47,973 nt of DNA. It comes from Limisphaerales bacterium. Its GTDB lineage: Bacteria; Verrucomicrobiota; Verrucomicrobiia; Limisphaerales; UBA11358. The stretch lies in contig JANOBC010000059.1 of assembly GCA_031411455.1 (NCBI GenBank), forward strand, positions 1 through 47,973. The letters are read 5' to 3'. Each line of letters opens with the position of its first letter. The stretch's first letter is position 1. A program made the position numbers and the translations under genes. Below the pieces are notes generated by a model. That model saw nothing but the letters and a program-made list of their open reading frames with translations. It did no database searches and was not told the origin of the DNA. This document shows, piece after piece, positions 1 to 47,973 of this stretch.

Positions 1-123
1 CAAGGCGAGTTGTATTTTTTCTTCGCAACCTTCGCCAACTTCGCGCGACACATGAATTAAAACGACCCACGCCAAACCGCCGCGCCGCTTGCACTACGCG
101 GGCATTTTTCGGACACTGGCGGG

Positions 124-993
124 ATGAATGATGTCTCCGAATGGAAAATTTCCAAGTGGCCGTGTCTGCTGCTCGGCGGCGTGGTGATGGCGGTGGCGGC
201 TATCCTTGCTTGCCGCCCGGCTCATGCCATGACCCAGACGGAAATTATTCTCGCCACGGTCAGCGTCATCGTCGGCGCGCTGCTGGGCTGCCTGCCGTTC
301 ATCCTCGAATATTGCGCGGTTAAAAAATTGATTGAAGTCAACGCCGTCACCACCGTGGCCGAGCGGCTGCATGATTTGAAAACTTTTTCCGCACAGATTT
401 CCACCGCCACGGACCAATGGGCGCGTGTGCAGGAAATCACCAAGGGCAATTCGGAAAAGACGGTGGAGGCCGCGCGCGAAATCGCCGAGCGCATGACCAC
501 GGAGATCCAAGAGTTCAACGAATTTCAAGTGAAGCTCAATGACACTGAGAAGGGCGCGCTCAAGCTGGAAGTGGAAAAGCTTCGTCGCGCCGAGGGCGAA
601 TGGTTGCAAGTCGTGGCGCGTATCCTTGACCATATTTTTGCGCTGCACACCGCCGCCGTGCGCACCGGCCAACCGGAGTTGACGGAGCAGATCGGCAGTT
701 TCCAGAACGCCTGCCGCGACGCCGCGCGACGTGTGGGCCTGACGCCATTCAGCGCCGCCCCGCAGGAAAAGTTTGACGCGCAAAAATTCCGCGTGCATGG
801 CGAAGAAAATCCGCCGACCGATGCGGTCATTGCGGAAACGCTCGCGCCGGGGCTGACCTTTCAAGGCCGCCTCGTCCGGCCAGCGCTGGTGAAATTGCAG
901 GCGGCTTCCGCGCCAACGCCGCCGACAGAGATCGCCGCTGACAAAACTGAAGCGGCATCCGCTCCTAGCGAACTAAAGCTGGAAACGGATTGA
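124..993 (+). CDS. hypothetical membrane-anchored coiled-coil protein
   Basis: 289-aa ORF with ATG at 124. Two N-terminal hydrophobic helices (LLLGGVVMAVAAILA; IILATVSVIVGALLGCLPFIL), then a charged helical region and a Pro/Ala-rich tail. The antisense ORF 94..864 is Arg/Gly/His-rich and looks like a shadow ORF. No family recognised. Confidence 0.5.
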   Translation: MNDVSEWKISKWPCLLLGGVVMAVAAILACRPAHAMTQTEIILATVSVIVGALLGCLPFILEYCAVKKLIEVNAVTTVAERLHDLKTFSAQISTATDQWARVQEITKGNSEKTVEAAREIAERMTTEIQEFNEFQVKLNDTEKGALKLEVEKLRRAEGEWLQVVARILDHIFALHTAAVRTGQPELTEQIGSFQNACRDAARRVGLTPFSAAPQEKFDAQKFRVHGEENPPTDAVIAETLAPGLTFQGRLVRPALVKLQAASAPTPPTEIAADKTEAASAPSELKLETD

Positions 994-1152
994 TGGCTGC
1001 GGCGGATAATCGGCTGGTAGAGCGAGCGTCGGCGCGAGTCGCTGCCACTTGACGCTCGCGCTCGCGCGGACGCTCGCCCCACCAAATCACTCGAACACTG
1101 CTAAAATTGCATCTCCGCTTGACGCGGCTCCGGCTCGTGGTAAAACGCGGAG

Positions 1153-2265
1153 ATGAAATTTTCCCAATCCCCTTTTTCGCGCCGTCAATTTCTCCGTCAG
1201 TTCGCCGTGGGCGGCGCGGCGGTCGCCACGGGAGTTAGTTTTCCAAATCTTTTGCGCGCAGACACTGCTCTGCAAAAGCCGCTGGGCGTGGCCTTGCTCG
1301 GCCTCGGCACTTATTCCTCCACGCAGCTCGCCCCGGCGTTGCAGCAAACGAAATTGTGCCGGCTCGTCGGTGTCGTCAGCGGGCATCCAGAAAAAATTGC
1401 GAAGTGGACGAAGCAGTATTCATTGCCGGAAAAGAATTGCTACCGCTACGAAGATTTCGACCGCATCGCGGAGAACAAGGACATTGATGTCGTTTATGTC
1501 GTGACGCCGAACACGCTGCACCGCGACTTCGTGGTGCGCGCGGCGAAGGCGGGCAAGCACGTCATCTGTGAGAAGCCGATGGGCGGCTCGGTGGCGGAGT
1601 GCGACGCGATGATCGCGGCGTGCGCGGCGGCGAAAGTGAAATTGTCGGTGGGTTACCGGATGCATTTTGACCCGAATGTGCAGGAGATGATGCGCCTGCA
1701 ACGCACGCAGGAGTTCGGCGCGTTCACCAAGCTGACGGGGAATTTCAGTTTCGTCTTTGGCAAGCACGCGTGGCGCGTGGAGAAAAAACTCGCGGGCGGC
1801 GGACCATTGATGGACATCGGCATCTACGTCATTCAGGCCGCGTGCATGGCGGCGGGTGCCGCGCCCAGCGCGGTGACGGCGCACGAGGAGCCGAAGGAGC
1901 GCCCGGAATTTTTTGTGGACGTGGAGGAGGCCATCACGTTCAAACTGGAATTTCCCGGCGGCACGACGCTGGAGGCGAGGACGAGTTACAACGACCACGC
2001 GAACACGTTCCGCGCAGAGGGCGCGAAGGGGTGGATTGAATTTACGGACAATGCGTTCAGCTATGCCATAGGCAAGGTGACGACGAGCAAGGGAGATTTG
2101 AATTTCCCAGCCGTGAACCAACAGGCGTTGCAGATGGATGACTTCGCGGACTGCATCCGCACCGGCCGCGAATCCGAGGTGGGCGGCGCGATGGGGCGGC
2201 GTGATATGAAAATCATCGAGGCAATTTACGAAGCGGCGCGGACGGGTAAGCGGGTGGCAGTTTGA
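1153..2265 (+). CDS. Gfo/Idh/MocA family oxidoreductase with twin-arginine signal (glucose-fructose oxidoreductase-like)
   Basis: ATG at 1153. TAT-type signal SRRQFLRQFAVGGAAVATG. Rossmann motif LGVALLGLGTYS. Conserved EKP motif (VICEKPM). Confidence 0.85.
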   Translation: MKFSQSPFSRRQFLRQFAVGGAAVATGVSFPNLLRADTALQKPLGVALLGLGTYSSTQLAPALQQTKLCRLVGVVSGHPEKIAKWTKQYSLPEKNCYRYEDFDRIAENKDIDVVYVVTPNTLHRDFVVRAAKAGKHVICEKPMGGSVAECDAMIAACAAAKVKLSVGYRMHFDPNVQEMMRLQRTQEFGAFTKLTGNFSFVFGKHAWRVEKKLAGGGPLMDIGIYVIQAACMAAGAAPSAVTAHEEPKERPEFFVDVEEAITFKLEFPGGTTLEARTSYNDHANTFRAEGAKGWIEFTDNAFSYAIGKVTTSKGDLNFPAVNQQALQMDDFADCIRTGRESEVGGAMGRRDMKIIEAIYEAARTGKRVAV

Positions 2266-2336
2266 GCGGGGCGTTGCTTGCACTTGTCAGCGCGGCAGTT
2301 TTGGCCGAACATCTTCCCACGCGCCCGCCGCGACCC

Positions 2337-3092
2337 ATGAAAACTTTTGCTGAATTAAATTTTCCCGGACGGCTCATCGCCGTCGAAGGGCTGGACGGCT
2401 CCGGCAAGTCCACACAAATTTACCTGCTTAAACGCTGGCTCGAAGCCGAGGGCATCAAGGTTTATTTCAGCGAATGGAATTCTTCCGAGCTGGTGAAGTC
2501 CGCCACAAGCAAGGGTAAGAAACGCGAACTGCTTTCGCCGACGACCTTCAGTTTGATTCACGCCACGGATTTTGCCGATCGCTACGAACGGCATCTCGTT
2601 CCCCTGCTCCGCGCGGGCTACATCGTGTTGTGCGACCGCTATGTGTTCACGGCGTTCGCGCGCGACGTGACGCGCGGCTGTCCGCCGGAATGGGTGCGCG
2701 GCCTCTACAGTTTCGCCGCGCAGCCAGATATGACGATGTTTTTCAAGGCGGACTTGGACGTGTCGTTGAACCGCATTTTGGAAGGTCGCCCGAAGTTGAA
2801 ATTTTTCGAGGCGGGCATGGACTTGCGGCTCTCGACGGACCCTTACGAGAGTTTCAAAATTTTTCAAGGCCGCATCCTTGAGCAATACCTCGCGATGAGC
2901 AAAGAGTTCAAATTCGTGACGATGGACGCGAACCAAGACGTGCAGTCACAGCAAAAAATCGTCCGCAAGCTCGTCAGTGAAAAGATTGACCTAAAAAAAT
3001 TCCGGCGCAAAAGCCCACTGCCATTGCCACCGTCATTGCCCGCATCCGCTGGCGACGAAAAGAATGAACTGGGAGGAGACAAGGCCGCATGA
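2337..3092 (+). CDS. thymidylate kinase-like P-loop kinase, paralogue 1
   Basis: P-loop IAVEGLDGSGKST and a DRY motif (LCDRYVFTAFARD). The ORF track starts at TTG 2262, overlapping the upstream stop; ATG at 2337 (MKTFAEL) is preferred. The canonical REPGG and S..AYQG TMP-binding motifs are not visible. Confidence 0.7.
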   Translation: MKTFAELNFPGRLIAVEGLDGSGKSTQIYLLKRWLEAEGIKVYFSEWNSSELVKSATSKGKKRELLSPTTFSLIHATDFADRYERHLVPLLRAGYIVLCDRYVFTAFARDVTRGCPPEWVRGLYSFAAQPDMTMFFKADLDVSLNRILEGRPKLKFFEAGMDLRLSTDPYESFKIFQGRILEQYLAMSKEFKFVTMDANQDVQSQQKIVRKLVSEKIDLKKFRRKSPLPLPPSLPASAGDEKNELGGDKAA

Positions 3093-3799
3093 AAAAATTT
3101 GATTCCAAAAATGGACGCCGCTTTTACGGTCACGGCATTCCGCACGTCAAACCGGAGCAGCTTACCGGCAAGCTCATCGCCGTGGAAGGCGCGGACGGTT
3201 CCGGGCGTTCCACGCAACTCGTCCGCCTCGTGGACTGGTTGGAGACGAGCGGGCATCCGACGGTGCAAGTCGGGCTGAAACGTTCCACGCTCGTCAGCGA
3301 GGAACTGGAAAAAGCGCAGAACGGAAATGTTTTGAGCCGCACCACGCTCTCACTTTTTTACGCCACGGATTTTGCCGACCAGTTGGAGAACATCATCATC
3401 CCCTCGCTCAAGGCGGGCTTCATCGTGCTGGCCGACCGTTATATTTACACGCTGATGGCGCGCGACATGGTGCGGGGCATGGATGAGAAGTGGCTGAAAA
3501 ATCTTTACGGCATCGCGCCGGAGCCGGACGCAGTGTTTTACCTTTCCGTGGAGCCGAACGAACTCGTGCAGCGGAATCTTTCCAAGACCGCCACGCTGGA
3601 CTACTGGGAGAGCGGCATGGATCTCGGCCTGTCGCGCGACTTGTTTGACTCGTTCCTGAAATACCAGGCGCAGATGGGTGAGGCGTTCCGCAAGCTGCAA
3701 AAGATTTATGGCTTCGAAATCGTGGATGCGAACCGCTCGACGGATTCCATCACGAAGGAATTGCGGCAGAAAATCAAAGTGTTGCTGGCTGAAAAATAA
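3089..3799 (+). CDS. thymidylate kinase-like P-loop kinase, paralogue 2
   Basis: P-loop IAVEGADGSGRST and LADRYIYTLMARD. Shares the C-terminal ESGMDLGLS..D.FDSF motif with paralogue 1 (FEAGMDLRLS..DPYESF). The ATGA start/stop overlap with paralogue 1 lies at 3089-3092. GGGAGGAG Shine-Dalgarno at 3071-3078. Confidence 0.75.
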   Translation: MKKFDSKNGRRFYGHGIPHVKPEQLTGKLIAVEGADGSGRSTQLVRLVDWLETSGHPTVQVGLKRSTLVSEELEKAQNGNVLSRTTLSLFYATDFADQLENIIIPSLKAGFIVLADRYIYTLMARDMVRGMDEKWLKNLYGIAPEPDAVFYLSVEPNELVQRNLSKTATLDYWESGMDLGLSRDLFDSFLKYQAQMGEAFRKLQKIYGFEIVDANRSTDSITKELRQKIKVLLAEK

Positions 3800-3800
3800 A

Positions 3801-4286
3801 CTACGGAACGTTGGTGGCCGTCACGTTTGGCGGGATGGCATTTGTAGTTGGCGTCGCCGACGATTTTTTCGGCTGCTTTTTCACGAGGCTGTCAAACTGC
3901 TTCTGCTGTTCCGCCGTCAGCACCTCACGGATTTCGAGGCGCGCGGCGTTCATCATTTTCTTCATTGAGCCTTGTCCATCGGCGATGATTTTCTCCACCG
4001 CCTCGTGCTGCTCCCGGCTCAAGCGAAGTTCCGCTTCCAGCCGTTGTAAAAATTCTTTGTTCAAGATTTCGGGCAGACGCGCCGAAGGTTTGGCGGACGA
4101 TGGGACGGAGGAATTCGTTGGCGCGACCATGGCGGATCCATTGGTGGCCAGAGTTTCCACCTTGGCAACTTTTTTAGGGCGCGCGGTCTTGACGTGGTTG
4201 ACTAGCAGGCCGCCGGTGAAAACGCCCGCGCCGAAAATCAGCACCGTGGCGAGGACGATGGTGGGGATGACCTTCCAACTATTCAC
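3801..4286 (-). CDS. periplasmic LTXXQ-motif (Spy/CpxP-like) protein with N-terminal membrane anchor
   Basis: N-terminal TM helix (IPTIVLATVLIFGAGVFTGGLLV). Helical charged domain with LTAEQQKQF and LSREQHEAV motifs. GTG start overlaps the stop of the upstream ORF by 4 nt, suggesting an operon with the ECF sigma. Confidence 0.55.
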   Translation of the reverse strand: MNSWKVIPTIVLATVLIFGAGVFTGGLLVNHVKTARPKKVAKVETLATNGSAMVAPTNSSVPSSAKPSARLPEILNKEFLQRLEAELRLSREQHEAVEKIIADGQGSMKKMMNAARLEIREVLTAEQQKQFDSLVKKQPKKSSATPTTNAIPPNVTATNVP

Positions 4287-4594
4287 GGCAGTGCGGTGGA
4301 ATCATCCTGGTCAACGGAAGCCAGCAATGTATTTTCAAAATCCTGCGAGAGATCGTTGCCGCCGTCACGCGCATCCGGCGTGAACAGCGCCACCGTGCCG
4401 CAAACCACTGCCACCACCACGCATGAAACCGCCGCGCGCCACAACCCACGCGCCCACAGCACCCGGCCCGAGGCCGCCGCGCGCTCGGCGATGAGCGCCA
4501 TGATACGCTTCTCAAAGACATACGGCACACGGTCATCCGGTTTTTGCAGCCGGGCAGCGGTGGTCAGTTTTTTTTGCAATTCAGCAAGTTTCAT
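4283..4594 (-). CDS. putative single-pass anti-sigma factor
   Basis: 103-aa ORF immediately downstream of the ECF sigma gene, with one TM helix (AAVSCVVVAVVCGTVALF). The call rests on position and topology only; there is no zf-HC2 motif. Confidence 0.45.
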   Translation of the reverse strand: MKLAELQKKLTTAARLQKPDDRVPYVFEKRIMALIAERAAASGRVLWARGLWRAAVSCVVVAVVCGTVALFTPDARDGGNDLSQDFENTLLASVDQDDSTALP

Positions 4595-4644
4595 ACACTT
4601 CGTTTCTTCCGATACGGCTTTTGACGCGCAAGATTTGCGCGGGG

Positions 4645-5220
4645 TTACAAATACTTCTCCTTCGTTATCCGCGTTAGAATTTTCCGCATTTCGCCCCGGG
4701 CGCGGAAGGCGCGAACTTTCACCAGCGGCACGGACCAGCCGGTGAGCTGGGCGATTTCCTTCACCGAACGGTCTTCGATTTCCAGCAACTGAATCACCAG
4801 ACGCGCCTCGGGTGAGAGTTTTTCCATGACGCGATCAATGAGCAGTTTCGCCGCGTCGGCATCTTCCGGCGCGCTGCCGGGGTCGGCCACGAAACGTTCG
4901 AGCCAGTCATCCTCCGGCTCGGAAATTTCGCTGAAGGAAGAAATGCGGTTCCGCTGGTGGCCGCGCAGAAAATCGTAGCATGTCCGCACCGCCATGCGCA
5001 TGAGCCAGTGTTCAAAGGGAGCCTCGCTGCGAAAACTTTTTAACTTGTCGAAGGCTTTCAGCCAGACCTCCTGGACGATGTCCTCGATCTCACTCTCGCG
5101 GCGGGCATAACGGCGCGCCGTGGCAAACACGCGGGGGGAATATTTTTTAACCAGCGGCTCGAAGCTCGCCGCGTCGCCCGCGAGCACCGCCTTGATGAGT
5201 TCCGCTTCAGTCCGTTCCAT
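4645..5220 (-). CDS. ECF-type RNA polymerase sigma-70 family factor
   Basis: Region 2 (EDIVQEVWLKAFDKL, FEHWLMRMAVRTCYDFLR) and region 4 HTH (SVKEIAQLTGWSVPLVKVRAFRAR). ATG at 5220. Confidence 0.9.
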   Translation of the reverse strand: MERTEAELIKAVLAGDAASFEPLVKKYSPRVFATARRYARRESEIEDIVQEVWLKAFDKLKSFRSEAPFEHWLMRMAVRTCYDFLRGHQRNRISSFSEISEPEDDWLERFVADPGSAPEDADAAKLLIDRVMEKLSPEARLVIQLLEIEDRSVKEIAQLTGWSVPLVKVRAFRARGEMRKILTRITKEKYL

Positions 5221-5229
5221 GCGGAAATC

Positions 5230-5505
5230 TTAATCAAGTTCGAGCTTCAACCCGAACGCCGTTTCAAAATCGCGCGAGAAGTTCGCGATCGTCTGCGCTG
5301 CCTGATGCGGTTGTTCGAGCAAAATTTTGATGCGTTCCTCCGTCGTCTCCGGGCGCAGCCGCATCAACTCCGCTGCCGCCGCGATGTTCGCCAGCTTGCC
5401 GTTCACGTCATGACGCATCTCGCGCAGGCGACGATGCAGCGCCAGGATTTGATCCTCCGTCAACGCCACCGTGCCAGTGATTTTGTAGTTGCCAGACACA
5501 GGCAA
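5230..5505 (-). CDS. small helical protein of unknown function (H-box-like motif)
   Basis: 91-aa ORF 9 nt upstream of the ECF sigma gene. The track start is TTG and a GTG lies two codons later, so the start is uncertain. LREMRHDVNGKLANI resembles a histidine-kinase DHp H-box, but there is no ATPase domain. Confidence 0.35.
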   Translation of the reverse strand: MPVSGNYKITGTVALTEDQILALHRRLREMRHDVNGKLANIAAAAELMRLRPETTEERIKILLEQPHQAAQTIANFSRDFETAFGLKLELD

Positions 5506-5550
5506 ATCATCGCGGAAGCGTGCTTGAAAGCAAGCGGCTATTCATTGAAA

Positions 5551-5643
5551 CCACGGCTGGACACGGAGAAACACGGATTCCCGTGAAGAAGAATTTTTCT
5601 CTAGTTTTATTTTTATCCGTGCTTATCCGTGTCCCATCAGTGG
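5551..5643. repeat. REP-like inverted repeat built from 10-nt-phased ACACGGA units
   Basis: Left arm 5551-5578 is ccacggctggacacggagaaacacggat. Right arm 5615-5643 is atccgtgcttatccgtgtcccatcagtgg. The arms are complementary at about 22 of 28 positions and separated by a 36-nt AT-rich spacer. The element is intergenic, directly after the radC stop. Confidence 0.8.
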
Positions 5644-5651
5644 TAGAAAAT

Positions 5652-6362
5652 TCAGGAATAAAAATATCCCAACTCCTTCAACGACGAATAATCCTTCGCC
5701 CGCTCCGCCGACGCGCGGCCGATGATGAGGTGGTCCACCAGCTCAATTTTCAAAATGTGGCTCGCGCGGATGAGGTCGCGCGTCACCTTGATGTCCGCGT
5801 CGCTCGGCGTCGGGTCGCCGCTGGGATGATTGTGAATGAGAATCACCGCCGCCGCATTCGCCGTGATGGCCGCGCGAAAAACATCGCGCGGGTGAACGAG
5901 AATCGTATCCAGAAGTCCCTCCGAAATTTCTTCTACGCGGATGAGCCGCTTCCGCGTGTTGAGCAGCACCACCTGAAATGCCTCGACGGTTTTCAGCCGG
6001 TTCGTTTCGCGCAGGAAGCCCACCACCGTGGGCGGGTTGTCCAGCACCGGTGATTCCTCGCGCCGCTCCTGTTCCATCCGCCGCGCCAGCGCGAACGCCG
6101 CCACCAACGTCGCCGCCTTGTCGCGCCCAATGCCTGGAATTTTTTTTATTTCATCCACCGACGCCAGCGCCAGTGCGTTCAGTGAACCGAATTTTTGGAG
6201 CAGGTTTTGCCCGACTTGAACCACGTTGACGCCCTGCAAGCCGGTGCGCAGCAGAATCGCGATCAACTCCGCGTGCGTCAAAGCATCCGGCCCGCGCGCC
6301 ACGAGCCGCTCGCGCGGACGCTCGCTGGCGGGCTGGTCTTTCAAGCGGAAGGATTCGCTCAT
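5652..6362 (-). CDS. radC: RadC-family JAMM-motif protein
   Basis: HNHPSGDPTPSDAD JAMM motif. N-terminal ERPRERL...ELIAILLRTG helix-hairpin-helix region. The ORF track starts at GTG 6398; ATG at 6362 (MSESFRL) fits the family N-terminus. Confidence 0.9.
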   Translation of the reverse strand: MSESFRLKDQPASERPRERLVARGPDALTHAELIAILLRTGLQGVNVVQVGQNLLQKFGSLNALALASVDEIKKIPGIGRDKAATLVAAFALARRMEQERREESPVLDNPPTVVGFLRETNRLKTVEAFQVVLLNTRKRLIRVEEISEGLLDTILVHPRDVFRAAITANAAAVILIHNHPSGDPTPSDADIKVTRDLIRASHILKIELVDHLIIGRASAERAKDYSSLKELGYFYS

Positions 6363-6437
6363 GGGAAAACGTTTAACCGCCGCCTGCGCGTTTGTCACGC
6401 CCGACCTTACGAGGGCGCGGAAGTTCTGTCGCCGCGA

Positions 6438-7427
6438 TCAGGCGGCTTTTTTCACCGGCACTTCGGGGTTCACCTGGGCGATGGGTTTTTCGCCGTTCAG
6501 TGCGAGGATGAGGTTTTTCACGGCGCAGGTCGCCTGCCGGACGACGCTTTCGTAAGTGCGCGAGCCGACGTGGGGCGTGCAGACGACGTTCGGCAATTTG
6601 AGCAACGGATGATCGGCAGATGGTGGCTCTTGATCGAGCACGTCCGTGCCGTAGCCGCCCACTTGGCCGGATTTCAGCGCTGTTACCAAATCCGCCGTGT
6701 GAACAATCTCGCCACGCGCGCAGTTCAAGATCAGCACGCCCGGCTTCATCTTGGCGATGTTCTTGGCGCAAATCAGGTCGCGCGTTTCTGGCGTGAGGTT
6801 CGTGTGCAGCGAGATGTAATCGCTCGCGGTAAAAATTTCATCAAGTGTGTTCGCCCGCTTGACGCCATACTGCTGGGCGAACGCTTCATCGAAATGGTTG
6901 TCGTTGGCGATGACGTTCATGCCGAAGGCGCGGGCGCGAATCGCCACTTCCTTGCCGATGCGACCCAGCCCGATGATGCCGATGGTCTTGTCCAAAAGCT
7001 CGTGGCCGGTCTTACGTTTCCAATTTGTCTTGGCATCGCCGCTGCGGGTCGAGTCGGTGTGGAACAGGAAATTTTTCTCCAATGCGAGCAGCAGCATGAA
7101 GTTGTGTTCGGCGACGGTGGTGTGATTCACGCCGGGCGTGAAGAGCAGCGGGATGCCAAATTCGGTGCAGGACTTCACATCAATCTTATCCACGCCGATG
7201 CCGTATTTGCTCAAGACCTTCAGCTTCGGACGCGCTTTTTCCAAAACCTGGCGCGTGATCGCGTCGTCACCACAGATGTAGCCGTCAACGTCACCGACGA
7301 GCGCGAGTGTGTCCGCCTCGTTCAGCGGGCCGCGCGCGGTGATGATTTCCCAGCCGGTCTGCTTGAGCAAATCATGATGAACGCCGGGCGTGTCTTGAAA
7401 GGAAGTCGTCGTGAGTAAAATTTTCAT
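6438..7427 (-). CDS. D-isomer-specific 2-hydroxyacid dehydrogenase (phosphoglycerate dehydrogenase-like)
   Basis: NAD-binding IGIIGLGRIGKEVA; catalytic-region motifs NCARGEIV and CTPHVGS. 329 aa, ATG at 7427. Confidence 0.85.
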   Translation of the reverse strand: MKILLTTTSFQDTPGVHHDLLKQTGWEIITARGPLNEADTLALVGDVDGYICGDDAITRQVLEKARPKLKVLSKYGIGVDKIDVKSCTEFGIPLLFTPGVNHTTVAEHNFMLLLALEKNFLFHTDSTRSGDAKTNWKRKTGHELLDKTIGIIGLGRIGKEVAIRARAFGMNVIANDNHFDEAFAQQYGVKRANTLDEIFTASDYISLHTNLTPETRDLICAKNIAKMKPGVLILNCARGEIVHTADLVTALKSGQVGGYGTDVLDQEPPSADHPLLKLPNVVCTPHVGSRTYESVVRQATCAVKNLILALNGEKPIAQVNPEVPVKKAA

Positions 7428-7463
7428 GGAGCGGTTAGTCTAAAGAAGTGATGGCAGTTGGTC

Positions 7464-7497
7464 AAAAAATTAACCCCCGAACATTCGTTCGGGGGTT
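7464..7497 (-). terminator. Rho-independent terminator after the 110-aa ORF
   Basis: Perfect 11-bp stem aacccccgaac / gttcgggggtt (7472-7482 / 7487-7497) with loop attc. On the minus strand it is followed by a U-tract (plus-strand aaaaaatt, 7464-7471). Confidence 0.7.
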
Positions 7498-7521
7498 GCA
7501 AATCGTTTTGAAAATTTGGCA

Positions 7522-7854
7522 TTAAGCAGTGCCAAACGGGGTGCGCGCCATGGCACCGAGCCGGGTCTGCGCCTGCGGCGTCAGATCGGTGAAGAGCATG
7601 GAGACATGAAAGCCCGCGTGCTTGCTGCCGGTGCAGGCCACGATGACGCCGTTCGCGGAAAATTTGCTGCCGTCCACAGGCGATTGCAGCGAGACGGTCA
7701 TCTCGCTCCACTCGTTGAAGGGCGTGGGGCTGCGGAATTCAATGCCGCTTTTGTGGATGGAGACGGTATCGGTGGACAATTCCAAGCTTGCCTGCCGCGC
7801 AACAACCGTCACGGGTTTATCAAACGAACTGCTAACGAACTTTTTTGCGCTCAT
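7522..7854 (-). CDS. small beta-rich protein, possibly PilZ-like
   Basis: 110-aa ORF with ATG at 7854 and its own terminator. DTVSIHKSGIEF loosely resembles the PilZ D.S..G motif, but no RxxxR motif is present. The family call is weak. Confidence 0.4.
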   Translation of the reverse strand: MSAKKFVSSSFDKPVTVVARQASLELSTDTVSIHKSGIEFRSPTPFNEWSEMTVSLQSPVDGSKFSANGVIVACTGSKHAGFHVSMLFTDLTPQAQTRLGAMARTPFGTA

Positions 7855-7923
7855 AAAGTTGAATCACCTTAACACGTTGCGGCCATCCGTCAAACAGCGG
7901 ACGCAAAATATTCATTTATTTAT

Positions 7924-8949
7924 TCACCACTCGATTACCGCCGCGCCCCAAGTAAGGCCGGCTCCGAAGACAACGAGCAGAATCAGGTCGCCGCGCAAAA
8001 TTTTACCGGAGGAAACGGCTTCATCCAAGGCAATCGCCACGGACGCGGCGGAGGTGTTGCCGTATTTGTGCAGGTTGATAAAAAGCTGTTCCGGCGTGGT
8101 CTTGAGCCGTTCGCCGACGGCATCCACGATGCGCTGGTTGGCCTGATGCGGGATGACGCACTTGATTTTCGTGATGTCCACGTCGCAGCGGCGCATCGCT
8201 TCGTTCGCAGCAGAAACCATCGCGTTGACGGCGTTCTTGAAAGTTTCTTTGCCGTCCATCCGCAGGTAGTGCATCCCGGCAGAAACCGATTCTGCTGTGG
8301 CCGGACACGCGCTGCCGCCGCCGGGCATCGAGAGTAAATCAGCTTTGTTGCCATCCGCGCCCATCACGGCGGTAAGCAGGCCGTGCGAATTTTCGCGGTT
8401 CTGCAAAATGGCCGCGCCCGCGCCATCGCCGAACAGGACGCAGGTGTTGCGGTCTTTCCAGTTCACAATGGATGAAAGTTTTTCGGCGCCGACCACGAGA
8501 ACGGTTTCGTAAGTGCGCGACATGATGAACTGTTGGCCGATTTCCAACGCGTAAATGAAACCAGAGCAAGCCGCTTCCATGTCGAACGCAGCGGCGCGGT
8601 TTGCGCCGAGCTTGCGCTGCACGAGGCAGGCAGTCGAGGGAAACGGCATATCGGGCGTGAGCGTGGCAATGATAATGAGGTCAATCTGGTCGGCGGTGAC
8701 GCCAGCCATTTGCATCGCGCGCTCGGCGGCCTTCGCCGCGAGGTCGGAGGTAAATTCATTGGCCGCAGCGATGCGGCGCTCCTTGATGCCGGTGCGCGTG
8801 GTGATCCATTCGTCCGACGTCTCGACCATTTTTGACAGGTCGGCGTTCGTCAGAATTTTTTCCGGCACATAAGAACCGACGCCGGTGATGGAGCAGGAGC
8901 GGCCTTGAAAATTATGACTGGCGCGAGGATTGGTGAATGGGGCGCTCAT
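7924..8949 (-). CDS. fabH: beta-ketoacyl-ACP synthase III
   Basis: Catalytic triad contexts EAACSGFIYAL (Cys), PHQANQRI (His) and GNTSAASV (Asn). 4-nt overlap with the upstream plsX. Confidence 0.95.
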   Translation of the reverse strand: MSAPFTNPRASHNFQGRSCSITGVGSYVPEKILTNADLSKMVETSDEWITTRTGIKERRIAAANEFTSDLAAKAAERAMQMAGVTADQIDLIIIATLTPDMPFPSTACLVQRKLGANRAAAFDMEAACSGFIYALEIGQQFIMSRTYETVLVVGAEKLSSIVNWKDRNTCVLFGDGAGAAILQNRENSHGLLTAVMGADGNKADLLSMPGGGSACPATAESVSAGMHYLRMDGKETFKNAVNAMVSAANEAMRRCDVDITKIKCVIPHQANQRIVDAVGERLKTTPEQLFINLHKYGNTSAASVAIALDEAVSSGKILRGDLILLVVFGAGLTWGAAVIEW

Positions 8950-9992
8950 TTTTTTCCAGCACTGGCGGCGGTGGCCTCGAACGCGGCGAGCTTGAGGTTC
9001 GCCGCCGCAATTTCACGCGCGATGGTTTGATTGATTTGATTCTTCACCGTCTGGGCAGTCACGCGGATGGCGCTGGCTACGGCGCGGTCGCGCGCGGAAC
9101 CGTGCGCCTTGAGCACCACGCCATTGAAGCCCAGCATCGGCGCGCCGCCATAGACTTCGGGATCCATGCGCCTGCGGATGGCGTGAAAGGCATCCTTCGC
9201 GAGCATCGCACCGAACTGTCGCTTGGTGTTCTTCATCAACTCACGCTTAAGCATCGAGAACATCGCTATCGCCAAGCTCTCGACGGATTTCAAAACGATG
9301 TTGCCAACGAAGCCGTCGCACACGACGACATCCACATGATCCTTGAACAGGTCGTGGCCTTCGACGTTGCCGATGAAATTAATATCAAGCTGCTTGCAGA
9401 GTTGGAACGCCGCGAGGGAAAGTTCGTTGCCTTTGGAATCCTCCGTGCCAACGCTCAAGACGCCGACGCGGGGATTTTTGCGTTTCAAAACTTCGCGGGA
9501 ATAGATGCTGCCCATGACCGCGAATTGCGCGAGGTGAAATGGCTTGCACTCGACGTTCGCACCAGCATCCAGAAGGACAAACTCGTTATTCTGGCGCGGA
9601 ATCATCGTGGCGATGCAACCGCGTTCCACGCCCGCGATACGACCGACCTTGAAAGTTCCGGCGGCGAAGAGGCTGCCGGTATTGCCGAGCGAAACGAGCG
9701 CATCCGCCTTGCCGTCGGCCACCATTTCGGCGGCGCGAACCATAGAAGAATCCTTTTTCTTACGCAGGGCGATGATCGGCTTGTCGTCCATTTCCACGAC
9801 TTCAGAAGCGTGGACGACCTTGACGCGATGATCGCGAAAGCCGCGTTCGGGGAGCGCTGCATGGATGTCCACCGTGTTGCCGACGAGGTAGATGCGGGAG
9901 ATTTCCTTATTCTCCTGCAATGCCAGTTTCACACCCGCGATGACAACACCGCAGCCGTGATCCCCGCCCATGACATCCACTGCCAAACGCAT
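8946..9992 (-). CDS. plsX: phosphate acyltransferase PlsX
   Basis: N-terminal RLAVDVMGGDHG signature, 348 aa, in the classical rpmF-plsX-fabH order. Confidence 0.95.
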   Translation of the reverse strand: MRLAVDVMGGDHGCGVVIAGVKLALQENKEISRIYLVGNTVDIHAALPERGFRDHRVKVVHASEVVEMDDKPIIALRKKKDSSMVRAAEMVADGKADALVSLGNTGSLFAAGTFKVGRIAGVERGCIATMIPRQNNEFVLLDAGANVECKPFHLAQFAVMGSIYSREVLKRKNPRVGVLSVGTEDSKGNELSLAAFQLCKQLDINFIGNVEGHDLFKDHVDVVVCDGFVGNIVLKSVESLAIAMFSMLKRELMKNTKRQFGAMLAKDAFHAIRRRMDPEVYGGAPMLGFNGVVLKAHGSARDRAVASAIRVTAQTVKNQINQTIAREIAAANLKLAAFEATAASAGKK

Positions 9993-10002
9993 AGATGAAA
10001 TG

Positions 10003-10033
10003 AAAAGGCGCGAGAGCAGTCTCTCCCGCGCCT
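10003..10033 (-). terminator. stem-loop (attenuator or terminator) between rpmF and plsX
   Basis: ggcgcgagag ... ctctc(c)cgcgcc stem with one bulge. A short U-run follows on the minus strand (plus-strand gaaaa, 10002-10006). It is a weak terminator and may only attenuate. Confidence 0.4.
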
Positions 10034-10043
10034 CAACAAAAAA

Positions 10044-10232
10044 TTAAGCTCCCGCCGTGACGGTCAGCACCTGACGGCCCTTGTAGAAACCACAAGCCGG
10101 GCAAACCCGATGCGGCATGGCCGGGGCATCGCACTGCGAGCATTTGCCCAGTTGCGGAAGTTTGAGCACGCTGTTGTAAGCGCGGCGCATTTTCTGCCGG
10201 CTCGTCGAAGGTTTTCTTTTTGGAACGCCCAT
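10044..10232 (-). CDS. rpmF: 50S ribosomal protein L32
   Basis: MGVPKRKPSTSRQKMRR N-terminus and a Cys-knuckle (CSQC...CPACG). Confidence 0.95.
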   Translation of the reverse strand: MGVPKRKPSTSRQKMRRAYNSVLKLPQLGKCSQCDAPAMPHRVCPACGFYKGRQVLTVTAGA

Positions 10233-10244
10233 AAATTTATAAAA

Positions 10245-10718
10245 TTACAGTTTCAGTTTATCCAGTTCAGTCCACGGGGATGGCACTTTTTCTTCAATGC
10301 CAGCCTGCTGAACCTTGGTTTTGTTCTTCAATCCCGCACACTCCGGTTGACACAACGGATGTTGCGGAAATTCAAGCAGCATATCTTCGCGCACGAAGGG
10401 AGTCAAGTCCACGGAATCGTTCACAATGGACACCTTGTCCTCGCCTTCCAGCGGTAAATGCAGCACCCAGCCGGACATCTCCAGCTTGTAGGCGAACGAT
10501 TTTAGACAGCGGACACACTCGCAGTTCAGCACTAATTCCAGCGAACCAGTCACCAGCAGGCTGTCGTGCAACTGCTGGACTTCCAAATCGTAGCGCAAAG
10601 GCTTTTCCAGCCGGATCATCTCGTCCTGCACATCCAAATCCAGTTCGGCCACCGGCAGTTCGCCTTGCAGACAGATTTCATCGTCTTCCAGTTGGCGGAG
10701 GTTAAAAGAAAGGGACAT
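10245..10718 (-). CDS. yceD: YceD/DUF177 family protein (large-subunit rRNA accumulation protein)
   Basis: 157 aa, acidic, with CxRC...C..C motifs (CECVRCL; CQPEC). Conserved position directly upstream of rpmF. Confidence 0.85.
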   Translation of the reverse strand: MSLSFNLRQLEDDEICLQGELPVAELDLDVQDEMIRLEKPLRYDLEVQQLHDSLLVTGSLELVLNCECVRCLKSFAYKLEMSGWVLHLPLEGEDKVSIVNDSVDLTPFVREDMLLEFPQHPLCQPECAGLKNKTKVQQAGIEEKVPSPWTELDKLKL

Positions 10719-10719
10719 T

Positions 10720-11199
10720 TTAAGATTTTAATTTCTTCTTGAGCGCCGTCTGCACATTCGGCGGCACGAACTGGGTGACATCGCCACCGAGCCGCGCGAT
10801 CTCCTTCACGATGCGCGAACTCAAGAATGTGTAGGTGTCCTTCGGCATCATGAAAATCGTCTCGATGTTTTCATCCAGCTTCCGGTTCATCAGCGCGAGC
10901 TGGAATTCAAATTCAAAGTCCGAAACCGCGCGCAACCCGCGCACAATCGCCCGCGCTTTTTTTGCCGCGACGTATTCTACCAGCAGCCCGTCAAACGAAT
11001 CCGCCGTGACGTTTGGCAAATCCGCGACCGCTTTACTCACCAGCACCACGCGCTCGGCCTGCGTGAACAGCGGATGCTTGCCCTCGTTTTTGGCGACCGC
11101 CACGATGACGCGATCAAACAATTTCGCCGCGCGCTGCACCACGTCCAGATGGCCGTTGGTCATCGGGTCAAAACTGCCGGGATAGATGGCGATACGCAT
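10720..11199 (-). CDS. coaD: phosphopantetheine adenylyltransferase
   Basis: IAIYPGSFDPMTNGHLD (T/HxGH nucleotidyltransferase motif). The ORF track starts at TTG 11214; ATG at 11199 (MRIAIYPG) matches the family N-terminus. Confidence 0.95.
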   Translation of the reverse strand: MRIAIYPGSFDPMTNGHLDVVQRAAKLFDRVIVAVAKNEGKHPLFTQAERVVLVSKAVADLPNVTADSFDGLLVEYVAAKKARAIVRGLRAVSDFEFEFQLALMNRKLDENIETIFMMPKDTYTFLSSRIVKEIARLGGDVTQFVPPNVQTALKKKLKS

Positions 11200-11210
11200 A
11201 AAAACAGAAG

Positions 11211-11453
11211 TCAACCCTGCTGAATTTTTTCCGCGAGCAGGATTTTGATCAGGCTTTGATAAGGCACATGCTGCTTGTTGGCCATGATTTTAATCTTGGT
11301 CAGCATCGCGTCCGGCAACCGCAGCGAAATCGTCGTCGTGGACGGCTTCAAGTTGGGAAAGGACACCGCCTGCATCCGGCTCAAGTCCAAATGCGCCGTG
11401 CTGTCGGGGTGCGACACGGGGACAAACCTTTGTTTGGCTTCAGCTTTTTTCAT
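11211..11453 (-). CDS. brnA: BrnA-type antitoxin (ribbon-helix-helix)
   Basis: 80 aa. The C-terminal ISLRLPDAMLTKIKIMANKQHVPYQSLIKILLAEKI is typical of BrnA/CopG-like antitoxins. Its start overlaps the brnT stop by 14 nt. Confidence 0.75.
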   Translation of the reverse strand: MKKAEAKQRFVPVSHPDSTAHLDLSRMQAVSFPNLKPSTTTISLRLPDAMLTKIKIMANKQHVPYQSLIKILLAEKIQQG

Positions 11454-11736
11454 AAAAAATTCTTTCCTTCCGGCTCATCGGGCGCGCGGAAATAATCCGA
11501 ATCAGATGACCGCGCCCAGTGAATGTCACGGTCAACCGCCGCCCGACATCCGTCTGCCCAAACGCATGAAAACGCGGCTCAATTTGGGAGTGAGCCGGGT
11601 CAAACAAAACTTTCAAGGGCGTGTTGAGGAAAACCTGTTCGGCTTCGCTGCCGCTGACCGCGTGTTTATCCAGACTTTTAGCCTGATTGCCCGCATCCCA
11701 TTCAAAGCCGGTAAATTTGGCGGCATCCCATTCCAT
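11440..11736 (-). CDS. brnT: BrnT-type toxin (DUF497 ribonuclease)
   Basis: 98 aa. FEWDAGNQAKSLDKHAVSGSEAEQVF plus RIISARPMSRKE match the BrnT/DUF497 pattern (FEWD..K...N..KHGV.F.EA ... iISAR.a...E). Confidence 0.8.
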   Translation of the reverse strand: MEWDAAKFTGFEWDAGNQAKSLDKHAVSGSEAEQVFLNTPLKVLFDPAHSQIEPRFHAFGQTDVGRRLTVTFTGRGHLIRIISARPMSRKERIFYEKS

Positions 11737-11768
11737 TTGATTTTACTGTATGTGATGAAAACATACTG

Positions 11769-14048
11769 TCAAACGCTTTTCCCCGGCTGCTGCCACGGCA
11801 CTTCATAAATCCGCACGGCGTCCTTGATGCCTTTGACCGTCACCGGAAAAAGCTCCACACACGTCGAGGCCAGTTCCGGCGCGTGGCGCAACAGTTGAAA
11901 ATAAGTCAGGTCGCTGATGATGATGCGCCCGCTGCCGGAAACGCCTTCGAGCCGGCTCGCCAGATTCACTTCGCGCCCAAAAACCGTGTAGTTAAAACCG
12001 TGTGCGTCCGAACCCATCAGACCGACGGTCACAAGCCCGGTGTTGATGCCCGTGCCAAGTTGCAGGGCGGAGTGCAGCGGTTTCGGCGGCAACCCGGCGG
12101 CCACGCGTTCGCGGCTTTCCTTTTCGCGCGCCGGATTCTCTGCCTCGCGCCGCACGTTCAGTTCGTAAATCGCCCGTTGCGAATCAACCGCCGCGCGCAC
12201 GGCGGCTACGGCGTGTTTCTCGTTTTGCGTCGGCGCGTTCCAGAAGGCCATGACGCAATCACCGATGTATTTGTCCAGCGTGCCGTCGTGCCGCTTGATG
12301 GCCTCGGCCACGGTGGCGAGATACAAGTTCACGATCTCCAACGTCGCGCGCGCGGACTCCTCAAAATACTTTTCCGCGAGGGCGGGTTCGACCTCATTAT
12401 TGCGGATGTATTCGGCGACGGATTCCTGCATCTGGTCGGTCAAAACCGTGAAGCCTCGAATGTCGGCGAAAAATACCGTGACCTCGCGGTGCGCGCCGCC
12501 GAGGGAAAGTTTGTCTGCCTGCAACAGTTCGTGAACGATGTTCGGGGAAACCAGTTTCGTGAACAAAGATTTCACGCGGCGCTTGGCTGATTCTTCAAAC
12601 ACGACGAGGTGCACCAAAAGAATTCCGTGCAGCGTCAGCATCGCGCCGCCCAGCGGATAAATCACCGGCAGCCACCAGCGGAAATGCGTGAAGATAAAAA
12701 CTGCCGCGCCAAAATAAAACGCCATCAGCAGCCCGACCGCCACGCTCGCCGCCACGGCGCGCAGCTCCCAGGTGATGAGCGCGGTGAGCGCGCCGAGCAG
12801 AAGAATGAGCGCGATTTCCAACGTCAGCGGCGCACGGCGGATGAATTCATCCTTGATGACAGAATTGGCGACGTTCCAATGTTTGCTGACGAGGAGCGTG
12901 TTGCGTTCGAGCGGAGTCGCGCCCCGGTCAGTCAGGTCGTTGCCCTGCGCCGCCGAGCCGATGATGACCAGTTTGCCGCGAAAATCATGGCGCAAACCGT
13001 TCGTCTGGCCGAGCAACCGCAGTCTGTCTTGTGCCAGCAATGCTTCCACCGGCGCCCGCAGTAGGCGCGGGTCTTCCGGCGTGATCCGCCAGTCCACATA
13101 AAAAAATCCGGCCGCGTCCACCGGGATGACGCGCGTGATTCCGCCGACGCCATGCAAGGTGATTTTGCCGTGTGCCAAATCGGTTTCGGCGCGCGCCAAA
13201 TCCAGTTTCAACGCTTGCGCGGCGAGGACGATGCCCAGGTGCCAGATGCGCTGCCCGGTGAAAGCCTTGGCGCGCGGCGACATTCCGGGCGGCAACTGGC
13301 CGCCAAAATCTGCGATTTGAAAATTGTTTTCCACGTCCACAGCGACTTCAATGAGGTTCGTGGTGCCGGACTGCGGAATGAAAATTTTCCCCGGCTGAAG
13401 GATCGCGCGCTCCAAGTCTCCGCTAATTTCGGGTAGCAAGGAAAATTCCCGGATGATGGGATGCCAGCGGCGCACATCGCGAAAAGCGCGGACGCGGCGG
13501 AGAATTCCATCAGAGTCTTTTTCTGTCGAAATGTCGCCGAGCGCAAGCGCGTTCGTGGTGAACAAGTCTGGCGGCACCACTTCCGGTGTCTCGGCGAGCA
13601 GGACGTTGCCGGCTTGCCGCGTTTGCCAGGCGAAAAATTCATCCGACTCCACCATGCTGCCATCGGCCATCTGGACGTGCGGATGATCGTGGCGCAATTC
13701 GCCGAACAGCACATCGAAGGCGATGCTCTGGACGCCTTGCGCCACAAGCTCGCCGACGAGCCGCGCATAGACTTGCCGTTGCCAGTAGAGGCCGGAGTGG
13801 TAGCCAAGTTCCAGGCCGTTCATCTTGCCGCTGTTCACGGCGGCGATGCTGGAATCTTCCATCGCGACGAAAGCCAGATTGGTGGCGGCAGGCGCGGAAC
13901 TGTTTTGAGCGGCGCGAACGCGGAAGTCGTAGGTGATGTTTTCGAGCCGTTCGGGGAAGCCGGGATTCCAAAGGCGGACACCGCAGACGAGGGCGAGGAC
14001 GACGAGGGCGAGAAGGACAGGCGCGCGTTTGGGTCGCTTAATTTGCAC
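11769..14048 (-). CDS. CHASE2-domain sensor adenylate/guanylate cyclase (class III)
   Basis: N-terminal TM helix, ~350-aa extracytoplasmic domain, then three TM helices (CHASE2 topology). C-terminal cyclase motifs FFADIRGFT, GDCVMAFWNAP and YTVFGREVNLASRLE. GTG start at 14048. Confidence 0.9.
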   Translation of the reverse strand: MQIKRPKRAPVLLALVVLALVCGVRLWNPGFPERLENITYDFRVRAAQNSSAPAATNLAFVAMEDSSIAAVNSGKMNGLELGYHSGLYWQRQVYARLVGELVAQGVQSIAFDVLFGELRHDHPHVQMADGSMVESDEFFAWQTRQAGNVLLAETPEVVPPDLFTTNALALGDISTEKDSDGILRRVRAFRDVRRWHPIIREFSLLPEISGDLERAILQPGKIFIPQSGTTNLIEVAVDVENNFQIADFGGQLPPGMSPRAKAFTGQRIWHLGIVLAAQALKLDLARAETDLAHGKITLHGVGGITRVIPVDAAGFFYVDWRITPEDPRLLRAPVEALLAQDRLRLLGQTNGLRHDFRGKLVIIGSAAQGNDLTDRGATPLERNTLLVSKHWNVANSVIKDEFIRRAPLTLEIALILLLGALTALITWELRAVAASVAVGLLMAFYFGAAVFIFTHFRWWLPVIYPLGGAMLTLHGILLVHLVVFEESAKRRVKSLFTKLVSPNIVHELLQADKLSLGGAHREVTVFFADIRGFTVLTDQMQESVAEYIRNNEVEPALAEKYFEESARATLEIVNLYLATVAEAIKRHDGTLDKYIGDCVMAFWNAPTQNEKHAVAAVRAAVDSQRAIYELNVRREAENPAREKESRERVAAGLPPKPLHSALQLGTGINTGLVTVGLMGSDAHGFNYTVFGREVNLASRLEGVSGSGRIIISDLTYFQLLRHAPELASTCVELFPVTVKGIKDAVRIYEVPWQQPGKSV

Positions 14049-14061
14049 GTCGTTGGATTAA

Positions 14062-14097
14062 ACAAAAAACCAGCGCAACTCAAGGCTGCGCTGGTTT
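14062..14097 (-). terminator. Rho-independent terminator or attenuator between the FecR-like gene and the cyclase gene
   Basis: Perfect 10-bp stem aaccagcgca / tgcgctggtt (14068-14077 / 14087-14096). On the minus strand a U6 tract follows (plus-strand aaaaaa, 14064-14069). Confidence 0.6.
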
Positions 14098-14126
14098 CTG
14101 AAAATTTGTCTGGGGCAAAAATATTA

Positions 14127-15014
14127 CTACTGGTCGCCCTGACCGTTGCCACCACCACCATTGCCACCACCACCATTGCCTTGACCTTTGCCACCGCCAT
14201 GATGGCCGGAGGTGTTTGATACATGTTCGCCATTGTGGTCACGTTCAAAATCCACTTCGTGGAAGTAGGTCGTGCGGAGAGCGTCGAACACTTCTTCGAG
14301 AATGTTGCGCAATTGTGAGGAAATGACCGCCGGCTGGCCGGTGGACGGGTCAAGCAGTTGGCCGGGGGCAATCACGAAAGTTGATGTGGAACCGTTGGCT
14401 AGGGTCAGCGCGAGAATGACGCCGCCGCCGGTGCTTTCAAAACAGGCCACCGCGCCATCCGCGCTGATGCTGAACAGTGTGCCGCGCACACCAGCGACGC
14501 CGGTGGGGAGCTTTACGATGTATTGGCTCGCGCCGGAAAGCTTGCGGACGCTGGCGTAGATTTTACCTTTTTTTAAGTCGAGTTCCGTGTCGCTCACAGT
14601 GTCCGCGCCGGTGTCCACGATGGTTAGCTTGTCAATGGCGAGTGTGGAGTTGGGCGTAAGACGGATGGCGTTCTGGTCGGCGGAGGGACGATAGGTGACG
14701 AGGCCGCGGACGTGCGAATCGTGCGCGAGCGAGATGCGTTCCGGCGACCATTTAGCTTGCGGCAGGTCAATGGCCTTGCCCAAAACAAGGTCGGCCACGC
14801 CGTTGTCGTGCGTGAAGACAATCGAGCCTGGCGGCAGGAAGCGTCCGGCGACAAGGGGATGCTCGCCCTGCCCGGCTCCCAGCGAGTAAGTCACGTTGCC
14901 ATCCACCCGGACGGCGGTGGCGTAGCCCTGCTTGGTGGCCTGATTTTGCGCGGAGGCGGTGATGGCCAGCGCGGTGCAAAATAATGCGGCGAGAAGAATC
15001 TGGAAATGTTTCAT
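14127..15014 (-). CDS. secreted FecR-domain protein with Gly/Asn-rich C-terminal tail
   Basis: Signal peptide MKHFQILLAALFCTALAITASA. FecR-like beta region (AVRVDGNVTYSLGAG...GSIVFTHDNGVADLVLG). Tail GHHGGGKGQGNGGGGNGGGGNGQGDQ. Confidence 0.65.
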   Translation of the reverse strand: MKHFQILLAALFCTALAITASAQNQATKQGYATAVRVDGNVTYSLGAGQGEHPLVAGRFLPPGSIVFTHDNGVADLVLGKAIDLPQAKWSPERISLAHDSHVRGLVTYRPSADQNAIRLTPNSTLAIDKLTIVDTGADTVSDTELDLKKGKIYASVRKLSGASQYIVKLPTGVAGVRGTLFSISADGAVACFESTGGGVILALTLANGSTSTFVIAPGQLLDPSTGQPAVISSQLRNILEEVFDALRTTYFHEVDFERDHNGEHVSNTSGHHGGGKGQGNGGGGNGGGGNGQGDQ

Positions 15015-15090
15015 AAAAATCTGGTTTAACTTTTTTTCGACTGGTTCAAATATAGCTACCGGTGGAAAGAATTGTCAACCGGCATTTCCT

Positions 15091-17007
15091 TCAAAACCAC
15101 GCCGGCAATACGGTCTTGCCGGACGCCCGTTCAATGAGCTTTTGATCGCAAATCGCCTCATAATTGCGGGCAGTGGGGTTATCGCCAAACAGGCGGATGG
15201 AACGGTTAAAACACTGCCGGGCGGCGGAGTAATCACCAGTCTGCACATAATGCCAGCCCAGATTCGCGGTCAAATAATAGCTGTTGGGATCAAGCCCGGA
15301 CGCGGTCTGGAAAAAATGTTCTGCCGCTGCATGATCGCCCAGCCAGTCAAGACACATCCCGGTGCGCAAAAAGCCGTAACCATCGTGCCCGTTCAACGCC
15401 GAGGCGCGGGCATACCATGCCAGCGCCCGCTTCGTCAGTTCCTGGTAATTTTTCCCACCCTCCAACCCTTCCGTGCGGAAACATTCGCCGATGTCATAGG
15501 CGGTTTGAAAATTTTTGGGTTCGGCGGCAAAAGCCTGCTGCAACGCCGCCGCCCGCTCCGGTGAAAAATTTCCCATCCGTTCTGCCCGCGCCAGCCAGAA
15601 GGTCTCCCGCCCTTGCCGCCATTCGTTCACCAGCAGCACGAACACCACGCCGCCCAACGCCATGGCGAGCAGCCAACGCTCGCGGCTGAACACCCGCACC
15701 CAATACGTCTCCGTGGCAAAACGCAGGTTGCTGGACAGCAAAGCCAGCAACGTCACCGCGATCAGCGCGTTCGCCGGGATGTGCAGGTTGAAATCCATCA
15801 CCGAATGCACCGCCAACGCCACCAACCCCCCCGTCGCGCCGAGGAAAAAAGCGAAGCGATTGCTCTGCCCGCTCCCGAAATCATTTTCCTCGCGCCGGAC
15901 ATGCGGCCAGGTTTTCAGCAGGCCAAAAATAAAAATCCCCATTCCTGCCAGCACGATGACCCCACCCACCGCGCCCCAATCCGCCAGCAGGTTCAGGTAA
16001 TCGTTGTGGCAACGGTCTGGCCGCGCTTGCAAATCTGGCGGACGGTATTCGCGAAATCGGTAATCATAATGCGCCGGCCCGACCCCAAACCAGAAGTTGT
16101 CCCGCCACATCCGCTCCGCCGCGCCCCACATCATCAAGCGCGTATCCCAATCGTAAGCACCCTGCGGCGCATCCGCCGCCGTCTTCACCCGCTGCGTGAA
16201 CGACTGCGTCTTGGCCAGATACTGCGTCACAAAAATTCCTCCGCCCACCAGCAGCACCGCCAGCAAGACCGCCGCCCAACGCCGATGATTCTTGTGTCCC
16301 AGCAAAACCCCCAGCACAAATAAAATTCCTGCCACCGCCGCCACCCAGCCCGCCCGCGAAAACGTCGCCGTCAATCCCGCCAGCATCGCCACCACCGCGT
16401 AACCCATCAGGATGCGCGGCACGATCTTCAGCTTGCCCGCCAGCAGAAACGTCAGCGCCAGCGGCAAAATCATTTCCAGAAAACCCGCGAAATGATTCGG
16501 TGAAATGTAAGTCCCGCTCGCCCGCGCCTTGTTATCCGTGAACACATTCCACACCCGGTCCGAGTGCGACAGAAATTGCAGCGTCGCGTAGCCCGACATC
16601 AGCGTCGCCAAAACAATCAGCGTCCATACCACCGCCTCCGTCTCCTCCTGCCCGCGCAGATTGTTCAACACCACAAAAAAAACCGCCGCGAACATCAGCA
16701 CCTGTAGCACCTCCAGCCGTGCGACGTATTCGATGTCCGCCGTGAACCAGCGCAGCCCCGCATATCCCGCGAACGCCAGCACCACCCACGCCAGCGGCGG
16801 CCAGAGAATTTTCGGACGCCGGTTCGCCGCGACGTGCAGCCGCACACCCCACAAAACAAAAACCACCAGCGCCATCCCCTGCACAATGAGCAACGCCCAC
16901 GGCTCCACCGCCCCGAACGATAGCGGCGCAAACACCAGCATCGCCAGCAGGAGAAATAAAATCCCCCGCTCGCACCACCAGTCCAGATTTTTGGGCGTCA
17001 AAACCAT
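15091..17007 (-). CDS. O-antigen ligase/polymerase (Wzy_C-like) polytopic membrane protein with C-terminal TPR domain
   Basis: About 12 predicted TM helices followed by TPR-like repeats (AWYARASALNG..., YYLTANLGWHYVQTGDYSAARQCFNRSIRL). The track start at 17040 lies inside the intergenic repeat; ATG at 17007 (MVLTPKNLDWW) is preferred. Confidence 0.8.
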   Translation of the reverse strand: MVLTPKNLDWWCERGILFLLLAMLVFAPLSFGAVEPWALLIVQGMALVVFVLWGVRLHVAANRRPKILWPPLAWVVLAFAGYAGLRWFTADIEYVARLEVLQVLMFAAVFFVVLNNLRGQEETEAVVWTLIVLATLMSGYATLQFLSHSDRVWNVFTDNKARASGTYISPNHFAGFLEMILPLALTFLLAGKLKIVPRILMGYAVVAMLAGLTATFSRAGWVAAVAGILFVLGVLLGHKNHRRWAAVLLAVLLVGGGIFVTQYLAKTQSFTQRVKTAADAPQGAYDWDTRLMMWGAAERMWRDNFWFGVGPAHYDYRFREYRPPDLQARPDRCHNDYLNLLADWGAVGGVIVLAGMGIFIFGLLKTWPHVRREENDFGSGQSNRFAFFLGATGGLVALAVHSVMDFNLHIPANALIAVTLLALLSSNLRFATETYWVRVFSRERWLLAMALGGVVFVLLVNEWRQGRETFWLARAERMGNFSPERAAALQQAFAAEPKNFQTAYDIGECFRTEGLEGGKNYQELTKRALAWYARASALNGHDGYGFLRTGMCLDWLGDHAAAEHFFQTASGLDPNSYYLTANLGWHYVQTGDYSAARQCFNRSIRLFGDNPTARNYEAICDQKLIERASGKTVLPAWF

Positions 17008-17026
17008 TTCGGCTGGCGAATTTTTA

Positions 17027-17054
17027 CCACGGATGCACACGGATGCACACGGAT
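17027..17054. repeat. solo copy of the ACACGGA 10-nt-phased repeat element
   Basis: ccacggatgc acacggatgc acacggat is three units with exact 10-nt period. Same architecture as the arms at 5551-5643. It sits 20-47 nt upstream of the O-antigen-ligase ATG. Confidence 0.8.
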
Positions 17055-17094
17055 AAAAATGGCACGCTGAATTATTCGGTGAGCGGCTTCCCTT

Positions 17095-20000
17095 TTACTG
17101 CGCCAACTTTTTCCAAACGCGCAACGCCTCCGTCGCCCCCCACGCCTGCGCGTCGCAGCCGCGTTGCGTGTGCGGCGCGTCGCCATCGAGAATTTCCGGC
17201 AATTGGCCGAGACAGCCTTCATTAAGAATTTTCTCCGCGCTGCCCAGATAACTTTTCGCCGCCGCAACCGCTTCCGGTGAAAAATCCCACGCCGCTGCGA
17301 GCGCCTCGCAGAACGTCGGAAACGTCCACGTCCACGCGGTGCCGTTGTGATAGGCGGGCTTGCGACGCGTGTCCTCATCGCCTTCGTAGCGCGGCCAATA
17401 CGGATTCGGCGGATCATTTAATTGGCGTCCGTCGTTGCCGTAAATCGTGAGCGGCACGGACACCGGCAACGGCGCAAGTGAGCGCAGCGCACCCGGCACG
17501 ACGAGGAATTTTTCCGCCGCCGCCACGCAACGCTTCGCCCGCTCATCCTTAACGAGGCCGAGGCTGATGGCGAACAGGCAATTGCTCCGCAACGCAGCGT
17601 CACCCACGGCCGCGCGGGCACTGACGCCCGGCTTGGCGAGCAACACATCGGCGAACCAACCTTGGTCTTCGCACCAGAAGTATTTTTCAAATGAGGCGGT
17701 TGCCCGGTCGGCAAGGTCGCGCCATTTGTTTTGATCGGCCGGCGCAGAAACTTTTTCAAGCTGCCGCAGCAGGCGAATCCAAAGTACTTGAATCTCGACG
17801 GGATAGCCTTCGCGCGGCGTGCCAGCGGGATAATTCGTATCCATCCAAGTGAAGTGACTCGGACTCCAGATGAGCGCGGAGTCGGCGTCCATGCGGATGC
17901 CGTTCGGTGTGCCGTGCGAATAATTTTCCGCGATGCTCCTCAGCACATCGACGATGGTGCGGCCATGGGCGTCAACGGGCGCGTGGTAAAAATTTTGAAT
18001 TTTTAATTTTGAATTTTTAATTTTAGAAAATTCTTCGCACACGACGGCGAACCACAGCGGCGCATCGGTCGTGTCGCGATTGGAAACGTCGTTGCCGTGA
18101 ATCGTGTTAGGCAGCGTGCCGTCCTTTTCAAACTTGGCGAACGTGAGCAAAATCTGTTTCACCTCGTCATTCAAACCCGCAGCGAGCAAGCCGCGCGCAC
18201 AGATGAGCGAGTCGCGGCCCCAATCGAGAAACCACGGATAACCGGCGATGACCGTCTTTCGTTCGTCGCGGCGGACGACAAATTGTTTCGCGGCACATTC
18301 AAGTTGTGAGGCGAAATCCGGCTGGGCGTTTCCGCTTTCCGCTTTCCGCTTTCCACTTTTGACTTCTTCCATTTCCGCCGTGAGGATCAGTGCAACGCTT
18401 TCACCTTTTGTCAGCGGCAGTTCAAACCAGCCGGGGCTGTAAGCATCGCCGCTGCCGGTTTGCCCGCGTGTCTGCTCGACGGGATGCGGGATGTTCTCGC
18501 ACCATTCCGGCTGCGCGTGGTATTCGCCGCTGTCGGCAAAGACCAGGAGTTGACGGTCGTTGGCGGGCGTAAATTCAAATCCGACGCAATTTTGAATTTT
18601 TAATTTTGAATTTTTAATTTCCCGGCAGTTCGACGCGAAATGGAAATCCGCGCCATCATTGCGCTTGGTTTCGCTGTGAAAATTCCGGTCCTCGATGTCC
18701 ACGCGCACCGTCAGGCGCACGTCGGCATCGGCGGGCAATTGTTTTCCTTGCGCCAGCTTTTCCGTCGGGCGGCTGAATTGAAAGACGACGGTGTTTTCAT
18801 CCGCCAACATTTCCGCGCGCAATTCAATTTCCACCGTGCGCCCGTCACCGGCGTTCGCCACAAAGTTCCAGATGGCGGGCGGGCCAGCTTGAAACGACCC
18901 AAGGCTTTTGAAATCCAGCGCAGAGAGAAACCCGTCGGCATTCACCCAGACGCGCAGGCGCTTCACCAAAACGTGGCGATCCACCGGCACGGTCGGGTGC
19001 AGGTTCGCGCCGAGGACGCAGTCGTATTTGGAATTCACGCGGCCCAGATCAACGCACAACCGCGCCATGCCGCCACGATGATTGGTGAGCAAAACCAAGG
19101 TTGAAGGTTGAAGGTTGAAAGTTGAAGGTTCTGCGGGTTCGGGCGCGAGGAAACGAATAGTTGCCGAAACTTTTTGCGAAGTTGTGGCGTGGCGTTCCAA
19201 AATTAAATCAGCATCAACCGCAGATGAACTCACCGGCAAGATGCCTGTGTCACTACCGCGCGGCGCAAAAAATGCGACGTGAACATTTCCAGTGGGAATG
19301 GATTGGACGTGGGTGCGCGTGTTTTCATTCCGCACTCCGCACTCCGCACTTCGCGCTTCCAAAGATGCGCGGAACGGCGCGCTGTCTTCAATCAACAGCC
19401 AGTGACCCGGCGGAATCATCGTGACGCGGCGCGAGTCGAGCAAAGTCCAGATGACGACACGCGGGAAAACTTCTCCGGCATCCGCCTCGACCAGCAGTTC
19501 AGCCAGCGGCGTTTTGCCATCCCGCGCGGCGAATTCGCTGGCGGTGACAAGGAAGTTTTTTGGCGAACGCGCGACTTGTTCCGCAAGCCAGCGCCAGTCC
19601 AGTCCGTCCACGGCCTCGATGGGAATGATTTTATTTAGTGCTGACAGGGCAAACGCAGCCTGCGCGCGGGCGTGGCGATAATTATCGCCGCTCAAACCAA
19701 CGGGCTTCTCCGTGGACGCGAGACAGAAGGCTGCGCCGGGTGGAAGCGTGAAAGTGATTTTATTTTTGACCGTGGAAATGTTCGGCAGCGGCTGGCCGAG
19801 CAGCTCGAATTCAAAAGCGGAAAGCCCGTCCTCCGTAGCACTGCGGAGGGTGGACGGAAGGCGGAAAGCGGAAACGTCGAGCGCGAGATTGTTTTTTTTC
19901 TCAACGTCCGTGTTGACCAAAACCAAAACCGAATCTTTTCCTTCCGCCGATTCGCGGAGCAACGCATAAACCGGCGAGTCGGGCGCGCTCAAGCGCGTGA

Positions 20001-21537
20001 GCTTGGCGCCGTCGAAGAAGCACGGGTGATCGGAAATGAGCGCGTTGAGTTGCGCGAGTTCGGGAACGATGTTTTCAGCGGCGTCCCAGTTCAGGCCGGT
20101 GTTGCCGTGGACGCGGATTTTTTCCGTGGCGAGCCATTCCACGCCGCAGGTGAAGCCGAAACCACCGCTGGGGCTAGTCAGCGCGCAGAGACGGTTTCGC
20201 AGCAGTGACCAGATGCGACCCGCTTTTTTTGAACTCACAGGCCCACCACTTTGCGCGGCGAGGCGGCTGTTGTCGTGCGTTTCAGAATAATTGACGTAGC
20301 TGCCAATGCGTTCGTTCTGCTGGTTGGCGTAGTCGAGATACCACGCGACTTCTTGGCCGGAATAATTTTGGAAGAGTTCGGAGTAGGCCCACTGCATCCC
20401 GCCATCGGTGAGCAAACTTTCCGTGGCCGTCCACGGCCCGCCGAGGCCTTCGAGGAGAAAAATCGCCTCGGGAAATTCTTCCTGCACGCGGGCGATGATG
20501 TATTGCCACGCGGCGGTGGGAACTTTGTAGCCGGCATCGCAGCGGAAACCATCCACGCCGCGCCGACACCAGATGAGCAGCGAATCGGCGATAAGATCCC
20601 AGAGCTTCACGTCGTGCTGTTCGAGTTCAACCAAATCCTCCCAGACGGTTCCCCACGCGCCGGGGCTGGCGAATTCGCCATCGGGGGTTTTTAGGAAAAA
20701 CTTAGGAAAATTTTCCTGCAACGTGGAACCCCAGCCGGTGTGATTGATGACGATATCTAGGAAGATGCGCGCACCGTAAGCGTGAGCAGCACTGGTCAGC
20801 TCGCAGAATTGTTCAATGCCCGTCGTGCGTTTGTCAAACTCGACGAGCGCGGGGTCCACAGCGGTCAGGTCGAGCGCGGCGTAGGGACTGCCGTTGCGAC
20901 CGAAGCGGGCGTAAGTGGTGGGCGTGGGATGCACGGGCAGCAGGTGAATGATTTTACAGCCGAGCTTTTGGACGATGTGCGGGAGCTGCGCGGCGAGGTC
21001 GCGGAATTTTCCCGATGGCGGCAGCGTGGCGTAGCCGAGCGCTTCGAGCGACTTGAGTTGCGCTTCCAGTTTTTCATCGGCCACCGTGGCGAGATTTTTG
21101 GTCGCGCCAAACAGGCGCGTGAAGGCGCAGTAAATCGTGTTCGCCGTGCGCGCAAAGTTTGGATGCACGGAAATGCCCGCATCCGCGCCGTCCGGCCAGT
21201 GCTGCCATTTTTTTTCGTCGAGCAGATAAGCCTTGGCCTGAAAGAAACCAACTTCAGCGAGCGGCAGTTCGATCTGCCAGCCGTCGGCGATGCGCTGCAT
21301 CGGCACATCGCGCCACGAGGAGTTGGCGACGACCGCCGAGTTCCCGCCAGCGGAAATGATTTCGGCGCGGCGCGCGGCGGCGCGGCCAAGGTTGGTGCGG
21401 AGGCGCGCCGACCAGTTTTTTGGCGCGGAAACATTTTCCGCGCCCGTCTGCGCTTCGCTTCGACGCGGCAAGCGCAGTTGAAAAATAATTTTGTCGCCGA
21501 CGAAGCGCAGCCGGCGTTCGCCCGTGGCGGGGGTCAT
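17095..21537 (-). CDS. fusion glycosidase: GH13 alpha-amylase-family catalytic domain + glycogen-debranching (amylo-alpha-1,6-glucosidase, GDE_C-type) domain
   Basis: GH13 conserved regions are FLDIVINHTG, GFRCDAGYKV, FLLEGLG and YSETHDN. The middle section has a GDE N-terminal-like segment (LLTNHRGGMARLCVDLGRVNSKYDCVLGANL). The C-terminus has GYPWFLDWGRDSLICARGLL, typical of amylo-1,6-glucosidase (alpha/alpha)6 barrels. The track start at 21651 overlaps folC; ATG at 21537 (MTPATGERRLRF) is preferred. Confidence 0.85.
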   Translation of the reverse strand: MTPATGERRLRFVGDKIIFQLRLPRRSEAQTGAENVSAPKNWSARLRTNLGRAAARRAEIISAGGNSAVVANSSWRDVPMQRIADGWQIELPLAEVGFFQAKAYLLDEKKWQHWPDGADAGISVHPNFARTANTIYCAFTRLFGATKNLATVADEKLEAQLKSLEALGYATLPPSGKFRDLAAQLPHIVQKLGCKIIHLLPVHPTPTTYARFGRNGSPYAALDLTAVDPALVEFDKRTTGIEQFCELTSAAHAYGARIFLDIVINHTGWGSTLQENFPKFFLKTPDGEFASPGAWGTVWEDLVELEQHDVKLWDLIADSLLIWCRRGVDGFRCDAGYKVPTAAWQYIIARVQEEFPEAIFLLEGLGGPWTATESLLTDGGMQWAYSELFQNYSGQEVAWYLDYANQQNERIGSYVNYSETHDNSRLAAQSGGPVSSKKAGRIWSLLRNRLCALTSPSGGFGFTCGVEWLATEKIRVHGNTGLNWDAAENIVPELAQLNALISDHPCFFDGAKLTRLSAPDSPVYALLRESAEGKDSVLVLVNTDVEKKNNLALDVSAFRLPSTLRSATEDGLSAFEFELLGQPLPNISTVKNKITFTLPPGAAFCLASTEKPVGLSGDNYRHARAQAAFALSALNKIIPIEAVDGLDWRWLAEQVARSPKNFLVTASEFAARDGKTPLAELLVEADAGEVFPRVVIWTLLDSRRVTMIPPGHWLLIEDSAPFRASLEARSAECGVRNENTRTHVQSIPTGNVHVAFFAPRGSDTGILPVSSSAVDADLILERHATTSQKVSATIRFLAPEPAEPSTFNLQPSTLVLLTNHRGGMARLCVDLGRVNSKYDCVLGANLHPTVPVDRHVLVKRLRVWVNADGFLSALDFKSLGSFQAGPPAIWNFVANAGDGRTVEIELRAEMLADENTVVFQFSRPTEKLAQGKQLPADADVRLTVRVDIEDRNFHSETKRNDGADFHFASNCREIKNSKLKIQNCVGFEFTPANDRQLLVFADSGEYHAQPEWCENIPHPVEQTRGQTGSGDAYSPGWFELPLTKGESVALILTAEMEEVKSGKRKAESGNAQPDFASQLECAAKQFVVRRDERKTVIAGYPWFLDWGRDSLICARGLLAAGLNDEVKQILLTFAKFEKDGTLPNTIHGNDVSNRDTTDAPLWFAVVCEEFSKIKNSKLKIQNFYHAPVDAHGRTIVDVLRSIAENYSHGTPNGIRMDADSALIWSPSHFTWMDTNYPAGTPREGYPVEIQVLWIRLLRQLEKVSAPADQNKWRDLADRATASFEKYFWCEDQGWFADVLLAKPGVSARAAVGDAALRSNCLFAISLGLVKDERAKRCVAAAEKFLVVPGALRSLAPLPVSVPLTIYGNDGRQLNDPPNPYWPRYEGDEDTRRKPAYHNGTAWTWTFPTFCEALAAAWDFSPEAVAAAKSYLGSAEKILNEGCLGQLPEILDGDAPHTQRGCDAQAWGATEALRVWKKLAQ
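17991..18023. repeat. 33-nt AT-rich module, copy 1 (in frame inside the glycosidase gene)
   Basis: aattttgaatttttaattttgaatttttaattt is identical to 18588-18620. It is internally a 14-nt tandem (gaatttttaatttt x2) and encodes KIKNSKLKIQN. Confidence 0.95.
18329..18356. repeat. heptanucleotide tandem repeat TTTCCGC x4 inside the glycosidase ORF
   Basis: tttccgc tttccgc tttccgc tttccac, read directly from the sequence. Encodes ...SGKRKAESGN... Confidence 0.9.
18588..18620. repeat. 33-nt AT-rich module, copy 2 (in frame inside the glycosidase gene)
   Basis: Identical 33-mer to 17991-18023; encodes the same KIKNSKLKIQN peptide. Confidence 0.95.
19099..19130. repeat. heptanucleotide tandem repeat GGTTGAA x4.5 inside the glycosidase ORF
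   Basis: ggttgaa ggttgaa ggttgaa agttgaa ggtt. Encodes ...EPSTFNLQPSTL... Confidence 0.9.
19329..19356. repeat. heptanucleotide tandem repeat TCCGCAC x3-4 inside the glycosidase ORF
   Basis: tccgcac tccgcac tccgcac ttcgcgc. Encodes ...SAECGVRNEN... Confidence 0.9.
19854..19874. repeat. heptanucleotide tandem repeat GCGGAAA x3, the reverse complement of the 18329 tract
   Basis: acggaag gcggaaa gcggaaa. One further gcggaaa lies at 19817-19823. The orientation is inverted relative to TTTCCGC at 18329-18356. Confidence 0.85.
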
Positions 21538-21632
21538 GATTAGTCGGAGCGGTTCCACGCGGAGAGTTTTACCGAGACAGCGCGCGGTGACAAAGCAAAA
21601 GGATGTGGCGAAAAAAATTTCTCCGCGAATAA

Positions 21633-22880
21633 TTATTTCGTGGCCGTCCACTCATTCAGTCCGCGCTCGCCGCCGTCGGCGGGCAGCACCCCCAATTTTT
21701 CCAGCGCCTCGCCGATGAGATAGAGCGAACCCGCGACCACGACAAAAGGCTCGTCCTGGCTGGCCGCCAGCGCCTCGGAGAAATTATTGCACGCGACCAC
21801 TTGCGCTGAAGGGTTGGCGGATTGAAAAAATGTGGCCAGCTCACTCGCATCGGCCGTGCGCGCACTGGCGACCGGCACGGTGAAAATTTTCGACGCGAGC
21901 GGCGCGAGAATGGTGACCATCGCCTGCCAGTCCTTGTCGGCGAGCACGCCGATAATGAGCGTTGATGGAGCGCCGAGCCATGCCGCCCGCAGCGTTTCCG
22001 CGCCGGCGACATTGTGCGCGCCATCGAGCAAAATCTTCTGTCCGCTGGGCCGCGTGATAAGGTGCAGGCGCCCCGGCCAATTCACGGTGGCGAGACCTTT
22101 GCGGATTGGTTCTGCGCTGACGGGAATTTCTTTTTGCAAAGCCGCCACCGTGGCGATGGCGAGCGCCGCGTTTTGTTTTTGGTGGTCGCCCAGAAGTGCG
22201 GATGGTGGATGGTGGATGGAGGATGGATTTGACGCCACGCGCGTAAGCGGCGAATTATTTTTTTGGGCCACTTCCTCAATCACCCGCAACACTTCCGGCT
22301 CACTTGCCCCCGTGATGATTGGCACGCCGGGCTTGATGATGCCCGCTTTTTCCGCCGCGATTTTTTCCAGCGTGTCGCCCAACCATTGCGTGTGGTCGAG
22401 CGCGATGTTCGTGATGACGCTCGCCAGCGGCGTGACGATGTTGGTCGCGTCGAGCCGTCCGCCGAGGCCGGTTTCCCAGATGACGAGGTCGCACTTTTGT
22501 TCCGCGAAAAATTTTAGCGCCAGCACGGTGACGAACTCGAAGAAGGTTGTAGCGTCCGGCAGTTTGACTGCCGCCAACTCCGCCACCAACCGCGCCACAT
22601 CTGCCTGCGAAATGAATTCCCGGTTCACCTGCATCCGTTCGCGAAACGAAACCAGATGCGGCGAGGTGAACAGCCCAACGCGCAAGCCGGCTGCGCGATA
22701 AATGCTTTCCAGCATGGCGCAGGTGGAGCCTTTGCCGTTCGTGCCGGCGACGTGGATGAAGCGGAGTTGCGCCTGCGGATTGCCCGCGCCCGCCGCGAGC
22801 CGACGCGTGGTTTCCAAACCAAAATTCACGCCGAACATTTGCCGGCGGTAGAGAAACTCGATGGCCTCCGCGTAAGTCAA
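21633..22880 (-). CDS. folC: bifunctional folylpolyglutamate synthase / dihydrofolate synthase
   Basis: HVAGTNGKGST P-loop and Mur-ligase-type architecture. The track ORF extends to 23072, but that extension contains a strong terminator (23023-23061) and has no ATG. TTG at 22880, preceded by GGAAGG 8 nt upstream, gives the family-typical N-terminus (M)TYAEAIEFLY. The start remains uncertain. Confidence 0.85.
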   Translation of the reverse strand: MTYAEAIEFLYRRQMFGVNFGLETTRRLAAGAGNPQAQLRFIHVAGTNGKGSTCAMLESIYRAAGLRVGLFTSPHLVSFRERMQVNREFISQADVARLVAELAAVKLPDATTFFEFVTVLALKFFAEQKCDLVIWETGLGGRLDATNIVTPLASVITNIALDHTQWLGDTLEKIAAEKAGIIKPGVPIITGASEPEVLRVIEEVAQKNNSPLTRVASNPSSIHHPPSALLGDHQKQNAALAIATVAALQKEIPVSAEPIRKGLATVNWPGRLHLITRPSGQKILLDGAHNVAGAETLRAAWLGAPSTLIIGVLADKDWQAMVTILAPLASKIFTVPVASARTADASELATFFQSANPSAQVVACNNFSEALAASQDEPFVVVAGSLYLIGEALEKLGVLPADGGERGLNEWTATK

Positions 22881-23022
22881 AGCCGCCGCCTTCCGCCCGC
22901 TCCCGAGCAGGCGGGGAGCAGGTTTTGGCGGCGCAGCCCGCGGGTGTTTGGTTTTAGGCTCACGCGAAAAGGATGCGGCCTGCTGAAAAAATTTCAAGCC
23001 CGTCAGATGACACTTCACCTTC

Positions 23023-23061
23023 AAACAAAAACGCCGCGCGACTTTCAAATCGCGCGGCGTT
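23023..23061 (-). terminator. Rho-independent terminator after the Gfo/Idh/MocA gene
   Basis: Perfect 12-bp stem aacgccgcgcga / tcgcgcggcgtt (23030-23041 / 23050-23061). On the minus strand it is followed by tttttgtttg. Confidence 0.7.
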
Positions 23062-23078
23062 CGGTGAACCAAAATATT

Positions 23079-24359
23079 TTAGGCCTCGCCCGGAACCGGC
23101 ACCACGTCATCCTTCGGGGCGACGACATTGCCGGTTTCAAAGTCAGCGGGCGAAGGCGACAACGCGAGGTTATAGAACGGCGATTCGGTGTTGGTGGTGA
23201 GGTCCGTCCAACGCACAAGTTGTCCGGTGTAACTGGAGATGCGCCCCATGATTCCCGTCAACGTCGTCTCGGTAACCTGCTTGGTTTCGTTGACGGGCTT
23301 GCCGTTCGCGATGCTTGCCAGCAGGTCAATGTGTTCCTGCACATAACCGCTGTTGTGCGTCTTGAATTCCGGCACGTTCATCCCTGCCAGTTTGGCCGAC
23401 TGCATTTTGCCGCCGCCGAACGTGCTGCCTTCGGTGCCGGTGAAAAATTCATTGATGGCGGAATAAGTGCCACTCACCTGCCGGCACATGCTGTGGATGT
23501 GAACGTCTTCACCGTAATTAAAATCCACGCTGAAGAAATCAAACTGGTTGCCCGTCTGCCGCCGTGCGCGCCCGCCGAAACCCACGGCGGAAACTGGCGG
23601 ACGACCGATGAACCAGTTCGCGATGTCGAGATTGTGAACGTGCTGCTCCACGATGTGATCGCCCGACATGTTGGAAAAACTCGTCCAGTTGCGGACAAGA
23701 TAATTCGCATCGCTCTCGCCCGGCTCGCGCGTCTTGAACCACAACCGTCCGCCACACCAGCTCACCGTGCCGCCGGTGAGCTTACCGATGGCGCCATTCG
23801 CCACCGCGAACTGGTTGCGCTGATAGCTGCCCTGATGCCGCCGCTGCGTGCCGGCCACCACGGACAATCCTTTTTGCCCCGCCAGTTCGCCGAGCGCTAA
23901 CATCTTCCGCGCGCCGACCGGATCCACCGCCACGGGTTTTTCCACAAAGATATGTTTGCCCGCATTCACCGCCGCCTCGAAATGCGCCGGGCGAAACACC
24001 GGCGGCGTGGCGAGAATGACGATGTCCACCGGCTGCTCCATGACGTGCCGGTAAGCCGTCGCGCCGACGAACACGCGCTCGGCGGGCAGGCTGAATTTCT
24101 TCGCGGCACTGTCCGCGCGATCCTGCATGAAATCAGCTACCGCATAAATTTCCACCGCCTGACCGGACAATTTGGCGGCTTCGAGAATGTTTTCCGCCGC
24201 GCCGTTGCCGCGCCCGCCGCAGCCGACGAGACCGACCTTGAATTTTTTCGGCGCGTCGTCCGCGCGCACGTTGAACAGCGGCAGTGTGGTGACCGCCGCG
24301 CCGGCGAGCGTCACATTTTTCAAAAAGCTGCGCCGGGGAATGATGATTTGTTTGCTCAT
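23079..24359 (-). CDS. Gfo/Idh/MocA family oxidoreductase with twin-arginine signal
   Basis: TAT signal PRRSFLKNVTLAGAAV, Rossmann motif FKVGLVGCGGRGNGAA, EKP motif HIFVEKPVA. The track start is at 24407; ATG at 24359 (MSKQIIIPRRSFL) is preferred and removes the overlap with the ThuA gene. Confidence 0.85.
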   Translation of the reverse strand: MSKQIIIPRRSFLKNVTLAGAAVTTLPLFNVRADDAPKKFKVGLVGCGGRGNGAAENILEAAKLSGQAVEIYAVADFMQDRADSAAKKFSLPAERVFVGATAYRHVMEQPVDIVILATPPVFRPAHFEAAVNAGKHIFVEKPVAVDPVGARKMLALGELAGQKGLSVVAGTQRRHQGSYQRNQFAVANGAIGKLTGGTVSWCGGRLWFKTREPGESDANYLVRNWTSFSNMSGDHIVEQHVHNLDIANWFIGRPPVSAVGFGGRARRQTGNQFDFFSVDFNYGEDVHIHSMCRQVSGTYSAINEFFTGTEGSTFGGGKMQSAKLAGMNVPEFKTHNSGYVQEHIDLLASIANGKPVNETKQVTETTLTGIMGRISSYTGQLVRWTDLTTNTESPFYNLALSPSPADFETGNVVAPKDDVVPVPGEA

Positions 24360-24378
24360 TATTTTTATTGGTTGGATT

Positions 24379-25317
24379 TTAGTTGGTGGACGTTGCGGGC
24401 GGGGCATTGGTTAAAAGATTTTGCGCGGCGAGTCGAGCCTTGCGGCCTTTTAGATCCTGATTCGCGGCGAGGTCAGCGGCGGTCAGCACGGATTCCACGC
24501 CGGTCGGCGGCACTTCCACTTTGGCCGTCCACAGAATTCCATTCAGCATCACCTTGCGGAAATTGTCATCGCCCCAGTTCCGGTGATAATGCCCGCCGGT
24601 AAAACCAAAGCCGCGTCCGCCATCCGCGCGCTCGCCCGCCCACGCCAACGTTTGCGCGTCGCCGCGCGTCACCGCTGCGCGCACGCCGGGATTGCCCTCG
24701 TGCGGGCCGTCCGCGCGCTCCATCGTGTCTGCGGGCGGCACGGCGACGAGAATGGGGGTCACGCCTTTCATGCCATCGCGGAATTTCATATTGAAATACC
24801 ATTCATCTTTCACCGCGAATGGTTTCACGCCGCGCGCGATGGGATGCGGCGGCAGTGATTTCATTTCCGCTAACCACACCGGATTGACCGAGCGGTTGAT
24901 TTCAAATGCGCCGCCGATCCAGTCGAGAAACTCCGTCTGCCCGCGCTCCGATGTCGGCTCCACCGCGTAATGAACCAGCACCAAGCCAGTTCCGCGCTTC
25001 ATCAGTGCGTCGAGAATTTTTGTGTGGTCATCCTGCAACGCCGGATGGCCGGCGCCACCGTCGCTGTAAATCACCAACGCCGCCGCGCCGTTCAGCACGG
25101 CAGGATTTTCCGGCCAGCCGTTGGAATAAACCTCCACCGTGACGCCAGGAAAACCTGCGAGACATTTTTGAAACAACAGGCAACCCGCCCGCGCCTCGTG
25201 TTCACCGGAACCGTGGCTCGCCTTGCCCGCAATCATCACAATCCGTTTCTCCTCCGCGCGGCTGGCGACCGGGAGCAGGGACCACAGGGACAAAAATAAA
25301 AGGACAAAAATTTTCAT
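24379..25317 (-). CDS. secreted ThuA-domain (trehalose-utilisation-like) protein
   Basis: Signal peptide MKIFVLLFLSLWSLLPVASRA. ThuA-like class-I glutamine-amidotransferase-fold region (RIVMIAGKASHGSGEHE..., ALVIYSDGG, LVLVHYA). Confidence 0.75.
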   Translation of the reverse strand: MKIFVLLFLSLWSLLPVASRAEEKRIVMIAGKASHGSGEHEARAGCLLFQKCLAGFPGVTVEVYSNGWPENPAVLNGAAALVIYSDGGAGHPALQDDHTKILDALMKRGTGLVLVHYAVEPTSERGQTEFLDWIGGAFEINRSVNPVWLAEMKSLPPHPIARGVKPFAVKDEWYFNMKFRDGMKGVTPILVAVPPADTMERADGPHEGNPGVRAAVTRGDAQTLAWAGERADGGRGFGFTGGHYHRNWGDDNFRKVMLNGILWTAKVEVPPTGVESVLTAADLAANQDLKGRKARLAAQNLLTNAPPATSTN

Positions 25318-25375
25318 GGAAAAATTACGGTTGGTTCGTGGAAAAGGACGCGCGGCTCAATCATAGGTTGCAAAA

Positions 25376-26227
25376 TTATTTGAAAGTTTTTTTCAGAAAC
25401 GCCAGCCCCTTCACGGCGATGTCCTCGCGGCGCGGCTCAATCTTCCGCCAGATCGCCGCCGCGCGGGCGATGACTGCCACGTCTTGCGTGAACGATTCAA
25501 TCACCACCGCGCCGTCGTAGCGCGCGGACTTCAGGGCCGCCGCCACGCCACGCCAATCCACATGGTCGTTGCCCGGCGTGCCGCGATCGCTCGCGCTCGC
25601 ATGAAAGTGGCCGATGTGCTTACCCGCGCGCCGGATGGCGGCCGCCGGATTTTTTTCCTCGATGTTCATGTGAAACGTGTCGAGTAACAGCTTCAACGCC
25701 GGGCTGTCCACCTCGCGAATCATCCGCAGCCCTTGTTCCACCGTGTTCAGAAAATCCGTCTCAAACCGGTTCAATGGCTCCAGACAAATAATTTTTTCGT
25801 TTGCCTCGGCGTAAGCACAAATGTTTTTCAAATGCGCGCGCACCGTGCGCCACTGATGGCGAGACAACTCCGGCGGCGTGGCTTCCGCTCGACCGGTGGC
25901 GGAGTAGAGCGGCCCCATCACGATTTTTGTGCCGAGGATTTCCGCGTAGTCCACCAGCGTTTTGACATACGCGACCGCCGCGCGTTGCTGCACCGGCGTG
26001 CCGCGCAAATCGCGCCCCGGCGGAAAACACGCGCACGCCGAAGTGCAGACCAGACCGTGCCGATCCAGTTGCGCCCGCACGAACACGGGGTCAAGGTCGC
26101 CGACATTTTCCACCGCGATTTCCACGCCGTCGAAACCCCACGCCTTGAACTTGCCGAATAATCGCGTGCTGGCGTTCGTGAACGGCGAGGTGAACAAAAA
26201 AGTGTTGATGCCAAATTTCATCTTCAT
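25376..26227 (-). CDS. sugar phosphate isomerase/epimerase (xylose-isomerase-like TIM barrel)
   Basis: MKMKFGINTFLF start, GFDGVEI, ICLEPLNRFETDFLNT and HFHASASDRGTPG metal-ligand contexts. The track start at 26296 overlaps the upstream gene; ATG at 26227 is preferred. Confidence 0.85.
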   Translation of the reverse strand: MKMKFGINTFLFTSPFTNASTRLFGKFKAWGFDGVEIAVENVGDLDPVFVRAQLDRHGLVCTSACACFPPGRDLRGTPVQQRAAVAYVKTLVDYAEILGTKIVMGPLYSATGRAEATPPELSRHQWRTVRAHLKNICAYAEANEKIICLEPLNRFETDFLNTVEQGLRMIREVDSPALKLLLDTFHMNIEEKNPAAAIRRAGKHIGHFHASASDRGTPGNDHVDWRGVAAALKSARYDGAVVIESFTQDVAVIARAAAIWRKIEPRREDIAVKGLAFLKKTFK

Positions 26228-26246
26228 TAAACCGGTGTCGTGAAAA

Positions 26247-27248
26247 TTATTTTCCTTTCGCCCACGCCAGTCCGTCCGCCCCCGACCCGGCTTCAATCAG
26301 CTTTTTCACCTTCCACGTTTGCGTGTCAATCACCGCCACTTGCCGGCTGCCGGAGCAGGACACATAAGCCTCTGCGCCATCGGGTCGCACCACTACTTCT
26401 TGCGGCGCTTTCGCCACGTCCAAAGTCTGCACCACCTTCATGGTGGCCAAATCAATCACCGCCGCCTGATTGACCTTCGGCAGCGCGATGACCAGCCAGC
26501 GGCCATCCGGCGTGGGTGCGGAACCGTAGCCATTGCTTGGTAAGTCAATCCACCGGCTCACGCCATTCGTGCGCGTGTCAATGACCGCGAGACGTGGCTG
26601 CGTTTGGTCGGCAGTGAAAACCCAGCGGTCATCTGGCGAGAGCGAAATGCGCTGCGTGTTTTTGCAAACCGGAATCACGGCGAGAACTTTCTTCGCCGCT
26701 AGGTCCAGCACCGAAACCGTTCCCGGCGCGACGTTCGCCGTGTAACCACGTTTGCCGTCGCTCGTGATGGCGAGCATGTGCGACTCCGCCTGGCCGGTGG
26801 GGATTTTTTCGACCACCTTCAACGTCTGCGGGTCAATCACCGTCACGGCATTTTCAATCTCCGTCGTGACGTAAAGTAAACCGTTCTTTGGCCCCATCAC
26901 CGCGCAGTGCGGGCGCAAACCTTTTTCCAAATCCACCGTGCCGACTACCGCGCGCTTTTCCAAATCAATCACGCGAATTAATTGTCCGTCCGTGCCTTTG
27001 CCGCCCACGCCGCCGCTGCCGTAAATGGGGACGTAGGCGAATTTGCCATCGGGCGACGCCACCACTTCATGTCCCGTCACGCCGTCTTCCGGCACGGTGG
27101 CGAACATTTTTCCAGCAGTGGTATCCATCAGTCCCAGCGTGTGATCGCCCTTGTTCGCCACGAGCAAAATGCCATGGCTCAAATCTTCCGCCGCAAACGA
27201 CACGGAGACGCAAGCCAGCACCGCAAAAATTATTAGTTGGGTCTTCAT
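26247..27248 (-). CDS. secreted YVTN-type beta-propeller repeat protein
   Basis: Signal peptide MKTQLIIFAVLACVSVSFA. Repeated ~40-residue units (...AYVPIYG, LYVTTEIENAVTVID, GYTANVAPGTVSVLD, VFTADQTQPRLAVID, AYVSCSGSRQVAVID). ATG at 27248 preferred over the track start at 27284. Confidence 0.75.
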   Translation of the reverse strand: MKTQLIIFAVLACVSVSFAAEDLSHGILLVANKGDHTLGLMDTTAGKMFATVPEDGVTGHEVVASPDGKFAYVPIYGSGGVGGKGTDGQLIRVIDLEKRAVVGTVDLEKGLRPHCAVMGPKNGLLYVTTEIENAVTVIDPQTLKVVEKIPTGQAESHMLAITSDGKRGYTANVAPGTVSVLDLAAKKVLAVIPVCKNTQRISLSPDDRWVFTADQTQPRLAVIDTRTNGVSRWIDLPSNGYGSAPTPDGRWLVIALPKVNQAAVIDLATMKVVQTLDVAKAPQEVVVRPDGAEAYVSCSGSRQVAVIDTQTWKVKKLIEAGSGADGLAWAKGK

Positions 27249-27302
27249 GTGAAAAATAATGGGGCGGTTCCTCCGGCAACGCAACTCCTCAAAAAATTTT
27301 TA

Positions 27303-27370
27303 CCACGAAATACACGAAACACCCGCAAGCACCGTAAAAAAATCCGGGCTCCCTTTCGCGTGTTTCGTGG
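27303..27370. repeat. REP-like hairpin of the CACGAA variant family
   Basis: ccacgaaatacacgaaacac lies at 27303-27322. Of this, cacgaaacac (27313-27322) pairs with gtgtttcgtg (27360-27369). The element is intergenic, between the ECF sigma stop and the beta-propeller start. Confidence 0.75.
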
Positions 27371-27371
27371 T

Positions 27372-28112
27372 TCAACTAAAAGCCCCAAACAACGCCCGCA
27401 TCTCGTCGTCCACCTGCGATTCATCCGCCAGCGTGTTCGCAATTTCATCCCGCAGCAATGCGCGATAACGCTTCCGCAGCCGGTGGATCGCCACGCGCAC
27501 CGCGCCTTCTTCCATGCCGAGCGACTTCGCCACCGCCGCCTGCGCCGAGTCACCGCCGCCCGCCATGAGAAATGTTTTCAACTGCTCAAATAATTTCCCT
27601 TTGCCATCCGCCGCGCACTCCGCCTGCAGCCGCTCGATCACGCGCGCGAGCAAGGCCAGCGCCCATTCGCGGTCGAACGCCTGATCCGGACTTGGCTCAC
27701 TTGTGGCGGCGACTTGAAATTTTGTGTCCGCCGTTTCCCAATTCAGCGAAAAATGCTCCGTGCCACCGCCGCGTTTTTGCGCCTGCGACTTGTCCCATTC
27801 GTTCGCCAGAAAATGTTTCAACGCCGCCAGCAGGAACGCGCGGAACTTTCCTTTTTCATTATCGAGATTTGCTAGAAAATTTTTCTCCAGCAGCCGCGTA
27901 AAAAAAGCCTGCGTCAAATCCTCCGCGTCCGCCTTCGCGTGACCGCGCCGCCGGACGTAGGCGTAGAGCGGAAACCAGTAGCTCCGGCATAACCGCTCCA
28001 GCGCCAAGTCGGACTGCGGCGTGTGACGTTGACCCGCCGCGAGCACGACCGTCCAATGCGTCGTGGCGAACACATCGCCCGGCGCAGTCGAGGAGGCGCA
28101 GTGGGAACTCAT
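27372..28112 (-). CDS. ECF-type sigma-70 family factor (PVC THW-type N-terminus)
   Basis: N-terminal TTHWTVVLAA motif, region 2 (AEDLTQAFFTRLLEK, FRAFLLAALKHFLANEW) and region 4 (AVAKSLGMEEGAVRVAIHRLRKR). Confidence 0.85.
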   Translation of the reverse strand: MSSHCASSTAPGDVFATTHWTVVLAAGQRHTPQSDLALERLCRSYWFPLYAYVRRRGHAKADAEDLTQAFFTRLLEKNFLANLDNEKGKFRAFLLAALKHFLANEWDKSQAQKRGGGTEHFSLNWETADTKFQVAATSEPSPDQAFDREWALALLARVIERLQAECAADGKGKLFEQLKTFLMAGGGDSAQAAVAKSLGMEEGAVRVAIHRLRKRYRALLRDEIANTLADESQVDDEMRALFGAFS

Positions 28113-28223
28113 TTCAAAAATTCCGTAATTGTCGGCGACGACGTGCGGAGCCTAAAAATTTCAATCGCCCACCTTTCCCAGAAGCAAACGCGGCGGATTG
28201 TTACCAAGTTTTTTTGCCGGTCG

Positions 28224-28901
28224 TCATTTGTAGCCGCGATGCAGGATGGACAGCGCCTTGAACAAATCCAGCGCGCGCACCAACGCCGGGTCGCGGACGA
28301 TGGGTTGCACCGGGGTCGGACGCGCGGAGGACAAATCTTCGGACGCATCCTCGCCGTCTTTGATGCGACGACGCACCAGTTCCGCCTCGGTCATGTGATC
28401 CACAAAGACGCTTATCCCCGCCTTGCCCGAAGCTCCGGCTGGATTGTTGGTGGCGATGACGGCGAAAGGATCGGCCTGATAAATTTTCTCCGCCGCCGCG
28501 CTCACAACCACGGTGAGATCCGTCGTAATTCCCGGCGGCGGGTTGGTGGAACTGATGATGAGGCACGTTTTTTCCGCTCGCAACGTCGCCGCCAAATCCG
28601 CCGCGCTGCCGCGCGTCTGGCTGTTCACGAGAATGGCCAGCGGCGATTTTGTTTTTGAAAAAAATTCCTTTGCCGCCGTCAGCGCCGCGTTATCGCCATC
28701 CACAAAACGCAGGTCCAACACCGTTCCGGTAATCCGGTTGGTGGCTTGGGACGCGCGCACTTGGGCCAGCCACGTTTCTGAAATCCGGTCGGCGCGCAGG
28801 CACAGCACGTTACCCTCTAGCACGGAAACCGGCGGGAGCGCGGCGGAGCAAAGGTTGGCCGACCGCAAGGCCGCGAGCAGGAGAACAGTGAAAAATTTCA
28901 T
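28224..28901 (-). CDS. secreted peptidase-S41-like protein (possibly non-catalytic)
   Basis: Signal peptide MKFFTVLLLAALRSANLCSA. GTVLDLRFVDGDN ... PLAILVNSQTRGSAADLAATLRAE resembles the S41 core (DLR.N.GG ... vLvN..taSAaE). No obvious catalytic Lys context. ATG at 28901 preferred over the track start at 29012. Confidence 0.4.
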   Translation of the reverse strand: MKFFTVLLLAALRSANLCSAALPPVSVLEGNVLCLRADRISETWLAQVRASQATNRITGTVLDLRFVDGDNAALTAAKEFFSKTKSPLAILVNSQTRGSAADLAATLRAEKTCLIISSTNPPPGITTDLTVVVSAAAEKIYQADPFAVIATNNPAGASGKAGISVFVDHMTEAELVRRRIKDGEDASEDLSSARPTPVQPIVRDPALVRALDLFKALSILHRGYK

Positions 28902-29024
28902 GCGCCGAAAAATGCGCCAGCCACGACGGAAAGTAAAGGGCGGGACGAAGAATAACGGAATGCAAAATGGCGCAGCAATGCACCCGGAGCGCACCCGGCT
29001 TGGGCGCAGCAACTTGCGAAATGG

Positions 29025-29606
29025 TTATGGATTAGTTCCGCCGCCGCCGCCGCTGGCCGCCTTGAGGGCGATGACGATGAGGATGCCAATGATGACGGCC
29101 ACGATGGCACCGCCGATGATGAAGTAGGTGTTGACCTTGTTTTTCTTCTTGGAGAAAACCGTGTTGGTGTCGAAGCCGGGCTGACGTGTGCCGCCTTGTT
29201 CGAGGTCGGTCAGGCTGACGCCGCGCGCCATAACCATCGTGGCCCCTTCAGATTGTTTTTTCGGCGCGGCGGCGGTGGGCGCGGGCGCGGCGGAAACGGG
29301 AGCCGGAGCGGATGCCGGCTGGCCGTCATCAATCTTCAGCTCGACCTGACCAAAGCGCAGGATCTGGCCAGACTTGAGCGGGGCCTCGGAAATTTTTTCG
29401 CCGTTGACGAACGTGCCGTTGGTCGAATTCAAATCACGAATGACGACTTCGGAACCGCGCATGAGAATTTCCGCGTGATGGCTGGAGACGGAGGCGTCGG
29501 CGATCTGGAAAGTGTTATCCTCCACGCGGCCAACGGTCGTGCGTTCGATTTGCAGCTCGAACGTGCGGCCGGTCATGCCTTGGTTCAGGATAACGAGTTT
29601 CGCCAT
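29025..29606 (-). CDS. FHA-domain protein with C-terminal transmembrane anchor
   Basis: FHA signature TTVGRVEDNTFQIADASVSSHHAEI ... RDLNSTNGTFVNGE. Pro/Ala-rich linker, then a C-terminal TM helix (YFIIGGAIVAVIIGILIVIAL). Confidence 0.85.
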   Translation of the reverse strand: MAKLVILNQGMTGRTFELQIERTTVGRVEDNTFQIADASVSSHHAEILMRGSEVVIRDLNSTNGTFVNGEKISEAPLKSGQILRFGQVELKIDDGQPASAPAPVSAAPAPTAAAPKKQSEGATMVMARGVSLTDLEQGGTRQPGFDTNTVFSKKKNKVNTYFIIGGAIVAVIIGILIVIALKAASGGGGGTNP

Positions 29607-29676
29607 AGATTAATTGTTGGAATTATGAGTGCGACCGGCTTCAAGTCAAACGGAAATCTTTCGCAAGCATTGTGTT

Positions 29677-30834
29677 TTAGCCGCGTTTCAAAATCAAATC
29701 GCGGAACTCGGCGAACAGCGGCGTGGAATCGTGCGGACCGGGCGCAGCTTCGGGGTGATACTGCACGCAAAAAACCGGCTTGGTCTTGTGCCGCAAACCT
29801 TCAACGGTCTGGTCGTTCAAGTTGATGCGATGCACCGCGACATCGGATGGCAAGGATTTCGCATCCACCGCGAAGCCGTGGTTCTGCGAGGTGATTTCCA
29901 CCGCGCCGGATTCCAAATCTTTCACGGGCTGGTTGCCGCCGCGATGACCGAACTTGAGCTTGAAAGTTTTTCCACCGAACGCCTGACCGAGAATTTGGTG
30001 GCCGAGGCAGATGCCAAAAATAGGAATGCCGGACTCGAGCAGCGTCTTCACTTCGCGCACGATGTAATTCAGCGCAGCGGGATCGCCGGGGCCGTTCGAG
30101 AGGAAAATTCCGGCGGGCTTGTGCTTCAGCGCGTCCGCCGCCGTGGCGGTTGCGGGCAACACTTGCGTGGCAAAACCATGCTGCCGCAGGCGGCGCAGGA
30201 TGTTGTATTTCATCCCGAAGTCGAACGCGACAATCGGAATGTCGGCAGCGGGCAGCGGTTTGCGGATGTTGCGCGCGTCGCCACCTTTCACTCCGCGCAC
30301 CAGGTCAAAAGCCGCGCTCTGCTCGTCTTTGGGATCCCAGCGGAACTCTTTCTTGTGCGTGACTTCCTTGACGTAATCTACGCCGACGAAGACAAATTCC
30401 TTCGCGCGCTTCACCGCCTCGGCTTCGGAAATATTTTCCGTGGTGATGAAACCGTTCAACGCGCCGCGCACCCGTAATTTTTTCGTCAACGCCCGCGTAT
30501 CAATTCCTTGGATGCCGGGGATGCCATTCTGCTCGAGATATTTTTCCAGCGAATAATCTGCGCGCCAGTTGCTGACGACGGGTGAAAGTTCGCGGATGAC
30601 GAAGCCGGACGCGTGCGGACGCCATGATTCCACGTCCTGCGTGTTGACGCCGTAGTTGCCGATGAGCGGATAGGTCATTGTCACGATCTGGCCCTTGTAG
30701 GACGGGTCGGTGAGGATTTCCTGATAACCCGTCATGGAAGTGTTGAAGCAAACTTCGCCACAGGCGGACGCCTTGGCGCCGAAACCTGTGCCGTGAAACA
30801 CTGAACCGTCTTCGAGGGCTAAAATGGCTTTCAT
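29677..30834 (-). CDS. carA: carbamoyl-phosphate synthase small (glutaminase) subunit
   Basis: FGICLGHQ (catalytic Cys), HRGGNQPV, VQYHPEA. The first codon of the track is TTG at 30837; the ATG is one codon in. Confidence 0.95.
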   Translation of the reverse strand: MKAILALEDGSVFHGTGFGAKASACGEVCFNTSMTGYQEILTDPSYKGQIVTMTYPLIGNYGVNTQDVESWRPHASGFVIRELSPVVSNWRADYSLEKYLEQNGIPGIQGIDTRALTKKLRVRGALNGFITTENISEAEAVKRAKEFVFVGVDYVKEVTHKKEFRWDPKDEQSAAFDLVRGVKGGDARNIRKPLPAADIPIVAFDFGMKYNILRRLRQHGFATQVLPATATAADALKHKPAGIFLSNGPGDPAALNYIVREVKTLLESGIPIFGICLGHQILGQAFGGKTFKLKFGHRGGNQPVKDLESGAVEITSQNHGFAVDAKSLPSDVAVHRINLNDQTVEGLRHKTKPVFCVQYHPEAAPGPHDSTPLFAEFRDLILKRG

Positions 30835-30922
30835 CAAGTGCCGTAGAATAGTTTCGTTGCGTCAGCGGTTCAAGCGTGAACCCGCTGGCGGATGGTAATT
30901 TTTGCGTTAGATTCAGCCCTCA

Positions 30923-31372
30923 ATGACGACGCACATTTTTGAGACGGAACTCTGGCTGCCGGTTCGACGCGAAACAGTTTTTCCGTTCTTCGCCGATGCG
31001 CGGAACCTTGAAGTCATCACGCCACCATGGCTTAATTTCAAAATCCTCACGCCCGGCGAAATCCCGATGCGCGTCGGAGCGCTGATTGATTACCAGATCC
31101 GCATCCACGGTTTCCCCGTTCGCTGGCGGACACGCATTGCCGACTGGAACCCGCCGGTCAGTTTCGTGGATGAACAATTGCGCGGACCGTATCGGCTGTG
31201 GCATCACACGCATACTTTTGCGGAAAAGGACAGCGGCACCTTATGCCGCGACCGCGTAGAATACGCCGTGCCAGGCGGCGCGCTGGTCAATAAATTTTTC
31301 GTGCGGGCTGACGTGGAGAAAATTTTTGCGTATCGTGCGGTGGCGCTGAAAAAACATTTTGGCGCGGCGTGA
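30923..31372 (+). CDS. SRPBCC-superfamily (cyclase/dehydrase-like) protein
   Basis: 149 aa, ATG at 30923. The pattern ELWLPVRRETVFPFFADARNLEVITPPWL ... GPYRLWHHTHTF is typical of the SRPBCC ligand-binding fold family. Confidence 0.7.
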   Translation: MTTHIFETELWLPVRRETVFPFFADARNLEVITPPWLNFKILTPGEIPMRVGALIDYQIRIHGFPVRWRTRIADWNPPVSFVDEQLRGPYRLWHHTHTFAEKDSGTLCRDRVEYAVPGGALVNKFFVRADVEKIFAYRAVALKKHFGAA

Positions 31373-31380
31373 ATCTTTTT

Positions 31381-31959
31381 ATGAAAATAGCACTCATTAT
31401 TCTGGCGGTCGTAGCCGTAGCCGGTTTGCTGGTGGCGGGCTGCTCGTCCGTTCGCGGCGGGTATGAATCCGCGCCCTATCAAGTCGTCCGCAGTGCCGGT
31501 AAATTCGAGCTGCGAAATTATCCCACACTCGTCGTGGTGGAAGTGCCGATGCGCGGTGCGGATGACAGCTTCAGTCGGCTGTTCCGCTACATCGGCGGCA
31601 AGAATGCCGCACAGCAAAAAATTTCCATGACCACGCCGGTCTATATGTCGGGCGAAAACACCGATGCCACGATGGCTTTCGTGATGCCCAAAACCATGAG
31701 CGCCAGCCAAACGCCCAAGCCGAGCGATCCGGGTTTGACGGTGAAGGAAATCAGCGGCGGACAATTTGCCGTGCTGCGTTTCAGCGGTGGTCGCAGCCGC
31801 AGTCAAGAAACCAACGCGCTCGTAAAGCTGGAGCAATGGCTGTCCGCGCAAAATCTGCAAAAAGTGGGTAGCCCGATTTATGGCTACTTCGATCCGCCGT
31901 GGACGCCATCATTTTGGCGGCGCAATGAAGTGATGCTGCGCGTGGACTTAGCCAAGTGA
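31381..31959 (+). CDS. SOUL heme-binding-family lipoprotein
   Basis: Lipobox LLVAGC. SOUL/HBP motifs (ESAPYQVV, FELRNYP, KISMTTPV, MAFVMP, FAVLRFSG, GYFDPPWTPSFWRRNEV). ATG at 31381 preferred over the GTG at 31369 that overlaps the upstream stop. Confidence 0.8.
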   Translation: MKIALIILAVVAVAGLLVAGCSSVRGGYESAPYQVVRSAGKFELRNYPTLVVVEVPMRGADDSFSRLFRYIGGKNAAQQKISMTTPVYMSGENTDATMAFVMPKTMSASQTPKPSDPGLTVKEISGGQFAVLRFSGGRSRSQETNALVKLEQWLSAQNLQKVGSPIYGYFDPPWTPSFWRRNEVMLRVDLAK

Positions 31960-31960
31960 T

Positions 31961-33343
31961 TCAGGCGGCGATGAGTTCGGTGTCTTCCGACCAAACTTTT
32001 TTCCCGCCGACAATCGTCGCCACGGCCTTGCCTTTCAGCGTCCAGCCGAAGAAGGGATTGTTCTTGGACTTACTTGCGGAATCTTCGCGCTGATAAATCC
32101 ATTCCGCATTTTCATCGAACACCGTCACGTCCGCGTCTGCACCGACACTCAAAGTTCCCTTGTTTAAGTTCAGCAAGCGCGCGGGATTAACCGTGAACTT
32201 CGCAATCATGTCCGCGAGCGAAATGCGCTTCGGGTGGACGAGCTGCATGAGCGAGAGCGCCAGTTCCACTTCGAGGCCGGTGATGCCGAAGGGGGCGTAG
32301 TTGAACTCGACTTCCTTTTCGTAATCGCAATGCGGCGCGTGGTCGCTGCACAGGATTTCAATCGTGCCGTCGACCAGGCCTTCGAGAATCGCCTCGCGAT
32401 CCTTGGCGGTGCGAAGCGGTGGATTCATTTTGAAATTCGTATCATAACTTGGCCAGGTGCGGGTGGCGTTCAAGGTTCCCAATTCGGACTTCAAAGTTTT
32501 GCCATCGTCCGCCCAAAACTTTTCGCTGCCGGCAATCGAAGCGTCCGTAAGCGTGAAGTGATGCGGGCAGGCTTCGCCGGAAATGGAGACACCACGTTTC
32601 TTCGCGTCGCGGAGAAGCGCCACGCTACCCGCTGCGCTCAAGTGTTGGCAGTGGATTTTCGCGCCGGTAAGTTCGGCGAGTAATATATTCCGCGCCACAA
32701 TCATTTCCTCACCAGCGGACGGCCAGCTTCGCAAGCCAAGCGCGAGGCTCCAGTAGCCTTCATTCATCACGCCGTCGGTCACGAGCGAATAATCCTGGCA
32801 GTGATCGAAAATCGGGAGGCCGAACATCTTCGCGTATTCACAGGCGCGGCGCATGAGTTCGTTGTTCTGGATACAATGCCCATCGTCCGTGATAGCGACA
32901 ATGCCCGCCTTTTTTAAGCCACCGATCGGCGCGAGTTCTTCGCCCGCAAGATTTTTGGAAATCGCTCCGGTGACAAAGACGTTCACCATCCCCTGCTCAC
33001 GGGCGCGTTCGTGAATGAGCGCCACGGTTCCCGCGCTGTCAATCGCCGGCGAAGTATTTGGCATACAGACCACGGAAGTGAACCCGCCTCGCGCCGCTGC
33101 CGCCGTGCCGGTGGCGATGTTTTCCTTGGCCGTCTGGCCGGGTTCGCGGAAGTGGACGTGCAAATCAATCAAGCCGGGCGAAACAATTTTTCCCGTCGCA
33201 TCCAACGTCGCGACGCCAGCGGGCGCGGAAAGTTTTTTACCGATGGCGGAAATCTTGCCGTCGAGAATGAGAACATCGGCGATGGCGTCAAACTTGTTGG
33301 CGGGATCAACCACCCGACCACCGGAGAGGAGCAGCGAATTCAT
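31961..33343 (-). CDS. pyrC: dihydroorotase (amidohydrolase, long type)
   Basis: DLHVHFREPG (HxH metal site) and SDHAPH. ~460 aa. ATG at 33343 (MNSLLLSGGRVVDP) preferred over the track start at 33379. Confidence 0.9.
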   Translation of the reverse strand: MNSLLLSGGRVVDPANKFDAIADVLILDGKISAIGKKLSAPAGVATLDATGKIVSPGLIDLHVHFREPGQTAKENIATGTAAAARGGFTSVVCMPNTSPAIDSAGTVALIHERAREQGMVNVFVTGAISKNLAGEELAPIGGLKKAGIVAITDDGHCIQNNELMRRACEYAKMFGLPIFDHCQDYSLVTDGVMNEGYWSLALGLRSWPSAGEEMIVARNILLAELTGAKIHCQHLSAAGSVALLRDAKKRGVSISGEACPHHFTLTDASIAGSEKFWADDGKTLKSELGTLNATRTWPSYDTNFKMNPPLRTAKDREAILEGLVDGTIEILCSDHAPHCDYEKEVEFNYAPFGITGLEVELALSLMQLVHPKRISLADMIAKFTVNPARLLNLNKGTLSVGADADVTVFDENAEWIYQREDSASKSKNNPFFGWTLKGKAVATIVGGKKVWSEDTELIAA

Positions 33344-33384
33344 CGCCGTGAGTTTAGCGACGCACCGCGATGGGAGCAAGCGCG

Positions 33385-34161
33385 TCAGTGGAAGTTGATC
33401 ATGTTGGCCGTCCGATCCGCGTCGTTGACCGCCCAGAGATTGAGTGGGTCGAAGGCTGCGCCGTATTTGTAGTAGCGCGTGCTGCCATCGGCGAAGGCGT
33501 AATTGGCGCCGCCGCCGCCCGAGCCTTTGCCGCGCCCGGAATGGCTGTCTTGCGCGACGGCTCCGGCGAAGTCATCGCCATTGCCCGCCAGCATATCCAT
33601 GTAAAAATCGCCGCGCGCCGCGATTTTTTCGCCGAGCAGAACGGTTTCGCTGGCGTGAGGAATTTCAGTTTCCTTGATGCCGTTCTGATAATTTCCCGCC
33701 ATGTAGTCGGCAAAGTCCGTGGCATTCAGCTTGCGGCTAAAAAAATCATTGAAGCCGTTGATGAAATAGCTGCGCGGCGCGGCATCGGCGATGTTGTTGG
33801 ATGGCCCGATGGTGGATGGAAAATTGGTGGTCTCGCTCATGCAAACGATCACCTTCAAATTTTTGCCGTAGTAATCGTAAAACTTCACCGGCCAACGCTC
33901 GGTGCGGAGGCGCGGGGGCAGAATTCCATGGCTGTCGTCCACATACATCCGCATCGCGAGGCCGAGCTGGCGGAGGTTGTTCGTGCAGGAAATGCGCTTG
34001 GCCATCTCCTTGGCTTTGGCGAGCGAGGGCAGCAGCATGGCCGCGAGAATGGCGATGATGGCAATGACCACGAGCAGTTCAATCAAGGTGAACCCGGCCT
34101 TCGCCTGGCTACGGCGCGGCCAGCGCACCGGGCGACGAAAATGTTTTTGCGTTTGAAACAT
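33385..34161 (-). CDS. DUF1559-type protein with prepilin N-terminal cleavage/methylation domain
   Basis: [30 protein letters not shown]. The C-terminal ...[11 protein letters not shown] corresponds to the H-X9-DG-like motif common in PVC genomes. ATG at 34161; the track GTG is at 34170. Confidence 0.85.
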
Positions 34162-34210
34162 CCACCCCACAGACGCCGCCCAAGGCCGGCTGGTTAAAAA
34201 AATTTAGAAA

Positions 34211-34723
34211 TTATTTTATTAAGCCAAGCTGCTTCGGAGTCAGCAGCCACGCGAGGGTGGCGCAGCGGGCGTAGCGCAGTTCCGCAACGTCCAGTTTCGC
34301 CAGCCCACTTTTCCGCAAATCAATTGTGGCCGTCGTGCTGCCGGCGATGAGCAGCGAAATCAGCCGGCTCAAATAAGGCTCGTGGCCGACGAGCAGAATA
34401 TTTTTGGCGCGCGGGCCAAGGTGGTTGAGTTGTTCGATGAGCAATTTGGGACTGCCATCCGGCGCAAGGTGCGCAGTGAGGACGAGCTTGCGGCGCAGCG
34501 CCAGCGCCTCGGTCACAATCTGCGCCGTCTGTCGGGCGCGCAGCAGCGGGCTGGACACAACGGCGTCGAACTTCAGTTCCAGCACGCGCATCGCCTCGGT
34601 GGAGCGCCAGAGTTTTTGTTCGCCCTTGCTGGACAGCGGGCGGTCAGCGTCCGGCAAATTTTTCGACAACCGGTCTTCGCCCGGGTTGGACGCGATGGCG
34701 TGGCGGAGAATGAAAAGGTTCAC
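34211..34723 (-). CDS. sixA: SixA-type phosphohistidine phosphatase (histidine phosphatase superfamily)
   Basis: LFILRHA (RHG-type catalytic motif) and LLVGHEP. 170 aa. GTG start 2 nt after the ppk1 stop. Confidence 0.8.
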   Translation of the reverse strand: MNLFILRHAIASNPGEDRLSKNLPDADRPLSSKGEQKLWRSTEAMRVLELKFDAVVSSPLLRARQTAQIVTEALALRRKLVLTAHLAPDGSPKLLIEQLNHLGPRAKNILLVGHEPYLSRLISLLIAGSTTATIDLRKSGLAKLDVAELRYARCATLAWLLTPKQLGLIK

Positions 34724-34725
34724 GA

Positions 34726-36858
34726 TTATTTCTTGGCTCCAAACGGCGAGGACGCCAATTTCACGCGCGGAAATTTTTCTTGAGCCTTCGACGTCGTTTT
34801 TGGCGCGGCCAGCGCGATGAAATCCGACTGGCTGCGGTAGGGCCTTTCACCATTGGAAATTTTTGCGCGGCGATAAATGCCATCCGCGCCAAGCAAACGC
34901 GCCTTCGTGTTATCCGCCAGCGCCACGCCGAGAATTTCCCGGATGACGCGATCCGCCAGATTGCCATCCTCAATCGGGAACATCACCTCGATGCGGCGGA
35001 ATAGATTGCGCGGCATCCAGTCCGCGCTGCCCACAAAGATTTCCGGCTGATGAGCGTTGTCGAAATAATAAATCCGGCTGTGTTCCAGAAAACGGTCAAT
35101 GATGCTGCGCACCGTGATGTTCTCGCTCAAGCCCGGCACGCCGGGGCGCAGGCAGCAGATGCCGCGGATGATGAGGTCAATCTTCACGCCCGACCGCGAT
35201 GCGACGTAAAGCGCCTCGATCAACTCCGGCTCCACGAGTGAATTAAACTTGGCGATGATGCGCGCCGGCAAACCGCGACGGGCATTCTCCGCCTCACGCG
35301 CGACGAGCGACAACATCCGCGCGTGCATATCGAACGGCGCGACGATAAGTTTTTTCATGCCTTGAAACTGGCAGATGCCGGTGAGCAGATTGAAAAGATT
35401 CGTCGCGTCCTCGCCGAACTCCGCCTTGCACGTCAGCAAACTCAAGTCCGTGTAAAGCTTCGCCGTCGTGGGATTGTAATTACCCGTCCCAAGATGAACG
35501 TAGCGGCGGATTTCATTGCCCTCGCGGCGCACGACCAGCGCGCACTTCGCATGAATCTTGTAGCCGACCAAGCCATAGACGACATGGACGCCGTTCTCCT
35601 CTAGCTTGCGCGCCCACTCGATGTTGTTCGCCTCATCGAAGCGCGCGCGCAACTCGACAACCGCCGTGACTTGCTTGCCGTTGTTGACCGCGTTCATTAA
35701 CGCGCCGACGATGCGCGCGTCGCCGCCGGTGCGGTAGAGTGTCATCTTGATGGCGAGCACGTCGTGATCCGTCGCGGCGTGTTCCAGAAATTCCACCACG
35801 CTGGAATAATTTTCGTAAGGATGATGCAGCAGCACATCGCGCTCGCGGATGACGGCGAACAAATCTTTCTTGTCACGCAACGGCGTCGCCACCGGCGCAT
35901 TAAACGGCGCGTCACGCAGTTCCGGCGAATGGCTGCCGGAATACAACATCATCAGCCGCGTCGGATTCATCGGGCCTTCGATGAGATACAGATCTTGCTC
36001 GGTGAGATTGAGCGTCTTGAGCAGCGCGCTGCGGATTTCTTCCGGGCAATCGTGCGCAATTTCCAGCCGCACCGCGTGGCCGCGACGGCGCTTGTGCAAT
36101 TCTTCCTCGACGGCTTTCAACAAATTCGGCGTATCACCTTCATCAACGTAAAGCTCACTATTGCGCGTCAGGCGGAACGCCCAGCACCCGAGAATTTTTG
36201 TGCCGGGAAAAAGGTCGGCCAGAAAACTGCCGATGAGCTGGCCGAGAAAAACGTAATCGCGGCGGCCATCTTCGCGCGGCAACTGGATGAGGCGCGGGAG
36301 AATTGAGGGGCATTGCACCACGGCGAGATGCTTGAGCGACGTGCCGTTCTTGGGCAGCTCCAGCCGCACCATCAGGTTCAGGGATTTGTTCAGCAGTTGC
36401 GGAAACGGATGCGCCGGATCAATCGCCAGCGGCGTCAGCACGGGGCGGACTTGGTCGTGATAAAATTTGTCGAGCCATGCGAGGTCGTCCTTTTTGAGTT
36501 CGCTGAATTCCAGCAGGCGAATTTTATTTTTGGCGAGCGCGGGCTGGAGTTGCTCGTGCCAGCAGGCGTATTTGTCCGCGACCATCTTGCGGACGCGACG
36601 CGTGATGGCTTCAAAAATTTCCGCGTGCGTCAATCCATCCACGCTGCGCGCGCTCGCGCCGCTTTCGATCTGCTGCTTCAAGCCCGCGACGCGCACTTCA
36701 AAGAATTCATCCAGATTCGAGCTGGCGATGGTGAAAAATTTTAACCGTTCCAGCAGCGGGTTGGTGGCATCCATCGCCTCGTCGAGCACGCGCTGGTTAA
36801 ATTCCAGCCAGCTCAACTCGCGATTGAAAAAATGCGCCGTGTCTCGATTGCTCTTCAT
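34726..36858 (-). CDS. ppk: polyphosphate kinase 1
   Basis: 710 aa. N-terminal FFNRELSWLEFNQRVL, and two PLD-like HKD-type C-terminal domains (KIHAKCALVVRREG; RFLEHSRIYYF). Confidence 0.95.
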   Translation of the reverse strand: MKSNRDTAHFFNRELSWLEFNQRVLDEAMDATNPLLERLKFFTIASSNLDEFFEVRVAGLKQQIESGASARSVDGLTHAEIFEAITRRVRKMVADKYACWHEQLQPALAKNKIRLLEFSELKKDDLAWLDKFYHDQVRPVLTPLAIDPAHPFPQLLNKSLNLMVRLELPKNGTSLKHLAVVQCPSILPRLIQLPREDGRRDYVFLGQLIGSFLADLFPGTKILGCWAFRLTRNSELYVDEGDTPNLLKAVEEELHKRRRGHAVRLEIAHDCPEEIRSALLKTLNLTEQDLYLIEGPMNPTRLMMLYSGSHSPELRDAPFNAPVATPLRDKKDLFAVIRERDVLLHHPYENYSSVVEFLEHAATDHDVLAIKMTLYRTGGDARIVGALMNAVNNGKQVTAVVELRARFDEANNIEWARKLEENGVHVVYGLVGYKIHAKCALVVRREGNEIRRYVHLGTGNYNPTTAKLYTDLSLLTCKAEFGEDATNLFNLLTGICQFQGMKKLIVAPFDMHARMLSLVAREAENARRGLPARIIAKFNSLVEPELIEALYVASRSGVKIDLIIRGICCLRPGVPGLSENITVRSIIDRFLEHSRIYYFDNAHQPEIFVGSADWMPRNLFRRIEVMFPIEDGNLADRVIREILGVALADNTKARLLGADGIYRRAKISNGERPYRSQSDFIALAAPKTTSKAQEKFPRVKLASSPFGAKK

Positions 36859-36934
36859 GTGTTCGTTTCGTTAAACGAGCGAACATTCTAGGCGCTGCGG
36901 GCTGGAATCCAAAGTTACATTTTGAACCAACTAT

Positions 36935-37061
36935 GGTAGGGATGCCGCGCTGCGGCGTCCTTCCGCTGGCGCTTCCCCGCTTTAGGCCAGCGGAATTTCC
37001 GAAACCGCCCGCTGAAGACGGGGAAGCGCGGGCGGGGACAGCGCAGCGCACTGTCCCTACC
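36935..37061. repeat. 127-nt compound GC-rich palindromic element (REP-like) between GH1 and ppk
   Basis: Arm ggtagggatgccgcgctgcggcgtcc (36935-36960) against ggacagcgcagcgcactgtccctacc (37036-37061), complementary at 20 of 26 positions. Each arm is itself a small hairpin. The centre holds further nested complements (ccgctggc/gccagcgg; cttccccg/cggggaag). It begins 3 nt after the GH1 stop. Confidence 0.8.
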
Positions 37062-37064
37062 ACC

Positions 37065-38312
37065 TCAATCCCCCACCCCGTTCTCCCGGCAGATCCTTGA
37101 GTAAACTCCCGCCAGCGGCTTCAATGAGCGCGGCAGTTTTTCATCCGCGAAATCCACCGCCAGCAAACCAAACTTTTTCGTGTAGCCGAATTGCCACTCG
37201 AAATTATCCATCAGCGACCAGTAGAAAAATCCGCGCACGTCCACGCCCGACTGGATGGCGCGATGCAACGCCGCGAGATTTTCCCGCAGGTCGCGCTCGC
37301 GAAAATTTTCATCCGCCGAGGCCGAGCCGTGTTCCGTGATGTAGATGGGCAGGCGGAATTTCCGGTGGAGATATGGTAGGATTTTTTCCAGACCTTCCGG
37401 GTAACGCTCCACCATGTCGTCGCAGATGAAGCCAAAATCCTTCAGCGTTTTCACCGGCGTGCCGCTCGCGGGAATCATCGCGCGGAAATGATGGAAGCGC
37501 ACGCGTCCGTAATAATTCAGCCCGATGAACGTCGAAGCGTCCCGCCGCGCGCCGCCGAGAAACGCATCCAGCACGAACTTGTTGAACGTGTAGTGACACG
37601 CGAACGCCGTCGTGCGATCCCACAGCGAAAAATTTTTATACGCGTGGAAGAACGTCCAGTTCTTCGCGATGCCCACCTCGGGTTTGCGCCCGGCGTTGCC
37701 CTCGCGCTGGATCACGCGGCTGGCTTGCGCGTGGGCGCGGGCCATGTGCGCGATCACCTTGCGAAACTGGCCGAGCTGACCTTTGCGCTGCGGCGGAAAA
37801 CCCCCGAGCAGATACGCCACGCACGCGTAAGTGTCCGGCTCGTTGAACGTGTTCCACAGCCACACCCGCTCCTTCAGCACCGCGACCAGCTTGGTGACGT
37901 AATCCACGAAAGCCGGAATCGTCGCCGCGTTCGTCCAGCCGCCGGCGGCGTTGATCCACGGCGGATTGGAGAAATGATGCAGCACCACCATCGGCGTGAT
38001 GCCCTTGGCGATGAGCCGGTCGAGCAGGTCAACGTAGCGCGCCAGCTCGGTCGGGTTCAGCGGGGCGAAGGGCGCGGATTGCAGCCGGCCCCACTCGATG
38101 CCGAAGCGGTAGGCGTTCGTGCCCAGCCGCGCCATCCAGTCAATGTCCTCCGGGTAACGGTGATAATGATCGCAGGCCACGCGGCAATGGCTGCCATCCT
38201 GCGCGGTGAACGGCGTCCACTCATTTTCGATGTGGCCCTCCACCTGCGTCGGCGCCGTGGCCGTGCCCCAGAGAAAGCCGGGTGGAAATTTTAGAATGTT
38301 GCCGCCGCTCAT
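37065..38312 (-). CDS. GH1 family beta-glucosidase
   Basis: Acid/base motif WNTFNEP and nucleophile motif IYITEHG. N-terminal FPPGFLWGTATAPTQVEG. 415 aa. Confidence 0.9.
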   Translation of the reverse strand: MSGGNILKFPPGFLWGTATAPTQVEGHIENEWTPFTAQDGSHCRVACDHYHRYPEDIDWMARLGTNAYRFGIEWGRLQSAPFAPLNPTELARYVDLLDRLIAKGITPMVVLHHFSNPPWINAAGGWTNAATIPAFVDYVTKLVAVLKERVWLWNTFNEPDTYACVAYLLGGFPPQRKGQLGQFRKVIAHMARAHAQASRVIQREGNAGRKPEVGIAKNWTFFHAYKNFSLWDRTTAFACHYTFNKFVLDAFLGGARRDASTFIGLNYYGRVRFHHFRAMIPASGTPVKTLKDFGFICDDMVERYPEGLEKILPYLHRKFRLPIYITEHGSASADENFRERDLRENLAALHRAIQSGVDVRGFFYWSLMDNFEWQFGYTKKFGLLAVDFADEKLPRSLKPLAGVYSRICRENGVGD

Positions 38313-38325
38313 CCCGGAGATTTTC

Positions 38326-38437
38326 TCCTAACCGCGAACTCAATGGCAGCAAAAAACTCCGACACGTGTCGGACGCTCAGCCGGGTGATGGCCATCAATG
38401 GCAGAGCGGTGAGGCTGGCGAAGGCGACGGGTTAGGT
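38326..38437 (-). repeat. attC-like element A (between ORF A and GH1)
   Basis: On the minus strand, ACCTAAC (38437-38431) starts 7 nt after the ORF A stop. GTTAGGA (38332-38326) lies 13 nt before the GH1 ATG. The interior holds the palindrome ccgacacgtgtcgg, but no clear L''/L' pairing was found. Confidence 0.3.
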
Positions 38438-38444
38438 TGAACAA

Positions 38445-39020
38445 TCATTTGGTTTTGTGGTTTTTCCAAGGATCGTTGGAATCAAGAAAGCCGCAATAAG
38501 TTACACCAGACCCGTTTGTTTGCTTTGGATAGTCAGAAAAGTCTCCCCCAATTTCGATTCGCTTGATGATGTCCACGACATCTTCTGTCCGTGCAAGCTT
38601 AATGCCATAATACACATTCCGCTTCTTGCCGTCTTGACTGGTTGCTGCCTCAACGGCTGGCAATCGAAAGAACGTGAATGTCTCATCATAAAAGCCAATC
38701 GGCTGACCTTGCGTATCCAACTTCATTATGAACCACAACTCAAGAACTCCATCCCATTGTCCTGCTTTAAGATCGTAAATCACCGAAGGCAAAATCTGAT
38801 TGATCTGATTGCCGCTGTCGAATGTCGTGAATGTATAATTAATGATTGCGGATTTAGGCAAGCTGGCCAGAAAGGGTCTCTGTTGGATTAACCAGTTCTC
38901 GTAAGCCTGCTTTTTCTGAACAATGTTTTTTTCCGCATTAACCTGTTGGTGGCATCCAGTCAGCAAGAAGCAATTGAGGATCAACAATGCCAAATTGAAT
39001 TTTTGCATTCGCGTAGTCAT
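38445..39020 (-). CDS. orphan lipoprotein (cassette ORF A)
   Basis: Lipobox FLLTGC after MTTRMQKFNLALLILNC. ~45 % G+C. No family recognised. ATG at 39020 (or 39008); the track GTG at 39077 lies inside the GC-rich repeat. Confidence 0.5.
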   Translation of the reverse strand: MTTRMQKFNLALLILNCFLLTGCHQQVNAEKNIVQKKQAYENWLIQQRPFLASLPKSAIINYTFTTFDSGNQINQILPSVIYDLKAGQWDGVLELWFIMKLDTQGQPIGFYDETFTFFRLPAVEAATSQDGKKRNVYYGIKLARTEDVVDIIKRIEIGGDFSDYPKQTNGSGVTYCGFLDSNDPWKNHKTK

Positions 39021-39023
39021 TGA

Positions 39024-39116
39024 GTCTAACGTAAAAAGCTGACTCGTCGCGGCGGAGCGCAGCGAAGACGGAGCCACCGCCGATTCGCGGCGGGAACCGC
39101 GTCAACGGCCTGCCGC
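39024..39116 (-). repeat. attC-like element B (partial: R'/L' end present, no R'' core)
   Basis: The plus strand reads GTCTAAC GTAAAAA GCTGAC at 39024-39043. The 60 nt at 39042-39101 match 40576-40635 with 1 mismatch. It ends at the ORF B stop with no RYYYAAC. Confidence 0.35.
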
Positions 39117-40526
39117 TCACTTGATCGCACTTTTATCATTCTGCATTTCTCCAAAATATTCCCGCAAATAATCGGATCGAGGCCGGTTGACGACTGTGGC
39201 GAAAGCAACGAACGAAGTAAAATGCTTGAACTCCGCCTTGGCCGCGTCGGCAAGTTGTTGCTTCGTGACTCTTTTTTCCACCTTCGCCACTTCGTATGAC
39301 ACACGTTGGATCAATCCGCTTTCGGGAAATTGCTTGAGTGCCGCTTTGAGTTCGGTGTCGTTGCTGGTTAGCTGACCACTTTCTTTCTTTATCAGTAGCA
39401 CACCGGCTGCGAAACGCACATCGCCGGTGGCTTGCCAGCCTTCCCGTTCGAGCTTTAGCTGGTTCTCCGAATGCCCGGCGGGAGCTGCGAACAATGCCGC
39501 ATTCCACATCTCCTTGTCTTTACCTTTTCGAGCTTGCTCCAAAACCAAGGGAGCGATTTGTGAATGCAACACCGTTTCGTCAATCGCTTTTGCTTCTACG
39601 GCGGCATTCAAAATCAATGAAAGCAGCGCGCCGTTGGTAGGAATTGTCCGGGGGGCGTCTATGAGCAGACGGTATTTTGTTAGAATTTTTTTTATGCCGG
39701 CAGCGTCTTCTTCATCGGCAGTGGCACACTCCGCCGCGCATGAGATTGTCCGGTTACACATATCATCATCAGGCAATTTGAGCGCCGCTTTTACCGCCGG
39801 TAAATCGTGAGACAGATAGGATTTGTATGGCCCGCTGTTCCACCAATCTCTGGGAAAGTCGCAGTCGAGCGCAATCAGGTCGTAGGCAGCGTTCACATCT
39901 TGTTTTTGAATCGCTTTGGCGAGTAGTTTGGCGCGGCGTTGGTGTGGAGTCGGCTCACGATGCACTGAACAAATGAGTTCCTCCATCTGTTCCACGGAGC
40001 CATTAGGTGCCAGTTCTGATTTCCGCCACGCCTCCACGGCTTCGTTGATACGATTTAGACGAATCAAACAATCTGCCTGTAGTGCATAGGGGGCGGCATT
40101 GTCTGGTCTTGCCTTTGAGAACTTTTGATAAGATTCCAACGCCGGCAGATATTCTCCCGCCCGATGCTGTTCCAGCGCCCACTCCCAGACTACGGCGGGA
40201 TTTTCCGGTTCTGCCAAGGCGGCGGCGCGGTGGAGCGCATACGACCGGGTGCGATCCATTTCAAACAAAACATTTCCGAGTAAAAAGGATTGTGCCGGTG
40301 TTCGGGTTGATGCGGGAAAGGCGGCCAGAAGTTTTTCGTTTGCCCCATTCAAATCTCCCGACTTCATCTGCTCCTCACAGGCAGGCATGACGGTCTCCAG
40401 AGCATTGTTTGCCTGTTGAAAATCCGTCTTAAAAAAGGTCGGCGTCTTGATTTCTGTTTCCGCAAAGAGACACGCTTCCAAAAACAATATCGGTGCAACG
40501 AATAGCAGAAGTTTAATTTTTTTCAT
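39117..40526 (-). CDS. orphan secreted TPR-like helical-repeat protein (cassette ORF B)
   Basis: Signal peptide MKKIKLLLFVAPILFLEA. All-helical, with TPR-like stretches (YALHRAAALAEPENPAVVWEWALEQHRAGEYLPALESYQKFSKARPDNAAPYALQADCLIRLNRINEAVEAW). Lower G+C than the flanks. ATG at 40526. Confidence 0.55.
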   Translation of the reverse strand: MKKIKLLLFVAPILFLEACLFAETEIKTPTFFKTDFQQANNALETVMPACEEQMKSGDLNGANEKLLAAFPASTRTPAQSFLLGNVLFEMDRTRSYALHRAAALAEPENPAVVWEWALEQHRAGEYLPALESYQKFSKARPDNAAPYALQADCLIRLNRINEAVEAWRKSELAPNGSVEQMEELICSVHREPTPHQRRAKLLAKAIQKQDVNAAYDLIALDCDFPRDWWNSGPYKSYLSHDLPAVKAALKLPDDDMCNRTISCAAECATADEEDAAGIKKILTKYRLLIDAPRTIPTNGALLSLILNAAVEAKAIDETVLHSQIAPLVLEQARKGKDKEMWNAALFAAPAGHSENQLKLEREGWQATGDVRFAAGVLLIKKESGQLTSNDTELKAALKQFPESGLIQRVSYEVAKVEKRVTKQQLADAAKAEFKHFTSFVAFATVVNRPRSDYLREYFGEMQNDKSAIK

Positions 40527-40557
40527 TTTGGTTTGTTGTTTTTCCTCTGGCCCTGAC

Positions 40558-40722
40558 ACCTAACACGGAAAGTTAACTCGTCGCGGCGGAGCGCAGCGAA
40601 GACGGAGCCACCGCCGACTCGCGGCGGGAACCGCGCCATCTGCCTCCGCTCCGACCCAGGCTGCGCCGAGGCGAGCGCTGCGGCAAGACGAGACGGCGGC
40701 TGGCTCCGGCAATAGGTTAGGC
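40558..40722 (-). repeat. attC-like element C (165 nt)
   Basis: On the minus strand, GCCTAAC (40722-40716) starts 14 nt after the ORF C stop. GTTAGGT (40564-40558) lies 31 nt before the ORF B ATG. Internal pairings are ctcgtc/gacgag and gcagcg/cgctgc, but large asymmetric loops sit next to the cores. Confidence 0.4.
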
Positions 40723-40736
40723 AGCGTCATAAAATC

Positions 40737-40970
40737 TCATCTGTTTCCGAGCAACCAATAAGAAACCCAAACCCAAAACATCCTCGCTGCAACAAAACAC
40801 ACAGGCAATGAAAAAGCGAACGGCAGCGCCGCCGAAATCTTCAATGCTTTCGAGTTCCACTTGCGCCCGAAATAAAAAATGCAAAGTGAAACCACAGCGC
40901 AAACAAACAACATCACAAGCGCGCCAAATATCGCGAAGAAATACTCTGGCTCTGGCGGATTTGTCTGCAT
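40737..40970 (-). CDS. orphan small membrane protein, 77 aa (cassette ORF C)
   Basis: MQTNPPEPEYFFAIFGALVMLFVCAVVSLCIFYF... has two to three hydrophobic helices. ATG at 40970 sits 12 nt downstream of GTTAGGT. The track start at 41129 runs through the GC-rich repeat. Confidence 0.4.
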   Translation of the reverse strand: MQTNPPEPEYFFAIFGALVMLFVCAVVSLCIFYFGRKWNSKALKISAALPFAFSLPVCFVAARMFWVWVSYWLLGNR

Positions 40971-40982
40971 GGCGTCCAAGCT

Positions 40983-41107
40983 ACCTAACGTGGAAAGCTG
41001 AACCGCCGACGTTCGGCGGCCGATGCGGCGGCGGTTGATGGGTTCAATCCGTTCACTGGCGGCGACCATAAATCCGGGCCGCCGGGTTGTCCAGCCGCGA
41101 GTTGGTG
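40983..41107 (-). repeat. attC-like element D (125 nt, best canonical geometry)
   Basis: The minus strand reads CACCAAC-tcgcg-GCTGGAC ...85 nt... GTTCAGC-tttccac-GTTAGGT. L''/L' pair at 7 of 7 positions with one G-T wobble. R''/R' pair if one A is bulged. The spacers are 5 and 7 nt. The 96 nt at 41010-41105 match 41693-41788 with 5 mismatches. Confidence 0.5.
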
Positions 41108-41177
41108 GTGGTAGGGACGGACTGGTCATTAATGGCGGCGCGGCGCGGATGGCTTCGGTGATGGATAGGTCGATAAA

Positions 41178-41657
41178 TCATGGCTTCCATGTTATGATTC
41201 TATATCGCAATTCAAAACTATCCGGGGGCATATTCGTCGAGCGATCATTCTGCTTAAGGCCATGAAGAAATGTCCACGTCGCATCCGTCGTCTCGGTGTA
41301 ATCTGGTCGCAGCCATGCCGTCCAATCTGCGAGCCCTGGGTGATGTGAAATAGCCAGGAGAAAAACCTGGGCAGGCTGGCCATCAGTCGTAACAACCATA
41401 GCACGTCTACGTTGGCCATCATGGATGAGAGTCGAACTGGAAAATATGACAAAACCTCCCTCCTCTCGCTTCTTGGTCAATTTTAGCCGTGTGCCAACAA
41501 TGTCTGTATCCGTAACAACATCAAAGCTAGTCAAAGGCTCATACTTGGCAGTCTTTGGGACGCGCAACTCGTAAAGAAACTCGTAATGCTTGCCGATGGA
41601 TACGCACGAAAGCGCCAATGTAGCCGCAAGAGTTAAAATCAAGGGATTGAATTTCAT
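41178..41657 (-). CDS. orphan lipoprotein (cassette ORF D)
   Basis: MKFNPLILTLAATLALSC lipobox. 159 aa, lower G+C. ATG at 41657 sits 11 nt downstream of GTTAGGC. Confidence 0.5.
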   Translation of the reverse strand: MKFNPLILTLAATLALSCVSIGKHYEFLYELRVPKTAKYEPLTSFDVVTDTDIVGTRLKLTKKREEGGFVIFSSSTLIHDGQRRRAMVVTTDGQPAQVFLLAISHHPGLADWTAWLRPDYTETTDATWTFLHGLKQNDRSTNMPPDSFELRYRIITWKP

Positions 41658-41668
41658 GCAGCAAATTC

Positions 41669-41808
41669 GCCTAACGTAGCCAGCCAATCCCCCGTTCGGC
41701 GGCCGATGCGGAGGCGGTTGCTGGGTTCAATCCGTTCACTGGCGGCGACCATAAATCCGGGCAGCCGGGTTGTCCAGCCGGGAGTTGGCCGCAGCGGGGA
41801 GGTTAGAC
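41669..41808 (-). repeat. attC-like element E (outermost)
   Basis: On the minus strand, GTCTAAC lies at 41808-41802, followed by a second core-like GGCCAAC-tcccg-GCTGGAC identical in layout to element D. GTTAGGC (41675-41669) lies 11 nt before the ORF D ATG. The L' side diverges from element D. Confidence 0.35.
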
Positions 41809-41875
41809 AGGATTAACCGGATTTTACAGGATTCAAAAAAACCCCAATCCTGTGAATCTTGTTAATCCTGTCTAA
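41803..41875. repeat. nested perfect hairpin (REP-like) downstream of the glycosyltransferase gene
   Basis: Outer arms ttagacaggattaac (41803-41817) and gttaatcctgtctaa (41861-41875) pair perfectly over 15 bp. Inner arms acaggatt (41826-41833) and aatcctgt (41846-41853) also pair. No U-tract follows. Confidence 0.85.
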
Positions 41876-41890
41876 AGTCAGGCGCGGCCG

Positions 41891-42970
41891 TTATTTCCTG
41901 ACGGCAAGTTCGATGGCGGCGAAAAGTTTTTCCGGCGCGGCGTCCACCCAGTTGCGGAATTTCCCGGTGGGCAAACTGTCCGGCAGTTCGGCGAGGCGGT
42001 CGAGGTTGAAACTTTTTTCCGCGAGACCCAGGCCGAACTGCTCGGCATCGAGGGCGTTGACCTGCTGCTCGACGTGGTTCTCCACCGGCACGAGGAACAG
42101 CGGCTTGCCCAGCCACGCGGCTTCGCTGACGGATTCAAACCCGGCGGTGCAGACGACGTGGCGGCACTCGGCCATCATCTGCAAAAACTTTTCGCCATCG
42201 AGCCGGTGAAACGTGAGCGCGGGCGAGTGCTGAAACTCGGCGGGCGCGTCCGGCTTGTCGTAAAAACAATGCAGCTTGGTCTGCGGATTCTTCGCGCTCC
42301 ACGAAATGATTTGTTCCGCGTAGCCGTGGTTCAGCAGATAGACGAGGACAAAATCACCGTCGGGATTTGAGGTGAGCTGGAAAAGTTGTTTCCGCAAAAT
42401 CGGCGGGCCGACGATGATGCGTTTGCTTGGCAAATCAGGCGCTTCGTAGAGCGAGAGCGCCAGCTTGGTCGCGCGGGCGCCGAGGAGGCGCGTGTAAATT
42501 TTCATGCTCAACAACTGTTTCCACAGGTGCGATGCGCGGACGTAGCCGGGATGCTGAAACATGAACTGGTGCCCGATGGCGACGACGGGCGGACGTTTGC
42601 GCCGCGTGATGGCGTAGAATGCGGCCATCGGCTCGAAGAAATTGATGATCACATCCGGCTGCGTTTCGCGGACGATGTCGTCGAGCTGGCGGAGGATGGC
42701 GAAATATTTCGGAAGTTTTCCAAACACGCCGAGGAGCGTGGCGGTGTTGCTGACGGACTTGCTGTCCTTATATTTGAACTCCAGCGTGGGCAGTTGCCGG
42801 ACGGGAATCTTCATCGCCGATGCGAAGTATCCCGGCATCGGCCGTTGCGCGCTCGCGCCGAGCGTGACGGCGACGACCTGATGCCCCGCGGCCTCCGCCA
42901 TTTCCTTGACGGCCATTGCCTGGGTCATGTGACCCCGGCCCTCGCCCAGCACGCAGAACATCATTTTCAT
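41891..42970 (-). CDS. GT-B fold glycosyltransferase (GT28/MGDG-synthase-like)
   Basis: N-terminal glycine loop MMFCVLGEGRGHMTQAMAV. The C-terminal half has CTAGFESVSEAAWLGKPLFLVPVENHVEQQVNA, typical of MurG/UGT-like nucleotide-sugar binding. ATGs at 42970, 42964 and 42961; the track start at 43030 is less likely. Confidence 0.8.
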   Translation of the reverse strand: MKMMFCVLGEGRGHMTQAMAVKEMAEAAGHQVVAVTLGASAQRPMPGYFASAMKIPVRQLPTLEFKYKDSKSVSNTATLLGVFGKLPKYFAILRQLDDIVRETQPDVIINFFEPMAAFYAITRRKRPPVVAIGHQFMFQHPGYVRASHLWKQLLSMKIYTRLLGARATKLALSLYEAPDLPSKRIIVGPPILRKQLFQLTSNPDGDFVLVYLLNHGYAEQIISWSAKNPQTKLHCFYDKPDAPAEFQHSPALTFHRLDGEKFLQMMAECRHVVCTAGFESVSEAAWLGKPLFLVPVENHVEQQVNALDAEQFGLGLAEKSFNLDRLAELPDSLPTGKFRNWVDAAPEKLFAAIELAVRK

Positions 42971-43736
42971 GGAAGTGGATGAGTTTGATCTTGCCGTCGA
43001 AATCTTCCACCAAAGCCGTGCAGCTTTCAACCCAATCTCCGCAATTTAAATACTGCACGCCGTCAATCATCTTCATCTCCGCGCGGTGGATGTGGCCGCA
43101 GATGACGCCATCGGCCTGCTGGCTGCGCGCCATCGAAGCGAGCGTGCCCTCGTATTCGGTGACGAATTTCACGGCGGACTTGGCCTTGGATTTCAGAAAC
43201 GCCGCGAGCGACCAGTAACCAAAACCGAGCGCGCGCCGCACGCGGTTGAAATACAAATTGAAATCGAGAATCCAGTTGTAGAGGTGCGAGCCGAGTTTTT
43301 CCAGCAGGTGATTGAAGTGCGTCAAGCCGTCCGCCTGATGGCCGTGGATGACGAGATATTTTTTACCATCGGCGGCGGTGTGCATCACTTGCCGCGCAAT
43401 CGTCACGCTGCCGAAGCGCATCCCCATGAACTGCTCGATGAACTCGTCGTGGTTGCCGGAAATATAAATCACCTTCGTCTGCTTGCGGCTTTTGCGGAGA
43501 AGTTTTTGGATGAGCACATTGTAGTCATCGCGCCAATACCACCGGAACTTGAGTTCCCAGCCATCAATCAGATCGCCGACGATGTAGAGATACTTGCAGT
43601 CCACCACGCGGAGAAATTCCAGCAACTCCGACACGCGCGCGTGCTTGGTGCCGAGATGGATGTCGGAAATCCACACGGAGCGGCAGGAGAGCGTCTCGCC
43701 GGGGTTCAAGTCCAGATGGGGTTGGTCGGCATTCAT
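42768..43736 (-). CDS. LpxH-like calcineurin-type metallophosphoesterase (UDP-2,3-diacylglucosamine diphosphatase-like)
   Basis: Motifs WISDIHLG, IVGDLIDGW, ISGNHDEF, VIHGHQ and ICGHIH. The start is uncertain (ATG 43736 or track 43838). After ...KIKLIHFHEN the ORF continues as a Gly/Arg-rich tail that overlaps the glycosyltransferase start out of frame. Confidence 0.8.
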   Translation of the reverse strand: MNADQPHLDLNPGETLSCRSVWISDIHLGTKHARVSELLEFLRVVDCKYLYIVGDLIDGWELKFRWYWRDDYNVLIQKLLRKSRKQTKVIYISGNHDEFIEQFMGMRFGSVTIARQVMHTAADGKKYLVIHGHQADGLTHFNHLLEKLGSHLYNWILDFNLYFNRVRRALGFGYWSLAAFLKSKAKSAVKFVTEYEGTLASMARSQQADGVICGHIHRAEMKMIDGVQYLNCGDWVESCTALVEDFDGKIKLIHFHENDVLRAGRGPGSHDPGNGRQGNGGGRGASGRRRHARRERATADAGILRIGDEDSRPATAHAGVQI

Positions 43737-43875
43737 AACACAATGACGACTGGACTTTGCAACGGCACCCATCCGCGCCGCAATTAAATATTCGCCACGT
43801 TGCCGAATCTTTACCCGGGCGTAACCTGAGTGAAACAATCCGCGCCGTTTGAATGCTGCTGGCGGTAGAAGAAAA

Positions 43876-45294
43876 TCAAATTGTCCGCATCTGCACCGCG
43901 TCCACGATTTCCGTGCCGACGGAGATGGCGCCGATGATGACGGCGGTCTCGCCTTTTTTCAGGCGGCCTTGCGCCGCCAGCATTTTCAAGCCTTCCTCAA
44001 TCGTGTTCTGCGGATTGATGAAATCAAATTCCATCACGAACGACGTGACGCCCCAGCACAAGGTCATTTCATTCGCCGTTCGCTGGTTGTCGCACATGGC
44101 GAACACGGGCGAGTAACGCGGACGCATCCACGAGGCGTAGCTGGCCATGTTGCCATGGCGCGTGAAGGAGACGATCGCGGCGGCCTTTAATTCATTCGCC
44201 ATCACGACGGCGCTCTTCACGAGCTTCTGCCGCGCGGTGGTGAGTTCAGCGGCGTCATGGAAGCCCGCGCTGCCGCTGCGTTCGATGCGCGAGGCGATCT
44301 TGTCAAAAACTTCGATGCACTTCAGCGGGTATTTGCCGACGGTCGTTTCGCCGCTCAACATGATGGCGTCCGTCTCCTCAAACACGGCGTTAGAAACATC
44401 CGTGACTTCCGCGCGCGTGGGCATCGGCGATTCAATCATGCTCTCCAGCATGTGCGTGGCGACGATGACGGGACGACCGACGCGCAAACACATTTTCACG
44501 ATGCGGCGCTGGACGATGGGCAATTCTTCGTAGGGAATTTCAATTCCCAAATCGCCACGCGCCACCATGATGCCATCGGCTTCGTGAACGATGGCTTCCA
44601 AATTTTTAATTGCCTCCTGATCTTCAATCTTGGCAATGACCATCGGGTGCGGCTTGCCTTCCTCAAACAATTGCCGGAGCTGAATCAGATCACGCGCCTC
44701 GCGCACGAAGGAGAGCGCGATGAAATCCACGCCGAGTTCGAGGCCGAGCTTCACGTCCTTGATGTCCTTGGCCGTGAGCGCCGGCAGGCTGACTTTCACG
44801 CCGGGCAAATTGATGTGACGCCGACTGCCGAGTTTGCCGTCCGTGAGCACCTCGCACTTGACCTTGTTGCCATTTTTGGCGAGCACCTTCATCTGGATCG
44901 TGCCGTTGTCAATCAGCACCACGTCGCCGACGCTGATGTCGTTGATGAAATTTTCGTAGTTCACGTCCACGGAATGTTCCTCCTCGGACTTCTCACCGCG
45001 CACGGAGAAGGTGAATTTTTGCCCCGGCTGCAAATCCAGCGGCGAACTGATGTCGCCCGTGCGGATGGCCGGCCCCTGCGTGTCCATGAGGATGCCGATG
45101 TGGATGGCGCGCTGCGCGGACTCGGCGCGGATGGACGCGAACACGCGGCGCACCCAGTCATGCGGCGCGTGGGACATATTGAGGCGGAAAATATTCACGC
45201 CCGCGTCCATGAGCTTGCCGATCATATCGGCGGAATCGGTGGCGGGGCCGAGAGTGGAAACGATTTTAGTCCGGCGCAAAGTAACTTTTTGCAT
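43876..45294 (-). CDS. pyk: pyruvate kinase
   Basis: RRTKIVSTLGPAT, NMSHA, MVARGDLGIEIP. 472 aa. Confidence 0.95.
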   Translation of the reverse strand: MQKVTLRRTKIVSTLGPATDSADMIGKLMDAGVNIFRLNMSHAPHDWVRRVFASIRAESAQRAIHIGILMDTQGPAIRTGDISSPLDLQPGQKFTFSVRGEKSEEEHSVDVNYENFINDISVGDVVLIDNGTIQMKVLAKNGNKVKCEVLTDGKLGSRRHINLPGVKVSLPALTAKDIKDVKLGLELGVDFIALSFVREARDLIQLRQLFEEGKPHPMVIAKIEDQEAIKNLEAIVHEADGIMVARGDLGIEIPYEELPIVQRRIVKMCLRVGRPVIVATHMLESMIESPMPTRAEVTDVSNAVFEETDAIMLSGETTVGKYPLKCIEVFDKIASRIERSGSAGFHDAAELTTARQKLVKSAVVMANELKAAAIVSFTRHGNMASYASWMRPRYSPVFAMCDNQRTANEMTLCWGVTSFVMEFDFINPQNTIEEGLKMLAAQGRLKKGETAVIIGAISVGTEIVDAVQMRTI

Positions 45295-45360
45295 GGTGAC
45301 AGCTTAAAAATTTATTTTACTGCCGGAAAGTTTTTATTCCGTTTCGCTTGGAAATCCGGC

Positions 45361-45388
45361 TTGCCAACAAAAACGCGAATGTCATAAT
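45361..45388 (+). promoter_or_regulatory. candidate sigma-70-type promoter for the ferredoxin gene
   Basis: TTGCCA (45361-45366), 16-nt spacer, CATAAT (45383-45388), 24 nt upstream of the ATG at 45413. Motif match only. Confidence 0.3.
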
Positions 45389-45412
45389 TCGACCTCAACT
45401 AAATAAAAATTT

Positions 45413-45643
45413 ATGGCTGATCTCGCAAACAAATACGCCGAAAGCGTCGTCGGAAAATACTACGTGGACAACCAGTGCATTGACTGCGACCTCTGTCGCG
45501 AAACGGCACCGGACAATTTCAAGCGCAACGACGATGGCGGCTACTCCATCGTCTACAAACAGCCCGCCAACGCGGACGAAGAAGCCCGCTGCAAAGAAGC
45601 CAAAGAAGGCTGCCCCGTGGAAGCCATCGGCGACAACGGCTAA
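45413..45643 (+). CDS. small single-cluster [4Fe-4S] ferredoxin
   Basis: CIDCDLC ... CP (EGCPVEAI) cluster-binding pattern. 76 aa, acidic. Confidence 0.85.
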   Translation: MADLANKYAESVVGKYYVDNQCIDCDLCRETAPDNFKRNDDGGYSIVYKQPANADEEARCKEAKEGCPVEAIGDNG

Positions 45644-45664
45644 TCTGTAAAATTTCCAAAACAA

Positions 45665-45699
45665 AACCCGCAGAATTAAATCTGCGGGTTTTTTATTTT
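45665..45699. terminator. Rho-independent terminator between convergent ferredoxin and kinase genes
   Basis: Perfect 10-bp stem aacccgcaga / tctgcgggtt (45665-45674 / 45681-45690), followed by ttttttatttt on the plus strand. An A-rich run (aaaacaaaa) precedes it, so it may also act on the minus strand. Confidence 0.8.
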
Positions 45700-45709
45700 C
45701 CGAAATGGT

Positions 45710-47734
45710 TCAGCCGCTTGCCGGCTCCATCGGCAGCGACACGCGGACGAGGCCGGTGGGCGACGGGATGATTTCTAATTTGCCGTGATGGTTCTCGATA
45801 ATTTTCTGCGTGACCGCCAGACCGAGACCGAGGCCGACGTTGCGCGTAGTGTAAAACGGTGCGGCTACTTTTTTAGCGGCTTCAGCCGTGAAGCCGGACC
45901 CGTTGTCCTGCACTTCAATCGTCAGCGCGTGATCGCCAATGCCCGTTTGAAATCTCACGCCAACTTGCGGCGCCTTTGGATTCGCCTGCAACGCGTTCAG
46001 CATGATTTCCGAAAGCGCGTGGCGCAACGCCGGCCGGTCACCGCTGACCATGAACGGCTGGGCGCTGGGCTCCATCTTCAACTGCGCGCCCGCCGCAGGC
46101 TGCTGGCGCATCGCGTCTTGATACGCATCCTCGACCAGTTTTTCGATGGGGAAAATGTCCGTCCGCACCTGACCATCGCGCGCGAGGAAGCGCATCTGGT
46201 TGATCAGCCGGGAAACGCGCTTCACGCCATCACCCATCGCGATGGCGAGCGATTCGCGGAATTCCGCATCATCAAATTTTTCCGCCAGCAACTGCTGATG
46301 CGTGGAGAGCGGAACCATCGCATTGCCGATTTCATGCGCCATGCGGTCGGCCATCGAACGGACGAGGCGCAAGTTCGCGGCTTCGACTTCGAGATTGCGC
46401 AACTGCTCGCTCTGCGTGAGGTCGTCGGCGGTGAGCAGGGCCGACGTAGGCAACGCGGAGCCGCCGCGTTGAAACGGCACGATGCTCACGCTGTAAATCG
46501 TTCCCGGCGAATTCTCCGGCTCAAAGCGGAACGGCTCCAGCGCGGAACCGGTCTTCAATACCTGATAAATTTTTGAGCCGAGCTGCTGCGGCAAATCGCT
46601 AAACTCCAGTCCGCCGGTGCGCTCACTCTTGCGTCCGAAATGGCGGCGCGCAGATTTATTTGCGTGCAGCACTTTAAGGTCGCATCCGACGACGATGCAC
46701 GCGCTGCCCAGTTCGCGCAGCACGTTGGACATCATCTCGTGATTGCCGGAAAGCTGGTCGTGCAGCCAGATGTTCCGCAGTCCGAGGCCGACTTGTTCCA
46801 ACAAACGGAAAATTAATTCCAACTCCGCGTTCACCAGCGGCTCGCCGGTCACACGGCCATCAAACACGGCCACGCCCACGGTGGTGTCACGATCGAGAAT
46901 TGGCACGGCGACCTGCGCGCCGAGAATTTCAAATTCTTTTTGCGACTCGCTGTCCAAGCGGCACTCGTCGCTGTCGCGGCGCAAAATTCTGCCGAGCCGC
47001 GAAATCTGTGCGCCGATGCCGGAGTCCAGCGAGAGTTCAAAATGTTCCAGCAATCCTGATGGAATGCCCGTGGCACAAGCCGTCCGCAGCCGCCGCGAAT
47101 CATCCGGCGCCACCGCCTCCGCCAGCGGTGAACACGGGCGGTTCAGAAAAATTGCCGCGCGGTTCACGCTCAACGTCTCGCGCAGGAACCGCAAAAATTG
47201 TTTAAGCATCGCCTCGGCATCAAGCGAGTGCGTCAGAATGGACGAAAAATCGCGCAGCACATCGAGCGTCTGCGAGGTGCTGGCAAAGCGGGCGGCGGCG
47301 TGGGGATCGTTGATGGCGCGGGTGAATACAGCGGTGTTGCCAGCAGGAACAGTCTGCACCGGACGCGCCGCATCGGCGGGCGTGGAAAGTTTTTCTAAAA
47401 CTGAATTCAGCAGCCGACCTCGGACGGGCTTGGTCAGGATGTGATTGACGCCGCGCAGAAAAGCTTCCTCCTCCCACTCCGAAGAATTGTTGGCCGTGTA
47501 GGCGATAAGCGGTGTCTTGGCGTCCCGGCGACGGAGACGTTCGATGACCCAGACGTTTTCCACGCCGAGCAAATCCGCGTCCAACACGCAGGCCGAAACG
47601 AGGCCGTGAATCAGCAGCGGCTCGGAATCTTCGAGGTTGGTGCGGTGGATGATGCGGAACTGGTCGGGCGCGAGCGCCGCGCCAATGGTGGCGGCAAAAT
47701 CAGGATGGGGTGACAAGACCAGAATCGTCTTCAC
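45710..47734 (-). CDS. sensor histidine kinase with N-terminal receiver-like and GAF-like domains
   Basis: H-box MAHEIGNAMVPL, N-box MLNALQA, G1 VQDNGSGF, G2 GLGLGLAV. N-terminal CheY-like fold (KTILVLSPHPDF...LDADL). No TM segment. GTG start at 47734. Confidence 0.85.
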   Translation of the reverse strand: MKTILVLSPHPDFAATIGAALAPDQFRIIHRTNLEDSEPLLIHGLVSACVLDADLLGVENVWVIERLRRRDAKTPLIAYTANNSSEWEEEAFLRGVNHILTKPVRGRLLNSVLEKLSTPADAARPVQTVPAGNTAVFTRAINDPHAAARFASTSQTLDVLRDFSSILTHSLDAEAMLKQFLRFLRETLSVNRAAIFLNRPCSPLAEAVAPDDSRRLRTACATGIPSGLLEHFELSLDSGIGAQISRLGRILRRDSDECRLDSESQKEFEILGAQVAVPILDRDTTVGVAVFDGRVTGEPLVNAELELIFRLLEQVGLGLRNIWLHDQLSGNHEMMSNVLRELGSACIVVGCDLKVLHANKSARRHFGRKSERTGGLEFSDLPQQLGSKIYQVLKTGSALEPFRFEPENSPGTIYSVSIVPFQRGGSALPTSALLTADDLTQSEQLRNLEVEAANLRLVRSMADRMAHEIGNAMVPLSTHQQLLAEKFDDAEFRESLAIAMGDGVKRVSRLINQMRFLARDGQVRTDIFPIEKLVEDAYQDAMRQQPAAGAQLKMEPSAQPFMVSGDRPALRHALSEIMLNALQANPKAPQVGVRFQTGIGDHALTIEVQDNGSGFTAEAAKKVAAPFYTTRNVGLGLGLAVTQKIIENHHGKLEIIPSPTGLVRVSLPMEPASG

Positions 47735-47838
47735 TTATTTATTTCCATGGTTCCCGGCGTTTTTTGCTAACCAGCGTTAGCTTGCATTTTCCACACCGCG
47801 AGCCAAGCCGTCAAATGAAACTTCGCTTCGGTTGCAAC

Positions 47839-47973
47839 TTAAATTTCGGCGACGAGGTCACGCACACGAACTTTGAGTGCCTTGGCGATTTTGAGAAGCG
47901 AGGTCAAAGAAGTTTCCATGTTTCCACGTTCAAGCTCACCAATGAAATTATGATGCAGGTCAGCTTTTTCCGC
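47839..47973 (-). CDS. XRE-family helix-turn-helix regulator, C-terminal fragment (runs off the window)
   Basis: Manual translation of the minus strand gives AEKADLHHNFIGELERGNMETSLTSLLKIAKALKVRVRDLVAEI*, matching the HTH_3 pattern (...s.iS.iErG...psl.tL.kiA.aL). Not in the ORF track because the start lies outside the window. Confidence 0.6.
   Translation of the reverse strand, partial: AEKADLHHNFIGELERGNMETSLTSLLKIAKALKVRVRDLVAEI

Follow-up and report, generated by a model that had tools for sequence, protein, structure and literature searches.

A foreign-looking gene island with cassette-array architecture at a glycosyltransferase-GH1 junction in a Limisphaerales bacterium

A glycosyltransferase (GT) gene and a GH1 gene, which overlap in relatives, are separated by an island with the architecture of a gene-cassette array in the DNA analysed here (the window, a whole contig of 47,973 nt). 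This architecture is real and recurrent in the clade, and it was shown that the gene content turns over between near-identical genomes; this synteny is the strongest new evidence. Membership of the island in the canonical integrons was not shown. We tentatively explain it as a chromosomal array of single-gene cassettes gained by horizontal transfer, integron-like or CALIN-like, with a divergent class of boundary sites. Integrons and CALINs were already recorded in Verrucomicrobia (PMC4889954; PMC8618304).

Results

Four co-oriented ORFs on the minus strand are parted by GC-rich elements at 38313-41890 (Table 1), and the coordinates and low G+C content given for them by a first-pass annotation of the sequence were borne out. 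The G+C of the island ORFs is 0.43-0.51 versus 0.58-0.61 for the flanks, and their GC3 is 0.49-0.54 versus 0.68-0.80 for the flanking genes. The island genes are compositionally foreign. The layout proposed by the annotation, in which an ORF is followed by RYYYAAC...GTTRRRY and the next ORF, is real; it is departed from at the spots flagged there and also at the degenerate R'' of element D.

Table 1. Features of the island and its borders, in window coordinates
Feature	Position	Strand	Description
GT functional 3' end	41891..41938	-	...APEKLFAAIELAVRK*; one copy of the duplicated ~45-nt segment
Element E	41658..41890	-	GT stop to ORF D start
Element E attC-like span	41808-41669 (140 nt)	-	GTCTAACC ... 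GGGGGATTGGCTGGCTAC-GTTAGGC
96-nt repeat copy 1	41693..41788	-	within element E; 96% identical to copy 2
ORF D	41178..41657	-	159 aa; lipoprotein-like signal (LALSC); GC3 0.49
Element D	40971..41177	-	left end degenerate, GACCTATCCATCACCGA (core 41170-41164)
96-nt repeat copy 2	41010-41105	-	within element D; promoter-like site 41093-41065
ORF C	40737..40970	-	77 aa; predicted two-helix membrane protein; GC3 0.54
Element C	40527..40736	-	86-nt repeat copy 2 (40560-40645) inside
Element C attC-like span	40722-40558 (165 nt)	-	GCCTAAC-CTATT-GCCGGAGCC ... GAGTTAAC-TTTCCGT-GTTAGGT
ORF B	39117..40526	-	469 aa; signal peptide; weak TPR matches; GC3 0.53
Element B	39009..39116	-	related to element C but truncated; with 86-nt repeat copy 1 (39026-39111)
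ORF A	38445..39008	-	187 aa; lipoprotein (LLTGC); GC 0.43; GC3 0.51
Element A	38313..38444	-	left end ACCTAACCCGTCGCC (38437-), homologous to the L048 repeat start
GT 3' relic	38309..38356	-	FFAAIEFAVRRKSPG*; TGA still overlaps GH1 ATG as in relatives

The cores on the minus strand are GTTAGGC (41675-41669), GTTAGGT (40989-40983 and 40564-40558), GTTAGAC (39030-39024) and GTTAGGA (38332-38326), and the next ATG follows at a distance of 11, 12, 31, 15 and 13 nt, respectively. These motifs and positions had been listed correctly, but the distance to the ATG, given as 3-31 nt, has a true minimum of 11 nt. GCCTAAC at 40722-40716 (14 nt past the stop) and ACCTAAC at 38437-38431 (7 nt past the stop) are present as reported, and two more sites had been overlooked: element E has GTCTAAC at 41808-41802, and a degenerate form, ACCTATC, lies at 41170-41164, 7 nt past the stop of ORF D. 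GTTAGRY occurs nine times in the window, seven of them inside the 3.6-kb island, while the shuffle expectation is 5.8 per whole 48 kb. The island cores alternate as R''...R'-ORF, the order expected of attC sites, and only eight such core pairs occur in 1.42 Mb of clade DNA, two of them within the island. The motif that the start-proximal ends had been said to share was confirmed as the module CTTTYYRYGTTAG, with three occurrences in 1.4 Mb of clade DNA, all in the island.

The two copies of the 86-nt repeat are 88% identical, and neither this pair nor the 96-nt pair has further copies elsewhere in the window. The metagenome and viral collections yielded no match to either repeat core. The annotation had cautioned that the repeats might be generic REPs, which they are not within the sampled 48 kb and 1.4 Mb of relatives. 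The first half of element E holds a palindrome with 21-nt arms (41803-41875); orthologous copies of this element lie at the same place in loci L047 and L032 of the two closest relatives. Element D ends on the right with GGTTCAGC-TTTCCAC-GTTAGGT (..40983) and element B with GAGTCAGC-TTTTTAC-GTTAGAC (39044-39024). Element B has no left-hand core, as stated in the annotation, and that of element D is degenerate; both points speak against a cassette array. The view that only element D has textbook geometry was wrong, since its R'' is degenerate and R-box pairing closes elements A, C and E instead.

The interior that defines a canonical attC site, made up of an unpaired central spacer (UCS), an extrahelical base and L boxes that pair with each other, is absent from all the island elements. 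A descriptor that passes eight of eight known attCs at 5/1/5-6 geometry was applied to the island elements, and none reached the L-box threshold. A surrogate covariance model was built from 8 class 1 attCs, and known and held-out attCs score 19-78 bits with it. By this class 1 surrogate, the attC identity suggested by the annotation was not upheld: the maximum in the island, L032, L047 and L048 was 9.2 bits, the best island hit was a simple palindrome, the best L048 repeat reached 8.2 bits by its R box only, and 1.3 Mb of relatives gave no hit at E<=10. The elements fold into multi-branched structures rather than one long imperfect hairpin, and their stability does not exceed that of shuffled sequences (z -0.7 to -1.9). 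The usual length of attC sites is 57-141 nt, and island spans of 165 and 188 nt exceed this range. The search for a tyrosine recombinase found none in the 48-kb window, in agreement with the annotation, and none in 11 kb of L048.

The GT stop overlaps the GH1 start (ATGA) in about 30 relatives, and among 80 loci, inserts at this junction are present only in a few lineages (window, L047, L032, L013 and L033). The GH1 proteins of the window, L047 and L032 are 95-96% identical in amino acids, and the only parts common to the three islands are the 96-nt element and the final 70-140 nt; the ORFs in between are unrelated. None of the four ORFs A-D was found in the 80 related loci. The gene content differs between the closest genomes, in line with the presence/absence or reshuffling of cassettes for which the annotation had proposed to look. 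At each border of the island lies a direct copy of the final ~45 nt of the GT gene. The two copies have diverged, the GT-proximal one reading KLFAAIELAVRK* and the GH1-proximal one being the relic in Table 1, which is also present in L047 and L032. This duplication stands against a cassette array, as recombination at G|TT would not yield such a bracket. The GTTAGGA before GH1 is present as annotated, but was rejected as an R' core because it falls inside codons of the GT C-terminal relic; that the last R' core lies in relic coding sequence is a further point against a cassette array.

A second, cleaner array was found at L048:3960-5945, upstream of ppk on another Limisphaerales contig. It consists of four small co-oriented low-GC ORFs, and behind each of them lies a ~147-nt repeat, GCCTAACC...GTTAGGC. 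These repeats are 85-90% identical over this length, and the similarity extends about 10 nt beyond GTTAGGC. Two of the ORFs draw their stop codon from inside the core, and the next ATG lies 12-17 nt past the right-hand core. The left motif CCT[AG]ACCNNT[CT]GCC gave 8 hits in 2.8 Mb of strand, five in L048, two in the island and one unrelated, and five of the six hits of YACGTTAGRY are within the window and L048 arrays. An exact 16-mer is common to element C and L048 repeat 1, and the right-hand motif of element E also occurs in the L048 repeat. The left-hand motif of element C is common to L048 and L067; in the latter, GCCTAAC-AATTC-GCCGGAGCC lies 7 nt past a low-GC ORF and GTTAAGC lies 10 nt before the next ORF. 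No whole-element hit was obtained when an nhmmer profile of the L048 repeats was searched against the window elements. What is conserved between the window, L048 and L067 is the ends only, not the interiors.

Database homologues support ORFs A, B and D as real genes. ORF D has 10 database homologues (52-65% identity, all metagenomic), and no family was matched in Pfam, NCBIfam, PADLOC and PHROG. AF2 predicts a beta-sandwich for it (pLDDT 65), and this model had no significant PDB match. For ORF A, five homologues besides itself were found (51-70% identity) at differing loci, i.e., after an aminotransferase gene, after priA, in a small-ORF array and in one more context (L101), and each has an R''-like heptamer 6-7 nt past the stop. 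Families A and D are rare. In other genomes their members are found at differing positions, two of which fall within runs of small ORFs that share one orientation. ORF B has 67 homologues in Verrucomicrobiota and Planctomycetota; two that were inspected lie in ordinary unrelated contexts without cores. The gene call of ORF C is less secure, as the whole stretch is also open in another frame of this strand, and the database proteins P0085 and P0086 correspond to this alternative frame. No cargo gene is common to separate arrays.

Discussion

Of the original interpretation as integron cassettes or a CALIN, the layout, the gene turnover and the second array are retained, whereas the attC interior and the covariance score are not. 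The island resembles a CALIN in that no integrase lies alongside. In the cassette-array explanation, the array separates the genes of a GT-GH1 pair that was once translationally coupled. Its unit is [TTAGRY - 11-31 nt - ORF - boundary element], in which the boundary element starts 7-14 nt past the stop with RYCTAACC (left site RCCTAAC-N5-GCCGG) and ends with ...YAC-GTTAGRY. The GTT of the right-hand core may serve as the point of site-specific recombination by which units are gained, lost and swapped, and the catalyst would be a tyrosine recombinase whose gene lies elsewhere in the genome. The sites would form a clade-specific, non-canonical attC class in which the ends are conserved and the interior, multi-branched and 110-190 nt long, is free, and the interior of the 96-nt family may have been co-opted as a promoter. 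The window array is probably partly decayed: element B would have lost its left site, that of element D would be mutated, and the right end of element A would be fused to the GT relic.

It is possible, but rather unlikely, that no dedicated recombinase is involved and that the GC-rich elements belong to a clade-specific family of intergenic repeats of REP/BIME or MITE type. These would supply 90-150 nt of portable homology and let accessory genes accrete and be exchanged through recombination that either depends on RecA or is illegitimate, and the AAC...GTT ends would be mere termini of the repeat family. The identity of the repeats, 88-96% over 86-96 nt in the window and that noted above for L048, is ample for homologous recombination, and element D is chimeric, with a 96-nt core, a right end of the B/C type and a junction upstream of the core. 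The REP consensus is GTAG plus a palindrome, and the bottom-strand ends, which read RCCTAAC-GTAG and then a GC-rich hairpin, recall it. The failure of the canonical attC tests, the other palindromic REP-like repeats within the L047 and L032 islands and the GT 3' duplication, which points to non-site-specific events, also agree with such repeats. However, the end motifs are absent from ordinary intergenic DNA of the window and of 1.4 Mb of relatives and occur only beside low-GC array ORFs, and all element copies are in direct orientation. Furthermore, homology halts exactly at GTTAGRY, not at variable points, in all four paralogue or orthologue comparisons made in the window and L047 (breakpoints in E versus L047, B versus C, and D versus B/C), and conservation confined to the ends, as in the window, L048 and L067, is more in keeping with protein-binding sites than with homology tracts. 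Least probable is an eroded integrative element that entered the GT 3' end via integrase-mediated attP x attB recombination, the entry mode of tRNA-targeting islands, and brought a replacement GT 3' end, with the internal repeats and ORFs as leftovers. The GT 3' bracket, whose GH1-proximal copy still overlaps the GH1 ATG, suits this origin, and since it is shared by the window, L047 and L032, it would reflect one ancestral event. However, no integrase, excisionase, replication or phage genes are among the island genes, and the periodic ORF-repeat structure, the differing gene content of the three close relatives and the L048 array, at another locus without a bracket, are left unexplained. Such an element may explain the first opening of the site, but not the array.

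An improbable reading, yet less so than the integrative element, is that the elements are expression signals rather than mobility sites and that the integron-like cores are incidental. The 96-nt repeat would be a portable sigma70 promoter with leader, the 86-nt family and the hairpins would be terminators or mRNA stabilisers, and the elements would have been duplicated locally to restore expression after foreign genes entered the operon junction. Both 96-nt copies carry TGGACA-17 nt-TATGGT on the coding strand (41776-41748 in copy 1). Among the four copies from three genomes (two in the window and one each in L047 and L032), neither the two hexamers, -35 and -10, nor a stretch of 36 nt downstream varies. 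Most of the substitutions fall in the 17-nt spacer, and neutral identity, at codon position 3, is 82-88%. Element A has an intrinsic-terminator-like hairpin with a T-run ahead of GH1 (38373-38358), GTTAGGAG before GH1 and before an L032 ORF contains an AGGAG Shine-Dalgarno sequence, and the insertion broke an ATGA-coupled pair, so that new signals were needed. On the other hand, a promoter-like site is lacking from the L048 repeats and from the 86-nt family. The 86-nt and 96-nt families have no conserved RNA structure in common, and no Rfam match was obtained. Nor is the motif a widespread signal near gene starts in the clade, as ACGTTAGRC occurs three times in the 80 related loci, and neither the left-hand RCCTAACC right after stop codons nor the differing gene content of near-identical genomes is explained by signals. 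A promoter role of the 96-nt interior is compatible with the cassette-array explanation, and therefore only the reading as signals and nothing else is at stake.

Gene content and composition of the island

The island between the GT and GH1 genes (38313-41890) carries the four minus-strand ORFs D, C, B and A and five GC-rich spacers of 108-233 nt, which we call elements E, D, C, B and A. Each unit contains one ORF followed by its own element, all units are co-oriented, and their content varies between strains. An array on L048, another contig of the clade, has the same co-oriented design of one ORF plus one element.

Genes of the island and its flanks
Feature	Position	Strand	Remarks
GH1 gene	37065-38312	minus	flank of island
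ORF A	38445-39008	minus	187 aa, lipoprotein
ORF B	39117-40526	minus	469 aa, signal peptide, weak TPR matches
ORF C	40737-40970	minus	77 aa, predicted membrane protein
ORF D	41178-41657	minus	159 aa, lipoprotein-like
GT, GT-B-type glycosyltransferase gene	41891-43030	minus	flank of island

The island had been described as low in G+C in the first-pass annotation, and this was borne out by GC3 and by a G+C scan of the window. The island ORFs are compositionally foreign, with GC3 values of 0.49-0.54 against 0.68-0.80 in GH1, GT, ppk and pyk, and the dip in G+C is unmatched anywhere else in the window. Separately, AT-rich tandem units of 14 nt (AATTTTGAATTTTT) were observed at three nearby places (17977-18037, 18588-18634 and 19097-19129), the window being otherwise 58% G+C.

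ORFs A, B and D are real genes, for which database homologues were obtained (5 for A, 67 for B and 10 for D, with identities of 29-70%). No informative family or fold match was found for them. Searches of Pfam, NCBIfam, PADLOC and PHROG for a cargo function yielded no family except the TPR matches of ORF B, and the AF2 models of the cargo proteins (pLDDT 65-68) gave no PDB fold match at E<0.05. The family and fold searches detected no toxin or immunity homology in the island ORFs, and an exact look-up of the window proteins on other contigs returned no record. The gene call of ORF C is less certain than those of A, B and D. Two long same-strand frames overlap across this region (40717-40971, minus strand), and the database proteins P0085 and P0086 (83% and 78% identical, respectively) match the Cys/Arg-rich alternative frame, not the membrane-protein frame. 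These matches indicate only that homologous DNA exists elsewhere, in which gene callers picked the other open frame.

Cores and repeats of the elements

The cores cited in the first-pass annotation, i.e., GTTRRRY (R') before the ORF starts and RYYYAAC (R'') after the stops, were all found in place. Two left ends had been overlooked: an R''-type GTCTAAC at 41808 in element E, and a mutated ACCTATC in element D, 7 nt past the ORF D stop. GTTAGRY occurs nine times in the window, seven of them within the 3.6 kb of the island, while shuffled sequences predict 5.8 occurrences per whole window. In both the island and the L048 array, R'' lies just past the stop or overlaps it, and R' lies 11-31 nt upstream of the next ATG. 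The elements span 112-188 nt. The expected complementarity of the two end cores held for elements C (GCCTAAC/GTTAGGT) and E (GTCTAAC/GTTAGGC), each complementary at 6 of 7 positions. The cores of element A (ACCTAAC/GTTAGGA) are complementary in sequence, but its GTTAGGA is a relic of GT codons, as described below; the R'' core of element D is degenerate, and element B has none.

Two repeat pairs were confirmed, one of 86 nt (88% identity) and one of 96 nt (96% identity), with no further copies in the window. In the 80 related loci, neither has a copy other than at the orthologous island, and scans of metagenome and viral collections with the 96-nt and 86-nt cores gave no hits. Elements B, C and D have in common a start-proximal module, RTYMRNC-7 nt-GTTAGRY, which is absent elsewhere in 1.4 Mb of clade DNA and therefore is no general promoter or ribosome-binding motif. 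A generic motif of this kind was also ruled out by the occurrence of ACGTTAGRC only three times in the 80 related loci and of CTTTYYRYGTTAG in the island only.

On the coding strand, the 96-nt repeat contains TGGACA-17 nt-TATGGT, in which the hexamers match sigma70 at 9 of 12 positions and the spacer falls within the 16-18 nt of such promoters. Among four copies (two in the window and one each in L047 and L032, its closest relatives), neither hexamer varies, nor do the 36 nt downstream, and the 17-nt spacer takes most of the substitutions. This pattern of conservation fits a working promoter. A possible uORF in the repeat (MVAASERIEP...) was rejected, as the differences between copies, checked by eye, were all non-synonymous and its frame relative to the downstream ORF was inconsistent.

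In DNA folds, CCTAACC/GGTTAGG pairing closes both element A and element C, whose interiors are multi-branched. Elements B and D fold without a closing pair, and the two cores of element E are unpaired with each other in the minimum-energy fold. A MITE would have terminal inverted repeats and a target-site duplication around each copy; inverted AAC...GTT cores terminate the elements, and no duplicated flank was noticed by eye around single elements. An Rfam search of the island found no known RNA family (best E-value 0.12, at a palindrome). A structured RNA common to the 86-nt and 96-nt families received no support on either strand, the covariation term being positive with many broken pairs. 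The palindrome itself is near-perfect, with 21-nt arms and a 31-nt loop (TTAGACAGGATTAAC...GTTAATCCTGTCTAA), and follows the GT stop at 41803-41875. L065, one of the related loci, contains 29 nt of this palindrome at 96% identity. The palindrome probably represents a hairpin repeat of its own that occurs clade-wide, or else a bidirectional terminator.

Tests for attC sites and an integrase

Class 1 arrays from ten plasmids were used as controls, and attC sites were extracted from them. A geometry descriptor (R''-5 nt-L''(3+bulge+4)...L'-5/6 nt-R') passed all eight known attCs, in which 6-7 of 7 L-box positions were paired when the geometry was set to 5/1/5-6. None of the island elements passed, and their best relaxed L scores were 4.5-5 of 7 at off-geometry spacings. 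Because the background of the descriptor is high (268 hits per Mb of strand), it is usable only as a necessary condition.

A surrogate attC covariance model, designated R1, was built from eight class 1 attCs, a narrow training set. From the plasmid arrays it recovered 14 attCs at 19-78 bits, including the held-out sites of aac(6')-29b, blaVIM-2 and dfrA27 and an intron-associated site, and it missed one, that of a NUDIX cassette. With this narrow class 1 training, R1 had no hit at E<=10 in the complete window, in L032 or in L047, and none in 1.3 Mb of relatives. With the filters off, its best island hit (9.2 bits, E 0.46) was a simple palindrome at 41811-41867, matched on both strands, and on the L048 repeat it scored 8.2 bits from the R box alone. 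The defining features of attC sites, which had been proposed in the first-pass annotation, were thus not detected in the island: no element has the geometry of L boxes, unpaired spacer and extrahelical bases, none folds as a single imperfect hairpin, and R1 scores do not exceed 9.2 bits.

[quoted passage not shown] 2016, PMC4889954), and integrons have already been recorded in Verrucomicrobia (PMC4889954, PMC8618304). To call a CALIN, IntegronFinder requires its attC covariance model to detect two or more attC sites no further than 4 kb apart; with the R1 surrogate, no such cluster was found. A complete integron would also have, next to the array, an attI site and an intI gene, which encodes a tyrosine recombinase with an IntI-specific insertion. 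The absence of an integrase was confirmed by tblastn with IntI1, which gave no match in the whole 48-kb contig. The same search gave no match on L048 (11 kb), where the ORFs beside the array are not recombinases. The only tyrosine-recombinase-like match in the fetched clade DNA was an unrelated recombinase at 16738-17160 of another related contig, L036, which is 35% identical to IntI1 across 178 aa. About 6 kb separate it from GH1, which in this genome has no GT neighbour.

A second array upstream of ppk

The related loci were scanned for complementary RYYTAAC...GTTARRY pairs, of which eight were found in 1.42 Mb, two of them in the island. One of the pairs outside the island led to L048 (DATHQS010000124.1), a Limisphaerales-like contig on which GH1 is 85% and ppk 84% identical. 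Four small low-GC ORFs (112, 101, 123 and 75 aa) lie immediately upstream of ppk on L048 and in its orientation, each followed by a repeat of about 147 nt. The four copies are 85-90% identical in alignment, and nhmmer with a profile from that same alignment gave E-values of 1e-25 to 1e-48, a circular measure. The repeat starts with GCCTAACC(A/G)(G/A)TCGCCGG and ends with CGCGGGATTG(CTAC/GGTC)GTTAGGC. Two upstream ORFs draw their stop codon from inside the left core, the next ATG follows 12-17 nt past the right-hand core, and the array terminates in a truncated fifth repeat.

The window elements and the L048 repeats have their ends in common, whereas the interiors are not shared. The left motif CCT[AG]ACCNNT[CT]GCC gave eight hits in 2.8 Mb of strand (five in L048, two in elements A and C of the window, and one unrelated), and five of the six hits of the right motif YACGTTAGRY were in the window, L047 or L048. 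An exact 16-mer is common to element C and L048 repeat 1, and the nhmmer profile of the L048 repeats found no whole-element match in the window. On a further clade contig, L067, GCCTAAC-AATTC-GCCGGAGCC stands 7 nt after a low-GC ORF and GTTAAGC stands 10 nt before the next ORF. The L048 repeat folds into a 7-bp R box, a 4-nt bulge, 5 further bp and several internal hairpins, with a stability no greater than that of shuffled sequence. No cargo common to different arrays was found.

Turnover at the GT-GH1 junction

With GH1 as the query, 80 loci were fetched from genomes of Verrucomicrobia subdivision 3 (Limisphaerales). Their synteny gave the clearest result of the analysis. Roughly 30 of these loci (within L001-L055; 38309-38312 in the window) have an ATGA overlap between the GT stop codon and the GH1 start codon, implying translational coupling, and inserts at the junction occur in a few lineages only. 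It is thus a conserved feature that one operon contains both a GT-B glycosyltransferase and a GH1 hydrolase; a metallophosphoesterase-like ORF upstream overlaps the GT start.

L047 (in MAG JBEEMY01) and L032 (in MAG CAIWFB01) are 95-96% identical to the window in GH1 protein and 82-88% identical at codon position 3, and they carry junction inserts of 1.36 kb and 1.63 kb, respectively. The three islands have in common only the GT-adjacent 96-nt element and the last 70-140 nt before GH1, and the genes inside them are mutually unrelated. ORFs A-D were found in none of the 80 related loci. The comparison of the locus among relatives, proposed earlier as a check of the cassette reading, therefore revealed gene content that differs between close relatives. 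The homology between window element E and its L047 copy ends right after GTTAGRC, and the homology between B and C, and between the right end of D and both of these, likewise ends at that core.

The 48 nt before GH1 translate as FFAAIEFAVRRKSPG followed by a stop, of which the TGA still overlaps the GH1 ATG, and the working GT ends in KLFAAIELAVRK and a stop. The 48-nt segment is a relic copy of the GT C-terminus. Therefore, GTTAGGA, 13 nt before GH1, which had been read as a core, is relic coding sequence (GCG GTT AGG) and no R' core, and the island is bracketed by a duplication of about 45 nt. The same bracket is present in L047 and L032; therefore, a single opening of the junction took place in the common ancestor, and its contents have turned over since.

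The sister islands open with a large palindromic repeat, CCCCTCGCCCCCTTGGGGGAGAGGG...CCCTCTCCCCCGAGGGGGCGAGG (L047:1590-1720 and L032:8410-8540). L047 also contains tandem-like repeats of about 21 nt of the 'CCACATGGTGAAG' type and L032 several further palindromes; repeats have piled up in the part of the islands next to GT. Among the sampled records, several contigs (L004, L008, L009, L027, L029, L048, L052, L053, L064 and L069) combine GH1 at 65-85% identity and conserved Limisphaerales synteny with the labels Bifidobacteriaceae, Acidiferrales, Dongiaceae, Limnocylindrales or Sulfopaludibacter, and have probably been mis-binned or mis-labelled as MAG contigs.

Comparison with known systems and alternative explanations

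The architecture of the island is real, non-random, variable between near-identical genomes, and recurrent at another locus of the clade with matching ends. Integron cassette arrays and CALINs behave in this manner. Like CALINs and sedentary chromosomal integrons, it combines co-oriented short ORFs of no assigned function with atypical composition. It also resembles CALINs in RYYYAAC near or overlapping the stop and GTTRRRY 11-31 nt before the next ATG, in repeats alike within an array (85-90% in L048), in gene content that differs between close relatives, and in having no adjoining integrase. Unlike in CALINs, the elements have no UCS, L''-L' box or extrahelical base, their interiors are multi-branched instead of forming a single imperfect hairpin, their spans reach 112-188 nt, and the scores of the class 1-trained attC model are at chance level; R'' is missing from one element and degenerate in another, and one of the R' cores is relic coding sequence. 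The earlier reading as an integron array thus stands for the architecture, the strain turnover and the recurrence with the same end motifs, but not for the attC features and the GTTAGGA core. We do not file the island as a member of the integron family, because the attC tests detected no site, one core is a relic, the array in the window is partly degenerate, and the integrase search was confined to 48 kb.

Two other modular systems offer partial likenesses. The pdif modules of Acinetobacter plasmids are genes flanked by XerC/D-type sites, which alternate in orientation and match the dif consensus. Like these, the island has gene-sized modules with two inverted arms of about 7 bp around a spacer of about 7 bp (here RTYMRNC-7 nt-GTTAGRY), and the array itself contains no recombinase gene; unlike these, its sites are direct repeats within elements of about 150 nt and are not dif-like. 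The rAID-1 arrays of Bacteroidales are recombinase-associated arrays of acquired immunity genes, which adjoin a tyrosine recombinase gene. They resemble the island in small diverse genes, often for secreted or membrane proteins, in conserved intergenic repeats and in strain variability, but no homology to toxins or immunity proteins was detected for the island ORFs.

Of the single explanations, we consider it the most likely, with slightly less than even confidence, that the island functions in the manner of an integron-type cassette array whose class of sites is divergent. It is rather unlikely that the island arose by recombination between ordinary repeats. The bracket duplication of about 45 nt is one that G|TT recombination would not create, and the elements resemble RAYT-associated REP/BIME sequences as GC-rich extragenic repeats right after stops between co-oriented genes, with a GTAG-like tetranucleotide beside a GC-rich hairpin on one strand and a clade-specific sequence. 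Unlike REP/BIME, the repeats of the island and L048 stand in arrays beside low-GC genes only and are not dispersed in the sampled DNA (48 kb of this genome), all copies are direct, the units are much longer, and only the ends are conserved across genomes. The scattering expected of generic REPs was not seen, since the end motifs occur in arrays only and no dispersed copies were found in the window or, beyond the orthologous island, in the 80 loci. The elements could instead be expression signals only, as the promoter-like conservation inside the 96-nt repeat suggests; this is less likely still, and the promoter reading is also compatible with one borne by a cassette. A decayed integrative element is the least probable of these explanations. 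An integrase-mediated island in the 3' end of a gene would be flanked by direct repeats of that end and carry an integrase gene; here the GT 3' end is directly repeated on both sides of the island, and an integrase is absent.

Beyond the cassette-array reading, we put forward a doubtful but specific proposal, that Limisphaerales may carry a distinct system of single-gene cassettes, with a new site class that keeps only the integron-like R box and is mobilised by a tyrosine recombinase. The sites would be 110-190 nt long, with RCCTAAC-N5-GCCGG on the left and GATTG-(4-8 nt)-GTTAGGY or RTYMRNC-7 nt-GTTAGRY on the right, and the interior would be free, branched and sometimes provided with a promoter. 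The cassettes would enter junctions of housekeeping operons, far from any integrase, and the mobiliser would be either a divergent IntI tolerating this geometry or another, possibly housekeeping Xer-like, tyrosine recombinase.

If the repeats are functional recombination sites, attC-model surveys (IntegronFinder) may miss a whole class of cassette arrays, which would sit in abundant soil and freshwater Verrucomicrobia. Both the mobile 'ORFan' gene pool and the site range of cassette recombinases would then be larger than assumed. The GT-GH1 locus is a clean natural experiment: an ATGA-coupled pair is split by different cargo in near-identical genomes, and therefore the gain and loss of single genes should be directly traceable in metagenomic time series. 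If the repeats prove ordinary, the island is a small accessory-gene islet of local interest only.

Homologues of the cargo genes at other loci

Homologues of ORF A occur at different loci. They stand behind an aminotransferase gene, behind priA and, on L099, among small ORFs of one orientation that are separated by strong hairpins, and an R''-like heptamer lies 6-7 nt past the stop in 5 of 5 contexts. The two ORF B homologues inspected lie in ordinary contexts without cores. One ORF D homologue sits in a run of four small ORFs (L098) and is followed by a 58-nt site (L098:1249-1306) with attC-like left and right halves by eye. The R1 score of this site is at chance level and its left motif is a common one, so that for us it is a lead but no evidence. 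Weak R1 hits around the ORF A and ORF D homologues (L098 and L099; 9.8-13.6 bits) were discarded, since a search of this much sequence would give such scores by chance. Upstream of the L098 run, the end of the contig (L098:1-130) carries about three tandem units of about 42 nt (GCAAAACGGAGCAAACGCAGTCGTTGCGGACTCGTCGCAGT). Another ORF D homologue, P0008 (L085:471-3308), adjoins two genes, one for an IS110-family transposase and one with an Mtd_N domain, which is a target-protein domain of diversity-generating retroelements.
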